The notes under the pieces: model-generated
What the model was told of the DNA's origin: nothing
The model's input: the letters and a program-made list of their open reading frames with translations, nothing else
Database searches by the model: none
Part shown: piece by piece, positions 1 to 64,000 of the stretch
How the letters are laid out: each line of letters opens with the position of its first letter
How positions within the stretch are numbered: position 1 is the stretch's first letter
IMG/VR virus record: IMGVR_UViG_3300027898_000001
Strand: one strand, 5' to 3'
DNA length: 64,000 nt
Source of the DNA: a virus
Taxonomy: Duplodnaviria > Caudoviricetes
Position numbers and translations under genes: made by a program

Positions 1-1
1 T

Positions 2-343
2 GAGGCCCATATACGCTATATGCGAGTGCCGGAATGTTTAAATAGTTTTCTACCTAGCACTGTTGGTGTTATAGCTAGACTACAACTGCCTATGATAAAT
101 ACTTTTTTCAGAGACGTTCCTACGTTTTCATACAGCGGTGGTGATTATTTTTACCACTATCTACCTATTACTAGTCTGCCTGTTGCCGTGTTAAATTTCT
201 GCGATACCATATTTGATATGGGCACTGGTACTATTTATAAAAGTCGTAATGACTTTGCAGGTGAAACATTCAAGCAACACTTGTTTAAACTACCTGTTAA
301 TGTTGTTAAAACCCTAAATTTAAAAACTAACAAGAGACCTTAA
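2..343 (+). CDS. hypothetical protein, probably 5' truncated by the window edge
   Basis: Frame is open from base 2 through the ATG at 20; no recognised motif. Confidence 0.55.
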   Translation, partial: EAHIRYMRVPECLNSFLPSTVGVIARLQLPMINTFFRDVPTFSYSGGDYFYHYLPITSLPVAVLNFCDTIFDMGTGTIYKSRNDFAGETFKQHLFKLPVNVVKTLNLKTNKRP

Positions 344-345
344 TC

Positions 346-849
346 ATGCCTATGTCATTTCCAACACACGAATCAGTTGTTAACCGCGCTAAGCAACGTG
401 GCTTTAGAGCTCCATGTTTTCAAGAAGACGAAGATCATTACCGCACAGCATTCGCCAATTTCATGGTAAATGTAGATCGCTTGGAGTCTAGTGAAATTCG
501 CACAGCCTCTAGCAATTCTCAAATGAACGCTATGCACAGTGTTTTCGATTTGTTACGCAAACCAACGCTCAAATCCACTCCTCTAGTTCAAATGGAAACA
601 GAAACGATTCCTCTGTTGAAAGAGTTTTACTTAGAAGCGGAACATGTGTGGGATAACGATGTAACTAAGTCTGAGCAATTGGATCCAGTGCGTCTGTATC
701 ACGCTGAACTTGTTTATGCTGCTGAAAAGTTTGCATTGTTGGCGGATCAAGTTAAAGAAACTATTCGCAGATTAGAAATTGATATACAATATCAGAAAGA
801 TATTGCGAAGGAAGAAGCCGAGAAAGAAAACACTAACAACGACATTTAA
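346..849 (+). CDS. hypothetical protein
   Basis: 167-aa ORF starting 2 nt after the previous stop; acidic, helical-looking C-terminus. Confidence 0.7.
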   Translation: MPMSFPTHESVVNRAKQRGFRAPCFQEDEDHYRTAFANFMVNVDRLESSEIRTASSNSQMNAMHSVFDLLRKPTLKSTPLVQMETETIPLLKEFYLEAEHVWDNDVTKSEQLDPVRLYHAELVYAAEKFALLADQVKETIRRLEIDIQYQKDIAKEEAEKENTNNDI

Positions 850-865
850 CGTAAAGGTAAATATC

Positions 866-1210
866 ATGCAAATATCAATAACGGTCGATACAAACAATGT
901 TACTGATAGGCTTAATATTCCTATCACTGAATTTGAAACGATGGTTTATTCTATTCGATCATTCGCAGATATATCATTTGTTAGCAACAAACGCCGCAAA
1001 TGTGCTACCTGTGCTAAGCGCAATGTACCTATGTTAGTCTCCGCAGTTTACGCAGCAGTTAAAGATTTTATATTACATAACGACTATGAAGAAAATATCG
1101 TAGATAAAAACTTTATAAATCTAACACGATTTATGGGACTAATCCAAACAGCTCAGCTTGAAAAACAAGCGGTACACTTCAACAAAATTGCAACTAGAAA
1201 GGACGTGTAA
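866..1210 (+). CDS. hypothetical protein
   Basis: ATG 866 (MQISITVD) with AAGGT SD preferred over track start 779; CxxC (CATC). Confidence 0.65.
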   Translation: MQISITVDTNNVTDRLNIPITEFETMVYSIRSFADISFVSNKRRKCATCAKRNVPMLVSAVYAAVKDFILHNDYEENIVDKNFINLTRFMGLIQTAQLEKQAVHFNKIATRKDV

Positions 1211-1211
1211 C

Positions 1212-1931
1212 ATGTCAAAACTTTATCTCGCAATATTACCATTGTTATTGGGAACCCTCGCACTGTCTGTTTTGTGCGACTTCAACTTCACTGCACTAAT
1301 CGCTACCATTAAATCAATTGCACCGCTTGACTGGCATGCTATTGGTGTTTCAATCTTCTGCGGCAGTTTGATTGGTTGGGAACGCATGTTGCGCAAGAAA
1401 GAACTTGGTATGCGCACAAGCATCTTTATTATTCTAGGCACTTACATATTCACCGCAATATCTGTACACGTTACAGGTAGTCAAGTAGACCCAACACGTA
1501 TCATTGCACAGATAGTTTCTGGTGTAGGCTTTCTTGGTGCTGGTGTGATGTTTACGAAAGATAACAAAGTTAGCGGCCTCACTTCTGCTGCCACTATATG
1601 GTTCCTTGCCGCGTTAGGTGTATGTATTGGAATAGGTTACTTACCTGTTGCTGTAATACTTGCTACAGTAGGCGTAACTTTGTTAATAGTTATCAATGAA
1701 GTGGATGACGCTATTGTTAAGAAATCTAAAAACTTATTCTCTAGTAAACCCGTATATAGGGTGTCTGTCAAAAATAATGTTTTGATGCCTGACACCTATA
1801 TTGTGCAGCGCAAAACAATGTTTGGTATTTGGTGGCAAGTTGGCGAGGACTATGAAGAGGTAGATGGTGCCATTCGAGCAGCTTGTCGTTTACGTGCAGA
1901 TTCCCATAACAGAAAAGCAATCATAGGATAA
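1212..1931 (+). CDS. mgtC: MgtC/SapB family membrane protein with atypical C-terminal domain
   Basis: IGWER...GMRT, DPTRIIAQIVSGVGFLGAGV, VSGLTSAATIW are MgtC/SapB signature segments; ATG 1212 follows the stop at 1210. Confidence 0.9.
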   Translation: MSKLYLAILPLLLGTLALSVLCDFNFTALIATIKSIAPLDWHAIGVSIFCGSLIGWERMLRKKELGMRTSIFIILGTYIFTAISVHVTGSQVDPTRIIAQIVSGVGFLGAGVMFTKDNKVSGLTSAATIWFLAALGVCIGIGYLPVAVILATVGVTLLIVINEVDDAIVKKSKNLFSSKPVYRVSVKNNVLMPDTYIVQRKTMFGIWWQVGEDYEEVDGAIRAACRLRADSHNRKAIIG

Positions 1932-1935
1932 CATA

Positions 1936-2421
1936 ATGGAAAACTTACAAGATAAAATCCGCAACGTATTATCACAGTTTGATGAAGACTCGTACAACTA
2001 TGCTACAGAAGTGGCTGCACTGTGTATCACGGCAATTGCAATCGAACTAGGTGGTGGCAAGTTATATCAGTTACTCGATGGTGTGCTACCTGTATTGCAA
2101 GAAGTAGCCTCTAGTTCAAAACTCTCTAAACAATTACTTCCAGACACTGTTAAACCGAAGCAGTTCAAGCAAGACGTACAGAATTTAGCCTTGTACGTTC
2201 TTAGATTGGAATACACCAAGTTGTACTACGTGTCTAAACAATTGGACCAGTTGAAACGTCAGGTATCTACTTCCTCTGCCATGTTTGCTTCCGAAGTTGG
2301 CGTATCGGACGATATAGACAGCCGCATTATTAAAACACGACAACGCATTAAACAAATCACTACACAGTGGACTTCTCTCACTGCTGAAAAACTAACTTTA
2401 GTAGTACCTGACGAGAAATAA
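1936..2421 (+). CDS. hypothetical protein
   Basis: 161-aa ORF with AGGA SD; coiled-coil-like C-terminal half. Confidence 0.7.
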   Translation: MENLQDKIRNVLSQFDEDSYNYATEVAALCITAIAIELGGGKLYQLLDGVLPVLQEVASSSKLSKQLLPDTVKPKQFKQDVQNLALYVLRLEYTKLYYVSKQLDQLKRQVSTSSAMFASEVGVSDDIDSRIIKTRQRIKQITTQWTSLTAEKLTLVVPDEK

Positions 2422-2423
2422 AA

Positions 2424-2654
2424 ATGTTTTACTACATTCAATGTTTTGTAGAATGGTTGCTGTGGGCAATTCTATTTACCGTAGCTTTATTCCCACAATA
2501 CCTTAAAATCAAAGAAACTGATAAACCTAAGATTATACTTCGGGCTGGCATACTTTGGTTTATTATGATGATTGCTATGTTGCCTATACACAAGCAACAT
2601 GTTATAGAGGAGAAGTCGCATGACCAGGCCAGTGTGGAAATTAAAAATAGTTAG
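2424..2654 (+). CDS. small membrane protein (two hydrophobic segments)
   Basis: FVEWLLWAILFTVALF and IILRAGILWFIMMIAML. Confidence 0.6.
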   Translation: MFYYIQCFVEWLLWAILFTVALFPQYLKIKETDKPKIILRAGILWFIMMIAMLPIHKQHVIEEKSHDQASVEIKNS

Positions 2655-2844
2655 TAGTAACATAGAAAAAGCAGCATACCATGTTACGCAGAAAAAGTTA
2701 TCTGTTACGTTTAAGTCGGGTAAGAAGTATATTTATTCTGACGTGTCCGTGAAAGAGTTTATGGCATTTACATTAGCAGAATCTCAAGGTAAGTATTTAA
2801 ACGAATTTATCAAACCTGTGAAAGAAGTCGAGGAAATAGAATGA
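2620..2844 (+). CDS. KTSC domain protein
   Basis: SSNIEKAAY...LSVTFKSGKKYIYSDV...AESQGKYLNEFIK fits the KTSC pattern (SS.I..vgY...L.V.F..G..Y.Y..V...S.G.y.n..IK). Confidence 0.9.
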   Translation: MTRPVWKLKIVSSNIEKAAYHVTQKKLSVTFKSGKKYIYSDVSVKEFMAFTLAESQGKYLNEFIKPVKEVEEIE

Positions 2845-3251
2845 CGAAAATTGTAGGTACCACAAAGTGTGATCGTAAATTAAGTCTTGCTAATCTAGTC
2901 GCCGCCAATCTGAACAGTTTAGGTTACGCTGCCTCTGTTTTACAAAATGTTACCAACTCTGCGGGTACGCACAAAGATACCTGCTTGGTAGATAGTAATC
3001 TAGGTCGTATTCATGTTACTGCCCAAAGTCAATTAAAGCCTAATGGTTTTATTGATCTTGATTTTGGTCACGACGACCAGAGCTTCACAGTAGATAAAGC
3101 CTTCTTTGCATTTGGCTATAATTCTACTGACAACACTGGAAGAACCTTTGTGTTCATGTTGAATGCGAGGCACATAGTCGGTAAAAAGAAATTGCTTGTT
3201 TCTGAAATGAAACAGTTAGCAGAAAAACAACCATTAAGTTTTATTTGTTGA
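2841..3251 (+). CDS. hypothetical protein
   Basis: 136-aa ORF overlapping the previous stop by 4 nt. Confidence 0.7.
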   Translation: MTKIVGTTKCDRKLSLANLVAANLNSLGYAASVLQNVTNSAGTHKDTCLVDSNLGRIHVTAQSQLKPNGFIDLDFGHDDQSFTVDKAFFAFGYNSTDNTGRTFVFMLNARHIVGKKKLLVSEMKQLAEKQPLSFIC

Positions 3252-3260
3252 GATATAATC

Positions 3261-3698
3261 ATGACCAAATTAAAACCGTTACATAAGTACGAACAAACGC
3301 CAATGGTCGAAAAGACTTCGGAATTGTTGATGCGTATCATACTGATGGAAAAAGAGAATCCGAATTTTAAAATACCGTCAGATGTTGATCCAGGATTTGG
3401 ATATAAAGTAATGAAGGCACGACTTGATGCTGTCAACATTACAGTGTATCAACCACTTATGGTATTCCTAGTAGATTTGTGTGAATCACCTGCGGATGTT
3501 GTTCTGTACGCACATTCATTACACTACATTGCTGTAAGTAAAAATAAGACACACATTAATATTGATGATGTGTGTTTCGCATACGCTAACGGTTTTCCAA
3601 ATGCAGATCAAAAGCAATTAGCGTGGGATGCTCAGAAAAGTAAAGATCGTGAGTATCCGGGTAACTTGATTGATAACTTTGACAATTGGGGTGTGTGA
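3261..3698 (+). CDS. hypothetical protein
   Basis: 145-aa ORF, GAG SD; stop overlaps the next ATG. Confidence 0.7.
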   Translation: MTKLKPLHKYEQTPMVEKTSELLMRIILMEKENPNFKIPSDVDPGFGYKVMKARLDAVNITVYQPLMVFLVDLCESPADVVLYAHSLHYIAVSKNKTHINIDDVCFAYANGFPNADQKQLAWDAQKSKDREYPGNLIDNFDNWGV

Positions 3699-4129
3699 TG
3701 GACGTAAAAGAAATTTTAGCTTTGGCTGAAGAAGTTAAACTTATTGTACCATACGCGTGGCGCTACTCTGAACACTACAAGTTAGTACATGCTTCAAATC
3801 AAGGTGTTATCGAAGGTAGTAAAGAAATAGCTGCCGTAAAGTATGATGCGTTTGGTGAATACTTCGATGCTCTACAGCCTGCAAATTTAATACCGTTGTT
3901 GCAGCAAATTCCAGATAATACGGAGCGTGACAAGTTACTGAACTTGTTGCACGACCATAAACTGGATGACGACGGTGAGCACGAACTGATTCAAATGTTT
4001 GCTGCCGACTTCAAGAAACTAGTTCGATCTTATTTTCCAACAGCGATAGATGTTACGCGATTTACCGATGTTGTTAGCAGTATGCAAGATCATACTAGTT
4101 GCTTCTCTCCGTACGTTTGGAGCGACTAA
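3698..4129 (+). CDS. hypothetical protein, possibly Ead/Ea22-like
   Basis: TGATG coupling at 3696-3700; LALAEE...W and GEYFDALQPANLIPLLQQI loosely resemble the Ea22-type a.fiaaanPatvlaLl segment. Confidence 0.45.
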   Translation: MDVKEILALAEEVKLIVPYAWRYSEHYKLVHASNQGVIEGSKEIAAVKYDAFGEYFDALQPANLIPLLQQIPDNTERDKLLNLLHDHKLDDDGEHELIQMFAADFKKLVRSYFPTAIDVTRFTDVVSSMQDHTSCFSPYVWSD

Positions 4130-4130
4130 C

Positions 4131-4138
4131 TGTAAATA
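4131..4138 (+). promoter_or_regulatory. candidate phage promoter motif TGTAAATA
   Basis: Intergenic, 40 nt before ATG 4171; same motif at 18646, 25674 and (minus) 50558-50565. Confidence 0.4.
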
Positions 4139-4170
4139 GTGTAATACATGTAATCAAATGGAGTTTTATT

Positions 4171-4389
4171 ATGTACAGCAAGGTAGTATTAGGAAATAAA
4201 TCAAGTTTACCTCACCAATCTGCAATAGAATTTACTGTGTCTAGTTTTAGAGAACTGTTACTAACATTACATAGTATCTATTACGTGGCACCCGTTACTA
4301 TTGTGCGAGAATGTAACAGAAATGTTGTTTTACTGTCTGGACAACCCGTCGGACACATTGACACATTTCCAGCTGACTATAAAGGTTAG
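4171..4389 (+). CDS. small hypothetical protein
   Basis: GGAG SD then ATG 4171 (MYSKVV). Confidence 0.55.
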   Translation: MYSKVVLGNKSSLPHQSAIEFTVSSFRELLLTLHSIYYVAPVTIVRECNRNVVLLSGQPVGHIDTFPADYKG

Positions 4390-4393
4390 TAAA

Positions 4394-4840
4394 ATGGTTA
4401 AACTAAAGGGTTTGCTAAAACCTAAATACGTGCACCGTGACATTGTTGTACGTTACGACAACTTACGGTTGTTTCGTCAGTTGTGGTTACGTGATTTTAA
4501 AAAGCTAACGTGTGCACCTAATTTCTTTATTGCAGATGATGGAAGTGTTTGGGTATCTTATAATGAAGTCGAACTCAGGCAATATTGTAAGATATATAAA
4601 TTCAATCCGTATGTATCACATAAAGAATATTTGCATAGTTATTTTGATATGAATGACCGAATCGCCTGTAAGTATTATCATTCACAAGATACTGTGTTAA
4701 ATCCAAAATTCTCTGAAATCCCAAGAGACGTTTTCTATAAAAAGAATTTCGGACCTATGTCTCTATCTTCGTTCGATAGAAAACTTAGAAAAGAAATGAA
4801 AGTACAATCGGAGAAATATTATAATGACCCTATCATTTGA
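4394..4840 (+). CDS. hypothetical protein
   Basis: ATG 4394 (MVKLKG) with AGGT SD preferred over 4301; aromatic/basic rich. Confidence 0.65.
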   Translation: MVKLKGLLKPKYVHRDIVVRYDNLRLFRQLWLRDFKKLTCAPNFFIADDGSVWVSYNEVELRQYCKIYKFNPYVSHKEYLHSYFDMNDRIACKYYHSQDTVLNPKFSEIPRDVFYKKNFGPMSLSSFDRKLRKEMKVQSEKYYNDPII

Positions 4841-5166
4841 CGCACAGTTTGATGCGATCTTTAGAGACAACAAAGAGTTTGCCCAAACCCCGTCTGTTGT
4901 TTCATTGCCAGCAGGTAAACAAAATGCAACAGGACCATCTGTCACAGAAATGTATGACCCACAACCTAAAACCCTTTATGTTGGTCGAATTACAGAACAA
5001 TCCACGCAATACCGTGGGAATCGTAGTAAAAGTATCTAAGGCTGCAAAACCTTATGTTACTGTTATGGATTTAGATAAGCAGGCAGTTCGCATATTGCAG
5101 CTATCCAGAGTGACAAAAGTTTTGCAAGAAAAAGTATTACCATACAACATTAAAAAGAGTGAGTAA
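4837..5166 (+). CDS. hypothetical protein with small beta-barrel-like C-terminal half (start uncertain: 4837 TTG or 4954 ATG)
   Basis: TTGA overlap with the previous stop; C-terminus VELQNNPRNTVGIVVKVSKAAKPYVTVMDL looks SH3/KOW-like; competes with ORF 4824-5039. Confidence 0.45.
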   Translation: MTHSLMRSLETTKSLPKPRLLFHCQQVNKMQQDHLSQKCMTHNLKPFMLVELQNNPRNTVGIVVKVSKAAKPYVTVMDLDKQAVRILQLSRVTKVLQEKVLPYNIKKSE

Positions 5167-5168
5167 AT

Positions 5169-6017
5169 ATGTTTGATTGGGCCGTACACGTAAATCCTAT
5201 ACATCTACCACACGCTGATATTAATTCTAATCCTATTCGATACAAGAGTGGTCGAATTCACGCGCGAAATCCAGAAGACAGCTACTTACCTTACGTATTT
5301 GTTGGCGATGATTACCACCATGTGTACATTAACTATGCGCTGATTGCCTCCGTGTTTATGCCTCACATTCGCATGATAACACTAGCTGGTAGGAATAATC
5401 TCTTACTTGCAGGCGATAAAGAAATAAAACACATTGATTTGTTAGACGGTCTTTTTATCTACCGCGATATATCGGAAGTGTACACCGCCTTAATAACAAT
5501 CATGTGTGATGAACTAAGTGAACTATCATTGTATAATCAGACTGTCTTAGATGATAAGGTCGTTACAAACATTAAGCGATTCGATGTGTTGGTAGCTATA
5601 TCCAATCCTAATGCTGCTTTGTTGGAAAAAGTTTATGCGGATATAAAACATCATGACCTTGACTTCAACTGTCTGGATACAATTATATTAGAGTATGACC
5701 AGATATCGGAAGAGGAACGAATTGTTGACCGTTTCGCGTATGACTATGACTTCATTCAAAACAGTTTTAAATATCCTGATCACTATTTAAGTTTCCAAGA
5801 TAACCGTGTGAACCAGAATTTTGAAATATGTAGCGCACAACATTTGGTCCAGTTACTTACGACACAACTTGCGAACGATGATTTTGAATTGTTTAATGAG
5901 TTGAAGGCATCGGTACTGTTACAAACTAAACGACTGTTGGCAGAAAGCGAGAGAAATAAAATCAAAAAGCGTAACCTGATTGCAAATAAACCGAAAAAGA
6001 AAAAGGCCCGAAAATGA
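5169..6017 (+). CDS. hypothetical protein with basic C-terminal tail
   Basis: 282-aa ORF ending KPKKKKARK. Confidence 0.75.
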   Translation: MFDWAVHVNPIHLPHADINSNPIRYKSGRIHARNPEDSYLPYVFVGDDYHHVYINYALIASVFMPHIRMITLAGRNNLLLAGDKEIKHIDLLDGLFIYRDISEVYTALITIMCDELSELSLYNQTVLDDKVVTNIKRFDVLVAISNPNAALLEKVYADIKHHDLDFNCLDTIILEYDQISEEERIVDRFAYDYDFIQNSFKYPDHYLSFQDNRVNQNFEICSAQHLVQLLTTQLANDDFELFNELKASVLLQTKRLLAESERNKIKKRNLIANKPKKKKARK

Positions 6018-6604
6018 AAGTAACATACTTCACAGGTATTGAAAAGCGTGTGATTGCTCCCACTAGCTTACCTAATAAGAACTCTACGGCTGAACAGCTC
6101 AAGTTACACGGTTTTGTTGCCGCGCGTAATCACATATCGCAGTATAAAGGTCGGTATCAACGTATTGCAGATTATGCTTCTACATTAGAAGGTGTTGTTA
6201 TAATTGCCTGCCCTCTTATAAAAGAAGTAGATCAGCTTGCCATGTTACTCGATGCCAATATCATAACTGGCAATACATTAAGTGCAGATAGAAAACGAAT
6301 ATTTGAAAACATGGTAAGTGGTTCAAATAAAATCACTTGCATAACTTACCCATTGCTGCAAGGTTTGGGTGTACGTTTGAACGTAGATCATTTTATCCAT
6401 ACCAGTTACACGAAATATGGAATGCAGATCGCAGCTCCCCTTTACACAATGAAAGTAGGTACGTTCCATCAAATTGTTGACAATTGCTCTATGAACGTGG
6501 TAATACCTAGTTACATAAAAAGTTTGTATGATGCTGGCCTGTCTATAGAAGAAACTAACAAACCGCAAGTGTTCCAAAAACGAAATTCTGAATATGAAGA
6601 TTGA
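6014..6604 (+). CDS. stand-alone, degenerate SF2 helicase C-terminal (RecA2)-like domain protein
   Basis: VVIIACPLIKEVDQLAMLLDANIITGNTLSADRKRIFENMVSG..ITCITYPLLQGLGVRLNVDHFI follows motif IV-V spacing; motif VI (QxxGR) is not intact. Confidence 0.55.
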   Translation: MKVTYFTGIEKRVIAPTSLPNKNSTAEQLKLHGFVAARNHISQYKGRYQRIADYASTLEGVVIIACPLIKEVDQLAMLLDANIITGNTLSADRKRIFENMVSGSNKITCITYPLLQGLGVRLNVDHFIHTSYTKYGMQIAAPLYTMKVGTFHQIVDNCSMNVVIPSYIKSLYDAGLSIEETNKPQVFQKRNSEYED

Positions 6605-6629
6605 AAAATAAATATGAATGTGCTATAAT
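6601..6629 (+). promoter_or_regulatory. sigma70-type (early) promoter
   Basis: TTGAAA (6601-6606), 17-nt spacer, TATAAT (6624-6629) with extended -10 TGn. Confidence 0.75.
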
Positions 6630-6702
6630 GCGATAAGCGCTAAAGAAACTTCCTTTCGCCGACATTGTAGGTATAGCTGATAGGCAACATTCGGAGAGTT
6701 TA

Positions 6703-7098
6703 ATGGATTTACAACAATTAATAATCGCTGGTATAAAATCAGGCATTTCCGTTCCGATTGACATAAACGATTTTGATAGAGAAGTTTATCCACACTTTGC
6801 CGTGTACTACAGGTTGTATCTTTCTATACTACCTAAAACGTATACGAATTATTTTCAAACCGCTACTGTAATTGCGCGAGTTCCAGAAGAGCACATAAGA
6901 CACCTAACTCCTGCACATTTTGTCGCACTAGATTTATGTAGTCCTGAGGGTCTGAATGTTTCTGAGGAAGATATACATAAAGCAGCTTTAGATTTAGTTT
7001 CATGGCAACATGATTTTGTTGCATGGAATAGGAGTAGTAAGGCGAGCGTTTCTCGCTTCGCATGGAATGCTGTTAGAGTGAGTAGTGTGCAGTCGTAG
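6703..7098 (+). CDS. hypothetical protein
   Basis: GGAG SD; first gene after the sigma70 promoter. Confidence 0.7.
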   Translation: MDLQQLIIAGIKSGISVPIDINDFDREVYPHFAVYYRLYLSILPKTYTNYFQTATVIARVPEEHIRHLTPAHFVALDLCSPEGLNVSEEDIHKAALDLVSWQHDFVAWNRSSKASVSRFAWNAVRVSSVQS

Positions 7099-7166
7099 AT
7101 TAACACACTAAAACATTAATCGTAAGGAGAATTATTTTATGTCTTGAACTTTATTTGGAGATTTTT

Positions 7167-7529
7167 ATGAACGCTCAATTATCTATGACTCGTGTGTTTG
7201 ATGATTCACTGCTTGTGTTTTTACGTCAAAATGCAGTAGAAGGTGAAACTCTGGAATCACTTATTGCTGATGTGTTTGACGAAATGTATTCGGAAGAAAA
7301 CGGTCCGTTATTAGCACAGTTCGCTCTCATTGCATTAGACAAGATGGGAATGCGCCGTGTTATGGCAGCCGCTTTATTAGAATCATTACACAGAGCAGCC
7401 ACTCACCATTTGGACATATATGGATATGTAGATCGACTAGAGCGCGTGTGTAGACGCAAAGCCTGTATACCTGTTCACAATGGAATAACACATAACAATA
7501 GAATTGGGGTACATCGTCCCAACTTATAA
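7167..7529 (+). CDS. hypothetical protein
   Basis: GGAG SD at 7157-7160 then ATG 7167. Confidence 0.7.
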   Translation: MNAQLSMTRVFDDSLLVFLRQNAVEGETLESLIADVFDEMYSEENGPLLAQFALIALDKMGMRRVMAAALLESLHRAATHHLDIYGYVDRLERVCRRKACIPVHNGITHNNRIGVHRPNL

Positions 7530-7539
7530 AAGGTATAAC

Positions 7540-7938
7540 ATGTATCATCTAGGATTTGATGTTTGTGTGCCCAGAAAGAACGCATCTAACTTCGATACCT
7601 TACGTAAACGATTTTGCAAACGAATGGTTGTCTTACACAAAAAGATTGCCAAACAGTTTAAGCATAACGTCCGATCTTGGGAATATCGTAGTGTAGGTCG
7701 CTGTTCTTTCTGTGGTAAACACCAAGTTTCAAAGTCAAACAAATTGACTAGATTAACTAGAATAGATAGAGCCTTTATTTTAAACAATTACACTTGGTGT
7801 GAAAGCTACACGCACCAAATAAAGTGTCATGGTTTACGTCCTACTAAAGCGTTCTATTTGCTTATACTGAAAACAACATCTAAATGGATTCCTCTTAATG
7901 AGGATGAAATGAAAGTTGTAAATAACAGTAGCAACTAA
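7540..7938 (+). CDS. hypothetical basic protein with CxxC
   Basis: AAGGT SD, ATG 7540; RCSFCGKH. Confidence 0.65.
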   Translation: MYHLGFDVCVPRKNASNFDTLRKRFCKRMVVLHKKIAKQFKHNVRSWEYRSVGRCSFCGKHQVSKSNKLTRLTRIDRAFILNNYTWCESYTHQIKCHGLRPTKAFYLLILKTTSKWIPLNEDEMKVVNNSSN

Positions 7939-7941
7939 ACT

Positions 7942-8052
7942 CTCGATAGAGATTATACTAATTTATCGAGCGTTTTATCATAAGCTGTTTATACAAGGCT
8001 TATCAACTATAGCCGCAGTCTATTGGCTATCAAATATAGGTATTACCTATCA
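7942..8052 (+). promoter_or_regulatory. array of four short inverted repeats in an intergenic leader
   Basis: CTCGATAGA/TTTATCGAG, ATAAGC/GCTTAT, ATAGCC/GGCTAT, ATAGGT/ACCTAT in tandem. Confidence 0.5.
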
Positions 8053-8065
8053 CAAGGAAATATAA

Positions 8066-9241
8066 ATGGCAAATCAAGTACAAAAGCATGTTTTTGATAT
8101 TGTTGTTGCGTATATCGAACATGTGTCTAAATTTCATTCCTATGTAAACTCTCTAAAAAATCTCAGTGCGCAAGCGGAACTTCGCCGACACATTTCTGAA
8201 CTACAAAATCAAACAAAAGGTGTACAACAATTAGCTGCGTCCGGGGGACTAGCTACGGCACCAATAAAGTCTTTCACGAAATTCTTAGTAAAACTAAATA
8301 AAAACTTAGATGCTCTAGATCGTGGTATAGAAATAGGAACCATAGCATCGGCTAAATCGTTTCGTGACAGCTACAAAGAAGTAACACTTCCTATTGTGCG
8401 AGATATTATTGCACACTCTAAAACCCTGGAACCAAATATGTCAGAAGACGACTTGGTAGGGGAAATCAAATTCGCAAAACAAAAGAACGCAAGTAAGGCA
8501 ACCGTCAATATGATGGAACAGACCTTGAAAAATATTAGGGGTGAAAAAATATCAGAAGCTGATGTTGTTTCTAAAGAGAATAAGGTCGCTCACCAACAGC
8601 TGGAAGCATACCGTAAATTTGCTAGTCGTTTACCTACCACGTTAAAAGGTAAACAATTCTTAATGTTAGAACTCCCCGTAGTACCTGCTATCGACTTCAC
8701 CGCGTTAGACCCTAAGTTTCTACGAACAACAGGCTTAGACTACACGCACATAGCTGACTCATTCATCGTATTCAACAACCAATACTTACTGGCATTCGAT
8801 TATGCTATTGCTACTACACCTGTAGGTGAATCTGTAGGTAAGAAAGTTGTTCGTAAATCCGCCGACTCGGTGACTTTCAAGAATAGTAAAGTTGCTGTTT
8901 TGGATGAAGATGGTGATGTGCTATTAGATGATGACGGTAAACCAATCACAGAAACCAAACGTGTTGCAAATACAAACACTTTGGCTGCACGTAAACGTAC
9001 CGCAGAACATTTAAAGCTACAAGAAGATTTCGTACTTAAGGTACTTGATCGTATAAATTCTAAAGCCGGTACCGATTACACTTTAATGTCCTCACACTTT
9101 GAATTTTGTCCTGCGAACGGTCGTATCGCTTTAGCTTGGATTGTACCACGTGCTGTTAAGAATCAATTCGCACGTAAAGGTAACATGGCTGATGCGTCAT
9201 GGGGCTGGCCGTGGGATTCTAACACAACCAGTGCGCTCTAA
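8066..9241 (+). CDS. hypothetical protein
   Basis: 391-aa ORF, AAGGA SD; no recognised motif. Confidence 0.8.
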   Translation: MANQVQKHVFDIVVAYIEHVSKFHSYVNSLKNLSAQAELRRHISELQNQTKGVQQLAASGGLATAPIKSFTKFLVKLNKNLDALDRGIEIGTIASAKSFRDSYKEVTLPIVRDIIAHSKTLEPNMSEDDLVGEIKFAKQKNASKATVNMMEQTLKNIRGEKISEADVVSKENKVAHQQLEAYRKFASRLPTTLKGKQFLMLELPVVPAIDFTALDPKFLRTTGLDYTHIADSFIVFNNQYLLAFDYAIATTPVGESVGKKVVRKSADSVTFKNSKVAVLDEDGDVLLDDDGKPITETKRVANTNTLAARKRTAEHLKLQEDFVLKVLDRINSKAGTDYTLMSSHFEFCPANGRIALAWIVPRAVKNQFARKGNMADASWGWPWDSNTTSAL

Positions 9242-9253
9242 TGGAGAGTAGGC

Positions 9254-9766
9254 ATGGAGAAGTATACTAGCGGTGACTGTACTATATGTACTAAGTATTT
9301 CTCTTTGCTCCATTGGCACCACACTATACCCCAGGCACTTGGTGGGGTAAACAGCCTGCAAATTCCTTTATGTTCTGACTGCCATAACGTATTACATGCA
9401 CATGCAAATGCTATTGTAGCACGTATACGCAGTTTAAAACCTATTAAAAAGAATTTCTGGCCAAGACCTGGTGATCTTGAGCGAGCGCAAAAATGGCTTG
9501 AGATACTGGTCCAATCTATTCTTCATCCACCTGTACAACAGGAAGATAAAGAGTACAAACTACAAACTACGGTACCCGCAAACATCCACGCTGGGTTGAT
9601 GATGTTGAAGTCTGAACTTCCTCAATTGAAAAGTTTAGATCAAGCGGTACTGTATTGTATAGCGCATACGCTAAAATCTAGAGGACTACATAATGACAAC
9701 CGTAGAACGGAACGTACAAGCAAAGGTGAAAGCGAGTCTGAAAAGCCAGCAACTGACCTGTGGTGA
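9254..9766 (+). CDS. HNH endonuclease domain protein
   Basis: CTIC...HWHHTIPQALGGVNSLQIPLCSDCHNVLH: zinc-binding HNH signature. Confidence 0.85.
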   Translation: MEKYTSGDCTICTKYFSLLHWHHTIPQALGGVNSLQIPLCSDCHNVLHAHANAIVARIRSLKPIKKNFWPRPGDLERAQKWLEILVQSILHPPVQQEDKEYKLQTTVPANIHAGLMMLKSELPQLKSLDQAVLYCIAHTLKSRGLHNDNRRTERTSKGESESEKPATDLW

Positions 9767-10532
9767 GTGTGTCGGATTTTGTACAGAGATTTTAAAGGAT
9801 AAAAAGTTATGTAAAGGTGTAGGTATAATCGCATCTGATAAACCATGCAAACAATTTAAGCCCGATAGCGGTAAGTTATCTACACTTATTGATTCTAAGG
9901 GTACGTTCGGTGCGCTAGCCGAACTAATGAATTGTATTCCAGAAGATAAACTACGTTTAGTTGGTGCTGCATTTATGCGCGAACACAGAACGAGACTCGC
10001 TGGCTATAATATTGGTCAACGTGTTTATGTCCGTTATCGCGGTATGACAAAATCAAACTATCTGTCAAATTTCATGCTTGCATATATTTTGTTTGCAGAT
10101 AATGACATGATACGTGTTACAAGTAAAGATGGTAAATGTTGCATGACGTTTTGTGGTAATGCCACAGACGCTATTATTTCATACGATGCGTTCCAACCAC
10201 TGAAAGAAAAGATGGTGAAGAGCGTACGCTATGTTGATCCAAATGTTCAACGTCTTGTATCTAAACGTATTCGTTGTGAAGAAGAATATGAATTAGGTGT
10301 GACTGATGTAATTGATCGTATCGAAATCGTTACGATTGACCGCGTATTCAAAGAAAGCGGTATTAAGAAAAATAAGACTAATGCTCCTAATGATCTTGTC
10401 GCTATTGTTAATGCAATCGAAAGTGGTTTCGATGTTAAAGCTGTTTCTAAGAAAAAGAAACAGAAATCGGATACCACATTAAGAAAAACTGCGCATGAAA
10501 AAGGCGTATACAGCATTGACGTTAACGGTTAA
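9693..10532 (+). CDS. hypothetical protein with Cys-rich N-terminal metal-binding motif
   Basis: CGECVGFC...LC...KPCKQF. Confidence 0.75.
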   Translation: MTTVERNVQAKVKASLKSQQLTCGECVGFCTEILKDKKLCKGVGIIASDKPCKQFKPDSGKLSTLIDSKGTFGALAELMNCIPEDKLRLVGAAFMREHRTRLAGYNIGQRVYVRYRGMTKSNYLSNFMLAYILFADNDMIRVTSKDGKCCMTFCGNATDAIISYDAFQPLKEKMVKSVRYVDPNVQRLVSKRIRCEEEYELGVTDVIDRIEIVTIDRVFKESGIKKNKTNAPNDLVAIVNAIESGFDVKAVSKKKKQKSDTTLRKTAHEKGVYSIDVNG

Positions 10533-10540
10533 GGTGAATC

Positions 10541-11713
10541 ATGTCACAACACTCCCTATATAATACTATTCGTAAGTTGGGTGATGATGTTGAATTGCTT
10601 TCTATAGCAGAAGCTATTTTACTCCATGTTGTAGGTGTTGATGATGCCTATACATGCCAACGTAAGTTTAAAGATCTGATTGAAAGAAAGAACTTTGAGT
10701 ATAGTGCGCAAAAGTTTAGACTTGTTATCGCCTCTACGGCTTACATAAACATAAATTTAAAATTCTTCGTGTTGAATGTAATGCAGCGCCGACCCACTGT
10801 ACAACGTATTCAAAAGTATTTGGATATATTTGATATTTCTAGGAATGATGCCGTAATACTAAGGTCATTATTACAGAAAAGTGAATTCAAGCGAGCAATG
10901 TCTCAGGCAGCGGCTAAAGTACCTGAGAACCTGATTACAGAAGGTGCGTATAAATCTGTATTCAAAACATTCAAAACAATTTATCCTGATCTGATGAAGC
11001 ACATACGTAGTAAAACATTTACCAAGTTAAGGTTCTTAACTGTATCATCTAATACTGAGTTCTATGACTTGCACATGGAATTGATGTGCAAAGCATTGCA
11101 AACTTATATCAAAATGGTACCTATTCAGAAAAGTGAATTGCATGTGGCTAATATCATACGCACCTCGCTTAATAATCACACCATTAATATGATTAAATCT
11201 TACACCACACAAAAACGTGCGCGTATAATTAATTCAGGTGTAAAGGATGGTTTTGGCCAAACTCGTTTTGATCTAGTTACTGTTTCTGAAAATCAATTGT
11301 TGAAAGCCTTTGGTGTTGCAGAAGGTGAAGAAATTGGATTAGATGACTTGCGTGATGCTGGTGCATGTTTTGATGATGAACGTGCTCGTGATAGTGAACT
11401 TAACTTCCAATCAATAATTCGTAGATATGGTGTAACCGCAAAGCGTAAGACGTTGTTAGAATTGTTAGCGTGCCAAGAGCATAAACGCTTTTCACGTTTC
11501 CTTCGCCGTCGTGCGAAAATAGATGCGTCAAAAGACAATGTTGATTTCTATGATACAGCAGGACAAGAAGCCTACTTTGATAACGTGTGCAGATTCTTAC
11601 ATTTATGTGAAGACAAAGCCCGCAAGTTTGTAAAAGAAGTAGGATATTCCGCGTATCCAGAAATCGCAAAACAATTGGAGACAAGTGATGCAGCAGCAGC
11701 CATCGCAGAATAA
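10541..11713 (+). CDS. putative RNA polymerase sigma-factor-like protein
   Basis: LMKHIRSK...EFYDLHMELMCKALQTY...HVANIIRTSLNNHTINMIKSY has the spacing of sigma70 regions 2.1-2.4; ORF is solid, function is inferred. Confidence 0.5.
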   Translation: MSQHSLYNTIRKLGDDVELLSIAEAILLHVVGVDDAYTCQRKFKDLIERKNFEYSAQKFRLVIASTAYININLKFFVLNVMQRRPTVQRIQKYLDIFDISRNDAVILRSLLQKSEFKRAMSQAAAKVPENLITEGAYKSVFKTFKTIYPDLMKHIRSKTFTKLRFLTVSSNTEFYDLHMELMCKALQTYIKMVPIQKSELHVANIIRTSLNNHTINMIKSYTTQKRARIINSGVKDGFGQTRFDLVTVSENQLLKAFGVAEGEEIGLDDLRDAGACFDDERARDSELNFQSIIRRYGVTAKRKTLLELLACQEHKRFSRFLRRRAKIDASKDNVDFYDTAGQEAYFDNVCRFLHLCEDKARKFVKEVGYSAYPEIAKQLETSDAAAAIAE

Positions 11714-12107
11714 CGTACAAGCATTATCTGCCGAAGATGCGGAGAAATTGTATTTCAATTCTTTCCCTGTTGTTCGGCCAGATGAGTACAAGCGTCAATT
11801 GTTGTATTTAACCTATGCAACAATAAAAGAGAATGTTCGTATAACTACCAATAAACTTGCTTGGTACTTAGATACGCATTTTTCATTCGTTGAAGCCGAT
11901 GTTCAGATAGCCGTAAACGCATTATCCAATAGTGCGATGTATGGTACTGTTACTAAGTTTGTATTACCAGCAGCGCCAAATAGAAAACGCGCTATCCAAC
12001 TATCACTTAAACCTACTGAAGGTTCAACGATAATAAATGAATGGATGGATTTAGTATTAAAAACTAATCCTGAATTCGCGAGTCTGGTGGCTCCAACCAT
12101 AGTGTAA
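11685..12107 (+). CDS. hypothetical protein
   Basis: 140-aa ORF overlapping the previous gene end. Confidence 0.7.
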   Translation: MMQQQPSQNNVQALSAEDAEKLYFNSFPVVRPDEYKRQLLYLTYATIKENVRITTNKLAWYLDTHFSFVEADVQIAVNALSNSAMYGTVTKFVLPAAPNRKRAIQLSLKPTEGSTIINEWMDLVLKTNPEFASLVAPTIV

Positions 12108-12120
12108 GTACGGTGACGTT

Positions 12121-13560
12121 ATGCAGATATACGACCAAAGTGTTGAAATGATTTGTATTAAAACACTAACGAGTCTGAAAGTCCCCGAACTTGTACGGAG
12201 TAACTTACTAGGCAAACTCTCTAAAGAGTTTTTCCATTATCCTCCGTGTCAAGCGGCATTCAATCGTATTGATAACATTGCAAAGAAACGATTTGCTTTG
12301 ATTGATTTCGACGAACTTGTTAGTGACCCTGCCGTGTCAGAGGAATTTCGTGATATTCTACGGGAATCTGACGCTGAACACGCGCACAGTAAAAAGAAAG
12401 TAAAAAGTATTGTTGAGCTGTTGGACAACTACCGTAAGATTCGTATTGTTTACGATATGTGTAATGATGCCTTAGAAAAGGTAGAATCTGAGGACGTTGA
12501 TGTTGAGAAACTGCTAGGTGCTTTAGGTGACAAGCTATTATCTGCACAACGTAATATAGGTGTAGAAGATGAGTTTGTACACTTTGGTAAGAACAGTAAC
12601 TCTGCAAAATTGATTGAAGAAGCTGTCAACAAAACAATCAATGAAATGTACAAAACTGGATTTACAGAATACGATGATCGTAATGGTGGTGTACCAAAAG
12701 AAGGTGTGATGATTATTGGTGCCACCACTTCTGGCGGTAAATCTACGGTGTTGATGAACTTACTTATCAACATACATCGCTTGAACAGAGTTAGTACCAA
12801 ACGTATATCACTTGAGATGGGTGATATTCAAGAAATTCAAAGAATGGGTTCTAGGTTAAGTGGTGTACCTTTCTGGAAAATCAAGCAAGGTAGAATGTCT
12901 CCTGCGGAGAAGCAGAGATTCTTAAAAGCATTCAAAGATTTTGAAGCGTTTGGTGTGGAAAACGATTGTACATTTTCGTCAATCAGTCCTACTAAAGGTA
13001 TGACTATTGATGATGCCTTTCGTGCTGTAAAGCCTTTTGGTCCAAAAGTAATAGGTCTCGACTACGTTAGTTTGCTTGAAGGTGTCGATGAAGACAATCA
13101 GTGGCGTGTACTAAGTGCTATCATCCGTAAAGCTAAAATATTCTCTAGGGAAGCTAAGTGTTTAGTAATCATATTGTGTCAGATTGATGGTGAGACGAAT
13201 AAGATTCGCTATTCACAAGGTATGAAAGAACACGCTGATTTAGTTTGGACTTGGAACTACGCTAAAAAAGAACAACGTGAACTTCGTATATTACCTATTG
13301 AGGTTTCTAAAGCTCGTGATGGTGAATTGTTTTCGTTTAATCTCGGTGAGCGTTATGATGTTATGCGTGTTGATAACATGTCGGATACAGACGGCGGTTC
13401 TGAGTTTAACGGTCGACACAAAGATGATTCTGATGATGGTGATGACGTTCCGACTAAATCTTCTACAAAAAAGAAAGACAAGAAGAAAAAGAAGAAGCGC
13501 AATTTGTTAGAGGAAGAATCTGATGACCAACAGAATGATGAGTCTCCCGTTCTAGCATAG
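12121..13560 (+). CDS. dnaB: DnaB-like replicative helicase
   Basis: Walker A GATTSGGKS, H1a ISLEM, H2 IGLDYVSLL, H3 ILCQ, H4 VSKARDG; acidic/poly-K tail. Confidence 0.92.
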   Translation: MQIYDQSVEMICIKTLTSLKVPELVRSNLLGKLSKEFFHYPPCQAAFNRIDNIAKKRFALIDFDELVSDPAVSEEFRDILRESDAEHAHSKKKVKSIVELLDNYRKIRIVYDMCNDALEKVESEDVDVEKLLGALGDKLLSAQRNIGVEDEFVHFGKNSNSAKLIEEAVNKTINEMYKTGFTEYDDRNGGVPKEGVMIIGATTSGGKSTVLMNLLINIHRLNRVSTKRISLEMGDIQEIQRMGSRLSGVPFWKIKQGRMSPAEKQRFLKAFKDFEAFGVENDCTFSSISPTKGMTIDDAFRAVKPFGPKVIGLDYVSLLEGVDEDNQWRVLSAIIRKAKIFSREAKCLVIILCQIDGETNKIRYSQGMKEHADLVWTWNYAKKEQRELRILPIEVSKARDGELFSFNLGERYDVMRVDNMSDTDGGSEFNGRHKDDSDDGDDVPTKSSTKKKDKKKKKKRNLLEEESDDQQNDESPVLA

Positions 13561-13571
13561 ATGAGGTCATA

Positions 13572-14426
13572 ATGAAAACAAACCCTATAATGGGGGTGTA
13601 CGATAAAACAGACGATGTTAGCCCAACTATAAATCCTAGAAGGGCATCATCTGCTAAATCTTTTTCTAAATTGCTTAGAAATCGCGCTAGAAAAATACGC
13701 GATTATCACATACGTGTTCATTTGGAGTCACAACCTAATATTACTTTAGGTAGAGCAGTCCCTGTTAATACGTATGTTGCTGAGCAGCTACGAGAAGAAA
13801 CGTACACAACCATACCCGATGTTGATAAACAAATACATCCAGTGTTCGGTGTTAATCAAGAATTAGTTGAATCTAATATACCTGAGCGGCAAGCCTCTGA
13901 AAGTATTGATGTTTTAAACGAGTTTGAAATTGATGTGGATGAAGTAAATGCTTTTAAAGATTTACTGAACGACCTTACAGAATCTACACAATCCATTATA
14001 CTGCGAGATTGTGTAGCAAACTTTATTGCTTTCGATAATGCTTCTTCTACCACTCAGGCTATTATGCGTGATGGTTTAAACATTAATATGGAGGTTTCAG
14101 CGGAAGTCGTACCTGCATTAGAAAACATTGCGCGTCTATCTGTGACAAGCCATTTCCTTTCTAGGTCGAATTCAATACCTGATAACATTAAAAACGTGTA
14201 TTTGCGCGAGGTAGCGAAACTACTTGCTACTGAAACTGTTACAGATATGCGTAAGAAAGAAGTCGGAGGTAAGTATAGTTCGTTATTGCAAAACTTGGTT
14301 GCTAGATTTAGAAGTGCCGAAGGTAAAGTAAACAACGTATCTGACATGGGTAATAACCCTGTTGGTGCTATGCGAAACCGTGAAGGTCATTTCCGAGCCC
14401 AAAAAGATCAAGAAATAAATCAGTAA
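13572..14426 (+). CDS. hypothetical protein upstream of terminase
   Basis: 284-aa ORF, GAGGT SD. Confidence 0.75.
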   Translation: MKTNPIMGVYDKTDDVSPTINPRRASSAKSFSKLLRNRARKIRDYHIRVHLESQPNITLGRAVPVNTYVAEQLREETYTTIPDVDKQIHPVFGVNQELVESNIPERQASESIDVLNEFEIDVDEVNAFKDLLNDLTESTQSIILRDCVANFIAFDNASSTTQAIMRDGLNINMEVSAEVVPALENIARLSVTSHFLSRSNSIPDNIKNVYLREVAKLLATETVTDMRKKEVGGKYSSLLQNLVARFRSAEGKVNNVSDMGNNPVGAMRNREGHFRAQKDQEINQ

Positions 14427-14430
14427 TTTA
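14424..14430 (+). promoter_or_regulatory. candidate phage promoter motif TAATTTA upstream of terminase
   Basis: Overlaps the previous stop and abuts the terminator stem; motif recurs at 16690, 23510, 26521, 50590, 59558 and (minus) 48445-48451. Confidence 0.4.
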
Positions 14431-14464
14431 AAAGGCACTGGGATTCGTTCTCCGTGCCTTTTTT
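14431..14464 (+). terminator. Rho-independent terminator
   Basis: AAAGGCAC...GTGCCTTT stem with inner GGA-TTCG-TTC and a T run. Confidence 0.8.
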
Positions 14465-14476
14465 ATTGTCTGCGGA

Positions 14477-16684
14477 GTGACTTTTCACATGAAAAAATCC
14501 GACATTATTCTAACGTCAAGCGGATTAATCAATTACGATTTAGTGAAATTGGGGCAAGACCCATTTGCAGTGTTGTCTAGTTTGAAGTCGGGTGATCTTG
14601 TTCCTCGAGACGACTTCGATCCTGAACTTGCAAAATCAGGCGGTTTATTAAAGCCTTCTGGAAATTTCGATATTGATATGATTGCAGAGGAGTTCAACAT
14701 TGCCAATATGGTGCGCAGTGTGTTGGATGAGAATGCTCTCGTACCAAAAGACATTAAGATTGATGATGGTGATTTCCCCTTAGCAAAGAATGTTTATGAT
14801 TGGGTATCACGCGACTCGTTTGCTGGTACTGTTATCACTCCGTTCCTAGAGCAGTTAATCTGGGGCGTAGTTTTGTTTGGGGAATATTGTGCAAGATGTT
14901 CAGATTTAGAATATTTATTCCATTCACATAAAGTAGACGATACAGTACCTCAATTTTTACGTAAGGTACAATTGCTAGAGCACGGTGTTTGCCCAGCATG
15001 TAAAGCACGTAAAAGTGAAATGGTTCTGTCAGAGGAGATGACATTTTACCAAGAACTTGCCGTACAAGCTGGTCAGCGTTCTGGTAAGACCGCCTGTGTT
15101 GGTGGTATTCTAACGCCTTATATGACTCACAGAGTTCTCAAAATGCAAAAGCCGTGCAACGTATTCGGCATTGCATCCTCTACTATGCTTCATGGTACCT
15201 TTTGTGCTTTGACGTATGCACAAGCAAAAGAAACTTTGTGGGAATTCTACTACGGCACTCTGATGACTTCCGAGTGGTTTAAAAATTATAATAGCATGTT
15301 GCGCTACTATGAAGGTAAATACGGACAATCTTTATTAAAACTAAATGATACATTCGTTGTCTACAGACCACGTAGTCTTATGTGGTATCCAGCCGGTCCA
15401 GATAAACGGGTTCTTCGTGGCCGTACACGCGTGTTTGGTGGTATAGATGAGATCGGATACTTCGATAATGATGCTGCCAGCAATAAAGTAAAGACTTCAG
15501 CGCACCACGTGTATGACGCTCTGGACGCCAGCCTATTGACCGTACGCGGTGCTGCGAACAGGCTCCTCAAGAGTGGCTATGATAACATCTTAACCGGCTA
15601 TAGTATGAATGTTTCGTCACCTGTTTCTCAGCGTGACAAGATTTGTACGCTGGTTCGTCAGGCACGTGGCAGTAAGACAATGTATGGTATTCACAGACCT
15701 ACATGGGAAGTGAATCCAGATTTCCCAAGAAATAGTACGGTTATTGTGGATGCTTATACACGTAACCCTGCGGATGCTGAACGTAACTATGGTGCTAACC
15801 CTCCACTATCTGCAAATCCTTATTTGTCAAACATTACATATATAGCTCAAGCGTTTCGTGGTAAGTCTAATCCTATAAAACTGAAAACTGTTGTTAAAAA
15901 CAGAAAACAAACTGGTCAAGCAAACAAATGGGCTAGAATCGAAAAGATTAAACGTGGCACTAAACCGTCTATGTTGACGATAGATGCAGGTGTTAGTTTT
16001 AACAGCTTCTCAATTACGGTATTACACATAGATGAAAAGACTGGTGAGTTTGTTGCACAGTTGATGTGTGAGATTATTCCAGAACCTGGCATACCATTAA
16101 ACTACACGCAAATTTATGATAACGTAATATCACCTATCATCACTGCGCGTAATGTTAAGGTAGTTCTTGCTGACAGATGGAACAGTATTAAGATATTGTC
16201 CGACATTGAAGCAGAATTTCCTGGTGTAACTGCGGAGCAGTATAGTTTGAAATACAAAGATATAGGCATTACTAAATCTCACTTAGAAGCAGGTACGCTT
16301 GTATTACCAAAGCGCGAAACAAAATCAGAGTTCCACGAACTACTGGAATTTGATAATGAGATATATCCTAACTGTTTTGCAGGACGTCCTGTAGATCATC
16401 TAGCTATGCAAATGCAAACTGTGCAAGACACTACTCTACAAGTTATCAAAGGTGATGGTTTAACTGATGATACGTGGCGCGCATTAGCATTAGGTGTATA
16501 TGGACTCAGTACAGATAAATACGCCGAGTTACTTATTGGTGCAGCTCCAGAACAGAAATCTAGCGGCTTAATGGCTGTCAGTCGTTTAGCTTCTGGTGGC
16601 GGTGGTGGTATAGGCTTTGGGGGAAATAGTGGCTCTATGTCACATAATTCTTCTATCGGTGTCATGGTTCGGAATGCTAGATAG
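14477..16684 (+). CDS. terL: terminase large subunit
   Basis: Walker A GQRSGKT, Walker B GGIDEIG, nuclease domain LTIDAG and GLTDDTWRALA; start 14477 GTG or 14489 ATG. Confidence 0.92.
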   Translation: MTFHMKKSDIILTSSGLINYDLVKLGQDPFAVLSSLKSGDLVPRDDFDPELAKSGGLLKPSGNFDIDMIAEEFNIANMVRSVLDENALVPKDIKIDDGDFPLAKNVYDWVSRDSFAGTVITPFLEQLIWGVVLFGEYCARCSDLEYLFHSHKVDDTVPQFLRKVQLLEHGVCPACKARKSEMVLSEEMTFYQELAVQAGQRSGKTACVGGILTPYMTHRVLKMQKPCNVFGIASSTMLHGTFCALTYAQAKETLWEFYYGTLMTSEWFKNYNSMLRYYEGKYGQSLLKLNDTFVVYRPRSLMWYPAGPDKRVLRGRTRVFGGIDEIGYFDNDAASNKVKTSAHHVYDALDASLLTVRGAANRLLKSGYDNILTGYSMNVSSPVSQRDKICTLVRQARGSKTMYGIHRPTWEVNPDFPRNSTVIVDAYTRNPADAERNYGANPPLSANPYLSNITYIAQAFRGKSNPIKLKTVVKNRKQTGQANKWARIEKIKRGTKPSMLTIDAGVSFNSFSITVLHIDEKTGEFVAQLMCEIIPEPGIPLNYTQIYDNVISPIITARNVKVVLADRWNSIKILSDIEAEFPGVTAEQYSLKYKDIGITKSHLEAGTLVLPKRETKSEFHELLEFDNEIYPNCFAGRPVDHLAMQMQTVQDTTLQVIKGDGLTDDTWRALALGVYGLSTDKYAELLIGAAPEQKSSGLMAVSRLASGGGGGIGFGGNSGSMSHNSSIGVMVRNAR

Positions 16685-16689
16685 TGAAG

Positions 16690-16698
16690 TAATTTAGA
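16690..16698 (+). promoter_or_regulatory. candidate phage promoter motif TAATTTAGA
   Basis: Intergenic, 33 nt before ATG 16723. Confidence 0.5.
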
Positions 16699-16722
16699 GC
16701 ATTATATTAAAGAGGTTGTATC

Positions 16723-17490
16723 ATGGAAATTGAAGTATTAACTAGCGATGCTCTACTATCCGCAGAAGCTGCAGGTGTGCAAGACCAGCATAAATTGCAA
16801 GGACTATATCGTCCAGGTGGTGTTCTACCAAGAACTGAGAAACATGTTCCTGTTGGTAACTCACGTCGCCATGAAAAGGCTGTGTTTAAACATAATCTTG
16901 TAGAACATGGTGTTGAGTACCTTTACAATCCACCTCGTGCTGCTGTACCTATTCCAGACTCCGCGTTAAAACCTTTAGTTATTGACATTGCTAAGCGTTT
17001 AGGTTTGGATCGTAGCATTCAACATTCCTGTTATTTGTACTCTCGATCAGAAGGTACAATAGGTTTTGCATTCGTAGCATTTAACTTATCTGAAGAACTG
17101 TTATTGAAGTTTATTCCGATGTTTGATAAAACTATGATGGCACATGGTTGGACAAAACTTACTGTAGGTGTAGCAAAACTGGATGGTAGTGTGACTCGTG
17201 TGAATTTTATAATGCGCATGGCACAAAAGAAAGATGAACATCCGACCTTGCCAGAAGATACTCATGTCGGTGGTACTTCTATGGATGGTAGATTACCACA
17301 TGGTGCAAAGTCTATTAAGAAGCCTGACAATTCTGAACATACGGAAAAACTTAAAGGTCCTCACGATATTCATACTATGCGTCGAAAAGAACCTGCATCA
17401 CATGCTGGTGACGAAGACGAACCTATTGATCTTAAAACTGCGGGTATTGTAGATTCTGATTTATCTGACATACTTGGATGGGATAACTAA
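16723..17490 (+). CDS. hypothetical protein (head-gene neighbourhood)
   Basis: GAGG SD; 255 aa. Confidence 0.75.
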   Translation: MEIEVLTSDALLSAEAAGVQDQHKLQGLYRPGGVLPRTEKHVPVGNSRRHEKAVFKHNLVEHGVEYLYNPPRAAVPIPDSALKPLVIDIAKRLGLDRSIQHSCYLYSRSEGTIGFAFVAFNLSEELLLKFIPMFDKTMMAHGWTKLTVGVAKLDGSVTRVNFIMRMAQKKDEHPTLPEDTHVGGTSMDGRLPHGAKSIKKPDNSEHTEKLKGPHDIHTMRRKEPASHAGDEDEPIDLKTAGIVDSDLSDILGWDN

Positions 17491-18626
17491 TGGCTACTAA
17501 GCGCGATCCTAGAGTATACAAATGGTTTACGTATAACGGACGTAACCTGAAGTTGGAAACGGACGAACACGAATTATCTTTAACTAAGGGTGAAGTGTTT
17601 GGACTAAAGAAAGCAGGATCGCGCTATCATTTCGTAGATATGGATCGCGATGTTCAGATGCCTGTAGAAACTTTCGATGCAGAGCGTATGATTAAGAACT
17701 CTTCAGGTTATGCTGGACGTATAGGTAACTACAAAGTTGTTCCTGGCGTAGGTGGTTCGGATGTACCTAGACAAGAGAACGAAGTTCATATTGATAGTAC
17801 TATGTTCAAGCAGGGTTATTACGATAAAGTTAAAAAGACTCTAACATTAGAGTTTCGCAGTGGTGCTGTCTGGCAATATGAGAATGTATCTCCTAAAGAA
17901 GCCTTGTTGTTTGAAACCAGTAAATCTCAAGGCAGATACTACAACGACAAGATTAAGGATGTTAAGACGGGCCAACGCTTGCAAAGTCTTTCATCTAATG
18001 CTCCAATAGTTTATCGTGAGTATGAGTTACCGTCTCTGAATGAGCAACCTATGTTGCAATCCGCATTCTCTATAGGTGAGTCGGTTATGGTAGCATTTGG
18101 ATTGAGCGGCTTTTTAGCATTCTCTGATAATGTTGCTCGTGGTTGTGTCATTGCTGGTATACACTTTTACGAAGGTAAAGTAGCGTATGATGTTTATGTG
18201 CCTGTTGAGAAAACTGTTGACGGTGTTTTATACACATTGTTAACCAACATTGACAGCGTTGCTATTAATCCACCAATAGATAGTATGTCATCAAACTATA
18301 CGCTGCAGGCAGTTGTACAAAATATTAGTAAAAAGTTTGAAGCTAGTGTTGTGGATCGTACGGACGTTGGTGAAATGATTGAAGTAACTATACATACCAC
18401 ACCTGAAACTCATGCTAGTGTTCGTGCAACTATTTTACGTACAATGTTTACTGCACACTTCAAGCTAGATCATCAACCTGGTTATGAAGGTGTTAAATAT
18501 GCTTGGTTTATTTTCAATGATAACCGTGCAGTGTTGACTGACCATATAGATAAATTTGTTTTACTGCTATATAATGGTGATGAAACAGATGAAATCCCAG
18601 AAGCTATAAAGAAGCTGGCGCTTTAA
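17490..18626 (+). CDS. multidomain protein containing a KTSC domain
   Basis: STMFKQGYYDKVKKTLTLEFRSGAVWQYENV...SKSQGRYYNDKIK; N-terminal domain shared with the SprT protein at 26559. Confidence 0.8.
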   Translation: MATKRDPRVYKWFTYNGRNLKLETDEHELSLTKGEVFGLKKAGSRYHFVDMDRDVQMPVETFDAERMIKNSSGYAGRIGNYKVVPGVGGSDVPRQENEVHIDSTMFKQGYYDKVKKTLTLEFRSGAVWQYENVSPKEALLFETSKSQGRYYNDKIKDVKTGQRLQSLSSNAPIVYREYELPSLNEQPMLQSAFSIGESVMVAFGLSGFLAFSDNVARGCVIAGIHFYEGKVAYDVYVPVEKTVDGVLYTLLTNIDSVAINPPIDSMSSNYTLQAVVQNISKKFEASVVDRTDVGEMIEVTIHTTPETHASVRATILRTMFTAHFKLDHQPGYEGVKYAWFIFNDNRAVLTDHIDKFVLLLYNGDETDEIPEAIKKLAL

Positions 18627-18632
18627 CCAAAC

Positions 18633-18675
18633 AAACTCCTAATAATGTAAATACATAACACATTATTAGGAGTTT
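18633..18675 (+). promoter_or_regulatory. perfect 16-bp hairpin sequestering the RBS of the next gene, with TGTAAATA inside
   Basis: AAACTCCTAATAATGT (18633-18648) / ACATTATTAGGAGTTT (18660-18675); AGGAG at 18668-18672. Confidence 0.8.
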
Positions 18676-18679
18676 TTCT

Positions 18680-19198
18680 ATGGGCATTGTTTTAGCTGTT
18701 ATTGGTAGTCGTGGTATTGGGGAACCTGTTAGGTATACTAATGAAATTTACCCTACTGCTACTTTCTATCCTACGTATAAGAACATGGGTCAACTAAACC
18801 TAGTTTTCAAAGAATTAAATTCAACTATTAAACGAATCGTAGAAATAGAGTCTGCAAAGAATCCCGATTTTAATCCTCGAATTGATATATCTTTATCAAT
18901 AGGTGATGCGGATGGTGCAGATGAATTAGCTAGGATATGGGCAGTAAAGAATCAATTGAATTATACAGTGCATGTTGCTAAGTGGAAAGTATTTGGTAAA
19001 TCTGCAGGACACAGACGTAATCCTGATATTATTGCACCTGCTGATTATGTAGTTGCATTCTATGATGGTGAAAGTTCAGGTACTGCTGGTGGTATTGAGT
19101 ACGCAAAGAAACGTGAAAAGAAATTGAAAGTCATTAGGTATCTTAAACACGTACCTTATTTAGGATCGCGCACGAAAAAGAGAAAGGTAACAACATGA
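18680..19198 (+). CDS. SLOG-superfamily protein (YspA/DUF2493-like)
   Basis: LAVIGSR, GDADGADELA, GKSAGHRRNPDII..ADYVVAFYDGESSGT. Confidence 0.88.
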   Translation: MGIVLAVIGSRGIGEPVRYTNEIYPTATFYPTYKNMGQLNLVFKELNSTIKRIVEIESAKNPDFNPRIDISLSIGDADGADELARIWAVKNQLNYTVHVAKWKVFGKSAGHRRNPDIIAPADYVVAFYDGESSGTAGGIEYAKKREKKLKVIRYLKHVPYLGSRTKKRKVTT

Positions 19199-21081
19199 TA
19201 AAGTTTCCTAAACCGTCATTTCAACATTTAGGTGCATCTACAACTGTCGCCCCTTCGAGTGAAGGTTCACGACTTGGTTATGACAGTCGGGGTACTGTTA
19301 CTAAGAAGGTCCAGGCTATTACAAATAACTTTGTGTCAGAATCTAATAGCGGTATGCGAAACACACAGATAAGCCAAATGCCTATCGAAGTGGATATTGA
19401 CCCACTATTGAAAGACATTGTGTTTTCGGAAGATCTTGAACAGAAAAAGTTAGTTACCAGACTGTATCGCGATATTTATTATAACGATGCTGTTGGCGGT
19501 AGTGCAGTTGACTTGGTATCCACATTAGCATTTTCTGATTTAACATTGGGTGGTATTACTGATCCTATTGCAGAACGGCATTTCATGGAGACTATTGAGC
19601 GTCTTAATTGTCGCACATTGTTTCCATCCGCATCAGTTGACCACCTAGTAGATGGTGAGTTTATTGGTAGTATGCTTTACAATAAGACTTCAAAGAAACT
19701 ATTCGATCTTATGCCACACAGAAGCGACAACTGTAAGATAGATGCGTTACCTTTCTTTGAGCAGGACCCTATAATTACAGCCACGTTAGATCAAAGCGTT
19801 GCTGCACTGTTTTCAGGTGATAGTAAGCGTATAGCTAGTTTGAAAGCGCGCCTCGGTCCTGAGATAATAGACTTGCTATCGAAAGAAGCCATTGAACTCG
19901 ATCCAATGAGTACGATTCATGTACCAAGAAAAACATTCACAACTGGTGGGGGTGTTTCTTGGTTCAGACGTATATTGCCATTGTACTTAATTGAAAAGAA
20001 TTTGTTTCGAGGTACATTGGTTGAGTCCGCACGTAGACAGCGTGGTATATTACATATAACTCTCGGTGACGGTGATGCTTGGGAACCTACTCGCAGTGAT
20101 ATGGAATTCATAACTGAATTGTTTATGAACGCTGACTCGGATCCACTTGGTGCTATCATTGCAACTCGTTTAGGTGTTAGTACAGAAGAAATACGCCAAG
20201 GTGGTGACTTCTGGAAAGTAACTGATATATGGGATTCTACTGCAACATTTAAAATGCGATCACTAGGTCTATCTGAATCCCTTCTGTCGGGTGAGGCGAA
20301 CCTAGCAACTGCCGATGCTAACATGACAGTGTTCATTGATTGGCTCCGCACTTACCGTGATATGTGGACTCAGAAATTCTTCTACAACAAAGTATTTCCA
20401 CTTGTGTCGTTGTCACATGGCTATACGATCAACACTCGCGGTAAATTGATTCGTAAAGATGGTTTGATGACTGGGGATGTTCAGGCCAACTTAGATAGAA
20501 TGAATGACGGTAGTAGATTGCTTATTCCTACAGTACATTGGGCTAAACAATTGAAACCAGAAGGTGATAGTGCGTATATGGATATGTTGAACACACTTAC
20601 AGATAAAGGTGTTCCAGTACCGCTACGTGCGTTAGCTGCCGCAGGTGGATTTAACTTAGATAGCCTATTAGCAGATTCCAAAGACAACATTAATCTTATG
20701 GAACGTGTTATGACGTATGCAAAAGAAATTGCGGATGTTAAGAAGAAATACGGACCACAAGAGGCGGCAGATGATGGTTCTGCTCTAGCATCTACAGCAC
20801 AAGATACCGAGTTTGCTGCGCGTCAATTGTACAACATGCTTAATGGCGGTCGTTCCGCAGTATTGAATCAAGGTATGGGTAAACACGTAGGTTTAGCGTC
20901 ACGCGATTTTGGTGAAAGTAGTGAAATAACCACGCAGACTCGTACAGGTAAAAAGAAAATGGTGCACAACCAACGTGCTGCTAATAATCGTGCAAATGAT
21001 TCTATTAGACGTGCGGTTTCTAATATCACAGCTAACAAGAAGACACCATTAACACATTCAACTTATACACCACACAAGTAA
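19195..21081 (+). CDS. probable portal protein
   Basis: 628 aa downstream of terL; helical segments typical of large-phage portals (RDIYYNDAVGGSAVDL, KMRSLGLSESLLSGEANLATA); largely positional inference. Confidence 0.65.
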   Translation: MIKFPKPSFQHLGASTTVAPSSEGSRLGYDSRGTVTKKVQAITNNFVSESNSGMRNTQISQMPIEVDIDPLLKDIVFSEDLEQKKLVTRLYRDIYYNDAVGGSAVDLVSTLAFSDLTLGGITDPIAERHFMETIERLNCRTLFPSASVDHLVDGEFIGSMLYNKTSKKLFDLMPHRSDNCKIDALPFFEQDPIITATLDQSVAALFSGDSKRIASLKARLGPEIIDLLSKEAIELDPMSTIHVPRKTFTTGGGVSWFRRILPLYLIEKNLFRGTLVESARRQRGILHITLGDGDAWEPTRSDMEFITELFMNADSDPLGAIIATRLGVSTEEIRQGGDFWKVTDIWDSTATFKMRSLGLSESLLSGEANLATADANMTVFIDWLRTYRDMWTQKFFYNKVFPLVSLSHGYTINTRGKLIRKDGLMTGDVQANLDRMNDGSRLLIPTVHWAKQLKPEGDSAYMDMLNTLTDKGVPVPLRALAAAGGFNLDSLLADSKDNINLMERVMTYAKEIADVKKKYGPQEAADDGSALASTAQDTEFAARQLYNMLNGGRSAVLNQGMGKHVGLASRDFGESSEITTQTRTGKKKMVHNQRAANNRANDSIRRAVSNITANKKTPLTHSTYTPHK

Positions 21082-21091
21082 GGGGTTTCGT

Positions 21092-21448
21092 ATGTTGTAT
21101 AAAGATTTCATTAAACAATTAAACTTCGGTATGTTGATTAAAGGTTACCGAATTGAAAGTAGCGGTACTGAGGCCGAGATTGTCCAACGTGCTGCCATGC
21201 TTTCAAAATATACAGGCACATTTGAACATAAAGGCGACATTATCGGTGTACGTCCAATGTCTGTACAAGAACGTGATATGTTGAGTATCCATTGGGCTGT
21301 AGATGCTTTGCAGAAACAAGGTGATTCCTACGTTATCATAGGTCATGTTAGAGAACAGGGTTTGTTGGATAAATTCTTGTTTGACCCTACTGATGATATT
21401 GACACACGTTTCGCAGAACTGGGCTTTGTTGTACATAGTGAGGTGTAA
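21092..21448 (+). CDS. hypothetical protein
   Basis: AAGGGG SD; 118 aa. Confidence 0.7.
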   Translation: MLYKDFIKQLNFGMLIKGYRIESSGTEAEIVQRAAMLSKYTGTFEHKGDIIGVRPMSVQERDMLSIHWAVDALQKQGDSYVIIGHVREQGLLDKFLFDPTDDIDTRFAELGFVVHSEV

Positions 21449-21450
21449 TC

Positions 21451-21771
21451 ATGGATAAACGTATAAATTGGGCAACTCTTGATGCGGAAGAAAAAGCCCA
21501 GTATTTTGGTATTCATATTTTAAACTCAAAAGAAACAGTTTACGATTATGATTTGTTGCAGAAGTGTTTACTTCGCATTGACCTTGCCACTAGAAAGTTA
21601 TTTGTTAAAAACATGCTTAGTGAGACTGCGCACTCTGTTTATCAAGGTCTATCACAAGAGCAAGTGCAATCGGAAGAGACCATGTTGAACTATTACTTCC
21701 ATTTACTCGCAGCCGATCTTGATATGATGAGCAAATGTTTGTATTGGGCAGTACGTGGTGAGGGAGTGTAA
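21451..21771 (+). CDS. hypothetical protein
   Basis: GAGGTG SD; 106 aa. Confidence 0.7.
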   Translation: MDKRINWATLDAEEKAQYFGIHILNSKETVYDYDLLQKCLLRIDLATRKLFVKNMLSETAHSVYQGLSQEQVQSEETMLNYYFHLLAADLDMMSKCLYWAVRGEGV

Positions 21772-21958
21772 TGTTTTGGATCTTAAGTACAACTGTATAT
21801 TTGCAGGCATAGTTTTGGTATTGTGGTTAGCTGGTATCTTTGTACTCATTGGTATTCTGCTGATTATTATCAAAAACATAACAGTAGGTGCGTATAAATG
21901 GATGCAAAAATATTACACATTACAAATGAAATTGCTAGAAAGGCAAAAGAGCATCTAG
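21755..21958 (+). CDS. small single-TM membrane protein
   Basis: IFAGIVLVLWLAGIFVLIGILLIII; start uncertain. Confidence 0.5.
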   Translation: MVRECNVLDLKYNCIFAGIVLVLWLAGIFVLIGILLIIIKNITVGAYKWMQKYYTLQMKLLERQKSI

Positions 21959-22119
21959 CTAATGGTCGTGAACTGTGTGCTGGTGCGCTTATATACGACG
22001 CCTTCCCAACTTATGCAGACGCGCAAGAAGTATTCACACTGTTATTAAGGTCCGAAGACGCTAACATAGTAGAATCCGTACGCGGTCTTGTGAAGACATT
22101 ATTCGAGGGCTATATGTAA
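21898..22119 (+). CDS. small hypothetical protein
   Basis: AGGTG SD; stop overlaps the ATG of the spike gene. Confidence 0.6.
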   Translation: MDAKILHITNEIARKAKEHLANGRELCAGALIYDAFPTYADAQEVFTLLLRSEDANIVESVRGLVKTLFEGYM

Positions 22120-22919
22120 TGACTCTAGGACCTATAAACGCAACAAAGTATATGAAGCGACAAGGTCTTGATCCTAATATGGTTTACGAGGCTCTTGTCG
22201 TCAACAACAATGATGAACGTAAGTTTTGTCGTATACAGGCAAGAATTCCAGGATTATTTGATGGTATTGCAGATGCCGATTTACCTTGGGCAGTACCTAC
22301 ATTTAATCATGTGCAGGGTACTCACGTATCTGGCAACGAGTGGAGTGGTATAGCTTACGTACCTAGAATTGGACATAAAGTAGGTATTAAATTCCCACTT
22401 GCTGATGCGCATAAGCCGATGTGGGGGCCATATATTACAGATGCTCAAACTGCATTGCCTAGTATGGCAACCAATTACCCTGATCGAATTGTATTTCATT
22501 TAGATCACGGCTTTTACGTTATCATAGATTCAAGAACTAACGAAGTATTTTTAAATAATCCTGGCGATTGGAATATGACAATCTTGGGTGACGTTAATCA
22601 ATACATTGTTGGCAACCAACAACTTGTAGTTACTAATAACAAGAACGATATTCCTGGATATTTGTTGAATGCTCCTGATACTGTACTGAAAAACTTAAAT
22701 GCAAAACCTGCCAAGAAGATAAACTTTTCTGGACTACTATCTAAAGGTAATGCGGGGAATCAACATACAACTATCACAGGCGATCAAACTGTGCTTGTCA
22801 AAGGTAATCGTAAAATAGTTGTGCAAGGTAACGATACTCTCGAAGTTAAAAAGAATAAGATTGAAAAGGTTGCTATGACAAGTCGATCAGAATGCCAACG
22901 CTCGGAGACAAATGGATGA
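22119..22919 (+). CDS. baseplate central spike (gp5/gpV-like OB-fold plus beta-helix, no lysozyme domain)
   Basis: YEALVVNNNDERKFCRIQARIPGLFDGIADADLPWA (OB-fold) and 8-residue repeats TTITGDQTVLVKGNRKIVVQGNDTLEVKKN. Confidence 0.85.
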   Translation: MTLGPINATKYMKRQGLDPNMVYEALVVNNNDERKFCRIQARIPGLFDGIADADLPWAVPTFNHVQGTHVSGNEWSGIAYVPRIGHKVGIKFPLADAHKPMWGPYITDAQTALPSMATNYPDRIVFHLDHGFYVIIDSRTNEVFLNNPGDWNMTILGDVNQYIVGNQQLVVTNNKNDIPGYLLNAPDTVLKNLNAKPAKKINFSGLLSKGNAGNQHTTITGDQTVLVKGNRKIVVQGNDTLEVKKNKIEKVAMTSRSECQRSETNG

Positions 22920-23110
22920 CAACTGACAGTAAAAAGTATTTGAGCCAGTACATTATGTGGGGAGCTTTTCGCCACGATTCAGGTAACACTGAATTTATTA
23001 AGTCCACTAATCCAAGTCATGATAAATTTTTGTATCACGACCACAAAATGCAACCTCTTCCACCTAACTCAAGACACCTTTCAACTCAACCCTCAACCTA
23101 TATGATGTGA
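22916..23110 (+). CDS. small hypothetical protein
   Basis: GGAG SD, ATGA overlap with the spike stop. Confidence 0.55.
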   Translation: MTTDSKKYLSQYIMWGAFRHDSGNTEFIKSTNPSHDKFLYHDHKMQPLPPNSRHLSTQPSTYMM

Positions 23111-23116
23111 TTTACT

Positions 23117-23485
23117 ATGAAAATCGTTTATGCTGATGTATTAAAACAATTAAAAATTCTGTTAGAAGAAGCCGCAAAAGAAGATGGTGTTTCGCATGTT
23201 GCTATATCACAATCTGATATGCGTACCTGTATCACACATCTGGATATGCCTACAATATTCCCTAATTACGCAAATGAACGTGCTACTAGGGACGCACAAT
23301 ATCGCACACAGTTAAAGCAAGTTAATGGTCGTATTAATGGTAATCAATTGAACGATATTGAGAAGAATCAAATGTTTGACAGACAGTTGGATCTTGAAAC
23401 AGCAATTCAAAATCTCGCACAAGCTGTACCCTCAGAAGCCGTAGCGTTCAACGGAATCTTAGTAAAAGTATCCATGAAGGCATAG
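23117..23485 (+). CDS. hypothetical protein
   Basis: 122-aa ORF. Confidence 0.7.
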   Translation: MKIVYADVLKQLKILLEEAAKEDGVSHVAISQSDMRTCITHLDMPTIFPNYANERATRDAQYRTQLKQVNGRINGNQLNDIEKNQMFDRQLDLETAIQNLAQAVPSEAVAFNGILVKVSMKA

Positions 23486-23491
23486 CGAATA

Positions 23492-23561
23492 ACCACTCTT
23501 TTTACTCGATAATTTAAACGTGCATTAATGCAAGTTCATCTTTCAACCTTTAAAGAGTGGT
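23492..23561 (+). promoter_or_regulatory. 10-bp inverted repeat covering the RBS, with TAATTTA between the arms
   Basis: ACCACTCTTT (23492-23501) / AAAGAGTGGT (23552-23561); TAATTTA at 23510-23516; GGTGA SD at 23559-23563. Confidence 0.65.
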
Positions 23562-23569
23562 GACAAAAC

Positions 23570-25213
23570 GTGGATATTCATAACGGTAAGGCCGTAGGGT
23601 CTTTGACGTTGGCGTACACACCCACACTCCCAAATCATGCAGCTCGTCTGCAAGACATACAGAGTGCGAGTGCAGCGGCAGCGGCACCAATATTTATCAC
23701 AGGTGTTACTCCAACTTCTTCTGGTAACGTGGGCAGCGAACAGTACGTAGCTAATACTGTTCCTGCTAATATCGTTGTTACCGATTGTGTGAGTGACACC
23801 GCCAATGTGCGTGTGGCTTTCTTAGCGGAAAGTGGTGCTTCCTTCTACAGTATCGGTGTTACTTATAATAGTTCACCTGTTACTTCAATCTCTGAACATC
23901 CTACAGACAAACGTACCTTCGTTGGTTATGTTGACGTAGTTATGTCAGCTTCTGGCACTATCACACTTGTATCATCTACCGGCGCTACGGCGTCTGTTAA
24001 TGTTGTATTGAGTGTTGGTGGCCCAGCAGTTCAATCTCTGAACTTAGGTGCTAACCCAGGTGCTCAGACTGAATTGAAATCGGGTGATACTATCACTATC
24101 TCCGGTGTAATTGATAATACTGCTGTATCTGCTCAAGTGGTTAATTCTGGTGTAGCCGCTAGTGGTTCAATTGCATTAGGCGCTACAGATAGCGGTGGTG
24201 CTGGTTTTAAAACTTTCACAGGTACTGTGACCGTTGCTAACCGCACTGGTACGTTCGGTGTAACTATTACAGGTACTAACTCAATTGGTACTGTTGGTAA
24301 TCAGTTCACATCTTCAGCTACTAAAGTTCTTAATCAGACTTTCCCAACTGTTCCTGCTCCTACTTTCACCTATCCAGGTGGACAAGAAGCTGTCAAGTCT
24401 GGTCAAACAGTTACAGCAACTTCTAGCATTACAAATGCCGACTCTGTTAGCTATGCCTTTACACAAGGTACTGTTGCAGGTCCAGCTGTACTTGCTACGA
24501 ACAAAACTTTAACTTGCACTAACAACGTGTACCAAATAGGCACGAACAACTATACTATCACGGCTACCAAGTCATCTAACGGTGCTGTAACTGTTGTTAA
24601 TAGTTCAGTTGCGTGTGCTGGCGTTGCAGAACAAATCAGCATCAACATTACTGGTTCGCCTGTACGCTTACGCTCTGACGTTGCCGGTGCCGATTATGTT
24701 GTAAACTTAACAAGTAACCAAACTGTTCACAGTACACAAGTTCCTACTTTGGTAGCTCCTGTGGGCACATGGCAAGGTAGTTGGGTACTAGCTGGTAATA
24801 CGTGGTCTCGTACATTACGTATCATCGACGGTGCTACAGCAGGCACAACTGCGTTCACTAGCCTTAGCTTGTTCAACAAAGCATTGGTAGAAACAACTGT
24901 TATTACTGCAGGTGCTTCTTACACAGTTGGTGGTTTCGTATTGCGTACCATTACTTTCAATGCCTTCGCGCAACATATGCCAATTGGTGCTACTGTTGTT
25001 ACTAACAGTAAGGTACATGCGCAATATGCGGGTACAGGTAGTGATTTGACGTATCGTGCAGACACTGGCAATGCGCAAACTAGCTTCACATTGACAAACA
25101 GTGCTGGTGTATTCCAATCAACCGGAGCTACTGACCTGTTCATTAGTGATGCTGCGTTTGCCGGCTCTAACACATCTGGTACCCTCCAGTTGACAATAGA
25201 GGAGCTTGCATAA
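23570..25213 (+). CDS. putative virion structural protein (T/S/G/A-rich, beta-sandwich-like)
   Basis: 547 aa, very T/G/S/A/V/N-rich, Ig-like strand pattern. Confidence 0.65.
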   Translation: MDIHNGKAVGSLTLAYTPTLPNHAARLQDIQSASAAAAAPIFITGVTPTSSGNVGSEQYVANTVPANIVVTDCVSDTANVRVAFLAESGASFYSIGVTYNSSPVTSISEHPTDKRTFVGYVDVVMSASGTITLVSSTGATASVNVVLSVGGPAVQSLNLGANPGAQTELKSGDTITISGVIDNTAVSAQVVNSGVAASGSIALGATDSGGAGFKTFTGTVTVANRTGTFGVTITGTNSIGTVGNQFTSSATKVLNQTFPTVPAPTFTYPGGQEAVKSGQTVTATSSITNADSVSYAFTQGTVAGPAVLATNKTLTCTNNVYQIGTNNYTITATKSSNGAVTVVNSSVACAGVAEQISINITGSPVRLRSDVAGADYVVNLTSNQTVHSTQVPTLVAPVGTWQGSWVLAGNTWSRTLRIIDGATAGTTAFTSLSLFNKALVETTVITAGASYTVGGFVLRTITFNAFAQHMPIGATVVTNSKVHAQYAGTGSDLTYRADTGNAQTSFTLTNSAGVFQSTGATDLFISDAAFAGSNTSGTLQLTIEELA

Positions 25214-25214
25214 T

Positions 25215-25613
25215 ATGTCTACTCCATTTGAAATCTTTGTCCAGACAGAACTGCCAAAACGTCCGTATTTAGATACTGATGTTGCTGCCGAATCCGTCAT
25301 TGTTCGCCGCGGTGTTGGTCCTCGCCAATTGTCCGCAGTGCCATTGACAGAAGGTCAAGTGTTGGGTATGTCTGGTGGTGTGCTTGTTGGTTTGTCCCAA
25401 ACGGCAATCAACTACACTGTGACTACCTTCGCAACTGCTGCAACTACTTGGACTATTACACATGGTAAGAATAACAAAAATGTTATTTTAACTTTGCGTG
25501 ATGGTAGTGACCACGCAGTTGAAGCTGATGACATACAGTACAATGCAAATAGTATTGTTGTCACGTTTGCTGTCGCACAAGCTGGTACTGCTGTAGCCGT
25601 TTATCTAGGTTAA
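25215..25613 (+). CDS. putative structural protein
   Basis: GGAG SD, ATG 25215; C-terminal WTITHG...VEADDIQY..NSIVVTFA..AGTA domain common in phage collar/fibre proteins. Confidence 0.6.
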   Translation: MSTPFEIFVQTELPKRPYLDTDVAAESVIVRRGVGPRQLSAVPLTEGQVLGMSGGVLVGLSQTAINYTVTTFATAATTWTITHGKNNKNVILTLRDGSDHAVEADDIQYNANSIVVTFAVAQAGTAVAVYLG

Positions 25614-25622
25614 TAGCATTGT

Positions 25623-25660
25623 AAAAGGCACTCTGGAGCAATCCTCAGTGCCTTTTCTTT
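25623..25660 (+). terminator. Rho-independent terminator
   Basis: AAAAGGCACT/AGTGCCTTTT 10-bp stem, inner GGA-GCAA-TCC, T-rich tail. Confidence 0.85.
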
Positions 25661-25673
25661 TGTCTATAATAAG

Positions 25674-25681
25674 TGTAAATA
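25674..25681 (+). promoter_or_regulatory. candidate promoter motif TGTAAATA upstream of the structured RNA
   Basis: Between the terminator and the RNA stem; TATAAT also at 25665-25670. Confidence 0.45.
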
Positions 25682-25695
25682 AATATTAATAAAAT

Positions 25696-25826
25696 TTCTT
25701 TGTAGGTGGCTTTAGTTATATGTGAGTGCTGCGGAGCACAGGCGAATTGGCACGGTGGCACATCCTGTATTCGAAGGCAGGCAATTCGTTTCCGATAATC
25801 ATTTAGCTAGAGTCACCTCCAAAGAG
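25696..25826 (+). ncRNA. candidate structured non-coding RNA or leader (multi-branch, ~130 nt)
   Basis: Closing stem 25697-25722 with 25800-25825 (two mismatches, several G-U); hairpin GTGCT-GCGG-AGCAC; arm GGCGAATTG/CAATTCGTT; inner CCTGT-ATTCGAAG-GCAGG; G-U pairs point to the + strand. Confidence 0.65.
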
Positions 25827-25845
25827 CTTTTAAAGGAGATTAACT

Positions 25846-26523
25846 ATGTTTGTACTACCACAACGCTTTAATTTTATATATAATTCATTACAAGCTAAAC
25901 CTGGTGTTAATATACTAGTACCTATGTCAGGTAAAACTAAGCTACCTATGCAATATTACAAGAATGTAGCCGCTAGAGCCACTTCCGAGCGTATGATAAC
26001 GCCTGTTCTCCATGAACTTAGAACCAATGTATTTCGATGCAATGATTTCTCTGTGAAAGAGTCAACTAGCATGAATCATGTACTAGAAGGTATATCGCAT
26101 AGTGTGTACAATATCTTCACTCCACTTTATTTTAGATCTACCATTTTAGAGCAGATATTACCATATACTGATTATGCTTACATTCTAAATGCGGCTATTC
26201 TTGCTCATAAGTTACTTACTGGTGAATCAAATTCAGGATTTAAAGAATTCAACAATTGGTTTCGCATGTACGATTTGCGTACAGAATTAAGTAAAGTAAA
26301 CGGTACTTCTTACTTGAAGATTATTCGTGGTAATACCGAACTGTATTCTTGGCACGAAGAATTATGGACACATGCTGCTGTTTGGTTGATGGATGAGTCT
26401 GATATAATAGGCAACGAAACTCTAGCTCGTAAGTTAAACGTATCTGTAGATAAGTTGCTTGCCGAATTACTTAATATTAGAAATGTAATAGCTCCTCTAA
26501 ACCTGTCCCTAAAGGTACAATAA
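25846..26523 (+). CDS. hypothetical protein
   Basis: AAGGAG SD; 225 aa. Confidence 0.75.
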   Translation: MFVLPQRFNFIYNSLQAKPGVNILVPMSGKTKLPMQYYKNVAARATSERMITPVLHELRTNVFRCNDFSVKESTSMNHVLEGISHSVYNIFTPLYFRSTILEQILPYTDYAYILNAAILAHKLLTGESNSGFKEFNNWFRMYDLRTELSKVNGTSYLKIIRGNTELYSWHEELWTHAAVWLMDESDIIGNETLARKLNVSVDKLLAELLNIRNVIAPLNLSLKVQ

Positions 26524-26529
26524 TTTAGA
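26521..26529 (+). promoter_or_regulatory. candidate phage promoter motif TAATTTAGA
   Basis: Overlaps the stop codon; 38 nt before ATG 26559. Confidence 0.45.
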
Positions 26530-26558
26530 TTAATTCTATTTTATTTGGTACCACCATC

Positions 26559-27974
26559 ATGTTAATATCCATTTCATCTTCTGCATACACTTGGTATAAG
26601 TATACGGGTGATAAACGTGTTAAATATAACGATCATCACCCAGAATTTGAACTCACACTAAAGCGCAATGAAATATTTGGTGTGGCTAAGAATTTTACAG
26701 TAGTACATGAAGATGAACTGGATATACCTTTCAAACTATCAAAATCCGAATTAAAGCATTTACTTACAAATAGTGTTTTGTTGAAGTATGACCACGATAT
26801 GTATCCTAGACTCTCCTTGCCTTGTAAGGAAGCGGATATTCGCCGCGTGTACAATTTTTACAACGCTAAACTATTTAACAACGAATTACCTACTGACATT
26901 AAGTTCCGTCGTATTACACGCGAAGGTGTTGAAGGTATGGCTGGAGGTAGGACCAATCTAAAGACAGGCAAATTTAACCACGTTATGTGGTATCATCCTT
27001 CTTCAATGACTGATGTACCATTCTTTTGTCACGTTGTTATACATGAAATGATCCATGTACTAAACAATGTTCGATACTTGGCTGGCGATGACTCTTATCG
27101 TAACGCTGGACATGGGCCAATGTTCGTAAAAGAAATGCACCGTATTAATGCTCTTGGTTATAAGATATTGCTAACGGTTAAACAGGAAGATTATCATATT
27201 GTTGAATCACAAGAAACTATTTATCTTGCCACGTATCAATTAAGTAGAGGTAAGTTGGGTTTCTGGAGCTATACACCGTTTGATCCTATCAATATCTTGG
27301 AATCATTGAATCTTGCAGGGTACATGCCAAGTGCTTATGAATATGGCACTACGCAGAACTCTCTCGCTATTAAGGCAGATCCAATTGTTCGAGGTAGACC
27401 TGCAGACAAGTTAATGCCTAAAGTTGCACACGCTGATTCCGTACATATCAAAACAAAGTTGAACTTCATCACAGATAAAATGCTTAGTGGATTTAAACCT
27501 ACAGTGTATAAGCGTATTGAACGTGATGCGCCTGTAGATGTTAAACCAAGTGTGGAGAATATGACTAAAGCATGTGCCAAGTATTTATATTTAGGTAAGG
27601 CTGCGTATGTTTCAAATATCTTTATGAATCTTGGTGTTAAAGAAACTAATACCTATGATATGGAATTTGCACGTAGCGCAATTAAATCAAAAGGTTTCAA
27701 TGACAGTGATTTCGACTATGTGTTGAAAAGCTGGTATGATATTCCAGATAAAGCTATATTGGCAGGTGGTGATTGGCTTGACGCTACACGATCTATCTTG
27801 AAAAACAAAATGAGTAATGATAGCGCTATAAATAAAATCGCACGTATCTATAACAGTGATTTCGCAGGACGCGTTGAACCCGAACGATATGCACGATTAG
27901 CTGCACAGTATTTCGATATTATCACATTATCTCAAACAACTTTAATGGCTGAGATTCTAAAACGGATTCGATAA
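26559..27974 (+). CDS. SprT-like zinc metalloprotease domain protein
   Basis: YNFYNAKLFNNELP, HVVIHEMIHV (HExxH), GHGPMFVKEMHRIN. Confidence 0.88.
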   Translation: MLISISSSAYTWYKYTGDKRVKYNDHHPEFELTLKRNEIFGVAKNFTVVHEDELDIPFKLSKSELKHLLTNSVLLKYDHDMYPRLSLPCKEADIRRVYNFYNAKLFNNELPTDIKFRRITREGVEGMAGGRTNLKTGKFNHVMWYHPSSMTDVPFFCHVVIHEMIHVLNNVRYLAGDDSYRNAGHGPMFVKEMHRINALGYKILLTVKQEDYHIVESQETIYLATYQLSRGKLGFWSYTPFDPINILESLNLAGYMPSAYEYGTTQNSLAIKADPIVRGRPADKLMPKVAHADSVHIKTKLNFITDKMLSGFKPTVYKRIERDAPVDVKPSVENMTKACAKYLYLGKAAYVSNIFMNLGVKETNTYDMEFARSAIKSKGFNDSDFDYVLKSWYDIPDKAILAGGDWLDATRSILKNKMSNDSAINKIARIYNSDFAGRVEPERYARLAAQYFDIITLSQTTLMAEILKRIR

Positions 27975-28639
27975 TGAACTATAATCCTAGCATGTACGCT
28001 CCATGGGTTAGAGTAGTTCGATTTAAGGATATTGTATCGACTGATGGTATTTATTATGTTGTATCTAATCAGAACACAGTTGACACATGCCTAGAATTTG
28101 AAAGATACTTAAACCTTACTTCCGATGAAGTGTTGGACTTCGATATTGTGACGCTAGACAGTCGAGAAGTTAAACTACTAGAGGTGATGAATCAAGGTCT
28201 TAATCCTGTGTTTCGTAGAAATGGTGTGTTGTCGATAAATAGTTCTTGGGCTATTTTTGATATGGGTCCTAAAACACCATTCGCAATAATTCCAAGATAC
28301 CAATTCGTTACAATGCGCAATCGTGTATTCAATGCAGATCGTATTTCATTTTTACTTTCATTGTTGCCATATATTGTTGAACTAGATAACTATTTAGCTA
28401 AAGACAACAATATGTTTAAAGAGGCGAGTCCTAGATATAGGGCTTCTGCTGTACAAGAACATGTTGTTAAACTGAAAACGCAATATCGGAGCTCAATATC
28501 TTTTATAGGTACCACATTGTTTTTAAAAGACAGTGGTATGTATGACGTTCTGATAGACACAAAAGATTCAAGGGCTCTAGCTTCGCTCTTGTCTAGGTTA
28601 ACACTATTTACTGATTGGGGTAGCCATGGAAATTTTTGA
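27974..28639 (+). CDS. hypothetical protein
   Basis: 221 aa; TAATG coupling. Confidence 0.7.
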   Translation: MNYNPSMYAPWVRVVRFKDIVSTDGIYYVVSNQNTVDTCLEFERYLNLTSDEVLDFDIVTLDSREVKLLEVMNQGLNPVFRRNGVLSINSSWAIFDMGPKTPFAIIPRYQFVTMRNRVFNADRISFLLSLLPYIVELDNYLAKDNNMFKEASPRYRASAVQEHVVKLKTQYRSSISFIGTTLFLKDSGMYDVLIDTKDSRALASLLSRLTLFTDWGSHGNF

Positions 28640-29213
28640 TGACAACAAATACGTTATGCTTTTGACTTCAGTTAGGTCTTACTATCAACAAACCCACAGA
28701 GTATACCATAATTGGAATCATATTATTGATGGTGTTAAAATAGCTAAATCTATACCATCAGATGAATTCAAATGGAATCGTGCTCAACAATTAGCATGGT
28801 TATTTCACGATATTGTATACAACATAGGTAGTGATGATAACGAAAAACAATCTGTAGCCCTTATGTACCGAGTGTTGAAGACATTGCAATATCGTTATAG
28901 ATTGTATTATGAATTGGATGAAGATGCGGCTACTGCTGAAACTATAATTCGTAACACGCAGTTCCATATTCCAAGTACAGCACTATGTAAGGCTGTATTA
29001 GATATTGATATGTATTGTTTCTCCTCATCTGATTTACTGCATAAAGCCAATGCTAACATAAAAGATGAGTACTGCTTAGACAGTATGGCACCTAGATATG
29101 AATTTCTTCGTTCACTTGTAGGTAAGCAGTTATACCATACAGACTATGGAAAGAAACGTCTACAACCTAGAGCAGAACAAAACATCGCAGATATTTTAAA
29201 AGATAGGATTTAA
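28626..29213 (+). CDS. HD-superfamily metal-dependent phosphohydrolase
   Basis: RVYHNWNHI, AWLFHDIVY, DNEKQS, VLDIDM. Confidence 0.88.
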   Translation: MEIFDDNKYVMLLTSVRSYYQQTHRVYHNWNHIIDGVKIAKSIPSDEFKWNRAQQLAWLFHDIVYNIGSDDNEKQSVALMYRVLKTLQYRYRLYYELDEDAATAETIIRNTQFHIPSTALCKAVLDIDMYCFSSSDLLHKANANIKDEYCLDSMAPRYEFLRSLVGKQLYHTDYGKKRLQPRAEQNIADILKDRI

Positions 29214-29217
29214 TACT

Positions 29218-29610
29218 ATGCTAATCTCAGTAGAACCTAGAATACAAAGTGGTGTAGTGCCTGTGTATGAAGGTCAAGTAATATTAGTGCGTAGCAGTAA
29301 TGGCAAGAAATGGGTATTTCCTAAAGGTGGTGTAGAACCTGATTTAGATAAGCGATCTAGTGCAGCTAAAGAGGCTTTTGAAGAAGCTGGAATAGCAGGC
29401 ACTGTCGGCAAGAAGCTTGGTGAGTTCCGCTACTTCAAAGATAAACAATTGCAGATAGTGCACTACTATAGTATGGATGTGGAAGAACTGCTACACAGTT
29501 ATCCCGAGAAGCATTTAAGAGAGCGAATACTAATATCTTTCAAGAAAGCCAAAGAAATGATTGAACCAGATCTTAAATTTCTGTTGAAAGCTGCCAAAAA
29601 GTCTCAGTAA
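29218..29610 (+). CDS. Nudix hydrolase
   Basis: WVFPKGGVEPDLDKRSSAAKEAFEEAG Nudix box. Confidence 0.92.
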   Translation: MLISVEPRIQSGVVPVYEGQVILVRSSNGKKWVFPKGGVEPDLDKRSSAAKEAFEEAGIAGTVGKKLGEFRYFKDKQLQIVHYYSMDVEELLHSYPEKHLRERILISFKKAKEMIEPDLKFLLKAAKKSQ

Positions 29611-29626
29611 TTTTAATGGTGTCTGT

Positions 29627-30100
29627 ATGAAGAAAGATAAGTATAAAAAGCGTGTTGTTATGTTAGGTACAAGACGGTTAGAACTGCAAGGTTACGAACC
29701 TCAAGCATTGACCTATCTTATGAACAGTGGTTTTAAAGCTGAGGAAATTCGTTGTGAGTGTGAGACGGTTCCTATTGTCCGCTATAAGTATGGTAATCGT
29801 TTTAGAGATTATTATCCTGATATGTACATCGCACATAGGCGATTGATTGTAGAAGTGAAATCTGAACATACTTTAGGTTTGTTGAGTAATACTAAGCGTG
29901 GATTCTCAATGACCTGCGCTAAGGCAATTGCCGCACATAAGATGGGTTTCAAATTCGTGCTGCTGTTAATGAAGTCTGATGGCACTAGATTGAAGATGCC
30001 TAAGAATTGGGCATACATGAAGAAGACACAATTGAATGCTGAAATAGATAAATTGAATCCTCTTCGCGGTACTGGTAAGATGAACCTATTCTTTATGTGA
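29627..30100 (+). CDS. PD-(D/E)XK nuclease, TnsA N-terminal / gp4-like
   Basis: IVRYKYGNRFRDYYPDMYI...LIVEVKS...KAIAAHKMGFKFVLL. Confidence 0.75.
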   Translation: MKKDKYKKRVVMLGTRRLELQGYEPQALTYLMNSGFKAEEIRCECETVPIVRYKYGNRFRDYYPDMYIAHRRLIVEVKSEHTLGLLSNTKRGFSMTCAKAIAAHKMGFKFVLLLMKSDGTRLKMPKNWAYMKKTQLNAEIDKLNPLRGTGKMNLFFM

Positions 30101-30615
30101 ATATTATGATTATAAAAAAGAAACCACCGGGTGAACGGCGTACTACTGCCGATATTTTGAAACGTGCCGCTGTTGAGCACTATGCACATAAAACCTACTC
30201 TTGTTACGTTGAGCTTGGTGTATTACCGTGGGGTAAGCGCCGACTCGACGTTTTTGCGTTAAATACGAAAGGTCATTATGTTGGTATCGAGACCAAATCG
30301 TGCGTTGCAGATTACAACACTGACTCGAAGTGGCGAGAGTATTTGGAACACGTTAATTCATTTTACTTCTGTGTTACCGAAGCCGTATATGCCAAGTTAG
30401 AAGAACGATTACGTGTAGATTGCAAAGAAACTGGTGCTGGTGTTATGATACTCACCAGCAACGGATTTATTAAAGTTGTTATCAATGCAAAGAAACACAA
30501 GATGTGCAAAGAAAACAAATTGAGACTACTTCTCAAGGTAGCATGGAGAGGCGGTGAATCAAAAAGGACTATAAAGCGTAGAACACGATTTCTTTTAAAC
30601 AACGAAGAAAACTAG
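30097..30615 (+). CDS. MmcB-like restriction-fold nuclease
   Basis: ELGV...RRLDVFAL...GIETKSCVADYNTDSKWREYLEHVNSFYFCV. Confidence 0.85.
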   Translation: MNIMIIKKKPPGERRTTADILKRAAVEHYAHKTYSCYVELGVLPWGKRRLDVFALNTKGHYVGIETKSCVADYNTDSKWREYLEHVNSFYFCVTEAVYAKLEERLRVDCKETGAGVMILTSNGFIKVVINAKKHKMCKENKLRLLLKVAWRGGESKRTIKRRTRFLLNNEEN

Positions 30616-30624
30616 GTATATTTT

Positions 30625-31545
30625 ATGTATGCTAAAATTCCGTTCACATCTAACTGGACAGAAGCTCAAGTCTTGTCTGTTATTGCCTCATTATTATCAG
30701 GCACAACAAATCCTACAGCACTACCTGCAGGCATTACAGCAAGTGCTTCAATCACAAATACAGTACCGCACGGATGGACACTCGTTAGGCAAAGCGCTGG
30801 CAGTTACTTAGTAGCTAGCTCACCTATAACAGCACGTACAAACAAGAGCAAGTTTGTTGCTATATCTACTGCAACTAATATATTGCAATTAGTGTTAGGT
30901 GATGCAAGTGCAAATACCAATACTATTACAGTAAACGGTACGACAGTAGCCACCACTACAAATATTTGTGATAGCAGTGTAGTTGCGAAAACTGGTTATG
31001 TAATGCTACACGTTAGCATTACACCTTCACACATGCTTTTCATGTTAGAGCGTCTTACTGGAGCCTCATTAACATCTGCAGGTACTAATGGTCTAATTGC
31101 GGGCGTTGTAGATCAAATAACTTCAGACACGCTATATAGTGATGCTGGACCTTTAATGCCAGTTGTACTTGCTAAAGATTGGACGCAGAGTAGTGGTTCT
31201 GCTCTTATTATGGAGCCTACCACATTAAGCTACACAAATGGCATTGCGCCTGTTGTAGGTAGTTATGTTGCTCAAGCCTATTTTGTGTTTAGAGGTGCAC
31301 AATCTCAAACAATAACCTTACCAGATAGTGGTAAACAGTGGCGTAGTGGTGCTAGTACGTCTGCACAAATTTACGAAGTAGGTTTTGCGTCAACATCCAG
31401 TGAATCTGAAACGTCCAAACTGGCAGATATTTATGCTACATCTACTGCATTCGCAGGGTCTCTTATTGAGAATACTATTAATGGTAAAACGTATGTGAGT
31501 TGGACAACAACCGCTGGTAATACCTTACTAGTAGCTAAGGAGTAA
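30625..31545 (+). CDS. MYAK-type paralog 1, putative structural protein
   Basis: MYAKIPFTSNW N-terminus; S/T/G/A-rich; motifs shared with the next three genes. Confidence 0.7.
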   Translation: MYAKIPFTSNWTEAQVLSVIASLLSGTTNPTALPAGITASASITNTVPHGWTLVRQSAGSYLVASSPITARTNKSKFVAISTATNILQLVLGDASANTNTITVNGTTVATTTNICDSSVVAKTGYVMLHVSITPSHMLFMLERLTGASLTSAGTNGLIAGVVDQITSDTLYSDAGPLMPVVLAKDWTQSSGSALIMEPTTLSYTNGIAPVVGSYVAQAYFVFRGAQSQTITLPDSGKQWRSGASTSAQIYEVGFASTSSESETSKLADIYATSTAFAGSLIENTINGKTYVSWTTTAGNTLLVAKE

Positions 31546-31547
31546 CT

Positions 31548-32489
31548 ATGTACGCTGTCTTAAAATTTAATACTTGGGGTGCGCCTACACAAGTCTACGC
31601 TGCAATTATGTCTATCATGCAGGGTAATACATTAGCTGCTGCAGGTACTGCGAGTGCGGGCCAACTTAGTGTTACAGGATCTAAATTAGTGGGCAATGCT
31701 GCGTCGGATGCTTGGACTTTTGTCGATTCAAGTACACTCATGGTACCAAACAGTACAGTAAATTCTCAGAATAAATATATACGTTTTACAGGACTAGGTG
31801 TTGTGACTGTATTGTTCAGTAAAACATCTGCATTTGGTAGTACAGACACTTTTGCAGGTACCAGTTCTAGTGCCCAGACTATACTCACGCAAAGTAATCT
31901 AAATGGTGTATCTAATAGTGCGAATGCTCCACTCCTAGTGCATTTAAGTTTTTCTAAACACCACTTTATGTTGGCTACAATGTCACAAGCAACAGGTGCT
32001 GTTCAGGCAATTACGATACTCTCTGAGGTAGATTACGGTGTCTCAGATTATTTAGATGATGCCTCTAATACATACTCACCTATAGTTTCCTGTTGTAACA
32101 TCTATGGTGGTAGTATTTACGATAGCGCTACACCTGCAAATACTACAGGTAAATGGTCGATTCCTAAAATAATCACCAACTTATCTACTGGAGCTACAGC
32201 TACACGCCCTGCACTCGATTGGCGAGTTGGTAATAAAGTTGCCACAACGAATCCACTGGCTGATACTGGTAATGCTAGTTGCAACGCAGACTTGACATAC
32301 TCTACATCATTGTTGCCTTTAGGTGTCGCATACAATACCCAGTTCCATGGTGATATAACATCTAAGAGCGGTATACGTTTATATGCAGGTACTGGTCCTA
32401 ATGATATAACATACACCCCCAATGATATTGTTACAGTTAGTGGTGTTCCATATCGAATTCTAAACAAAATTGCAGTTCCCTATATTTAG
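31548..32489 (+). CDS. MYAK-type paralog 2, putative structural protein
   Basis: MYAVLKFNTW; QNKYIRF; LVHLSFSKHHFML. Confidence 0.7.
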   Translation: MYAVLKFNTWGAPTQVYAAIMSIMQGNTLAAAGTASAGQLSVTGSKLVGNAASDAWTFVDSSTLMVPNSTVNSQNKYIRFTGLGVVTVLFSKTSAFGSTDTFAGTSSSAQTILTQSNLNGVSNSANAPLLVHLSFSKHHFMLATMSQATGAVQAITILSEVDYGVSDYLDDASNTYSPIVSCCNIYGGSIYDSATPANTTGKWSIPKIITNLSTGATATRPALDWRVGNKVATTNPLADTGNASCNADLTYSTSLLPLGVAYNTQFHGDITSKSGIRLYAGTGPNDITYTPNDIVTVSGVPYRILNKIAVPYI

Positions 32490-32501
32490 GAGATTTTACG
32501 T

Positions 32502-33533
32502 ATGTTTGCTAAACTTTATTTTGCAGCAGGCTGGGGTACCAACTCTGTTAAACAAGCCATATTTAACGTAGCTTGCGGTGTTACTAGTTTAACTACATTG
32601 AATGCAAACTTAACCGCGTCACCTGCAAATACAGCTACAGTAGTTACAGCATTGTCGTATATCATTAATAATAAAACACCATCTGGTTGGACAAACTCCA
32701 CTAGTTTGACTGCTAATGTGAGTACGACATCTATTATGTATGCACCGTGTGCTAATAGTACGAAGAATAAATATGTTGCTCTTGGTGGTACAAACTCATA
32801 CGTGTCTATGAGTAGTGTTAGTGGTATGACGAATTCAACGTATACTTCTGATCCCGGCACTGAGATTATTCAAGCAGGTGCTGACGATACTTCATCTACT
32901 TCCAGACACAACACAGCATATCCATTAGAAGTTTGGATATCATGCTCTAACCGTCATTTACTTGTTGCGTGTAATCGCCCTGGTTATAATCACGGTACGT
33001 CTTCTGGTACTGGCAATCAAACTAGCGGTTATGTTGCAGGCGTTCTCGAACATGTGGCTACGGATGCTTGGATGGTAGATGGTATTAATCACTTGCCAGC
33101 TATTGTGTTACGTCCCGGTCAAAACTGGCAATCAAATAACGTAAATGGTCCTACAACTATTGCACTTGATGGTTATGCTACCGGTTGGAGAGATATTACG
33201 CAAGCAACCGTTACTGATAACTACTCCAGTGTGTCTTCTACAAAAGCCGCGTACACACGTTATGGTAGCGGTACTATTCAGTCAATTACAAATAATGGCA
33301 CTTGTACAATATCTCAAGATGAGAACACTGTTGTAAGAACATTAATGCCATTTGGTGTTCGTAACCAAGCACAATTACAACGTGGTGGTGCAGTAACAGA
33401 TTTATCTAACGTGTACTTATGTCCTGCCATATTTGCTGCAAACACTGTTATTCAAGTAGGTACAGATACTACGAATTTATTCCACATATTCAAAGCATTT
33501 AACGGTGTTGATATTGCCGTACCTCGCGGTTAA
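32502..33533 (+). CDS. MYAK-type paralog 3, putative structural protein
   Basis: MFAKLYFAAGW; APCANSTKNKYVAL; GGAVTDLSNVYL; ends AVPRG. Confidence 0.7.
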   Translation: MFAKLYFAAGWGTNSVKQAIFNVACGVTSLTTLNANLTASPANTATVVTALSYIINNKTPSGWTNSTSLTANVSTTSIMYAPCANSTKNKYVALGGTNSYVSMSSVSGMTNSTYTSDPGTEIIQAGADDTSSTSRHNTAYPLEVWISCSNRHLLVACNRPGYNHGTSSGTGNQTSGYVAGVLEHVATDAWMVDGINHLPAIVLRPGQNWQSNNVNGPTTIALDGYATGWRDITQATVTDNYSSVSSTKAAYTRYGSGTIQSITNNGTCTISQDENTVVRTLMPFGVRNQAQLQRGGAVTDLSNVYLCPAIFAANTVIQVGTDTTNLFHIFKAFNGVDIAVPRG

Positions 33534-33554
33534 TTACTTATTTGGAGATGATAT

Positions 33555-34526
33555 ATGTACGCGAAATTAAGATTCACGTCAGGTTGGTCAACTGGACAAG
33601 TAAACGATGCAATATTGACACTACTCAGTACAAACACTTCTTACACATTATCTACAATGGTAGCAGCATGTGCAGCAACTCAACCAAAACTAGATATGGC
33701 TAACAGTGCTCTGTCTTACGCGATAGGTGGACACGGTTGGACGCAAGAATATCTAAACAATACCACTGCAAATAGATTAGCGGTATTGAGTTCACCCTGT
33801 GCAAGTAGTAGTAAGAAAAAATATATAGTTACTTCTTACGCGAACAACTTACTACAAATCACGTTAGGTGAGAGTTGGGTTAGTGCTAATACGTTAAATA
33901 ATCCTACCACACCAACGGCAAACAGTTGGTTAAATACTGCCAATACCCCAACTAGTGGTGGATTAGACGTTTATTTGTTTGTATCTAATCGTTTTATATT
34001 TCTAGCAACTGCTGTAGCAGCTTCTACCAATCTAGCGTTATCTGCAGGTGTATTTGAATTCGTTAAAAACGACGGCTTCTACACAGAGACTAGCAGTTAT
34101 ATTCCAGCCGCACAATTTAATAGCCAATTAACGAATGCTAGTTTATTCAACGGTGCACTGAGTCCATTTGTGTTACCTAGATTTTATAGTATACGTAATT
34201 CTGCGGACAGAATTACTGGTAACGCTACTGCCCTGTGGGAAACACCCTATGTTGACGACTCTGGAATACCTAATACTAATTTGGGTTATGATTTCCTAGG
34301 TACAGCAACTAACTGGTCACCTTTATTGATGCCATTTGGATGTAGTAACCGCGCAAACTTAGGATTTATGGGTGGCGCTATTTCTGATCTATCTAATGTG
34401 TATTTAGGGCCAGGTAATTTAGGTGCATGTTTTGACGAAGTTATTGTTGGTCCAACCACGTTCGTGCAAATAGATTTAGGACTAGCTCCCGCCTCATACG
34501 GTCGCATGTTCTTTCCTAAAGGATAA
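33555..34526 (+). CDS. MYAK-type paralog 4, putative structural protein
   Basis: MYAKLRFTSGW; SPCASSSKKKYIV; GGAISDLSNVYL; ends FPKG. Confidence 0.7.
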   Translation: MYAKLRFTSGWSTGQVNDAILTLLSTNTSYTLSTMVAACAATQPKLDMANSALSYAIGGHGWTQEYLNNTTANRLAVLSSPCASSSKKKYIVTSYANNLLQITLGESWVSANTLNNPTTPTANSWLNTANTPTSGGLDVYLFVSNRFIFLATAVAASTNLALSAGVFEFVKNDGFYTETSSYIPAAQFNSQLTNASLFNGALSPFVLPRFYSIRNSADRITGNATALWETPYVDDSGIPNTNLGYDFLGTATNWSPLLMPFGCSNRANLGFMGGAISDLSNVYLGPGNLGACFDEVIVGPTTFVQIDLGLAPASYGRMFFPKG

Positions 34527-34531
34527 CTATC

Positions 34532-34735
34532 ATGGCTAATCTAGGAGTGGTTCCTGTAATTGCTGCGAATCCAAATTCAACACATACAGTACGCTCTATT
34601 ACGTATGTTTCTTCTATTTATTTTGGAGCTTCTCAGCTATCAGCAGGCTTAGGTGCTGTTAGTAGCAGTCAGGTAACTAATCAGTCTGTTGTCGCATTAC
34701 CAACGCAAGTAACACCTGTACAATACTGGAGCTAA
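34532..34735 (+). CDS. small S/T/Q-rich protein ending QYWS
   Basis: AAGGA SD; C-terminus resembles the next gene. Confidence 0.6.
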   Translation: MANLGVVPVIAANPNSTHTVRSITYVSSIYFGASQLSAGLGAVSSSQVTNQSVVALPTQVTPVQYWS

Positions 34736-34736
34736 T

Positions 34737-35015
34737 ATGACAGCAATAGCACAGAGTAATTTCCATTTAGCTACACAATCTACACCTGTAGTGCATGCAA
34801 CATTACGTTTTCCTGCGCTAACTTCTGTTAGTTCCGGACTACCTTTATCAACTACACTTCCTTATAACATACAACAAATGCAATTTCCAGCATTACTGTA
34901 TTTCGGAACATTATCTGCTGGCGGTCAAGCTAGTTCGACAAGCTCGGTATCACAGTTACAAACAGCACAGGTGGTTACGGTAGACGTGACTAAATTGTAT
35001 CAAGTTTGGAGTTGA
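34737..35015 (+). CDS. small S/T/Q-rich protein ending QVWS
   Basis: GGAG SD; followed by a terminator. Confidence 0.6.
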   Translation: MTAIAQSNFHLATQSTPVVHATLRFPALTSVSSGLPLSTTLPYNIQQMQFPALLYFGTLSAGGQASSTSSVSQLQTAQVVTVDVTKLYQVWS

Positions 35016-35027
35016 GTCCTCTGCTTT

Positions 35028-35051
35028 AGGCATATGGATTTGCCTCCTTTT
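35028..35051 (+). terminator. probable Rho-independent terminator
   Basis: AGGCA-TATGGATT-TGCCT followed by CCTTTT. Confidence 0.55.
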
Positions 35052-35083
35052 AACTATAATATGAATTTAAAATTGGTGATTAT

Positions 35084-35716
35084 ATGACAAGTTTGCTGGT
35101 CTCTGTAGAAGGTATAGACTGCTCTGGTAAGTCAAGTGCGATTAATATGTTAAAAGAAACGTACAGCATTGTTACTACACGAGAACCTGGGGGTACACCA
35201 ATTGGTGAAGAATTACGCACGCTTATTTTACAGAATGGTAATGTCATATCAAGCGAAACAGAAGCATTACTCTTTTATACTGCGCGTGTTGAACACTGCA
35301 AAGCATTTATTAAACCGAATTTAGATGCGGGTAATGTGGTTGTATGTGATCGCTACTATGATAGTTCCCTGGCATATCAAGGTGCTAATGGTAATACCTT
35401 TACTAAGACATTGCATGAATTTATGTTACGTGAAAATGTTATTCTACGACCTAACTATACCCTGCTGTTTGATATTTCTATTGAGACTTATTTGAAGCGC
35501 AAGACAGCTAGAGGTGTTGTCAAAGGTGAGGAAATTAATCACATAGAGGATCGTGATGTAGTTATTTATGAAAAGACACTGGCTATTTTTCGAGAACTAG
35601 CTAGAGAAGAACCTAACAGATTTATTGTTGTGGATGCTAATCAGGATATTCAGACAGTACATAACCAAGTCACTGCAATTTTTGATAAATTGGGTGTTCC
35701 GAGAAAATTAGGATAA
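35084..35716 (+). CDS. tmk: thymidylate (dTMP) kinase
   Basis: VEGIDCSGKSS, TREPGGTPIG, EALLFYTAR, VVCDRYYDSSLAYQG. Confidence 0.95.
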   Translation: MTSLLVSVEGIDCSGKSSAINMLKETYSIVTTREPGGTPIGEELRTLILQNGNVISSETEALLFYTARVEHCKAFIKPNLDAGNVVVCDRYYDSSLAYQGANGNTFTKTLHEFMLRENVILRPNYTLLFDISIETYLKRKTARGVVKGEEINHIEDRDVVIYEKTLAIFRELAREEPNRFIVVDANQDIQTVHNQVTAIFDKLGVPRKLG

Positions 35717-35719
35717 TAT

Positions 35720-37399
35720 ATGTTTCTATCATTGTCATCTATTGAACGAGCTTCCGCAGATGCTTACATGAAGTTAATGTTAGCATTGGCATTATCTTAT
35801 GAGTTTGACTACGACCAGAATTTTTATCGTAAAATGACTGCGTGGCGTAAAGCTGCGGAACCTTTTATGAAGCAGTTTCGTATAAAGACTAAAGATTTGG
35901 ATATTGCTTACCGAAACATCATTGCAAACAAAGGTCCAGAGAATGATGTTACCCACGAATCTACTGTAGAAGCGTTTCGTGAAATGCAATTAGCTAAACC
36001 TAAATTTGAAAAAGAACTCGATTTAACTCGTGATGATCTTCGTTTTCTAAACGATATGCGGTTAGTAGCTTTGAAAGATTCCGAACAGGCTAAAATTCGT
36101 ATCGCAAAAGAACTCAGTCGATTCAATGATCCTGATTTCAATAGCATGTTTGCCGAAGATCACGAAAGTACAGAAGACGTACAGAAAGAATTAAAGGCAC
36201 TTGTTCAGAAGTTTGGTAAAGTTAGTGGGCTTATTATGCCAACTACTGTATTAGAATCTTGGCAAGAATATGCAAAGAATCGTGGAAAGAAATTGCCGCA
36301 GCATGAGCGTTATTTAGAACTAACTCGTACCTTACGTGAAAGTTACAAGAAGCGTCTACGTTCGCTTATACTAAGTAGCGACAAACCTTATTTACCTGTA
36401 TCTGATGTTATTCGTACACTTGATTCAGAAGGTGTACCACATAACTTACCTAGTAACTTCATTGGTAATATAGACGCTGAAGGTAAGTTTTATACTACTT
36501 CTGGGAAAAGATTGTTGCAAGCACCTAGTGGTGATGTGTTAATGAATCCGGAGTATGACCCTAAGAAAGACAACTCTTATGTGTGTTCATTTACCCCAGC
36601 GTTTGCACAAGCACCTACACGAGCGTATACTGAAAACTATCGTAGTTCTGCCAAGCAAAGCAAGTTTGACGTTGTTATGGAAGCACTACCTTTAATACCC
36701 GCCGCCGCTAAGAAATGGCGTAGCGCTATGGCTAAACCCAATACCAAGGCAGGTATTCTAGCTACGTTAGCGGAATTGATTTATGAGACTAGTGCTCGTG
36801 TAAGTAGTAAAGTAGCGATGACTGGTGGAGAACGTACATTTGGTGCCACAACATTGCAAGTGCAACATATAAAGTTTAGCGATAGTGTTATCAATATCGT
36901 GTATACAGGTAAGAGTGCAGGTAAACAACATCACGTTATTAAACTCACTACACCCGCTTTAAAACGTCTTGCAGCTAACTTAAAAATCTATTGTATAGGT
37001 AAAGCAAAGACTGATCCTGTATTTGAGTACAAAGATCGTACTGTCACAGGTACGGCGGTATCTAACTACTTGCGTACATTAGGATTACCTGACGGATTCA
37101 CTGTACATAAATTCCGTACTATTCGTGCCACTGAAATGGCCAACGATGTATTGAAAGCCTGCCCATTTAAGAAGGGTGGACAGTGGACAGATAAGCAAGT
37201 ACACCAGTGGGTTGAAGGTGAGATACTGAAAGTAGGTATCGCACTAGGTCACATGTCGGGTGAGAAGTATACAGCAAACACTGCTATACAAAACTATGTA
37301 GACCCTGGTATTCTGAAAGCATTTTATGATAAATTGGGTATTCGTCCTAATCCTAAAATACAAAAAGCTATTGACAGCATAAACAAACATGAGAAATAA
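35720..37399 (+). CDS. type IB DNA topoisomerase with long N-terminal extension
   Basis: Catalytic pentad in order: YETSARV (R), FGATTL...YTGKSAGK (K), HKFRT (R), ALGH (H), TAIQNYVDP (Y). Confidence 0.9.
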   Translation: MFLSLSSIERASADAYMKLMLALALSYEFDYDQNFYRKMTAWRKAAEPFMKQFRIKTKDLDIAYRNIIANKGPENDVTHESTVEAFREMQLAKPKFEKELDLTRDDLRFLNDMRLVALKDSEQAKIRIAKELSRFNDPDFNSMFAEDHESTEDVQKELKALVQKFGKVSGLIMPTTVLESWQEYAKNRGKKLPQHERYLELTRTLRESYKKRLRSLILSSDKPYLPVSDVIRTLDSEGVPHNLPSNFIGNIDAEGKFYTTSGKRLLQAPSGDVLMNPEYDPKKDNSYVCSFTPAFAQAPTRAYTENYRSSAKQSKFDVVMEALPLIPAAAKKWRSAMAKPNTKAGILATLAELIYETSARVSSKVAMTGGERTFGATTLQVQHIKFSDSVINIVYTGKSAGKQHHVIKLTTPALKRLAANLKIYCIGKAKTDPVFEYKDRTVTGTAVSNYLRTLGLPDGFTVHKFRTIRATEMANDVLKACPFKKGGQWTDKQVHQWVEGEILKVGIALGHMSGEKYTANTAIQNYVDPGILKAFYDKLGIRPNPKIQKAIDSINKHEK

Positions 37400-37814
37400 T
37401 ATGAACCAATTTAGTTGTCCTCAAAGAATAACCGTTGCCGCAGATTGTCCTGACAGTTGGCAAGAGCGTTGGAAAGATACTTGGCCATCCGAACTTGGTG
37501 TAGCTCCTGTTGCGTGTAGTTATTGTGGATGTATTCGTCCTGAGGATGCTATACGTATAATCGAAGCTGGGTTTGAAATATCACCAAGCACTAAATCGTA
37601 CAAATGGTATATAGAAGTTCCAGGCCACGCTAAACATCATAAGATGACTATAAGTGCTATACAGAACGATCAATTAGATTCTATTAAAGATCATAAATTG
37701 ATAAGTGTGGGTTTGCCTATTAAACTGTATGCTCACCATCTAACTCCCGAACAAATATCAGTGTTAAATAATCTATGGGAACGTCAATGTAAAGCACCTA
37801 CTGAGGAGCAATAA
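37389..37814 (+). CDS. hypothetical protein with CxxC
   Basis: ACSYCGCIRPEDA. Confidence 0.7.
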   Translation: MRNNMNQFSCPQRITVAADCPDSWQERWKDTWPSELGVAPVACSYCGCIRPEDAIRIIEAGFEISPSTKSYKWYIEVPGHAKHHKMTISAIQNDQLDSIKDHKLISVGLPIKLYAHHLTPEQISVLNNLWERQCKAPTEEQ

Positions 37815-37815
37815 A

Positions 37816-38241
37816 ATGACCTTAGTATTATCTACACCTTACAAGAAACCTCAAGTTAGTATTCCACCATTTCCTTACTACGCAGCGTCTACTTACTTGA
37901 ACGCTTCTCAATACAATACGAGTGCAAAACTCATAGCACTCGCTACAGGTCAGATGACAAGTGACACTACTGGTGATACATTTACTCTGGATACTGGTAC
38001 TACAAAATATGGGTACTTTTTCAGTCCTGTATCTAATGGCGCAATACAGTTTACCGAGATAAATTCAAATCTGCTTGGAGGTTGGGATGGTGCTACGTGG
38101 GCGGATGGTGATATTGGTAGTACGAATGGTCCTGCCACTATATCGTTAGACTTCGGTGCAGGTCCTTCTGATTGGTACGTATATAGAACAGACTTTGCCG
38201 GTATAGGCATTGTTACTTGGAAACTACGATACTTGAGCTAA
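37816..38241 (+). CDS. single-domain GGWDGA/YRTDF protein, putative structural
   Basis: KYGYFFSP...GGWDGATW...WYVYRTDF, the same unit as five repeats in the 2262-aa protein. Confidence 0.8.
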   Translation: MTLVLSTPYKKPQVSIPPFPYYAASTYLNASQYNTSAKLIALATGQMTSDTTGDTFTLDTGTTKYGYFFSPVSNGAIQFTEINSNLLGGWDGATWADGDIGSTNGPATISLDFGAGPSDWYVYRTDFAGIGIVTWKLRYLS

Positions 38242-38246
38242 CTATT

Positions 38247-38483
38247 ATGATACCTATTAGTATGTCTGTTAATATTCCAAAGTCTCGTTTAGAAGATTCA
38301 CTAGAAGATAGTGAATTAGTAGATGCGGAACTACTTAATCCTGATGCGGAAGCACCTCCGAGAGCAACACAGACTGGTCAGTTCGGAGTCACTGATGTTC
38401 ACGTTACAAACGCGAATTGGCTCGGTAGATTAGATCGCGATATACCTCCTAGAAGACGCAGGACATTGCCTGTCACAAAATAA
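38247..38483 (+). CDS. small acidic protein
   Basis: ATG 38247 (MIPISMS) 6 nt after the previous stop. Confidence 0.55.
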   Translation: MIPISMSVNIPKSRLEDSLEDSELVDAELLNPDAEAPPRATQTGQFGVTDVHVTNANWLGRLDRDIPPRRRRTLPVTK

Positions 38484-38492
38484 GGTCATTCT

Positions 38493-38954
38493 ATGAAAAG
38501 TAATGGAGCCGCTATAAATTTTACTCTACAGCGTCTAGCGAATTTTCCAGACGCTGAAAATGGTGAGTTGTGTATCATATACGGGAATGCGGATATTGCA
38601 TCTGGCATCTATTGTTACTACGATACGATCACTGGTTGGAAACTAATACACCCAGTTGAGGCTTCACCGAACACGATCCTCTCCTTATCTGATGTCGGCG
38701 TACAAGCAGTTGCTAATGGTTATTTGCAATGGGATGCTCAGGCAAATAAAGTAGAATTTGTTACTGCGATTCCAGCTAGTGCTATTACAGGACTAGCGAC
38801 TGTGGCTACATCAGGTGATTATGAAGATTTACAAAATAAATATACATTGCCATCTGCAACACAAAGCGAACTAGGTGGTGTTAAAGTAGGTACAGGGTTA
38901 TCCGTGGATAATGAAGGACAATTAACAGTATCTATGGATGGCGGAGCATTTTAA
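38493..38954 (+). CDS. fibre-associated structural protein ending DGGAF
   Basis: FPDAENGEL N-domain; ATVATSGDYEDL; LGGVKVGTGLSVD. Confidence 0.75.
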   Translation: MKSNGAAINFTLQRLANFPDAENGELCIIYGNADIASGIYCYYDTITGWKLIHPVEASPNTILSLSDVGVQAVANGYLQWDAQANKVEFVTAIPASAITGLATVATSGDYEDLQNKYTLPSATQSELGGVKVGTGLSVDNEGQLTVSMDGGAF

Positions 38955-39045
38955 GTTATTTTGCACAGTAATTTCTGTATTAGATAGCCTTATATTAGGT
39001 TTACCCTACAATCTAATCTAGTTACATATTTATAGGAATATTTTA

Positions 39046-40695
39046 ATGTCGAATACTATCTTATTAAAAAGATCATCTGTACAAAATAAAGCACCGTTAG
39101 TGTCAGATTTAAGTCTAGGTGAACTAGGCATTAATACATACGATGGCAAACTGTATCTTAGAAAAAACAATGGTGTTGATTCTATTGTCGATATTACAGG
39201 CAATGAAACAATTACTGTTTCTGGTGATGTTACAGGGTCAGGCTCAACGGCTATTACTTTAACATTGGCTAACTCTGGTGTGTCTGCCGGCTCATATTCT
39301 AAGGTAACTGTAGACACAAAGGGTCGTGTAACAGCCGGTAGTGCTATTGCATCGGCTGACGTTACAACTGCACTTGGATTTACTCCATACAACGCTACAA
39401 ACCCAAATGGCTATACGAGTAATCTTGGTACTGTAACTTCATTCGCATTCACAAATGCTAATGGCTTTACGGGTACTGTGAGCACAGCAACTACAACACC
39501 AACCTTAAGTTTGTCATTACAAAATGCGAGTGCTACACAAGCTGGCCAGTTGTCATCAACAGATTGGGCTACATTTAATAGTAAGCAAGCGGGTAACGCT
39601 AACTTAACAAGTGTTGCAGCGTTATCCACATCAACAACAGGTTTAATTAAGTTTACCAACGGTGTGGCATCATTAGACACCAATACATATATTACCGCAG
39701 CTACTGCACCAGTTACAAGTGTAGCTGGACGTACAGGTGCTATCGTACTGACCTCGGCAGACGTAGGTTTAGGTAACGTAAACAATACGTCCGATGCGAA
39801 TAAGCCTGTATCAACTGCTACACAAACTGCATTGAATTTGAAAGTAGATGCTAGTCAGTTGGGTGTTGCTAGCGGTGTTGCAACATTGGATGCTACTGGT
39901 AAGTTACTAACTGCACAAATTCCTAGTGCATTGCTTGGTGCTACTGTTTACCAAGGTGTGTGGAATGCTAGTACAAACACGCCTACACTTGTCTCAGGCA
40001 CAGGTACAAAAGGACAGTATTACAAAGTCAGTGTTGCAGGTACTACAAGTATAGACGGTAATGCTAACTGGACTGTAGGTGACATTATTATATATAATGG
40101 TACCACTTGGGATGCTATTCAAGGTGGTACGTCTGATGTTAGTTCTGTATTTGGGCGCGTAGGTGCTGTTACATTACTCGCGGCTGACGTTACAACTGCA
40201 TTGGGATTCACACCTTACAACGCTACAAACCCAAACGGATATATCACTGCTGCAGGTGCTCCTGTACAAAGCGTTGCCGGACGTACTGGTACTGTTGTAT
40301 TAACCTCAGCAGACGTAGGTTTAGGCAATGTCAATAACACATCTGACGCTAACAAACCTGTAAGCACTGCACAGCAATCAGCATTAGATGCTAAACAACC
40401 GTTATTATCCGGTACAGGATTTGTAAAAAGTACAGCAGGTGTTATTACATACGACACTACAACTTATTTAACTGGTAACCAAAGCATTACAATTTCCGGT
40501 GATGCAACTGGTAGCGGTACTACTGCTATTACGCTAACTTTAGCCTCAAGCGGTGTGACTGCGGGCACTTATAAATCTGTAACTGTTGATGCCAAAGGTA
40601 GAGTAACAGCAGGAACTAACCCTACTACTATTGCAGGGTTTGGTATCACTGATGCCGTATCAACTTCATCTACTATAGATGGTGGTGCTTTCTAA
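39046..40695 (+). CDS. tail/collar fibre protein ending DGGAF
   Basis: TILLKRSS...LGELGINTYDGKLY N-domain; SGDATGSG / AGTYKSVTVDAKGRV / VTSVAGRTG repeats. Confidence 0.85.
   Translation: MSNTILLKRSSVQNKAPLVSDLSLGELGINTYDGKLYLRKNNGVDSIVDITGNETITVSGDVTGSGSTAITLTLANSGVSAGSYSKVTVDTKGRVTAGSAIASADVTTALGFTPYNATNPNGYTSNLGTVTSFAFTNANGFTGTVSTATTTPTLSLSLQNASATQAGQLSSTDWATFNSKQAGNANLTSVAALSTSTTGLIKFTNGVASLDTNTYITAATAPVTSVAGRTGAIVLTSADVGLGNVNNTSDANKPVSTATQTALNLKVDASQLGVASGVATLDATGKLLTAQIPSALLGATVYQGVWNASTNTPTLVSGTGTKGQYYKVSVAGTTSIDGNANWTVGDIIIYNGTTWDAIQGGTSDVSSVFGRVGAVTLLAADVTTALGFTPYNATNPNGYITAAGAPVQSVAGRTGTVVLTSADVGLGNVNNTSDANKPVSTAQQSALDAKQPLLSGTGFVKSTAGVITYDTTTYLTGNQSITISGDATGSGTTAITLTLASSGVTAGTYKSVTVDAKGRVTAGTNPTTIAGFGITDAVSTSSTIDGGAF
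40198..40235 (+). repeat. 38-nt exact direct repeat, copy 1 (copy 2 at 41949-41986)
   Basis: GCATTGGGATTCACACCTTACAACGCTACAAACCCAAA in both fibre genes. Confidence 0.9.
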
Positions 40696-40710
40696 GGATA
40701 GTTATGTTAT

Positions 40711-40743
40711 ATACAGTGGATATTTGATTATCATCCACTGTAT
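40711..40743. promoter_or_regulatory. intergenic 11-bp perfect hairpin
   Basis: ATACAGTGGAT / ATCCACTGTAT with 11-nt loop; no + strand U-tract. Confidence 0.6.
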
Positions 40744-40799
40744 CCAAAAATTGCAATAATGCAATCTTATTTTATTAACTTCTATGCGGAGTATGCTGT

Positions 40800-43091
40800 A
40801 TGTTACAGGACGGAATTGAATTAGCTGAAGGTTCTGAGATTAAAAATGACAGTGTTGCTAAAGGCAGCGTATTTCCAGATAATTCAAATACTGGTGAATT
40901 ATTTTATATTGATAATACGTCCAACTCTAATGCTGTTGGTTTGCACGTATATGGTACATCATGGAAAAGACTGCTAGAAGAGGGAGATTCTTCAGGTAAT
41001 GCGTCACTGCCTGCAAATACTGTAGCTGGTACATATAAATCTGTAACTGTAGACGCTACAGGTATTGTGCTGTCTGGATCAAACCCAACTACACTAGCTG
41101 GTTATGGTATTACAGACGCACAAGCCGCGTTAGGTTTTACACCATACAACGCTACAAACCCAAACAACTATACAAGCAACTTGGGCTCTGTTACCACATT
41201 TGCATTTACTAGTGCTAACGGTTTTACTGGAAGTGTTAGTAATTCCAGCACTACTCCTACACTATCACTTACATTACAAAGTGCAAGTGCAACACAAGCT
41301 GGACAACTATCGTCCACTGATTGGAACACATTCAACGGTAAACAAGCAGGTAACGCTAATCTGACTAGTGTTGCAGCCTTGTCCTCAGCATCTACTGGTT
41401 TAGTTAAGTTTATTAACGGTGTTGCGTCCTTAGATACCAATAGTTACTTGACTGTAGCACCAGTTACTAGTGTTGCAGGTCGTATTGGTGATATTACTCT
41501 TGCAAAAGCTGACGTTGGATTGTCAAATGTTGATAATACCTCAGATACTAACAAGCCTGTAAGCACCGCCCAGCAAACAGCTTTGAATTCGAAAGTAGAT
41601 AACAGTCAATTAGGTGTCGCTAATGGTGTGGCAACATTAGGTAGCGATGGTAAAATTGCCTCAGGCCAATTACCCGCAGCGATTGTAGGTGCGACTATTT
41701 ATCAAGGCACTTGGAACGCTAGTACGAATACTCCTACACTTGTAGCTGGTACAGGAACCAAAGGTTATTATTACAAAGTAAGTGTTGCAGGCAACACTAG
41801 CATCGATGGCAACTCAAATTGGACTGTCGGCGATATTATCATATTCGACGGAGTTACTTGGGATGCGATACAGGGCGGAACTTCAGACGTTAGTTCTGTG
41901 TTTGGTCGTGTAGGCGCTGTTACGTTGTTATCTTCTGATGTTACCTCAGCATTGGGATTCACACCTTACAACGCTACAAACCCAAATGGCTTTACTAATA
42001 ATACAGGTACTGTTACCTCATTCTCATTTACTAATGCTAATGGTTTCACAGGCAGCGTAAGTAATTCCGGAACTACTCCTACACTATCCCTTACGATGGC
42101 AACAGCGAGTGCTGTTATATCAGGTCAGTTGAGTAGCACAGACTGGACTACATTTAATAGTAAACAAGCTGGTAATGCGAACTTAACAAGTGTTGCTGCA
42201 TTATCAACGGCAGTTACCGGATTAGTTAAGTTTACTAACGGTGTGGCATCTTTTGATACTAGCTCTTATTTAACAGGTAACCAATCTATAGCAGTTTCTG
42301 GTGATGCAACTGGTAGTGGTACCACAGCTATTACATTAACCTTAGCTAACACAGGTGTTTCCGCAGGTTCATATTCTAAAGTAACTGTTGATGCCAAAGG
42401 TCGTGTTACTTCAGGTACTAATCCAACTACTCTGTCTGGTTATGGTATTACGGATGCGCAATCAGCACTATCCGGTACTGGTCTAGTTAAGAGCACTGCT
42501 GGTGTAATCACATACGATACCAACACCTACTTAACCGCTAACCAATCTATCACAGTATCTGGTGATGCAACTGGTAGTGGTACCAACGCTATAGCACTTA
42601 CTCTTGCGAATAGCGGAGTATCGGCTGGTACTTATAAATCGGTAACAGTGGACGCAAAAGGTAGAGTAACAGCAGCAACTAACCCAACAACTATTGCTGG
42701 TTATGGCATTACAGATGCAGTTAGTACAAGCACACCTATTGCTATGTCTAACCAACCTATCAGTGGCGTTAAAACTGTTACGTTTAACAGTCAACCAGTA
42801 TTAGCTACAACAACTGGCACTATCGCTGTAGACTGGACTGCTGCTAATGCTTACAAGCAGACACAACCTACTGGTGCTATCACTTACACGTTTACGAACC
42901 CTGCTGGTCCATGTCATTTACAAATGTACGTTGATTCTAGCGGTGCTAGTACAGCACAAACATTCACATGGCCAGCTGCTGTGATTTGGTTTGGTGCAGT
43001 ATGGGCAGGTGTGAACAACAAGAAAGCCATTATTAACTTCTGGTATGATGGTAGTGGTAACTACTATGCTACTGGCATGAATCAGGTGTAA
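40800..43091 (+). CDS. tail/collar fibre protein
   Basis: Shares long blocks with 39046-40695 (ALGFTPYNATNP, YQGTWNASTNTPTL, SGDATGSG); distinct C-terminal TFTWPAAVIW domain. Confidence 0.85.
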   Translation: MLQDGIELAEGSEIKNDSVAKGSVFPDNSNTGELFYIDNTSNSNAVGLHVYGTSWKRLLEEGDSSGNASLPANTVAGTYKSVTVDATGIVLSGSNPTTLAGYGITDAQAALGFTPYNATNPNNYTSNLGSVTTFAFTSANGFTGSVSNSSTTPTLSLTLQSASATQAGQLSSTDWNTFNGKQAGNANLTSVAALSSASTGLVKFINGVASLDTNSYLTVAPVTSVAGRIGDITLAKADVGLSNVDNTSDTNKPVSTAQQTALNSKVDNSQLGVANGVATLGSDGKIASGQLPAAIVGATIYQGTWNASTNTPTLVAGTGTKGYYYKVSVAGNTSIDGNSNWTVGDIIIFDGVTWDAIQGGTSDVSSVFGRVGAVTLLSSDVTSALGFTPYNATNPNGFTNNTGTVTSFSFTNANGFTGSVSNSGTTPTLSLTMATASAVISGQLSSTDWTTFNSKQAGNANLTSVAALSTAVTGLVKFTNGVASFDTSSYLTGNQSIAVSGDATGSGTTAITLTLANTGVSAGSYSKVTVDAKGRVTSGTNPTTLSGYGITDAQSALSGTGLVKSTAGVITYDTNTYLTANQSITVSGDATGSGTNAIALTLANSGVSAGTYKSVTVDAKGRVTAATNPTTIAGYGITDAVSTSTPIAMSNQPISGVKTVTFNSQPVLATTTGTIAVDWTAANAYKQTQPTGAITYTFTNPAGPCHLQMYVDSSGASTAQTFTWPAAVIWFGAVWAGVNNKKAIINFWYDGSGNYYATGMNQV
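41949..41986 (+). repeat. 38-nt exact direct repeat, copy 2
   Basis: Identical to 40198-40235. Confidence 0.9.
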
Positions 43092-43096
43092 TTATT

Positions 43097-45127
43097 ATGG
43101 CTAATAGATTTTATATAGCAGCTAGTGCAAACCAGATTTGGGATGCCAGTAATACTGCATGCTGGTCAACTACAAGTGGAGGCGCTGGAGGCGCTTCTAT
43201 CCCTACCGCGTCGGATGCCGTAATCTTCGATGCAAACAGTGGAAGTTTTCAATGCAGTATAACAACAGGTATTTGTGCATCAATTACAACTACTAGTTAC
43301 CCTGGTACGTTAGTTTGGACCAATACATCAAGTACATTATCCTTATTAGGTTCGATGACGCTGACAAAAGTAATTGGCGGTGCTATCGGAACATTAAGTT
43401 TTGTTCCTACTACAGGTTCTTTTACTATAGCATCCGCAGGTTTTTTAAGCAATTCAAATATTGTATTTGGTACAGGCTCTAATGCTATCACATACACATT
43501 TAGTAGTGCTTTTTCTTGTCAGACTGTTACTATCAAGAATTTGTGTACCATAGTTACAAATGGTGCAACTTGTAACTTTGTAAACTTTAATACAAACACA
43601 GGTGCCGTATTCAGTCCAGCGACTTCGCCGATAACTGTAACTGGTACATTTAATCCAGCATCAGGTACATTTTCTAGTGCTACATCTAGTACGTTGAATG
43701 TTGTTACAGGCTGGAATGCAGCGTTGACTCTAGGGACAGTTAATATTACACCATTAGTATCCACTACGGTTAATATTCAGCAGAACTGTTCGTATACTAA
43801 CCTGCATTTAGTGCTGAACAATCTAAATGTTTATTTAGTTGATTTTTTCAACACAACCCAGACTGTAACAAGTGCGTTTTCTATGGCAGGTCAGGCCAAA
43901 TATCCAAGAGTACGCAATGTTACTATGTCTGTTAATGGTACAGTTTCAGGTAGTGCTGTATTACTGTCTAACTTTACCGCAGCCGGTTCAGCGAACTGGT
44001 TCACTAGCTTGCAAAGCCAGCATGTGGGTAATTTCCAAACTGGAAACGATGGTCCCGTATCCGGCTCTAGTATTACTCTCGATGCTGGTGTTTCAGTAAA
44101 TCAAATTGCTAGTGGTGATTGGTTCAGCTCATCTACGTGGTCTAATGGTTGGCCTCCACTTCCAGATGATTCTGTGACGCTGAGTCCGGGACTATCATTA
44201 ACTAACACATCTGGAAATCCTATATTTATACATGATATAACGTATAATGGTTCAGGTAATTATACTGCAACTAACTTGGGACCTATAACATTAAAAGCTG
44301 GATTAAGTACAGTTAATAACCCTGTACCCATATCTAATGGAAATTCAGGAGCATTTCCAGATTTAGTGTTGGGTTCACCTACAACAGGATCGTTTGGATT
44401 TGGTAGTGGTAATGGTTGGATCTATCTATCCTTGACTGTGGCCTGTATTTCCGGTGCTACGTATATAAACTCTAATAACTTTACAGTGCTAGGTGCACTT
44501 ACTGTTAATTCTGGAGGTATTTCACTTAGTGGTTCTACTGTATTACTAGGCAGTCTAGTAAGTACGTCTGGGTCGGTCAGAACAGCTAACCTAGGTGTAA
44601 ATACGCTGAAACTAACAGGGTCTGGTACTGTTTTGGATATGTCGTCCACAAACTTTACTTGGAACGCTCCAACAGTATTAACATTTGCACCTACAGCTTC
44701 ACCAGCGTCTGTTACGTTAAATGGTGGAAATTTAACCTACAATACACTGACTTTAGCAGGTGCGTCAATTACTACCTTTAATATAAACGGTAATAATACA
44801 TTTGCTAACTTGAACAGTACAAAAGCTGCTGCCCATAGTATTTTATTCGCATCTGGCAGCTCTAATACATTTGCAGGTTGGTCCGCCGCAGGTGCTGCTA
44901 GTTATCTAGTTACTATAGGTGCCCAATCTGGAACATTCACTCTTGTTAAATCTGGTGCTTCTGTCATATCGCTTGATTATATAAATGTGTCTAATTCTAA
45001 TGCGACACCTGCGAATAAATGGTCTGCAGGCACTAACTCGATTGATGGGGGTGGTAACACTGGTTGGATATTTACAGGTGCGGGTTCAGGTGCCTCTAAA
45101 GGTCTGTTCTTTGGAGCGTTCATTTAA
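43097..45127 (+). CDS. beta-helix-like structural/adhesin protein
   Basis: NRFYI...WDASNTACWSTTSGGAGGASIPTASDAVIFDANSG; T/S/G/N-rich repeats. Confidence 0.75.
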   Translation: MANRFYIAASANQIWDASNTACWSTTSGGAGGASIPTASDAVIFDANSGSFQCSITTGICASITTTSYPGTLVWTNTSSTLSLLGSMTLTKVIGGAIGTLSFVPTTGSFTIASAGFLSNSNIVFGTGSNAITYTFSSAFSCQTVTIKNLCTIVTNGATCNFVNFNTNTGAVFSPATSPITVTGTFNPASGTFSSATSSTLNVVTGWNAALTLGTVNITPLVSTTVNIQQNCSYTNLHLVLNNLNVYLVDFFNTTQTVTSAFSMAGQAKYPRVRNVTMSVNGTVSGSAVLLSNFTAAGSANWFTSLQSQHVGNFQTGNDGPVSGSSITLDAGVSVNQIASGDWFSSSTWSNGWPPLPDDSVTLSPGLSLTNTSGNPIFIHDITYNGSGNYTATNLGPITLKAGLSTVNNPVPISNGNSGAFPDLVLGSPTTGSFGFGSGNGWIYLSLTVACISGATYINSNNFTVLGALTVNSGGISLSGSTVLLGSLVSTSGSVRTANLGVNTLKLTGSGTVLDMSSTNFTWNAPTVLTFAPTASPASVTLNGGNLTYNTLTLAGASITTFNINGNNTFANLNSTKAAAHSILFASGSSNTFAGWSAAGAASYLVTIGAQSGTFTLVKSGASVISLDYINVSNSNATPANKWSAGTNSIDGGGNTGWIFTGAGSGASKGLFFGAFI

Positions 45128-45140
45128 CAGTTATACCAAT

Positions 45141-45164
45141 AAGGGTACTATATAGTACCCTTTT
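45141..45164 (+). terminator. Rho-independent terminator
   Basis: Perfect palindrome AAGGGTACTATATAGTACCCTT running into a T tract. Confidence 0.8.
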
Positions 45165-45185
45165 CTATGCGCAGGAATATTCCTA

Positions 45186-46115
45186 ATGGCAAATACAATA
45201 TTAGTTAAACGATCCGCAGTACAAAATAAAACACCTCTCGTGACAGATTTAAGTCTTGGTGAGTTCGCTATAAATACCTATGATGGTAAAGTGTATATCA
45301 AGAAAAACAATGGTGCAGACGCTATTGTAGATATTACTGCAAATCAAACAGTTACAATTTCTGGTGATGCAACTGGATCTGGTACAACTTCTATTACGAT
45401 GACGTTGGCTACAACAGGCGTAACAGCAGGTACTTATAACAACGTGACCGTCGACGCTAAGGGTAGAGTAACTTCAGGATCAAACACTTCTTATTTAACA
45501 GCAGTACCTGTAGCAACATCTTCTGCATTGGGTGGAGTTAAAGTAGGTACAAATATTGCAATAGCTGGAGATGGTACTATATCTGTACCAACATTACCGG
45601 CTAGTGCAGTAACAGGGCTTGCGACTGTTGCAACAACAGGTAACTTTTCGGATTTAAATGGAGCAACGAAAAATCTATTCGTTGCTAGTGTATCTACCAA
45701 TGCTGTTTACACCAATTTGAATACCTGGGTAGATCAAGCGCTAGATGTGGAATATATAAAAGATTCGGCATTCACACACTCTACAACAACTACTAATAGC
45801 ATAGTTACTATAACAAAAGCGGGTCGCTATAGATTGACTGTACAGGCTAGTGCGTTTCGATCAACAGGGTCTAGTGTTAGTTGGGGATTGCGTATAGCGT
45901 CTGCCCCAACTTCTACTGGCACTTACACGCAATTGCAGTCAGCATCTGCCTACAGTATAGCGAATGCTGCGAGTATTTTGCAAAGTTGTATACTTGCCGA
46001 AGCTATTGTTTCCGTGACAGCAGGACAATCATTTAAAATACAAGGTGGACTAACGACAGTTGGTGGTGTAACTTTACCTCCAGCCTCATTCATTTTTACT
46101 ATTCAAGAGCTGTAA
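45186..46115 (+). CDS. fibre protein with jelly-roll-like (C1q/BclA-type) tip
   Basis: N-domain paralogous to 39046; C-terminal IVTITKAGRYRLTVQAS...AIVSVTAGQSFKI. Confidence 0.8.
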   Translation: MANTILVKRSAVQNKTPLVTDLSLGEFAINTYDGKVYIKKNNGADAIVDITANQTVTISGDATGSGTTSITMTLATTGVTAGTYNNVTVDAKGRVTSGSNTSYLTAVPVATSSALGGVKVGTNIAIAGDGTISVPTLPASAVTGLATVATTGNFSDLNGATKNLFVASVSTNAVYTNLNTWVDQALDVEYIKDSAFTHSTTTTNSIVTITKAGRYRLTVQASAFRSTGSSVSWGLRIASAPTSTGTYTQLQSASAYSIANAASILQSCILAEAIVSVTAGQSFKIQGGLTTVGGVTLPPASFIFTIQEL

Positions 46116-46117
46116 GT

Positions 46118-46792
46118 ATGTTATATATAATCTGGGATTCGGAAAATTCTACTGTTGTTGGAGATTCATTTGAACTCACAGTAGATCAAAGTTTATTAGA
46201 TGTTGATGTACGTATAACACAGAATATTTATCCGTACGTTATAACTCTACCTGATGGTTATAATGCTAATATGCACGATCATAGTCCTATGATATATACA
46301 TTAGCTAATGGTATAGTTACAGCCACATTTACTTATGTTTATAAATCTTTAAGTGAAGTGCAGACATACATCACTTCCTTGTTTACAGATTATCGTGACA
46401 ACTTATTTCTGAGTGGTTTCTATTACGGTGGTGCACACTTTCAATCGGATAAAGATTCGAGAGACAATTGGACAGCAGCAGTTACTATGATTGCAACAAC
46501 TGCTACTATCAATGGAATCACGGTAGATCAATTGAGTGCTCTTCCTGGATACCAAGAATGGACAAAGTATGACAATACAACAGCATACTTTAAACGTGCG
46601 GAATTAGTTCAATGCGGACTAGCTTTAGGTGCTTGGAGTAGTTCAGTTATTAGATTGTGTAGATTAAAGAAGAACCTAGTTTTAGCTGCAACTACACCTG
46701 ACGATGCGTGGAAAGTTTGGACATCAAATGTATTAACTGATTGGCCAAACAATGATTTCGGTAAGACGTTTGAGCTAACTCAACCTAATTAA
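46118..46792 (+). CDS. tail fibre assembly chaperone (DUF4376-like)
   Basis: Follows a fibre gene; YYGGAHFQSDKDSRDNWTAAV...WTKYDNT. Confidence 0.7.
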   Translation: MLYIIWDSENSTVVGDSFELTVDQSLLDVDVRITQNIYPYVITLPDGYNANMHDHSPMIYTLANGIVTATFTYVYKSLSEVQTYITSLFTDYRDNLFLSGFYYGGAHFQSDKDSRDNWTAAVTMIATTATINGITVDQLSALPGYQEWTKYDNTTAYFKRAELVQCGLALGAWSSSVIRLCRLKKNLVLAATTPDDAWKVWTSNVLTDWPNNDFGKTFELTQPN

Positions 46793-47203
46793 TCCCTCCA
46801 ATTTATTTAGATCCTTGTCATCATACTGCTCATCAATAATACCAGATTTAAGTAACATATTTTTAAATCTGGTATTATCTTTCTGAGCGAATCTCTTTGA
46901 CAATTCAGTTATCGAGTATTCCACATCTGGTACCCAACTTCCTTCAACTACATACCCATTTATATAAATGACTTCTACACGTTTCATTACATCTTTAAAC
47001 TGCTGACACAATGTTATCGTGACAAATAACTCTTTTGCAGATTTTAGAATACGGAATTCATAAAACACTATTTCACAAGTTGCGCTCTTTACAGGTGCGG
47101 ATAATGAAATAAGATTTTCGGTACGTACAGGCTTTAGGTTCAATTCTCGCGCTAATCTCTTTGTAAAATCAATTACTGTTTTGTTGTTCAGTATCTCAGA
47201 CAT
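46775..47203 (-). CDS. hypothetical protein
   Basis: 142 aa; convergent overlap with the chaperone gene. Confidence 0.7.
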   Translation of the reverse strand: MSEILNNKTVIDFTKRLARELNLKPVRTENLISLSAPVKSATCEIVFYEFRILKSAKELFVTITLCQQFKDVMKRVEVIYINGYVVEGSWVPDVEYSITELSKRFAQKDNTRFKNMLLKSGIIDEQYDDKDLNKLEGLIRLS

Positions 47204-48415
47204 TTACAAACTTCCTATAAACTTCTTAATATCTTTATTTAAGTTGGTGAATACAGTTTTCAATTCTTCGTTTGTTGGTTCGCTGCCTTGCAAAGCAGTG
47301 TATAGCATATTCATATTGCTAAGAATTCTTTCTAAGCTAGGCACTTCATTTATAATGTCAACTCTATCTTTAATATCAGTTACATTGCCTGCCAGCATTA
47401 TTTCATTTGCGGTCATGCACGATATTTGAATTGCTCGTGACCGCTGATACTTACTCAGAGGACTTTCTTTTATAACACAATCGCACAATTCATGGTAATC
47501 TTCCATTCGTATAGCAGAATGATTCTCACCTATAAATAGATTTCGCACATTGTACGTTAAACTACCGTAGTGACCATACGGATTAATAGCTGCGACAACA
47601 CTTGGAGCATCCACAGCTAAAATAATGTTGTTGTGATTCACATATACTTTTATTGCAGATACACGTAAACTTATTTTATGTTTTACCAACTTTACCGGAG
47701 TGCCTAATAGTTCTGAAATATTATCAGCACTATCTACAATTTGTGCAGACTTTATTTTCGCAGGTACTTCTTTTGATAATACCTTTATCTCTGCTTTCTT
47801 TGAAACATCTTCTGCTGATGCTGCTACTACAGCAACCACTGGCTGTTCTTGGCATATTTTTGTTTCTATAGTTTCAGGCACTTTAACTGGCATTTCTTTT
47901 ACAGGATCATCTTCCCGTAATTTTCTTTGAAATGTATTCCATGATTTCTTAACGGCCTCACTAGGTGATTCTTTCTTTTCTGGTTGTACAGATGCTTCAA
48001 AGAATTTCTTAGCATTCTCCACATGTACATCGCGTATAACTTCTTTAACCATACATTCTGGTGCTGTTGGACGTTGTACATTTTTCTTAGGTGTTTTTAG
48101 TGTACGTAACATATCCTCTATCTCCTGTATTCTTGTTTTGTCTGGCCGCATTGTACTTAGTTTCTCTATAAACGCATCTAAATAGTCTACGTCATACATA
48201 AACACAGTCATAGCCGCACCTGCTTGTTCCTCTAAACAATTATCCAGCTCGCGCATAATAAAGATTTCTGCTGCGCCTTGTGAGCAACTGCATACGTACC
48301 TGATTATCGCTGCGGCCGAAATATATTTAGTTCCAGAGTCCTTATCTAAGTATATAATAAAACTCTTACCTGAAGCTAATTGCAGTTTTTCTTGTTCGTA
48401 ATTAGTTATGCTCAT
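47204..48415 (-). CDS. hypothetical protein (403 aa)
   Basis: MSITNYEQ reads from CAT at 48413-48415 on the minus strand (track says +); AGGA SD on minus. Confidence 0.8.
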   Translation of the reverse strand: MSITNYEQEKLQLASGKSFIIYLDKDSGTKYISAAAIIRYVCSCSQGAAEIFIMRELDNCLEEQAGAAMTVFMYDVDYLDAFIEKLSTMRPDKTRIQEIEDMLRTLKTPKKNVQRPTAPECMVKEVIRDVHVENAKKFFEASVQPEKKESPSEAVKKSWNTFQRKLREDDPVKEMPVKVPETIETKICQEQPVVAVVAASAEDVSKKAEIKVLSKEVPAKIKSAQIVDSADNISELLGTPVKLVKHKISLRVSAIKVYVNHNNIILAVDAPSVVAAINPYGHYGSLTYNVRNLFIGENHSAIRMEDYHELCDCVIKESPLSKYQRSRAIQISCMTANEIMLAGNVTDIKDRVDIINEVPSLERILSNMNMLYTALQGSEPTNEELKTVFTNLNKDIKKFIGSL

Positions 48416-48442
48416 TGTGTTATCCTAAAAAGACATCCGTGT

Positions 48443-48451
48443 CATTAAATT
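48443..48451 (-). promoter_or_regulatory. candidate promoter motif TAATTTAAT (minus strand)
   Basis: 36 nt before the minus-strand ATG at 48415. Confidence 0.4.
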
Positions 48452-48459
48452 AAATCAAA

Positions 48460-49707
48460 CTAAATTGCCATAGGTGTAGGGTTTTCTAACTTGCCTTTAT
48501 TCTTGTAACCAACAAACTTATAGTCGTCCGCAGTAGAGTTTTCTAAATCTTCCAATGTTTTGATGATAGGGTTAATTAAGAAACGTCCTCTGTTTTCTTC
48601 ATGAGGACCGCGTTCGATTTGCTCTCTAGCTGCATCCAAGTGTGTAACATAAATATGCGTATCACCAGTAAGATAAAATAAACTGCCAGGTGCAGTGTTC
48701 GTCACACGTGCCATCTTGTTCAACATCATATCGTAGCTTGCGATATTGAATGGACTTCCCAATACAAAATCGGCACTTCTCTGAAACATGATTAAGTCTA
48801 AACGGTGTCTGGGTACGTTCAAACTGTCCAATACTTCGTGTGTGAAAACGTCCCTTGAGAAAGCAGCTTTTGACACATTTGAATATATCCAATCGCCAAA
48901 TACTGTTAATTCTTTCTGTCTTGAAAGTCTTTCATTTCCATACCATTCTACATCATGTGTAACTCTTGCGTGTAATGCTTGTACGCGCTCGTGTAACATC
49001 AATTCAGTACACAAGTATTGCTGCAATACATGACAAGCAGGTAAAGCTATTTGCTCCAACACTGCTGGATTCCAACCTAAAACTAAAACACGGCGGCTGT
49101 TAGGTGATTTAATGATAGTATCTACAGCGTTCTTCAATTGATCTACTTCACGATACAGTACAAACACCGTAACTTTCTTTGTATCCAATTGCTTTGAATA
49201 CGTACCATCTAGTCGGTACCCCAATTTGATGTAATGTCTAAACATCTTATGTTCTTGTTCTTGTTTTAACTGACGTTCAGTTGTTGCTGATATGGGTCCG
49301 CGATTAACATCATCTGCAATTAATTCTTCACACTCAAACAACACGGTATCTTTCCAGCGACGCCACTGAGCACCATAAATAGGACCTAGATCGTCTGTAC
49401 CTTTACGAAATGTATTACTCAACCAAGCATTTGGATTAACACCATGTTCGTTAGCATTCTCGTACCATACGTTACAACCAGCAGCGCCAAAATCGGCAGC
49501 ACTTGTTTTACCTTGAATGAAACAACGTAGTTCACCAAGAACACTTTTAAGTGGTAATGATTTACTAGATACTGCATTTAAAGTAGTGCCGTAGTTAGTG
49601 TTGTATTCTGTTAGATTAACTACTTTACCTAGTGTATCAACACCAGTTCTGTTTTCGCGCACAGGACACGTAAGTAATTCTTCGACTGTTTTTAAATATG
49701 CTTCCAC
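48460..49707 (-). CDS. thyA: thymidylate synthase with two long insertions
   Basis: ENRTGVDT, DLGPIYGAQWRRW, SRRVLVLGWNP, ALPACH, FQRSADFVLGSPFNIASY, GDTHIY. Confidence 0.95.
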   Translation of the reverse strand: MEAYLKTVEELLTCPVRENRTGVDTLGKVVNLTEYNTNYGTTLNAVSSKSLPLKSVLGELRCFIQGKTSAADFGAAGCNVWYENANEHGVNPNAWLSNTFRKGTDDLGPIYGAQWRRWKDTVLFECEELIADDVNRGPISATTERQLKQEQEHKMFRHYIKLGYRLDGTYSKQLDTKKVTVFVLYREVDQLKNAVDTIIKSPNSRRVLVLGWNPAVLEQIALPACHVLQQYLCTELMLHERVQALHARVTHDVEWYGNERLSRQKELTVFGDWIYSNVSKAAFSRDVFTHEVLDSLNVPRHRLDLIMFQRSADFVLGSPFNIASYDMMLNKMARVTNTAPGSLFYLTGDTHIYVTHLDAAREQIERGPHEENRGRFLINPIIKTLEDLENSTADDYKFVGYKNKGKLENPTPMAI

Positions 49708-49722
49708 GTACTTCTCCTAGAG

Positions 49723-50271
49723 TTATCTACTAAAGCCTTGAAGTTTTGTTAGTTCTGTTCCGTGTGCTGTCCAGAATCTCTTTACAAACTCCGCAAATTG
49801 ATTCTTTTCATTTTTATACGCAAGCTGTAGCCAATTTATTGCAGGTATTACGTTATCATCACGGAAATCAGCTATATACAATTTAAAAGAGTCACACTTT
49901 ATACTTTGATCTATAATCTTCTCGAAAAATTTGCTACGCGCACTTTGAGGTATTTGTGCAGTTGCTAACACAATATCAATGATTAAACTTGCACCAGGCT
50001 CATCCAAATTGTTATACGCTAGTTTGAATCCTACTTCCTTTGCAGCTTTTCTTTGCTCCATAGAAACACCATGCTTACCTGCCACATTCTGAGCAACCTC
50101 AGTCCATAGGTCGGGCAGTGTGCTACCTACAGCATCGTCATAGTCAACTCTACTGTAACTATCAATGAGATTGTGCAACGCATCTCGCAGTTGTTTCTGT
50201 GCGTACAATTGTTTAACGGATACCATTCTTTCTTGTGGAAGTTCTTTTGTTTCTTTCTGTGCTTTAGCCAT
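49723..50271 (-). CDS. hypothetical protein containing a PolA fingers (motif B)-like segment
   Basis: MAKAQKE reads on the minus strand (track says +); DLWTEVAQNVAG...SMEQRKAAKEVGFKLAYN. Confidence 0.75.
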   Translation of the reverse strand: MAKAQKETKELPQERMVSVKQLYAQKQLRDALHNLIDSYSRVDYDDAVGSTLPDLWTEVAQNVAGKHGVSMEQRKAAKEVGFKLAYNNLDEPGASLIIDIVLATAQIPQSARSKFFEKIIDQSIKCDSFKLYIADFRDDNVIPAINWLQLAYKNEKNQFAEFVKRFWTAHGTELTKLQGFSR

Positions 50272-50283
50272 ATAATATACCTT

Positions 50284-50535
50284 TTAAAATTCAGCGTTGT
50301 TTACGAAATCTTCATTCAAATTCAACATAGTGGCTTCCAATAACACAGATCGCACTTTGTTTTCTTTGAACCTCAATGAATGTGTTCTATCCTGATTATC
50401 TGCTTTCGCTACTTCTGTGTAGAAATTTTTACCTGCTTCCTGATAAGCCTTTTCTAGCTTACGAAACGCAATATAAAACTCTTTTTGTGTATCGTCTATT
50501 TTCTGGTTCGATTTTGATTTGGTTAGATCAAACAT
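50284..50535 (-). CDS. small hypothetical protein
   Basis: MFDLTK reads from CAT 50533-50535 on minus (track says +); AAGGAG SD on minus. Confidence 0.75.
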   Translation of the reverse strand: MFDLTKSKSNQKIDDTQKEFYIAFRKLEKAYQEAGKNFYTEVAKADNQDRTHSLRFKENKVRSVLLEATMLNLNEDFVNNAEF

Positions 50536-50557
50536 AGTATTTTCTCCTTGTACTATT

Positions 50558-50565
50558 TATTTACA
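50558..50565 (-). promoter_or_regulatory. candidate promoter motif TGTAAATA (minus strand)
   Basis: 30 nt before the minus-strand ATG at 50535. Confidence 0.45.
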
Positions 50566-50589
50566 GTTTTGCACCTATATTTTTCACGA

Positions 50590-50598
50590 TAATTTACA
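50590..50598 (+). promoter_or_regulatory. candidate promoter motif TAATTTACA
   Basis: 35 nt before ATG 50625 of the baseplate operon, which needs its own promoter because upstream genes diverge. Confidence 0.55.
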
Positions 50599-50624
50599 TG
50601 CACAAAACCTATTAGGAGAATTTC

Positions 50625-50921
50625 ATGTCATACGGTGCAGTTAGATTAGGTGCAGATTCTACGACTGGACACGGATGCTTTCCCCCAAGTAAAACAGCTA
50701 CTGGTAGTACGACTGTGTTCACCGACCAGATGCCTACAGTTCGTATGTCAGATCAATACGCTTTACATTGTTGTCCTGCTATGGGTTGTCACACACCTAC
50801 AGCTAGCCAAGGCAGTCAAACTACTTTCAGTGATGGTCTTGCAAAACATTTGATGATGCACCAATGTAGTTGTGGCGATAAAGCCGCTACTGGTTCAATG
50901 ACAACTTTCGCAGGATTCTAA
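50625..50921 (+). CDS. PAAR-like spike tip protein (gp5.4-like)
   Basis: AVRLGADSTTGHGCFPP...GSTTVF...PTVRMSD...GSQTTFSDG...CSCGD. Confidence 0.9.
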   Translation: MSYGAVRLGADSTTGHGCFPPSKTATGSTTVFTDQMPTVRMSDQYALHCCPAMGCHTPTASQGSQTTFSDGLAKHLMMHQCSCGDKAATGSMTTFAGF

Positions 50922-50925
50922 TATC

Positions 50926-51309
50926 ATGGCTGCAACATATTCCGATATATCATTTTCTATTGACTACGTTCCAAATGAAATAGTCGCAGATGCTGATGCT
51001 ATTAATCAAAACATAACTATTATATTTGACACACCAATAAGATCAAAGTGGTTTAGACCTAGAAATGGTTCTAATGTGAATCGTTGGTTATTTGACCCTA
51101 TTGATGATGTGACTGCTCAGAATATTAAACATGATATGGAACTAGCGTTATATAATAACCAAGAGTTTCGTGTACAATTCACAAGTATTGTGGTAATTCC
51201 TGATTACGACAATACGCAATATTATGTTGAGATACAGTATATAGCACCTGAATTAGAAAAACAAAATCAAACATTTGTATTTAACTTATCCAGAGGTATA
51301 GCATCGTGA
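50926..51309 (+). CDS. baseplate wedge protein gp25-like
   Basis: DADAINQNITIIFDTPIRSKWFRP..GSNVNRWLFDPID. Confidence 0.88.
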   Translation: MAATYSDISFSIDYVPNEIVADADAINQNITIIFDTPIRSKWFRPRNGSNVNRWLFDPIDDVTAQNIKHDMELALYNNQEFRVQFTSIVVIPDYDNTQYYVEIQYIAPELEKQNQTFVFNLSRGIAS

Positions 51310-52754
51310 CAGTAAGTAATGTTACTCCAGATTTCCAATTACTCTATGACCAACTGTCTGCCAAACTTGCGGCTAAACCTACTTGGATAGATACTTTACC
51401 TACTAGTGTTGGTACAACGATACTAGATTTGTTTGCAGGTAGTTCAGTATCGAACCAGTATTACATTGACGTTAGTTTACGTGAAGCGTTCTTACCCGTA
51501 GCGGTTAGAGATACGAGTATATTCGCAGGCACGCGAATGTTAGGTGTAAATATCGCTAGAAAGACCTGCGCTAGCCTAACAGCCGAACTGTCGAATTATA
51601 GTACATCAACGAAGTATGTACCGCCTTACACACAATTCGACGTTAATGGTGTTCAAGCATTCGTTCGATCACAGTATGTTATACCGCCAGGTCAAACAAT
51701 TTCAAATGTTAATATGTACGTAGGTACGTATGCGGAACAGACCATTTCTTTAGCAGATATGACAGACCTGGCACTCAAAGAGTTCTTTCTCAATGAGCCG
51801 GGTTTTGTCGTTTCTGAGGCGGACTTGTTAGTATTCACACGTAATAGAAACACAGGCTCAGTTACATCTTGGACTAAAACAGATAAAGCTATTTTTGAAC
51901 ATACTGCTGACGATACTGTTTATTTTGGTAGTACAACAAGGGATGGTGATGTTAGCCTATTCTTTGGTGATGGTCAATTCGGTAAAGCATTATCTTTGGA
52001 AGAAGACCTAATTATTCAGTACGCTAAAACAACAGGTGCTGCTGGTAATGTAGGTCTACCTGGTCTTGCCATTAAACAAGTTTCAGATACTAGTGTTAAG
52101 GGTAAATCTATTTCTGCAATTGCAGGTGGTTCAGATGAGAAAAACTCACTGTACTATAAGATGTTTGCACCTAACATGGCTCGTACTAAACGCCGCAGTA
52201 TTTCTACAGCAGATATTCGCAGCACTATAATGGGTATCGCAGGTGTAGCCGATTGTGCTACATTCGGTCAACGCGATATAGCACCAAATGACTATCGTTG
52301 GATGAATACAATTCGTATATGTTTACTTCCTGAAAACGATGATGTGTTTGGCGGTACTAATCCAAATCCCAAGTCGGCTGCGTGGCAGTCTATTCTTGAT
52401 GTGCTACGTCCAATGTTGCATGACGCTTATAATATCCAGACTTGGAACCCATCTAAGTTGTTTGTTAATGTTAAAGTGCGTATTGCACTATTGCCTACAG
52501 CATTGGATGGTGAAGTACAGATTGCAGCTGCGGAAGCTATATTGAAATTGTTTAAGAAGAAACCAGGTATCTTAGGACGCAGATTGTCGCAGTCAGATAT
52601 TATGGGCGCAATAAAAGGTATTAAAGGTGTAGATTATGTTATTGTAGACAGCCCCATAGAAGAAGTTATTCCATCTGACGCCACATCCTATGTTGTGTTA
52701 AACGGTATTCCAGACATTTCTACGTTCTATTCTGAGCGTTCACTCTCGGTGTAA
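51306..52754 (+). CDS. baseplate wedge protein gp6/J-like
   Basis: REAFLPVA, FFGDGQFGKAL, YAKTTGAAGN, IAGGSDE, RRSISTADI. Confidence 0.88.
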   Translation: MTVSNVTPDFQLLYDQLSAKLAAKPTWIDTLPTSVGTTILDLFAGSSVSNQYYIDVSLREAFLPVAVRDTSIFAGTRMLGVNIARKTCASLTAELSNYSTSTKYVPPYTQFDVNGVQAFVRSQYVIPPGQTISNVNMYVGTYAEQTISLADMTDLALKEFFLNEPGFVVSEADLLVFTRNRNTGSVTSWTKTDKAIFEHTADDTVYFGSTTRDGDVSLFFGDGQFGKALSLEEDLIIQYAKTTGAAGNVGLPGLAIKQVSDTSVKGKSISAIAGGSDEKNSLYYKMFAPNMARTKRRSISTADIRSTIMGIAGVADCATFGQRDIAPNDYRWMNTIRICLLPENDDVFGGTNPNPKSAAWQSILDVLRPMLHDAYNIQTWNPSKLFVNVKVRIALLPTALDGEVQIAAAEAILKLFKKKPGILGRRLSQSDIMGAIKGIKGVDYVIVDSPIEEVIPSDATSYVVLNGIPDISTFYSERSLSV

Positions 52755-52759
52755 TAAAA

Positions 52760-55700
52760 ATGGCAGCAGAACAAATAGTCTTTGAGAAACTACAGCCCAG
52801 CATGTTTGAAAATCAACCTATGTGGTTAGATTTCTTCACAGCATTATCAGAAGTTATTCAAGAACAGATTCGTGAACCTATTGGTGAATTGGAAGACATT
52901 CGACACATCGTAGAAACAACTGATCCATTCATCATTGCTAACACTATTAAGCAATTGGGGTTCGACATTCCAGCAGACTTAATTCAAAGTAACATTGACC
53001 GACTGAGTCGTTCTGTGTACATGTTGAGTTTGTTCCACGAAATTAGCGGTACACACGATTTTAAACGCTCTATTGCGTATGTATTAGGTCGTGATGTTGA
53101 AGTTACCAATCTGTTCACAAATGACTACACCAATTTCTATGCAGAGCCGCAAGGTCCGCTATTACAAGATGGTGGTGATTGGTACGGCACTACACATATT
53201 GATCTTGGTATGGAATTATTACCCGATGATCGTGGTCTGATATTACCAATTGGTAAAACACTTGAAGACCGTTTGCTTGCTGCGTATTTTGAATTTGCAC
53301 CTATAAATCAAGTAGTAAACAAGTTTTATTTTATTACAAACATACAAGCTGAATTAGATATGACTGCTGCGGTGTTTGTGAATCCTGTGCATTACAGAAC
53401 TGTTGGTGATGGTGTACATAACGTATTATCTGTCCGTAGTTTAGCTCCAATCTCTGTAGAATCTGAATCTAGCATACCCCTACAGGCTCAGGCTCTGTTT
53501 TCTCAAGTCCCCTGTTATGATGTTAGTACAATTGCTTACGGTACCGCAGCTTCTGTTAAGACTGATGCAGATATAACGGCACTTACTACTGTGACCCATA
53601 CCGCTACACAAAACATCACGCTATCCATACCTGCAGGTCAGTTTGGTTATATTGCGAGCCCTGTTGAATTAGGTAATCTCACGTTCACCGACTCTAATGG
53701 TTTCTCTGGTGGATGGGATGGTGCTACTTGGGTAGATGGTACTGTTGGTGCAACTACTGGTCCAATTGTAGTTAAGCGTCTGATTGACAGTCAATTCAGA
53801 GATTGGAATTTGTACCGTACAGATTTCCCTGCACTAGGTTCTGTTACATACACTGTTACAGTGCAATACAATCGTAAGAGTTCATGTGACGTTGTTGACA
53901 AGACTGTGATATTACCGCCAGCTCCACCACCTACAGTCTGTACTCCAACTTCTGTACCTATATTTCCTATTTATGGTACAGGTTTAGCAGGATACAATTC
54001 AGGCTCTGTTTTAGACTCATTGCAATACGCATTACCTAGTACATCGAATCAACCTTTTACGTTAAACATTGATAACGGTAAATATGGGTACTTTGCATAT
54101 CCTATAGCACTTGGTATGGCATCATTCACAGATAGTAATGGTCTACAAGGTGGTTGGGATGGTGCGGGATGGCCTACAGATGGAAGTATTGGTACTACTA
54201 CAGGTCCTGTAGCTGTAACACGTACGCTACAAGGTAATACAGTATCCTACTATCTTTATCGCACAGATTTCCCCAGCTTAGGTAGCACTACGTTTAACGT
54301 GACGTTTGAACACGCAGGTACAGCACTTTCAATAACAGTTTCCAATTGCCCAACAAATTGTGTTTCTGGTTATCCTGTTATAGCTCAAGGTAATGAAGGT
54401 CTTATCACAGACGCTGGTATTACAGCAGCTATTGTGCAGACATTGACAACTACCGCGAATACTGCAATCACGACAACTCCTACGGATGCTCAGTTTGCGT
54501 ATTTTGTGTATCCAGTTGAACTTGGTCTTGCCACATTCACTGACTCTAATGGTTTTATTGGGGGTTGGGATGGAGCTACTTGGGCAGTAGGTGATATAGG
54601 TAGCACATACGGACCCAAAACTATAAGTAGAACTGTGAACACAGTAACTTCTAACTGGTATGTGTATCGCACTGACTTTGCAGGCATTGATGCTACGTTT
54701 AATGTGGCGTTTACGTCAGGTAATCTATGTGTAGGTTTAAACATCGTTGTTAATCCCGTATCTTGTGTTGTTTCTTCTGCACCTAGATACGGCACTGGAT
54801 TTGAACTAGCTACAGATACACAATTGAACACCTTAACTGCTATATCTGATATGGCACAACACTCTTTCACTATAAATGTACCCGCTGGACAATACGGTTA
54901 CTTTGCGAGTCCTGCGGCTTTGGGTAAAGTTACATTTACTGATACGAATGGTTTTGTAGGTGGCTGGGACGGAGCACGTTGGCCTGTTGATGTTATAGGT
55001 AGCGATGCCGGACCTTCACTTGTAATGCACACAGTTGGTACGAATGATGTACCATGGTATTTATATCGCACAGATTTCCCTGCTCTAGGTTCTGTTACAT
55101 ACACTGTGTCTTACGAAAACAACTTATCAATAGGTACATTAGGTTCTAATTGTCAAATAAGCATTCCACATGCGTCAGATTTTGTAAAAGGTGTTGCACC
55201 TACTTCACCACATTTTCCTGTTTATGGGCTAGGTGTTATCGGAATTCATAACGATAGTGGTATATTGTCGTTGACTTCGCAATTCGTATCAAACGCGAAT
55301 GCTACGTTCACGATAAATGTAACCTCAGGTCATTACGGTTATTTCGCTACTCCAAGTAATCTAGGTATAGCTGAATTTACAAATACGTCCACTAATCTGC
55401 AAGGTGGATGGGATGGAGCTAGTTGGCCTTCAGATGGTAGTATTGGAATTCAGAATGGTCCTATAGCGGTCTTACGTAACATTGGCGGTATTGTGCAAAC
55501 GTGGTATTTATATCGCACTGATTTTCCTGGTATTGGTAACGCTACTTATAAAGTTTCGTTTGGACATGCCGAGGAAAATACAGGTTACACAGTCATTCGT
55601 TTAATAAGTCCAACGTGGTCAACAGATCGACCAGATCTAGTTACATTTGATTTACTAGGTGTAGCACACTTCAACAAAGTTACTGTAGATACTATTGTCC

Positions 55701-58700
55701 ACGTAACAGCGTCGTATCAGGGTGTTAATGATACAGTTGCGATTACGTTAAAGGCAACAGCACCCGCACTATTACACGCTACGCTGACTGGGCCTGATAC
55801 ACTTGTTGGTGGACAAAGTGGTATATTTGGAATGGACGGTTATTACTCAGATGGTTTCTATCGCCCTGTTGTTGGTGCAATATACTCTGTGTTAAATCCA
55901 TACGCTAGATTTACCAACGAAACACTTTCTTCTGATAATCCACCAGTAGATCAAACACTTTATGTACAAGGTAGTTATACGAATGCTGATGGTAGCGTTG
56001 TACAAGCTACAGGCAATACTCTGCTTACTCATGTGAACACTAACTTATATGTTATGGATATGAGTATTGCAGGTCCTGCTACAATCATTGAAGGTACTAC
56101 CGTTCAATACGTTGCAAATGTATTGTATAGCAATGGTACTTCCAAGCCAGAACTAGTGTTGTGGGAAACTTCAACACCAAGTTTATATATAGATCAGCAA
56201 GGTAATGCTACGGCAAACAGACCGAATAACAATTATAGTGCTACAATTACAGCTACGTTCCAATTCAATGGTGCTAAAACTGTATCTACAAAACCTGTAA
56301 ATGTAACTATAGTAACTGTAACACCTAAATCACTTACAATTGCAGGTCCTGTTAGTGTTTCAGAATTATCCGCAGCGCAGTATCAAGCCAGATTAACTTG
56401 GAGCGATAATAGCACTATCTATGTTGCAGCTAGTTGGAGTACAAGCAAGTTTAGTATAGATAACACAGGTTTGTTATCAACAGGTAGTGTTAGTGCAGAT
56501 ACACCGTTGACCATAAATGCAATTGCTAATGGTCTGTCTGCACAAGCCTCTGTAACTGTACACGTAACGCAAGTTACTTTAGAGCATATAACGATCATTG
56601 GACCAGATAACGTATTAGAAGGTGTTAATGCTACTTACCGATGTTTAGCCCACTACAGCACAGGTAAAGATGTTGAAGTTACGGCTACCATGAGTGTAAC
56701 AGGTAACCCCTCGTTTGTTAGTTTAAGCGCTGGTGTGTTGAGTGTATTTGCACCTACAGCAAGTTCAATAGAATTAGTAGCTAGTTATACTGCTGGCCTG
56801 GTTACCTACACTCAGAAAAAGCTTATTGTAGTTATTCCTAAAATAGCGTTGATAAGTGGATTAACAATAGCAGGACCATCAGAGGTATTAGAATCTAAAC
56901 GAATTTCTCTTTCTGCGACTGCGTTATATACGGATGGTACTACACATATCGTGCAACCACAATGGTCTGTTATGTCACCAGATGTTACTAACGACCCAGA
57001 AGCTGCGGCAGACGTTGTATCTCCTGGTGTTTTACAAGGCAGAATCGTTGATAAAGATACCAAAGTTATTGTAGTTGCTACTTACTTTAAAGAAGTGGCG
57101 TATTATCCTATTGTAGTTAAAGATTACACACCTCCTGGTCCTGATGTGCCTATTACGTATCGCATTGATGGTCCTGATCAGATAACAACATCACAAATAG
57201 GTTCTTACACATTGTTATGTAAGTTTCAAAACTGCCCTAGTGTGTTGTCGCTGTCGAACGATTGGGCACTAGATGTAGATAACACAGTAGCTATCATTGA
57301 TAACAATGGATATTTGCGCAGTATAAATCACCAACCAGCTACAGTGGTAGTTAATGCTACGTGGAGCTATAACGGTCATGCTATTCAAGATAAGAAAACA
57401 GTATTAATTGTAGATGATGTTTTCATAAATCAAATACTATTATCAGGACCTAGCACCGTCGATAAGAATAGTACTGCACAGTTTTCTGTAGAAACATTTA
57501 CTAATAAACAAACACTTGTTCAAGGCCAAGGTGCAGTACCCGGTTCTGGTCAAGTTGTGTGGTCTGTTACTGGCAGTTCTTTAGTTACAATAGATCAGAC
57601 TGGTTTGTTAAAAACTGGTGATTTGCAATCGAATGTTACAGTTACAATAAGTGCGGTGTTCAATGATGGTCACCATTCTGCAATCACTGCAACATCTAGT
57701 GTGCTTGTACATGGTGCACCGCCCGCAATCGTATCTGCCAATTTGTTGGGTAGTTTGTCCACACTTGAAGGTGGTGTTTTGCAATTCAGTGTTGAAGTGT
57801 TTCGAGCTGGAATGACTACATTACCAGGAACAGGCTTACCAGTTAATCCGAGTACATTGGTGTTTGCTGTTACATCAGGCAGCATTGATAGTACAGGTAA
57901 GTACACAACACCTAGCAACCTGACAGCCGACGCTACAAGCACGTTGACCATAACTGGTGTTTATGAAAACTATAGTATCAGTATTTCTAAAACAATTACG
58001 GTACAACACAAAGTAGCCATAGCTGCCTTGTTTACAGGACCTTCATCTATTGCAACAGGTGGAACTGGTACGTATTCCGTTGAAGTGTTTTACACAGGCG
58101 AAACTGTAATTGCAGGTCATGGTCGCGTTAACCCCCCTGAAGCTGTGTTTAGTCTTGTCAGTGCACCAAGTGCAATTACATTAGCTAATAGAGTTGTTAC
58201 AGTACCTAGCACGTTCACCTCAGGTGCTTCTTATACTATGCAAGTTGTTGTAGGTACTGTAACTAAAACTATTGCAGTCACCACAACCGCGGTTATGGCG
58301 TTTCAAAAAATAAATGCCCGCGCACTTAGTTTACCTGCAGCTTATAACTTTGGAGTCCAGTCAGGAACAGGATTTAACTATGCTAATGGTTTTACTATAT
58401 ACGATGCAAATAATGTTTTAATTGCTGGGTGTACATCAACAAATCAACAAGCTCCCCTTGTACTTAACCCTAATTTATATTCAGGCACAGGGCTAACGAC
58501 CTATCCTTTGCATATATCTGGAGCAACTGGAGCATCAACCGCAGGAGGAGCTATTAACTATAATGGTTCAGCTGGGAATTTTATTTTATTCTTAAATAAC
58601 TCTAAATTGTACTATACATATTTTGATGGAAGTGCTTGGTTACCTACAACTTATATAGACTTATCATCTTTAGTCTCTCTTACTGCGGGTTACGCGTATA

Positions 58701-59548
58701 GTATACAAAGTTACATTCGACCTTATTACAAGAAAGTTTCTGATGGTACTGAATTTATTTTTATTCAAGTAACGTTGGAGTATGTTAAAACAGGACTGCC
58801 TGTTTTACCGTACTACGGTCTTCGAGTATATAAAATAGTTGGAAATTCACTACAATTTGTTCAAGAAATTTCTTTGCCTACTGATGGTGTTTCTGGAACA
58901 ATAAGCCGTATTTTTGTATTTGATGCGGCTTATTCAAATTTTCCTAATGACATAATGGATTTTTGTTGTAGGTTGCAGTTATCTACTGGCGCATCTTTAT
59001 ATAATAGAGTATCGTATATATATGATGGTTCGTCTTTTACTGAAAGTCTGCCTACGTATAAACCTAACACTTTAGGTTTTTATGGTTGTATGTACTACAG
59101 TATAAATTCTCAAATATATTGCATTTCACAAATGTGTAGCGTTATAACAAATAACACACAGACGCCGGGTCAAATGATATTAAGTTCTGTAGATTCTACA
59201 ACAGGTGAATTGAAAACAGTACAGACTATTGGAACAGCAACACCAGTATCAGGTAATGTTGGCACACAAACACCAGCAGTATCCTATGATAACAAGTATT
59301 GCGCAATACTTGTTAGTTCGACGGCGTCACACATTAGTAGTTATATATCACTGTACTCCATTTCACAAAGTACGGGTCAGTTAACATTTATGCGATACAT
59401 AACATACGCAGATATGGGGCTTCCTGCTATTTCAGGTTCTAGTGTGAATGAAATAAAATTTATGCCAGATAACAAAACACTCGTGTTGAAAATAGATATA
59501 GCACCTACTGCAACTTCAGGAGGCTTTTTCTATATAATCAGTGGCTAA
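52760..59548 (+). CDS. 2262-aa baseplate wedge/fibre protein: gp7/gpI-like N-terminus, five GGWDGA repeats, Ig-like repeats, distinct C-terminal domain
   Basis: LQPSMFENQPMWLDFF...IKQLGF N-terminus; repeated I.GP..v.eg...Y...YS.G Ig-like units; aromatic-rich propeller-like C-terminus. Confidence 0.85.
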   Translation: MAAEQIVFEKLQPSMFENQPMWLDFFTALSEVIQEQIREPIGELEDIRHIVETTDPFIIANTIKQLGFDIPADLIQSNIDRLSRSVYMLSLFHEISGTHDFKRSIAYVLGRDVEVTNLFTNDYTNFYAEPQGPLLQDGGDWYGTTHIDLGMELLPDDRGLILPIGKTLEDRLLAAYFEFAPINQVVNKFYFITNIQAELDMTAAVFVNPVHYRTVGDGVHNVLSVRSLAPISVESESSIPLQAQALFSQVPCYDVSTIAYGTAASVKTDADITALTTVTHTATQNITLSIPAGQFGYIASPVELGNLTFTDSNGFSGGWDGATWVDGTVGATTGPIVVKRLIDSQFRDWNLYRTDFPALGSVTYTVTVQYNRKSSCDVVDKTVILPPAPPPTVCTPTSVPIFPIYGTGLAGYNSGSVLDSLQYALPSTSNQPFTLNIDNGKYGYFAYPIALGMASFTDSNGLQGGWDGAGWPTDGSIGTTTGPVAVTRTLQGNTVSYYLYRTDFPSLGSTTFNVTFEHAGTALSITVSNCPTNCVSGYPVIAQGNEGLITDAGITAAIVQTLTTTANTAITTTPTDAQFAYFVYPVELGLATFTDSNGFIGGWDGATWAVGDIGSTYGPKTISRTVNTVTSNWYVYRTDFAGIDATFNVAFTSGNLCVGLNIVVNPVSCVVSSAPRYGTGFELATDTQLNTLTAISDMAQHSFTINVPAGQYGYFASPAALGKVTFTDTNGFVGGWDGARWPVDVIGSDAGPSLVMHTVGTNDVPWYLYRTDFPALGSVTYTVSYENNLSIGTLGSNCQISIPHASDFVKGVAPTSPHFPVYGLGVIGIHNDSGILSLTSQFVSNANATFTINVTSGHYGYFATPSNLGIAEFTNTSTNLQGGWDGASWPSDGSIGIQNGPIAVLRNIGGIVQTWYLYRTDFPGIGNATYKVSFGHAEENTGYTVIRLISPTWSTDRPDLVTFDLLGVAHFNKVTVDTIVHVTASYQGVNDTVAITLKATAPALLHATLTGPDTLVGGQSGIFGMDGYYSDGFYRPVVGAIYSVLNPYARFTNETLSSDNPPVDQTLYVQGSYTNADGSVVQATGNTLLTHVNTNLYVMDMSIAGPATIIEGTTVQYVANVLYSNGTSKPELVLWETSTPSLYIDQQGNATANRPNNNYSATITATFQFNGAKTVSTKPVNVTIVTVTPKSLTIAGPVSVSELSAAQYQARLTWSDNSTIYVAASWSTSKFSIDNTGLLSTGSVSADTPLTINAIANGLSAQASVTVHVTQVTLEHITIIGPDNVLEGVNATYRCLAHYSTGKDVEVTATMSVTGNPSFVSLSAGVLSVFAPTASSIELVASYTAGLVTYTQKKLIVVIPKIALISGLTIAGPSEVLESKRISLSATALYTDGTTHIVQPQWSVMSPDVTNDPEAAADVVSPGVLQGRIVDKDTKVIVVATYFKEVAYYPIVVKDYTPPGPDVPITYRIDGPDQITTSQIGSYTLLCKFQNCPSVLSLSNDWALDVDNTVAIIDNNGYLRSINHQPATVVVNATWSYNGHAIQDKKTVLIVDDVFINQILLSGPSTVDKNSTAQFSVETFTNKQTLVQGQGAVPGSGQVVWSVTGSSLVTIDQTGLLKTGDLQSNVTVTISAVFNDGHHSAITATSSVLVHGAPPAIVSANLLGSLSTLEGGVLQFSVEVFRAGMTTLPGTGLPVNPSTLVFAVTSGSIDSTGKYTTPSNLTADATSTLTITGVYENYSISISKTITVQHKVAIAALFTGPSSIATGGTGTYSVEVFYTGETVIAGHGRVNPPEAVFSLVSAPSAITLANRVVTVPSTFTSGASYTMQVVVGTVTKTIAVTTTAVMAFQKINARALSLPAAYNFGVQSGTGFNYANGFTIYDANNVLIAGCTSTNQQAPLVLNPNLYSGTGLTTYPLHISGATGASTAGGAINYNGSAGNFILFLNNSKLYYTYFDGSAWLPTTYIDLSSLVSLTAGYAYSIQSYIRPYYKKVSDGTEFIFIQVTLEYVKTGLPVLPYYGLRVYKIVGNSLQFVQEISLPTDGVSGTISRIFVFDAAYSNFPNDIMDFCCRLQLSTGASLYNRVSYIYDGSSFTESLPTYKPNTLGFYGCMYYSINSQIYCISQMCSVITNNTQTPGQMILSSVDSTTGELKTVQTIGTATPVSGNVGTQTPAVSYDNKYCAILVSSTASHISSYISLYSISQSTGQLTFMRYITYADMGLPAISGSSVNEIKFMPDNKTLVLKIDIAPTATSGGFFYIISG
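53500..55560 (+). repeat. five tandem ~110-aa GY..P..lG...FTd.nG..GGWDGA.W...YRTDF units (boundaries approximate)
   Basis: GGWDGA codons near 53708, 54150, 54560, 54959 and 55404. Confidence 0.85.
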
Positions 59549-59557
59549 GATACACTA

Positions 59558-59566
59558 TAATTTAGA
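59558..59566 (+). promoter_or_regulatory. candidate promoter motif TAATTTAGA
   Basis: Intergenic, 31 nt before ATG 59589. Confidence 0.5.
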
Positions 59567-59588
59567 TCAAACCTTTTAGGAGAATGTT

Positions 59589-59813
59589 ATGAAAGTTAAT
59601 TTACCTTCTGGCAGTGGTGTTGTAGTAAATCCACTAGCCCGTCCACCAGTTCAACATCAACAAGAAAGTGTTTCAAGCAATGCTATGATACTTGAAATGC
59701 CAGGTATCTGTCCTAAATGTGGAAAACAAATGGGGATTGCTTATTCTGGTGGTGAACAGACATTTTACTGCCAATCTGATCGCGTTTGCCTTCCACTGCC
59801 TATAGCTGAATAA
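59589..59813 (+). CDS. small zinc-ribbon protein
   Basis: ICPKCGKQM...FYCQSDRVCLP; AGGAG SD. Confidence 0.75.
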   Translation: MKVNLPSGSGVVVNPLARPPVQHQQESVSSNAMILEMPGICPKCGKQMGIAYSGGEQTFYCQSDRVCLPLPIAE

Positions 59814-59825
59814 CAGGAATATACC

Positions 59826-62150
59826 ATGGGTGATAACATCCTACATTTGACAGACTTGGGACTCAAGGCGGCGCTCAATGCGTCTGCCTCTGGTATTTTA
59901 ATTGATGTTGAAAGTTATAAGATTGGTGATAGTGACCTGAATTCATCAGATGCAGATTTAGATATTCATGGTAACATCTTAATTCAAGGCACTATAGGTT
60001 ATGTTGAAGTCATTAGCAACAACGTAGTGCGTTTCACCTTTCGTATAAATCCATCTGCAATAGGCGCAGGTCTTATATGCAAAGAGATTGGTGTATTCTT
60101 ACCGAACAACATTATGTTCGGTCGTTGCGTATTCGACACACCATTGCAATTGATTCAAGGTGAAACGCACGAGCTGAGCGTTCTGTTATCTACAACCAAA
60201 TGTGACGTTGGTGTTATCAATGTAGCGTTTGGTAGTTACAGTAGCATTCCAAGTACACCGTCAGAAGTAACATTAGGGCCACCGGACTCTAGCGACTTTA
60301 ACGTAGTATCTGTGTTGAGTTTGATTGAGAATGCTGATGGTACTACATCTGCAGGTGTAGCGTTGAAATTTGGTGCAGGCTCGTTGCAGTGGGCATTTAG
60401 TGGATATGATCGCATATTCTCAGGCTTACCTAATTCTGGTGCATCTAATTCAGAATTCACAGCAACTGGCCTTTTAGGCTCTGTATCATTCCAGAGCGGT
60501 GAAGTAGTGCTCGTTTATGTTGTATCAGGACCTGCTCGTGGTCAGACTCGTAAATTCTACTTCAATAGTGCGACACAAACCTTTAAATTGAAGTCAGATA
60601 CCGCGTTCTTAAACTTCGATACAACATGTACTGTAGTTGTATGGCGAAAGTTGTCTGGCTCAGGAGGTAGCGTTAATACTTATCCACCTCAGATGACTAA
60701 TATTCCAAATGATTGGGTGTTGACACGCGGCGTTGCTAACTTACCTGTATGGGCACCTCCTAAAAACACAGGTAGTAATCTTAATACGCTGTACATTGCT
60801 CCAGGTAGAATGCGCGTAGCATCATTGAACGATACAGGTAATGGTACACAATCACGTTATTCTTTAGGTAACATCATTGTTAAGAACGTAAACTATTGCT
60901 CACCTGCACTCGGCGGTATTACTCAGCATAAGACAGCGTTTGATATTAGTTCAGCAGAATTAGAATTTTCTGAAAACATTCCAGAGAATACTCCGATTGA
61001 TTTTCGTCTTATTACGAAAGAGCCTGGAACTGGTACGTATGTTGACATAGTTACTAACACATTCACCGGTGATGGAAGTACGCAATCGTTTTCTCTATCA
61101 CAACCCATTGAAAGTTCTCAGTACGTGTGGGCATATATCGAAGGTATTCGTCAAAGCACGACAACTTACAACTATGATCCAAATTCTCAAAGCATTGTGT
61201 TTGTATCACCTATTCCAGATGGTCTGGAATTAGAATGTAGTTTGTTTGTGATGAAGCAAGAAGAAGGTTACTCTACAGAGGTTGTTAGTACGACCACAGT
61301 TACTGTTGGTGATACATTGTTCATCGAATTGCCTGTATCTCCGCAGACAAAGAACCACACATTTGTTTCAGTTAGCGGTACGCATATTCATCGTAAACTG
61401 TACTCGCTTGTTGATAACATGATTGTGTTGTCTTCTGCTGCGCCTGGAAACTTGCAAATAGAAGTAACAATATTCAATAACGTGTTAAGTAATGGTACAC
61501 CACAAACTAATCTTGTTGGTATTGTAAAAGATGCTGTGGTAACACACAAAAATATTAAGCTATTACGCCATGACGCTCCTGATGTTATACTGCCTATTCC
61601 GCAGATAAATTTCATGAGCGGTGCTGGCATGCGCATTGATGGTGTATATCCTAATTACAAGATTAGTAGTACGTTGGCTGAACAGTACACACCTACAACC
61701 GACTTTAAAATAAGTACGCGCAGTAGATTAGAAGATACCAGTGAGATTGTTTATACACAACGTATTACTCTTACTGATAGTATTCGCATGATGATTTGTG
61801 CGGATTTTTCTGCACGTCTTGGGCCCGGATTTGCGTCTGTAGACGGATTAGAAGTTATCCAGTATGTTATAGGCTTTAGAACTACAGGTAACAACGAACC
61901 CGAGTACGGTCGCGATATTAAAGGTACAGGTGTTGCAGGCTTTAGTTCTCTGCAAGGGGTTAGTACGCATGGCGCTACCGCAATAGCTAACGCATCTTTA
62001 ACCCAAGTGTTAGATATTGTTAAGTCAAACGTACCTGCTGGTTATGTTGATATTGTTGTTAAGATGCGTGTACAAAACGCAAACATTGCCCAGTACGGTA
62101 GTCTTTTATTATTAGATATAAATGTGCTCGCCCTTCCTGTGGTGAATTAA
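59826..62150 (+). CDS. baseplate-anchored tail fibre protein
   Basis: LHLTDLGLKAAL...YKIGD...KEIGVF gpH-like anchor; repeated FTGDGSTQSFSL...VWAYIEGIRQ units. Confidence 0.8.
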   Translation: MGDNILHLTDLGLKAALNASASGILIDVESYKIGDSDLNSSDADLDIHGNILIQGTIGYVEVISNNVVRFTFRINPSAIGAGLICKEIGVFLPNNIMFGRCVFDTPLQLIQGETHELSVLLSTTKCDVGVINVAFGSYSSIPSTPSEVTLGPPDSSDFNVVSVLSLIENADGTTSAGVALKFGAGSLQWAFSGYDRIFSGLPNSGASNSEFTATGLLGSVSFQSGEVVLVYVVSGPARGQTRKFYFNSATQTFKLKSDTAFLNFDTTCTVVVWRKLSGSGGSVNTYPPQMTNIPNDWVLTRGVANLPVWAPPKNTGSNLNTLYIAPGRMRVASLNDTGNGTQSRYSLGNIIVKNVNYCSPALGGITQHKTAFDISSAELEFSENIPENTPIDFRLITKEPGTGTYVDIVTNTFTGDGSTQSFSLSQPIESSQYVWAYIEGIRQSTTTYNYDPNSQSIVFVSPIPDGLELECSLFVMKQEEGYSTEVVSTTTVTVGDTLFIELPVSPQTKNHTFVSVSGTHIHRKLYSLVDNMIVLSSAAPGNLQIEVTIFNNVLSNGTPQTNLVGIVKDAVVTHKNIKLLRHDAPDVILPIPQINFMSGAGMRIDGVYPNYKISSTLAEQYTPTTDFKISTRSRLEDTSEIVYTQRITLTDSIRMMICADFSARLGPGFASVDGLEVIQYVIGFRTTGNNEPEYGRDIKGTGVAGFSSLQGVSTHGATAIANASLTQVLDIVKSNVPAGYVDIVVKMRVQNANIAQYGSLLLLDINVLALPVVN

Positions 62151-62151
62151 T

Positions 62152-62670
62152 ATGCACTATTTTTTAATAGTAAACAGTACAGGGTTAGTTACTGGACATT
62201 CTGAAAGCACCATAGTAATAGATGGTGCTATTTATGTTCAAAAATGGTTGTATGATAAAGTTTGTTCAGGTATGTCCGAAGGAACCTTATACCGCCATGT
62301 GTCTGGAGATATTATTATTATAGTATCGAAAGATATTGAAGCTGTTAGAAATAAAACTATTGCTAAGATAAAAGATGAATGTACCAAACGCATTTCTACT
62401 TATACATATACGGGACTGGATATTCCTATAGTATTAAGTAGAGCCGACCTTAGTGATATGTCTTTATGTCTGAGTTTAGAAACACATTACATTACTTTTT
62501 CAAATGTTAAATTGTATTTGGACCAAGTACGTGCTATCCTGCAGTATTACATGTATTACAGGAATAAACAGATTCAAGAAATGCACCACGTTCTTGAATC
62601 TGTTTATAATGCGCTTACAGAAGATGAGATAGAAAAACATTTAGTAAACTTCATTCAAATAGGTGATTAA
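62152..62670 (+). CDS. probable tail fibre assembly chaperone
   Basis: Follows a fibre gene; RNKTIAKIKDECTKRI...DEIE pattern. Confidence 0.6.
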   Translation: MHYFLIVNSTGLVTGHSESTIVIDGAIYVQKWLYDKVCSGMSEGTLYRHVSGDIIIIVSKDIEAVRNKTIAKIKDECTKRISTYTYTGLDIPIVLSRADLSDMSLCLSLETHYITFSNVKLYLDQVRAILQYYMYYRNKQIQEMHHVLESVYNALTEDEIEKHLVNFIQIGD

Positions 62671-62671
62671 T

Positions 62672-63424
62672 ATGCTTACTGGTGTAACAAGCAGTCCGCT
62701 ACTTTCTAACTTATTGGAAGGAAAGAAGCAAACTGTTCCTGTAGGTCAAGTACCATTAACTAACACTGTATCTCAAAATGATCCTAATGTTTATCCAACT
62801 ACATTAGGATCACCTCTAACTGATTTAAGATTGTCAGATTTTGAAGCGATTGGTGCTAATATACAGAATACAACACTACAGCGGGATGATACTACTAATA
62901 AAGTTGCGTTTGCTGATACGTCAACCTCATCTGCTACTAATATAGTGCAAGCCGACTTCAACGATAAATCTGGCACACTATCTATCATTAAAGCTGATGG
63001 TAGTGTTATTACAATTCCACATTTTCTCGTGCAAACAGATTTTGGTGTAGGTCCTACTGGACCCAAAGGTGTACCTGGAAATGACGGTATGCCCGGGAAC
63101 GATGGCTTCAACGGTTTTGATGGTGATACTGGTTGTGCTGGTGCTACCGGTGCTACAGGTCCTGCTGGTGTACCGGGCGCTGCTGGTGCTGATGGTGTAC
63201 AGGGCCCTGCCGGTCAAATAGGTCAACCAGGTCTTGCTGGAATGCAAGGTATTCCCGGCGAACAGGGTAGATATGGGGATGACGGTGCTAGAGGTAGAAA
63301 AGGTCAGAGTTGTACTGCTTCGTTAGGTTCTTCTGGACCTGCAGGCGTATCTCCAGTTGCCGCTGTTGTAGTATCTGCTACTGCACCTACAGACGGTTCA
63401 TTATTGTGGGGCAAGCCTGTCTAA
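62672..63424 (+). CDS. collagen-like (Gly-X-Y) fibre protein
   Basis: AGGTGA SD, ATG 62672; continuous G-X-Y run from about 63044 to 63350. Confidence 0.88.
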   Translation: MLTGVTSSPLLSNLLEGKKQTVPVGQVPLTNTVSQNDPNVYPTTLGSPLTDLRLSDFEAIGANIQNTTLQRDDTTNKVAFADTSTSSATNIVQADFNDKSGTLSIIKADGSVITIPHFLVQTDFGVGPTGPKGVPGNDGMPGNDGFNGFDGDTGCAGATGATGPAGVPGAAGADGVQGPAGQIGQPGLAGMQGIPGEQGRYGDDGARGRKGQSCTASLGSSGPAGVSPVAAVVVSATAPTDGSLLWGKPV

Positions 63425-63433
63425 GAGGTAATT

Positions 63434-64000
63434 ATGTCTAATTTTGGTTTAACACGTCCATTAGTTTCTCAAATAAAAGCACCCGGAAGTCCAGATCAAT
63501 CTGAGATTGTAGTCCAGTCTGAGCGTCTTACTGTAACAACACCTAGTCAATCTAGTGTATCTGAAATCCAATCCGGTACTTACGATCCCGTATTAGGTAT
63601 TCTAACATTAACATTATCTAACGGTGATAGTGTGCGTGTGGGTGGTTTTCCTACTGCTGCAAAAATTCCTCCCGGCCCTACTGGTCCACAAGGTCTTACT
63701 GGAAAAGACGGTGCTCCAGGCCAACCCGGTGCTCCCGGTGCTCCAGGTTCTATGGGATGTATGGGACCCCCAGGACCTTCTGGCTCTTTAGGTGTACAGG
63801 GTCCAGATGGTCGTCAAGGTCTTCAAGGCCCTCCCGGCCCTAGAGGTCTTACTGGTCCACAAGGTCCACAAGGTGTTCAAGGTCCTGCAGGTGTTCTAGG
63901 TTCCCCCGGCCCTACTGGCCCTAGAGGTGATCAGGGTCCCTCTGGTGCTCCAGGAACTGCCGGTGCTCCAGGAAGCGTTAATGTAGTAGTATCTAGCACT
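63434..64000 (+). CDS. second collagen-like fibre protein, 3' truncated by the window (absent from the ORF track)
   Basis: GAGGT SD, ATG 63434: [17 protein letters not shown]...[23 protein letters not shown] then [16 protein letters not shown] repeats. Confidence 0.88.

Follow-up and report, generated by a model that had tools for sequence, protein, structure and literature searches.

The locus lies in a 64,000-nucleotide stretch of DNA, hereafter the window, which is placed within the approximately 260 kb of an uncultured PaBG-like jumbo phage. Around the genes for DnaB, terminase and portal the phage is syntenic with PaBG of Pseudomonas, JA11 of Dickeya and Y3 of Erwinia, and its portal protein shares 45-56% identity with its counterparts in these three phages. 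On the plus strand, ORF255 and a gene for a KTSC/KMPT-N protein (together 16723-18626) fill the space between a putative post-terminase promoter and a hairpin, which is followed by a gene of the SLOG fold (18680-19198, 519 nt, 172 aa, YAcAr/YpsA-like) and by the portal gene (19195-21081), the start of which overlaps the SLOG stop (ATGA, 4 nt before the stop). In PaBG, JA11 and Y3 the slot between terminase and portal contains one small unrelated gene only, and ORF255, KTSC and SLOG are thus lineage-specific occupants. PaBG gp107, from the same slot, was considered as a relative of SLOG and rejected as unrelated. The KMPT-N N-terminal domain is common to the product of 17490-18626, where it is combined with KTSC, and to that of 26559-27974, where it is combined with an SprT-like metalloprotease domain.

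The protein encoded downstream of the hairpin has the fold of the SLOG superfamily, Rossmannoid with glycine-rich nucleotide-binding motifs. Its start codon was fixed by N-terminal alignment with seven homologues (P0002-P0008, 50-63% identity), and the motifs GDADGAD and DGxSxGT are invariant among the aligned sequences. When the structure was compared with 48,161 chains by VIA-align, YpsA (Z 10.8), ShosA (9.9) and DprA (9.7) came out on top, and the further top matches included a LOG-family protein, the Moco carrier protein and the SLOG domain of ThsA. Seven of the eight family members gave weak matches to Pfam YAcAr (E-value 2e-5 at best); the family profile gave no match to PDB sequences, and the Foldseek result was weak. 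At the nucleotide level the hairpin/SLOG region had no match in 50,697 phage records. Searches of IMG/VR with the SLOG protein, the portal protein and the SLOG alignment returned none or one distant match, and scans of metagenomes and GTDB yielded only partial SLOG homologues, 33-52% identical, that had no portal or terminase neighbours.

A perfect inverted repeat lies in the 53 nt that separate the end of the KTSC/KMPT-N gene (17490-18626) from the SLOG gene (18680-19198). The 5' arm, AAACTCCTAATAATGT (18633-18648, plus strand), pairs in 16 of 16 Watson-Crick positions with the 3' arm, ACATTATTAGGAGTTT (18660-18675), across the 11-nt loop AAATACATAAC (18649-18659). The 3' arm contains the Shine-Dalgarno sequence (SD) AGGAG of the SLOG gene (18668-18672), which is located 7 nt upstream of the ATG at 18680 and is paired with an anti-SD, CTCCT, at 18636-18640 in the 5' arm. 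Directly 3' of the GGAG at the stem base there is a terminator-like tail, TTTTTCT (18673-18679), with a run of five T at 18673-18677. The candidate promoter word TGTAAATA (18646-18653, plus strand) straddles the junction of arm and loop: its first three bases close the 5' arm and its last five open the loop. A first-pass annotation of this DNA had pointed out the perfect 16-bp hairpin, the AGGAG in its 3' arm and the word across arm and loop, and all three were verified at the same positions. The hairpin by itself has a dG of -18.0 kcal/mol (core -14.5), and a 91-nt fold across it reached -29.1 kcal/mol (z -4.95), a value equalled by none of 200 shuffles. Perfect repeats of at least 16 bp occur three times in the window and were absent from 40 Markov simulations. 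A search of Rfam with the hairpin gave only sub-threshold chance matches.

Occlusion of the SLOG ribosome site was pronounced. When the region from -60 to +20 was folded for 75 genes, the SLOG SD was the least accessible of all, with an unpaired probability of 0.023; the gene next in rank stood at 0.159, and the median was 0.49. On RNAs begun upstream, at 18540, 18600 or 18627, the unpaired probability was 0.000 for the SD and 0.36-0.48 for the AUG, while on RNAs begun in the loop, at 18657-18662, the values rose to 0.31-0.38 and 0.71-0.78, respectively, and the structure of the short leader was not significant (z -0.6). Two earlier proposals, that the hairpin hides the SLOG ribosome-binding site and that a transcript starting near 18660 escapes because it has no 5' arm, are both borne out by these values. 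Since the 5' arm ends within TGTAAATA, any RNA starting 3' of the word is without that arm, and the exact start is immaterial. Among the word sites of the relatives, masking on long RNA and a corresponding switch in accessibility of the translation initiation region (TIR) were found at a minority only, and 30-odd distant SLOG homologues had neither comparable SD occlusion nor a preceding hairpin. On the latter count the idea that occlusion is typical of SLOG genes as a family was rejected. The suggestion of the first-pass annotation that the SLOG protein is harmful or useless unless made at one precise stage found no support here; with masking at a minority of the relatives' sites and at none of the distant homologues, the idea of tight timing rests on one locus.

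The hairpin is not the only one of its geometry. Five of the six perfect inverted repeats in the window with arms of at least 11 bp have loops of 10-11 nt, namely 62564-62607, 46836-46878, 62779-62812, 40711-40743 and the SLOG hairpin itself (18633-18675), and three of the five lie in frame inside intact ORFs. As four other such repeats exist, three of them inside genes, the perfection of the stem alone is no evidence of selection for a lock on the SD. The arms of 62564 resemble those of 46836, and the arms of 18633 those of 62779, similarities which are inflated by palindromy and by multiple comparisons. No conserved loop or flanking sequence was found among the repeats of the window, and in Y3 perfect repeats showed no bias toward loops of 10-11 nt. 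The twin repeat at 46836, the host ORF of which is an ORFan, sits in a terminator-like place, 44 nt past a convergent gene end.

There were two sides to the evidence on TGTAAATA, one from the window and one from the relatives. Over the full window the word occurs at chance level (8 copies, 7.9 expected). It is also the top intergenic 8-mer, found in four gaps and in all of them directed toward the next gene, compared with 0.11 expected from intergenic composition (intergenic DNA makes up 2.9% of the window); none of 5000 simulations reached this for the word, and the enrichment is weak family-wise, as some 8-mer attained four gaps in 8.5% of simulations. In the relatives the word was counted against its reversed control, giving 38 versus 5 copies in Y3 and 19 versus 9 in JA11. 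Non-coding DNA, which is 5.9% of the Y3 genome and 5.5% of that of JA11, carries 22 of the 38 and 16 of the 19 copies, co-oriented with the genes and mostly 18-60 nt upstream of their starts. An unbiased ranking of intergenic k-mers placed TGTAAATA, CTGTAAAT and TCTGTAAA first in both phages, with 13-14 gaps against about one expected. Judged by this distribution, TGTAAATA is a genuine conserved regulatory word of the PaBG/Y3/JA11 group, and the decisive support for its reality comes from the distant relatives Y3 and JA11. In the searchable literature nothing relevant was found on the word in phage contexts.

Seventy-five well-placed sites of the relatives gave the consensus A-A-W-C-TGTAAA-T-A, in which position -1 is C in 88% and A in 3% of the sites. 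The SLOG copy has an A at -1 and scores 11.1 bits with the position weight matrix, between the 10th and the 25th percentile of the relatives' sites; we consider it as a candidate single-box pre-late promoter of sub-consensus quality. The shortest distance from word end to ATG in the relatives is 17-18 nt, with an SD beginning about 8 nt after the word, from which we infer that transcription starts no more than about 8 nt downstream. For the SLOG word this predicts a start at approximately 18657-18661. Three sister sites are present in the window. The canonical AAC-TGTAAATA at 4131-4138 (plus strand, 14.5 bits) is placed 32 nt before an ATG; within 4130-4178 the word pairs weakly with the downstream AUG region (CTGTAAATAGT / ATTATGTACAG), with a z of -0.89 that is not significant. 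The site at 25674-25681 (plus strand) follows 17 nt after an intrinsic terminator at 25623-25656, in a serial arrangement of terminator and then promoter, and the canonical site at 50558-50565 (minus strand, 17.9 bits) stands at the head of the thymidylate-synthase operon, divergent from a TAATTTA site in front of the PAAR gene. The thymidylate synthase itself (48460-49707, minus strand) is 415 aa long; its residues 1-410 align to just 273 of the 335 positions in a profile, a sign that the enzyme may carry a sizeable insertion. The usual grammar of the group has a terminator 10-18 nt upstream of TGTAAATA, as at 25623/25674, and the SLOG element may be such a pair of terminator and word in compressed form, with masking of the SD as a side effect. 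Terminators that abut TGTAAATA were found at four sites in JA11 and at none in Y3, and abutment as a general design of the group was rejected on this count.

A second class of intergenic words, after TGTAAATA, was (G)CTAATTT, with 15 occurrences versus 0.6 expected in Y3. In the window, 10 of the 29 copies of TAATTT(A) fall in the 2.9% of intergenic DNA, all co-oriented with genes. The two words precede different kinds of genes. In Y3, TGTAAATA is found in front of NAD-dependent ligase, DNA polymerase (two genes), SbcD, clamp loader, primase, DNA methyltransferase and a sigma-factor gene, and in the window in front of the minus-strand thymidylate-synthase operon, a block of SprT, phosphohydrolase and Nudix genes, small ORFs and SLOG. 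TAATTT precedes tail sheath, endolysin and a unit of small ORF and portal in Y3, and terminase, tail sheath and the PAAR gene in the window. With replication genes after the one and virion and lysis genes after the other, TGTAAATA is assigned to a pre-late, replication-stage class and TAATTT to a late class. The likeness of the SLOG word to a T4 late promoter was misleading: the T4 late word TATAAATA is present at chance level (9 copies, 7.6 expected) and was rejected as an operative signal here, and TGTAAATA heads replication genes in Y3. Two further TAATTTA sites were recorded in the window. At 14424-14467 the word abuts the 5' arm of a strong terminator before the terminase gene, so that a transcript from there would lack most of the arm; the layout is that of the four abutted TGTAAATA sites of JA11. 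The other copy is flanked by the arms of a 10-bp long-range stem at 23492-23572 (CCACTCTTTT / AAAGAGTGG), in which the tail-sheath SD is covered; the significance of this fold is marginal (z -1.72, matched by 11 of 200 shuffles).

The late-class word of importance for the hairpin is AGTAATTTA at 16688-16696 (plus strand), just 3' of the terminase stop, which is the likely source of read-through RNA over the hairpin. Directly after the terminase stop AGTAATTT is invariant in the window phage, JA11 and Y3, and in the two latter it heads the portal unit, while in the window ORF255, KTSC, hairpin and SLOG sit between AGTAATTT and the portal gene. No TAATTT or other late-type element was found in the window between the hairpin and the portal start. 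Given this and the conserved AGTAATTT upstream, late portal RNA most likely crosses the hairpin, which argues against a complete terminator and for an SLOG SD that is locked on late RNA. As to what may read the words, phages of the PaBG type are without an RNA polymerase of their own; sigma factors and an orthologue of gp33 are among their products (PMC7824862, PMC7412058). The gene at 10541-11713 is an orthologue of PaBG gp112 (35% identity, E 6e-74), which is given as a possible sigma factor in the PaBG paper. Neither Pfam nor PHROGs detected a sigma domain in 10541-11713, and it is the orthology to gp112 that is established.

The reading that we prefer, at a probability of about one half, is that of an insulator hairpin which encloses a promoter, so that SLOG is silent on late read-through RNA and translated from a nested pre-late promoter. 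RNA from the late-class promoter AGTAATTTA would hold both arms, and the hairpin would fold; transcription would be terminated in part at the U-tract, and the remainder would continue into the portal gene. On this read-through RNA the SLOG SD would be locked in the 16-bp helix, with no translation of SLOG. RNA begun at TGTAAATA inside the hairpin would lack the 5' arm, leave the SD open and allow SLOG to be made. Host RNA polymerase, equipped with a phage sigma factor, is the probable reader of the word, which belongs to the replication-stage class. SLOG would then be a pre-late gene, kept silent while it is embedded in a late operon, and since SLOG, ORF255 and KTSC stand between the late element and the portal gene, silencing of SLOG on late read-through RNA is the most likely function of the hairpin. 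Several points weigh against this reading. The SLOG word has an A at -1, the enrichment of the word in the window is weak family-wise, TIR occlusion is not general in the promoter class of the relatives, and the 519-nt untranslated stretch of SLOG on late RNA might exert polarity on the portal gene. The four other perfect repeats with loops of 10-11 nt moreover show that this phage forms such repeats where neither an SD nor a promoter is involved.

The main rival, which we regard as possible and on the whole doubtful, is a plain intrinsic terminator or static attenuator that ends or damps the ORF255-KTSC unit, with SLOG constitutively low, TGTAAATA a non-functional near-match and no switch. 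The anatomy supports such a role about as well. The G/C-rich stem base CUCC...GGAG is followed at once by U5, an A-tract comes before and a T-tract after as in the terminators at 14431 and 25623, and the dG of the hairpin and of its core are comparable to those of the clear terminators of this phage (-11.6 to -17.5). Gene starts of this kind are as a rule preceded by a terminator in the PaBG/Y3/JA11 group, the SLOG copy of the word is without the conserved C at -1, and the position of the twin at 46836 is also what a terminator would take. Against a terminator speak the 11-nt loop and the long A/U-rich upper stem, which are atypical for efficient ones, and the absence of the hairpin from the list of the terminator scan. 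Full termination would moreover separate the portal gene from its sole late-type promoter upstream, and an exact TGTAAATA in the 53-nt gap is expected by chance only about 0.004 times.

It would be improbable, in our judgement, that the hairpin represents a phage-specific class of perfect DNA palindromes with 10-11-bp spacers, either sites for a phage protein or products of templated (quasipalindrome) mutation, and that the overlap with the SD is incidental. The common spacer length of the window repeats, the absence of such a bias from Y3, the location of three of the repeats in frame in ORFs and the likeness of the arms in the pairs 62564/46836 and 18633/62779 are in agreement with it, though the arm similarities are subject to the inflation mentioned above. 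The content of SD and anti-SD and the exact placement from stop to start suit a role in RNA, arms of 16 bp are longer than half-sites of a protein require, and the effect of the RNA on the SD follows whatever the origin. At a similarly low level we place the proposal that the SLOG hairpin is one of a phage-specific class (perfect hairpins of 12-17 bp with loops of 10-11 nt, five in 64 kb) for which phage or host would supply a dedicated factor that recognises or cleaves them; such a post-transcriptional layer, together with the nested replication-stage promoter, would turn off late a SLOG enzyme of nucleotide signals, possibly anti-defence. Slightly less probable still is an element of RNA processing or stability, that is, a stem that protects a 3' or 5' end or a target of a nuclease specific for double strands (host RNase III, for instance). 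Cleavage would divide the upstream from the downstream message and could by itself expose the SLOG SD or abolish it. In favour are the length of the helix, its perfect pairing and its freedom from bulges, and repeats of similar geometry are found inside transcribed ORFs; on the other hand, 16 bp is a short substrate for RNase III, the internal loop that is the signature of T7 sites is absent, the repeats of the window share no loop or flank sequence, and Rfam held nothing.

If the preferred reading of a promoter enclosed in an insulator hairpin is true, the logic of a promoter within a hairpin extends to unrelated jumbo phages, and a late operon is kept from expressing an embedded pre-late accessory gene. 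It would be a known design of phage T4, new in the lineage that employs it, in a timing that is probably reversed and in the promoter grammar of two words. Probably more useful is a by-product, the two conserved single-box intergenic words AAWC-TGTAAATA (replication) and (G)CTAATTT / AGTAATTT (virion, lysis). No description of this two-word grammar of the PaBG/Y3/JA11 group was found in the searchable literature. The words provide promoter predictions for the cultured phages Y3, which grows on Erwinia amylovora, and JA11, which grows on Dickeya solani, and temporal classes for many genes of unknown function, SLOG among them. Specifically, the grammar predicts transcription starts about 6-8 nt after CTGTAAATA, and these should be used earlier in infection than those after TAATTT.

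Hairpins that sequester a TIR and are bypassed by an internal promoter are known from T4 e, soc, 49 and I-TevI, as well as from I-TevII/III, segB and Aeh1 mobE (PMC3014915). The first-pass annotation had described the SLOG element as a T4-style translational switch, and this stands as far as the geometry of e, soc, 49 and I-TevI is concerned (PMC3014915), while the timing appears reversed, with TGTAAATA pre-late and the upstream promoter late-type. As in the T4 hairpins, the SLOG SD is buried in a helix on RNA initiated upstream, and a candidate single-box promoter word in the DNA for the 5' strand and loop would lead to a transcript without the inhibitory arm. The hairpin is also attached to an accessory or inserted gene, as is often so in T4. 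Unlike T4, the lineage is that of PaBG/Y3/JA11-like jumbo phages and not Tevenvirinae, the word (C)TGTAAATA is tied to replication genes and is not the late TATAAATA read by gp55, and the hairpin carries a terminator-like U-tract. Silencing would affect late RNA and translation proceed from pre-late RNA, opposite to the order in T4, and the switch at SLOG is a prediction from sequence.

The promoter-early stem-loop (PeSL) cassettes of the T4-type phages RB49 and phi1 make a second comparison, with a non-late promoter overlapped by a stem-loop, and the stem-loops were shown to terminate (PMC2839356). Like PeSL, the SLOG element is a short intergenic cassette ending in SD and ATG, in which a stem-loop with terminator-like energy and U5 tail overlaps the candidate promoter; it flanks non-core genes and would insulate them from neighbouring transcription units. 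PeSL have two-box sigma70 promoters and G/C-rich stems, and recombination between them is mediated by some 100 bp of shared homology (PMC2839356), whereas at the SLOG site the word is single-box and phage-specific and the 16-bp stem is A/T-rich. The SLOG gap holds the single-box word only, with no two-box sigma70-like promoter, and the window contains no repeated homologous cassette of PeSL type and no evidence of mobility, only the short arm similarity to 62779. As promoter, lineage and cassette all differ, the SLOG element is not a strict member of either the T4 or the PeSL family. The serial terminator-then-promoter junctions of its own group, at 25623-25681 and at sites in Y3 and JA11, have the same word and the same insulating logic; in these a distance of 10-18 nt separates the upstream terminator from the word and the SD is untouched, whereas the SLOG hairpin encloses the word and its 3' arm constitutes the SD.

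What the first reader, a model, noticed from the sequence alone, without database searches (positions are those of the whole stretch)
25696..25826. Unrecognised ~130-nt multi-branched RNA with its own candidate promoter
Seen: a GC-richer island between a strong terminator and the next RBS. It has a closing stem of about 26 positions (TCTTTG-T-AGGTGGCTTTAGTTATATG with CATTTAGCTAGAGTCACCT-C-CAAAGA), a GTGCT-GCGG-AGCAC hairpin, and a GGCGAATTG/CAATTCGTT arm. That arm encloses a 14-nt GG-containing bulge and a CCTGT-ATTCGAAG-GCAGG hairpin. Several G-U pairs argue for selection on + strand RNA, not a DNA palindrome. I do not recognise it as tRNA, a riboswitch or a ribozyme. Inference: the GG bulge and TTCGAA loop may form a tRNA-elbow mimic (decoy for anticodon nucleases or a Y-RNA-like partner); it may be a virion or packaging RNA; or it may be a switchable leader, since CTCC 25817-25820 could instead pair with the SD GGAG at 25835-25838.
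Basis: partly seen in the sequence, partly recalled or inferred. Interest (0 to 1): 0.8.

Follow-up and report, generated by a model that had tools for sequence, protein, structure and literature searches.

The report
Portable structured RNA module in phages
The 129-nt island is a real, conserved, branched RNA structure matching no catalogued RNA family; the same core occurs in an unrelated lambda-like phage, in a slot where a sister phage carries a tRNA gene, but its function is still unknown.

Summary
Window 25697-25825 folds on the + strand into a three-way junction on a 22-26 bp closing stem (-51 kcal/mol, z -5.6; minus strand z -1.7). It has 7 G-U pairs and no mismatches. It gives no Rfam 15 hit and no tRNA call.

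It is not chance. A core 19-mer scan found one true homologue, L061, in a lambdoid temperate phage from wastewater. L061 has the same architecture. Its core is 49/52 identical and the J3/1 linker 6/6. Its closing stem has an unrelated sequence. Twelve base pairs change on both sides and every cell still pairs. A probable third copy (P0133) is seen only as a translated pseudo-ORF.

In both phages the element is a discrete cargo. Three syntenic relatives of this jumbo phage keep the same terminator, TGTAAATA motif and RBS but lack the 129 nt. Sister lambdoid phages hold other long-stem RNAs in the same slot upstream of cro. One holds tRNA-Arg(UCU) there.

The proposed RBS switch is not supported. 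MITE, YrlA, tRNA and riboswitch readings fail their tests.

Best reading: a new, horizontally portable non-coding RNA domain whose near-invariant apical core is the functional part and probably acts in trans. A tRNA-related role is plausible but unproven.

Another window of this scan also noted this same stretch (e1-5402726). The scan has no note of it on other DNA.

The parts
25627..25662 (+). Intrinsic terminator of the sheath/135-aa gene unit (GC-rich hairpin plus U-run)
   Evidence: Read directly. Weak Rfam sRNA hits here only reflect the terminator hairpin. Relatives L003, L004 and L006 have an equivalent hairpin plus T-run.
25674..25681 (+). TGTAAATA motif, a probable phage promoter element, 15 nt before the element
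   Evidence: The same motif follows the terminator in L003, L004 and L006. In the window it also lies about 25-35 nt before start codons at 4131, 18646 and 50565(-). Promoter activity is inferred.
25697..25825 (+). The whole structured RNA element (129 nt), an insertion relative to syntenic relatives
   Evidence: Fold. CM R1 self-hit 156.7 bits. Homologue L061 scores 88.9 bits, E about 4e-21. Absent from the same intergenic site in L003, L004/L005, L006, PaBG and NCTB.
25697..25725 (+). P1, 5' strand of the long closing stem (pairs with 25799-25825)
   Evidence: Helix 1 has 21 pairs: 9 changed on both sides against L061, and all are paired. Sequence identity to L061 is only 10/23.
25726..25739 (+). 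P2 hairpin, 5 bp, with GCGG loop identical in both copies
   Evidence: 2 of 5 pairs are compensatory and the loop is identical in L061.
25740..25749 (+). P3, 5' strand (pairs with 25782-25791)
   Evidence: one compensatory pair (G-C to U-A), one A-U to G-U change, and two G-U pairs kept.
25750..25763 (+). 14-nt asymmetric bulge with GG dinucleotides
   Evidence: Identical in L061. It appears to vary in the probable third copy P0133.
25764..25781 (+). P4 hairpin, 5 bp including a U-G pair, with 8-nt loop AUUCGAAG; its 3' strand runs straight into the P3 3' strand
   Evidence: identical in L061. The back-translation of P0133 allows two compensatory changes.
25782..25798 (+). P3 3' strand and the J3/1 linker that is identical in both copies
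   Evidence: J3/1 is 6/6 identical to L061.
25799..25825 (+). P1, 3' strand of the closing stem
25835..25838 (+). Shine-Dalgarno GGAG of the 225-aa gene, not sequestered by the element
   Evidence: Fold of 25684-25875.
25846..26523 (+). Downstream 225-aa ORF of unknown function whose leader carries the element
   Evidence: No Pfam or PHROG family. The syntenic 190-199 aa gene in relatives, whose first residues resemble this ORF's (read by eye), has no element in front.

Best explanation
Window 25697-25825 is a genuine structured non-coding RNA domain of a family not yet catalogued. It is a three-way junction (P2 hairpin with GCGG loop; P3 arm carrying a 14-nt GG bulge and the P4 hairpin with a UUCGAA-containing loop; a conserved J3/1 linker) mounted on a long double-stranded closing stem. 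It is a portable cargo module. It was inserted between the TGTAAATA promoter motif and the RBS of the 225-aa gene in this jumbo phage. The same core sits on a different stem in the early leader of an unrelated lambdoid phage. Shown: the fold, the strand specificity, covariation, the near-identity of the core in two unrelated phages, and the insertion or replacement boundaries. Inferred: it is co-transcribed with the downstream gene. Inferred: the long stem insulates it from the mRNA and is a likely RNase III-type processing site. Inferred: the released or embedded core acts in trans by binding a widely conserved cellular partner, with tRNA-handling machinery as the leading guess, and does not switch the downstream gene.
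For: Fold: -51 kcal/mol, z -5.58 on +; z -1.70 on -. There are 7 and 10 G-U pairs in the two copies and no non-standard pair. Homologue L061 was found by a core 19-mer and scored 88.9 bits, E about 4e-21, by a single-sequence CM. It folds independently to the same architecture (z -4.2). On the CM alignment 100% of cells pair against about 40% in slid registers, and 12 pairs change on both sides. Core identity is 49/52 and J3/1 6/6, against about 40% in P1. Insertion: L003, L004/L005 and L006 (sheath 59-61% aa) keep the terminator, TGTAAATA and short leader but have an 84-95 nt gap in place of the window's 232 nt. The L006 leader reads aatt-c-gcttttgagg where the window reads aatt-[element]-gcttttaaagg. 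The CMs find no copy in 8 IMG/VR relative records (6 rated complete), PaBG and NCTB, or in 47 sheath loci. In the lambdoid group, homology to L061 stops at 3985-3981, the element's 5' edge, and resumes at 3787 or 3760. The slot holds other long-stem RNAs or tRNA-Arg(UCU) plus a 60-aa ORF. The SD is not sequestered.
Against: Only two nucleotide copies are in hand, and the alignment used for pair counts was fitted to the model. No transcript data exist, so expression, processing and trans action are all inferred. The two copies differ in what follows them (an RBS after 10 nt; a terminator after about 95 nt), which fits a trans role but does not prove it. The P4 loop has 8 nt, not the 7 of a tRNA T-loop. 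No tRNA, tmRNA or Y-RNA model scores the element. An ORF reads the core in the same frame in all copies, so a peptide cannot be fully excluded. Prokaryote genomes were never scanned with the conserved core.
Confidence: 0.5

Rival explanations
1. It is a cis-acting leader element. It acts as a 5' stabiliser or RNase III processing signal for the downstream mRNA, or as a put-like processive antitermination RNA that acts on the transcribing polymerase.
For: Both copies lie just downstream of a promoter-like site and on the sense strand of the next gene. In L061 an intrinsic-terminator-like hairpin plus T-run, read by eye at about 3778-3755, lies between the element and cro. This is the layout expected for an antiterminator RNA. 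Long stems of 22 bp or more are classical RNase III sites, as in T7 early mRNA (established knowledge).
Against: Relatives express the same genes from the same motif without it. The downstream genes and platforms differ completely between the copies. A stabiliser hairpin would not need a near-invariant 50-nt branched core. A polymerase-binding RNA is unlikely to serve both a lambdoid phage and a jumbo phage of the PaBG/phiKZ lineage, which is expected to use its own polymerases (inference). The same lambdoid slot can hold a tRNA.
Confidence: 0.2
2. It is a small self-cleaving ribozyme or other catalytic or ligand-binding RNA of a new class, carried as a selfish or processing module.
For: It has a highly conserved junction core with freely varying peripheral stems. 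It occurs in phages, where many small ribozymes occur (established knowledge). It matches no known class.
Against: No resemblance to any ribozyme or riboswitch model in Rfam 15, even at E up to 10. The core appears to vary in the probable third copy, including the bulge. Nothing in the sequence tests catalysis.
Confidence: 0.08
3. The conserved stretch encodes a 40-50 aa peptide, and the RNA structure is secondary.
For: ORFs read the core in the same frame in the window (GTG 25722, 49 aa) and in L061 (ATG 4049, 53 aa). A called 42-aa ENA protein, P0133, is 64% identical over 36 residues and starts with the same seven residues.
Against: The starts, stops and lengths of the three ORFs disagree. 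The window's start codon lies inside the stem, has no properly spaced SD, and the ORF overruns the next gene's SD and ATG. Window-to-L061 differences fall 1, 4 and 5 at codon positions 1, 2 and 3 (my count from the A5 rows), which does not look like purifying selection on a protein. Those differences form complementary pairs, and P1's 5' strand lies outside the window's ORF yet pairs perfectly. No Pfam family. All 26 testable pairs stay possible in P0133's back-translation, against 15-20 in slid registers.
Confidence: 0.07
4. It is a DNA-level element: a MITE-like transposon with terminal inverted repeats, a recombination site, or a single-strand replication signal.
For: It is a 129-bp discrete insertion bounded by 26-nt inverted repeats and GC-richer than its surroundings. 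In L061 it lies near a replication module.
Against: Between the copies the 'inverted repeats' are the least conserved part and the interior the most, the reverse of a transposon. No target-site duplication is visible. There is no second copy in the window or in the relatives' genomes. A terminal-repeat pattern has no match in 185,579 species genomes. 17 G-U pairs would be A-C mismatches on the other strand.
Confidence: 0.05

Closest known systems
Bacterial and phage Y RNAs of the YrlA type (Ro60/Rsr-bound RNAs; PMC4201824)
   Same: Both are about 100-130 nt, have a long stem formed by the 5' and 3' ends, and carry an apical branched domain with a T-loop-like hairpin and GG-containing loop. Both also occur in phages.
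   Different: There is no Rfam hit. The arm order differs: YrlA runs stem, V, T, acceptor-like, D, stem, while this element runs stem, P2, P3 enclosing the bulge and P4, stem. The Ro-binding motif GNCGAAN(0-1)G is absent in L061 and mis-spaced here. No TROVE gene is seen among the ten neighbours scanned.
Phage-encoded tRNAs and viral tRNA-like structures (elbow mimics; PMC4810234)
   Same: The P3-plus-P4 stack has the connectivity of an acceptor/T-arm minihelix: the P4 3' strand runs directly into the P3 3' strand. It also has a UUCGA loop word and a GG-containing strand where the D loop would be. A sister lambdoid phage carries tRNA-Arg(UCU) in the same slot.
   Different: It has no cloverleaf, no anticodon arm and no CCA. 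The loop has 8 nt, not 7. The stack is 14-15 bp, not 12. ARAGORN and the Rfam tRNA and tmRNA models do not score it.
Processed immunity RNAs in early leaders of temperate phages (P1/P7 c4 RNA, P4 CI RNA)
   Same: Both are small structured RNAs encoded just downstream of an early promoter and ahead of a terminator, as in L061. In those phages the RNAs are cut out of the leader by tRNA-processing enzymes (established knowledge).
   Different: There is no match to the Rfam C4 model. No target repeats were identified. The same core in a jumbo phage with no sign of lysogeny here argues against an immunity-specific role.
RNase III processing hairpins of phage polycistronic mRNAs (T7 R1.1 type)
   Same: Both have a long, imperfect double-stranded stem in an intergenic leader on the sense strand.
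   Different: T7 sites are simple hairpins with an internal loop. This element carries an 80-nt conserved three-way junction on top.
HK022 put RNAs (cis-acting antitermination)
   Same: Both are structured RNAs placed promoter-proximally and ahead of a terminator in a lambdoid early operon (the L061 layout).
   Different: put consists of two simple stem-loops of about 70 nt. There is no sequence likeness. The jumbo-phage copy has no terminator behind it.

Membership tests
tRNA (RF00005) and tmRNA tRNA-like domain | Cloverleaf, or acceptor/T-arm with CCA, that scores with ARAGORN or the Rfam models | tested here: not met
   ARAGORN finds 0 genes in the window and in L061. No tRNA or tmRNA hit on the element at E up to 10. 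The positive control, tRNA-Arg in L070, scored 55.5 bits.
YrlA / Y RNA | Match to the Rfam Y-RNA models | tested here: not met
   No hit at E up to 10 on 25500-26000, and none on L061 at E up to 0.1.
YrlA / Y RNA | GNCGAAN(0-1)G motif on the 5' strand of the stem (PMC4201824) | tested here: not met
   The window has GGCGAA followed by UUG, a two-base spacer, and it lies in P3, not the basal stem. L061 has GGCUGA at the same place.
YrlA / Y RNA | Encoded next to a Ro60/TROVE gene | tested here: inconclusive
   None of the ten neighbouring proteins has a TROVE domain, and none of the ten L061 proteins does. The rest of the 260-kb genome could not be read.
MITE / inverted-repeat transposon | Terminal repeats conserved between copies, target-site duplication, many copies | tested here: not met
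   The ends are about 40% identical while the interior is 94%. No duplication at the flanks. Single copy in the window. None in relatives. The terminal-repeat pattern is absent from genome contigs.
Riboswitch or RBS-switching leader | Alternative pairing between the aptamer's closing stem and the expression platform | tested here: not met
   P1 is 22-26 bp. The SD is free of the element in the MFE and centroid folds of 25684-25875. The two copies have unrelated downstream platforms.
Known small ribozymes and other Rfam 15 families (4227 models) | Covariance-model match | tested here: not met
   0 matches at gathering score in the 64-kb window. Nothing overlaps the element at E up to 10.
T-loop / tRNA-elbow motif | A five-nucleotide T-loop (U-turn with reverse-Hoogsteen 1-5 pair) docked to a GG-bearing strand | not testable with these tools
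   A UUCGA word in the P4 loop and GG in the bulge are present. The loop has one extra 5' base. No RNA 3D tool was available.
RNase III substrate | About two turns of near-perfect double-stranded RNA | tested here: met
   The closing stem has 21-25 pairs in the window and 22 in L061. Cleavage itself was not testable.

The most novel reading that the evidence does not exclude
The near-invariant apical core is a portable tRNA-related module, either a mimic of the tRNA elbow or a device that docks onto it. Unrelated phages would graft it onto any long stem and express it early, to occupy or divert a host factor that handles tRNA. Candidate targets are a tRNA-cleaving defence nuclease, RNase P, or a modification or repair enzyme. 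This would explain why the module can replace a real tRNA gene in the same lambdoid cargo slot.
Probability: 0.15. Interest if true: 0.85.

Novelty: new variant of a known kind. Interest (0 to 1): 0.62.

Why it matters
Structured RNAs of phages are far less charted than their proteins. This motif passes the usual first tests: a strong fold, strand specificity and compensatory changes. It is also shared by two phages with no other visible kinship, with a core about 94% identical while the supporting stem has been completely rewritten. That pattern indicates a sequence-specific partner common to different hosts. Its interchange with a tRNA gene in one phage lineage gives a concrete, testable lead into phage manipulation of tRNA biology or RNA-based counter-defence. 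It also exposes a cargo slot in a group of lambdoid phages whose leader RNA carries a hypervariable apical domain.

Tried and rejected
- **DNA and protein searches from the window.** blastn of the window region against INPHARED phages found nothing. The downstream 225-aa protein had no tblastn match in phages and no relatives in IMG/VR. Single-protein scans with the sheath found nothing in IMG/VR or JGI metagenomes.
- **Exact-pattern scans that found no homologue.**
  - The P4 18-mer in IMG/VR gave only a chance coding hit, L007.
  - Bulge plus loop in IMG/VR gave nothing.
  - Loop plus J3/1 and P2 plus P3 patterns in IMG/VR gave nothing.
  - The terminal-repeat pattern in genome contigs gave nothing.
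  - A P2 19-mer in genome contigs gave 3 chance hits. That 19-mer lies in a part that later proved variable, so prokaryote genomes were never scanned with the conserved core.
- **blastn of the elements.** Nothing in phages, E. coli genomes or plasmids.
- **Reads and runs.** Read laying on three freshwater runs gave no cover of the element in the non-source runs. No RNA holder is listed for either copy.
- **The rest of the phage's own 260-kb contig could not be read.**
  - No genome is held for the window.
  - Walking by the look-up of encoding contigs returned a place without DNA.
  - Earlier notes about similar promoter-proximal elements 44-49 kb upstream therefore stay unverified.
- **Lambdoid relatives.** Relatives of L061 found through the 161-aa ORF and through Cro carry no copy.
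- **Scaffold-pattern scan of IMG/VR.** It returned mostly an unrelated 107-nt coding repeat. No locus had the core.
- **Readings considered and rejected.** These were tRNA, YrlA, C4-type RNA, MITE, riboswitch/RBS switch and sigma-54 promoter. In the sigma-54 case the GG-to-GC spacing in the bulge is 3 nt too short. A T-box-like double T-loop could not be tested.
- **Fold scan of other gaps.** The 13 other intergenic gaps of the window that I scanned (all over 85 nt) showed nothing comparable. The best z was about -3.4, using mononucleotide shuffles.

Full report
**1. The observation**

RNAfold returns them as the minimum-energy structure. There is a closing stem of 21 pairs plus a 4-bp extension. 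There is a 5-bp hairpin with loop GCGG. A 9-10 bp arm encloses a 14-nt bulge and a 5-bp hairpin with loop AUUCGAAG. A 7-nt linker leads back to the closing stem.

The energy is -51.0 kcal/mol, z -5.58, and no shuffle out of 200 folds as well. The reverse complement reaches only -31.7 kcal/mol, z -1.70. Seven of the 47 pairs are G-U and none is non-standard. The structure therefore belongs to the + strand, which is the sense strand of all neighbouring genes. No other gap among the 13 I scanned folds comparably.

**2. Setting**

The window is part of a 260,131-bp metagenomic contig held by a freshwater run that may be its source. It is a jumbo phage distantly related to Pseudomonas phage PaBG and phage NCTB, with sheath identity of 45% and 40% aa.

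The local order is as follows:
- tail sheath (23570-25213);
- a 135-aa protein (25206-25613);
- a terminator hairpin with U-run;
- TGTAAATA (25674-25681);
- the element;
- SD GGAG (25835-25838);
- a 225-aa ORF with no family (25846-26523);
- a KMPT-N/SprT-like peptidase;
- HD and Nudix enzymes.

TGTAAATA also precedes other start codons in the window by 25-35 nt.

**3. Not a known RNA**

Rfam 15 gives no match at gathering score in the whole window. Nothing overlaps the element even at E up to 10. ARAGORN finds no tRNA.

**4. It is an insertion here**

Three metagenomic relatives with 59-61% sheath identity (L003, L004/L005, L006) have the same gene order. They share the same terminator followed by TGTAAATA. 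Only 84-95 nt separates the 132-aa gene from the next gene, against 232 nt in the window.

In L006 the leader reads aatt-c-gcttttgagg where the window reads aatt-[129 nt]-gcttttaaagg. The element's limits are therefore 25697 and 25825. Removing it restores a leader of normal length. No target-site duplication is visible.

PaBG and NCTB also lack it at this place. A single-sequence covariance model (R1) and a two-sequence model (R2) find no copy in several sets:
- eight IMG/VR relative records, six of them rated complete;
- PaBG and NCTB;
- 47 sheath-anchored IMG/VR loci;
- elsewhere in the window.

**5. A true homologue in an unrelated phage**

A scan of metagenome contigs with a 19-mer from the bulge/P4 region gave eleven loci. 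Ten share only the 19-mer. The eleventh is L061, a 5.3-kb contig held by wastewater runs. It matches R1 end to end on its minus strand, 3987-3872, at 88.9 bits and E about 4e-21. It folds on its own to the same architecture (-52 kcal/mol, z -4.2).

On the model-guided alignment every cell forms a standard pair, against about 40% when partners are slid by 1-3 columns. Twelve pairs differ on both sides: nine in P1, two in P2 and one in P3.

Identity is 49/52 across P3-bulge-P4-P3 and 6/6 in the linker, but about 40% in the closing stem. L061 has 10 G-U pairs and no mismatch.

The alignment is fitted to the model and there are only two sequences. The statistics are therefore indicative only. Two closing stems of unrelated sequence that both pair perfectly are nonetheless hard to explain without selection for structure.

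**6. What L061 is**

Its genes are a P22-Cro-like regulator, a DnaD/O-like initiator, a lambda-P-like helicase loader, DUF7220 and a DNA methyltransferase. It is a lambdoid temperate phage.

The element lies on the cro strand, in a 540-nt gap between a divergent 161-aa ORF and cro. It sits about 90 nt downstream of a sigma-70-like promoter (4114-4087). A terminator-like hairpin, which I read by eye at about 3778-3755, lies about 95 nt after the element and precedes cro.

**7. The lambdoid slot is a cargo slot**

Close relatives of L061 were found through the 161-aa ORF and through Cro. They are 80-93% identical to L061 on both sides. Homology stops at L061 3985-3981, the 5' edge of the element, and resumes at 3787 or 3760. 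None carries the element.

Between these edges each carries something else.
- L070 has tRNA-Arg(UCU) plus a 60-aa ORF. ARAGORN finds the tRNA and Rfam scores it 55.5 bits.
- L082 has an 80-nt long-stem RNA. Its interior contains D-loop-like and T-loop-like words.
- L085 has two long-stem elements in tandem.
- L078/L080 and L072/L079 share a third kind of interior.

In the relatives the long stem starts with GGCAACCTTAAG or a close variant, while L061 has GGCAACCTGAGAGG. An 8-bp hairpin with a GCAA tetraloop precedes the stem in L061 and L072, and in the IMG/VR loci L123 and L142. Its stem covaries between L061 and L142.

In that lineage a conserved leader RNA therefore carries a hypervariable apical domain. 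In L061 that domain is the core shared with the jumbo phage.

**8. A probable third copy, and the coding question**

Both copies have an ORF that reads the core in the same frame. The window's ORF starts at GTG 25722 (49 aa) and L061's at ATG 4049 (53 aa).

A search of 1.84 billion representative proteins with the window's ORF gave two hits. One is a repetitive 3334-aa protein that I take as spurious. The other is P0133, a 42-aa ENA protein that is 64% identical over 36 residues and has the same first seven residues.

Its contig could not be fetched. Its back-translation leaves all 26 testable pairs possible, against 15-20 of 26 in slid registers. Four forced base changes lie opposite free third positions that could compensate. 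P0133 also shows that the bulge is not invariant.

I read these ORFs as by-products of a conserved RNA, for these reasons:
- starts, stops and lengths disagree between the three;
- the window's start codon is buried in the stem without a properly spaced SD;
- the window's ORF overruns the next gene's SD and ATG;
- nucleotide differences are not concentrated at third positions, and they form complementary pairs;
- the 5' strand of P1 lies outside the window's ORF;
- neither ORF matches a Pfam family.

**9. What it does**

These points are shown:
- it is a strand-specific, covarying, branched RNA domain;
- its apical core is almost unchanged between two unrelated phages;
- it is a discrete cargo in both.

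These points are ruled out or unlikely:
- **RBS switch.** The SD is free of the element and P1 is far too stable.
- **Partnership with the KTSC/SprT genes.** Relatives keep those genes without the element.
- **MITE.** The ends are the least conserved part, and there is no duplication and no second copy.
- **YrlA.** No model hit, a different arm order, and the Ro-binding motif described in PMC4201824 is absent.

The rest is inferred. The RNA would be made as part of the leader. The long stem keeps it from interfering with the mRNA and offers two turns of double-stranded RNA, the classical RNase III substrate. The core would then act through a partner that is conserved across hosts.

The connectivity of P3 and P4 resembles an acceptor/T-arm stack. 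The P4 3' strand continues directly into the P3 3' strand, with a GG-bearing strand on the other side. The UUCGA loop word and the exchange with a tRNA gene in the lambdoid slot add to this. tRNA-handling machinery is therefore the leading candidate. This is a lead and not a result. The loop has 8 nt, no tRNA-type model scores the element, and no 3D test was possible. The review PMC4810234 describes both elbow mimics and elbow-docking double T-loops. The present data cannot tell which, if either, applies.

**10. Novelty and score**

This is a new RNA motif with two sequenced members and a probable third. It resembles known kinds (Y-RNA-like or tRNA-like phage RNAs on a long stem) without belonging to them. 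The near-identity of a 50-nt core across a jumbo phage and a lambdoid phage, and its interchange with a tRNA, are unusual. The thin sampling and the lack of any expression data limit the claim.

Noticed in passing
L061 4010-3872 (-); L072 3860-3300 (-); L078, L079, L080, L082 2160-2362, L085 2015-2360; IMG/VR loci L123 2097-2202 and L142 10019-10116: A group of lambdoid phages carries a conserved leader RNA upstream of cro. An 8-bp hairpin with a GCAA tetraloop (stem covaries) is followed directly by a long stem starting GGCAACCTTAAG or a close variant. The apical part of that stem is hypervariable, with at least five unrelated interiors. It matches no Rfam family. It may be a new RNA scaffold with exchangeable heads.
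   Followed up: partly
L070 1338-1414 (-): tRNA-Arg(UCU) followed by a 60-aa ORF occupies the same promoter-to-terminator slot that holds the structured element in L061.
   Followed up: yes
L085 2940-3000 (+) and L061 3190-3125 (-): Downstream of the cro-adjacent small gene both phages carry what looks like the 3' part of a tRNA: a perfect T-arm, GCGGG-TTCGATT-CCCGC in L085, then an acceptor-like strand ending CCA. A strong sigma-70-like promoter follows (TTGCAT, 17 nt, TATAAT). It could be an attachment-site core or another tRNA-like signal.
   Followed up: no
window 25674-25681, 4131, 18646, 50565(-); L003 about 2141, L004 about 7087, L006 about 5156: TGTAAATA recurs 25-35 nt before start codons and directly after terminators. 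It is kept at the syntenic site in three relatives. It is a likely promoter element of this phage group.
   Followed up: partly
window 25708-25713 with 25809-25814; L061 equivalent in P1: Inside the otherwise unrelated closing stems both copies share a 6-bp block (GGCUYU paired with AGAGUC) with the same G-U pair. It lies at different distances from the junction. It could be chance (roughly 1 in 20 by my estimate) or a recognition site.
   Followed up: no
P0133 (ENA contig of 3,632 bp, not fetched): A called 42-aa protein that is almost certainly a translated third copy of the element. It suggests that the 14-nt bulge varies while the UUCGA-type loop and the linker are kept.
   Followed up: partly
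same genome, about 44-49 kb before the window start (earlier notes e1-5402697, e1-5402707, e1-5402703): First-stage notes describe other elements of 93-140 nt. Each has a closing helix and two hairpins, and each lies just after a TGTAAATA or GTGTAAACA motif and before an RBS. This is the same layout as here. I could not read that DNA, so whether they are related is open.
   Followed up: no
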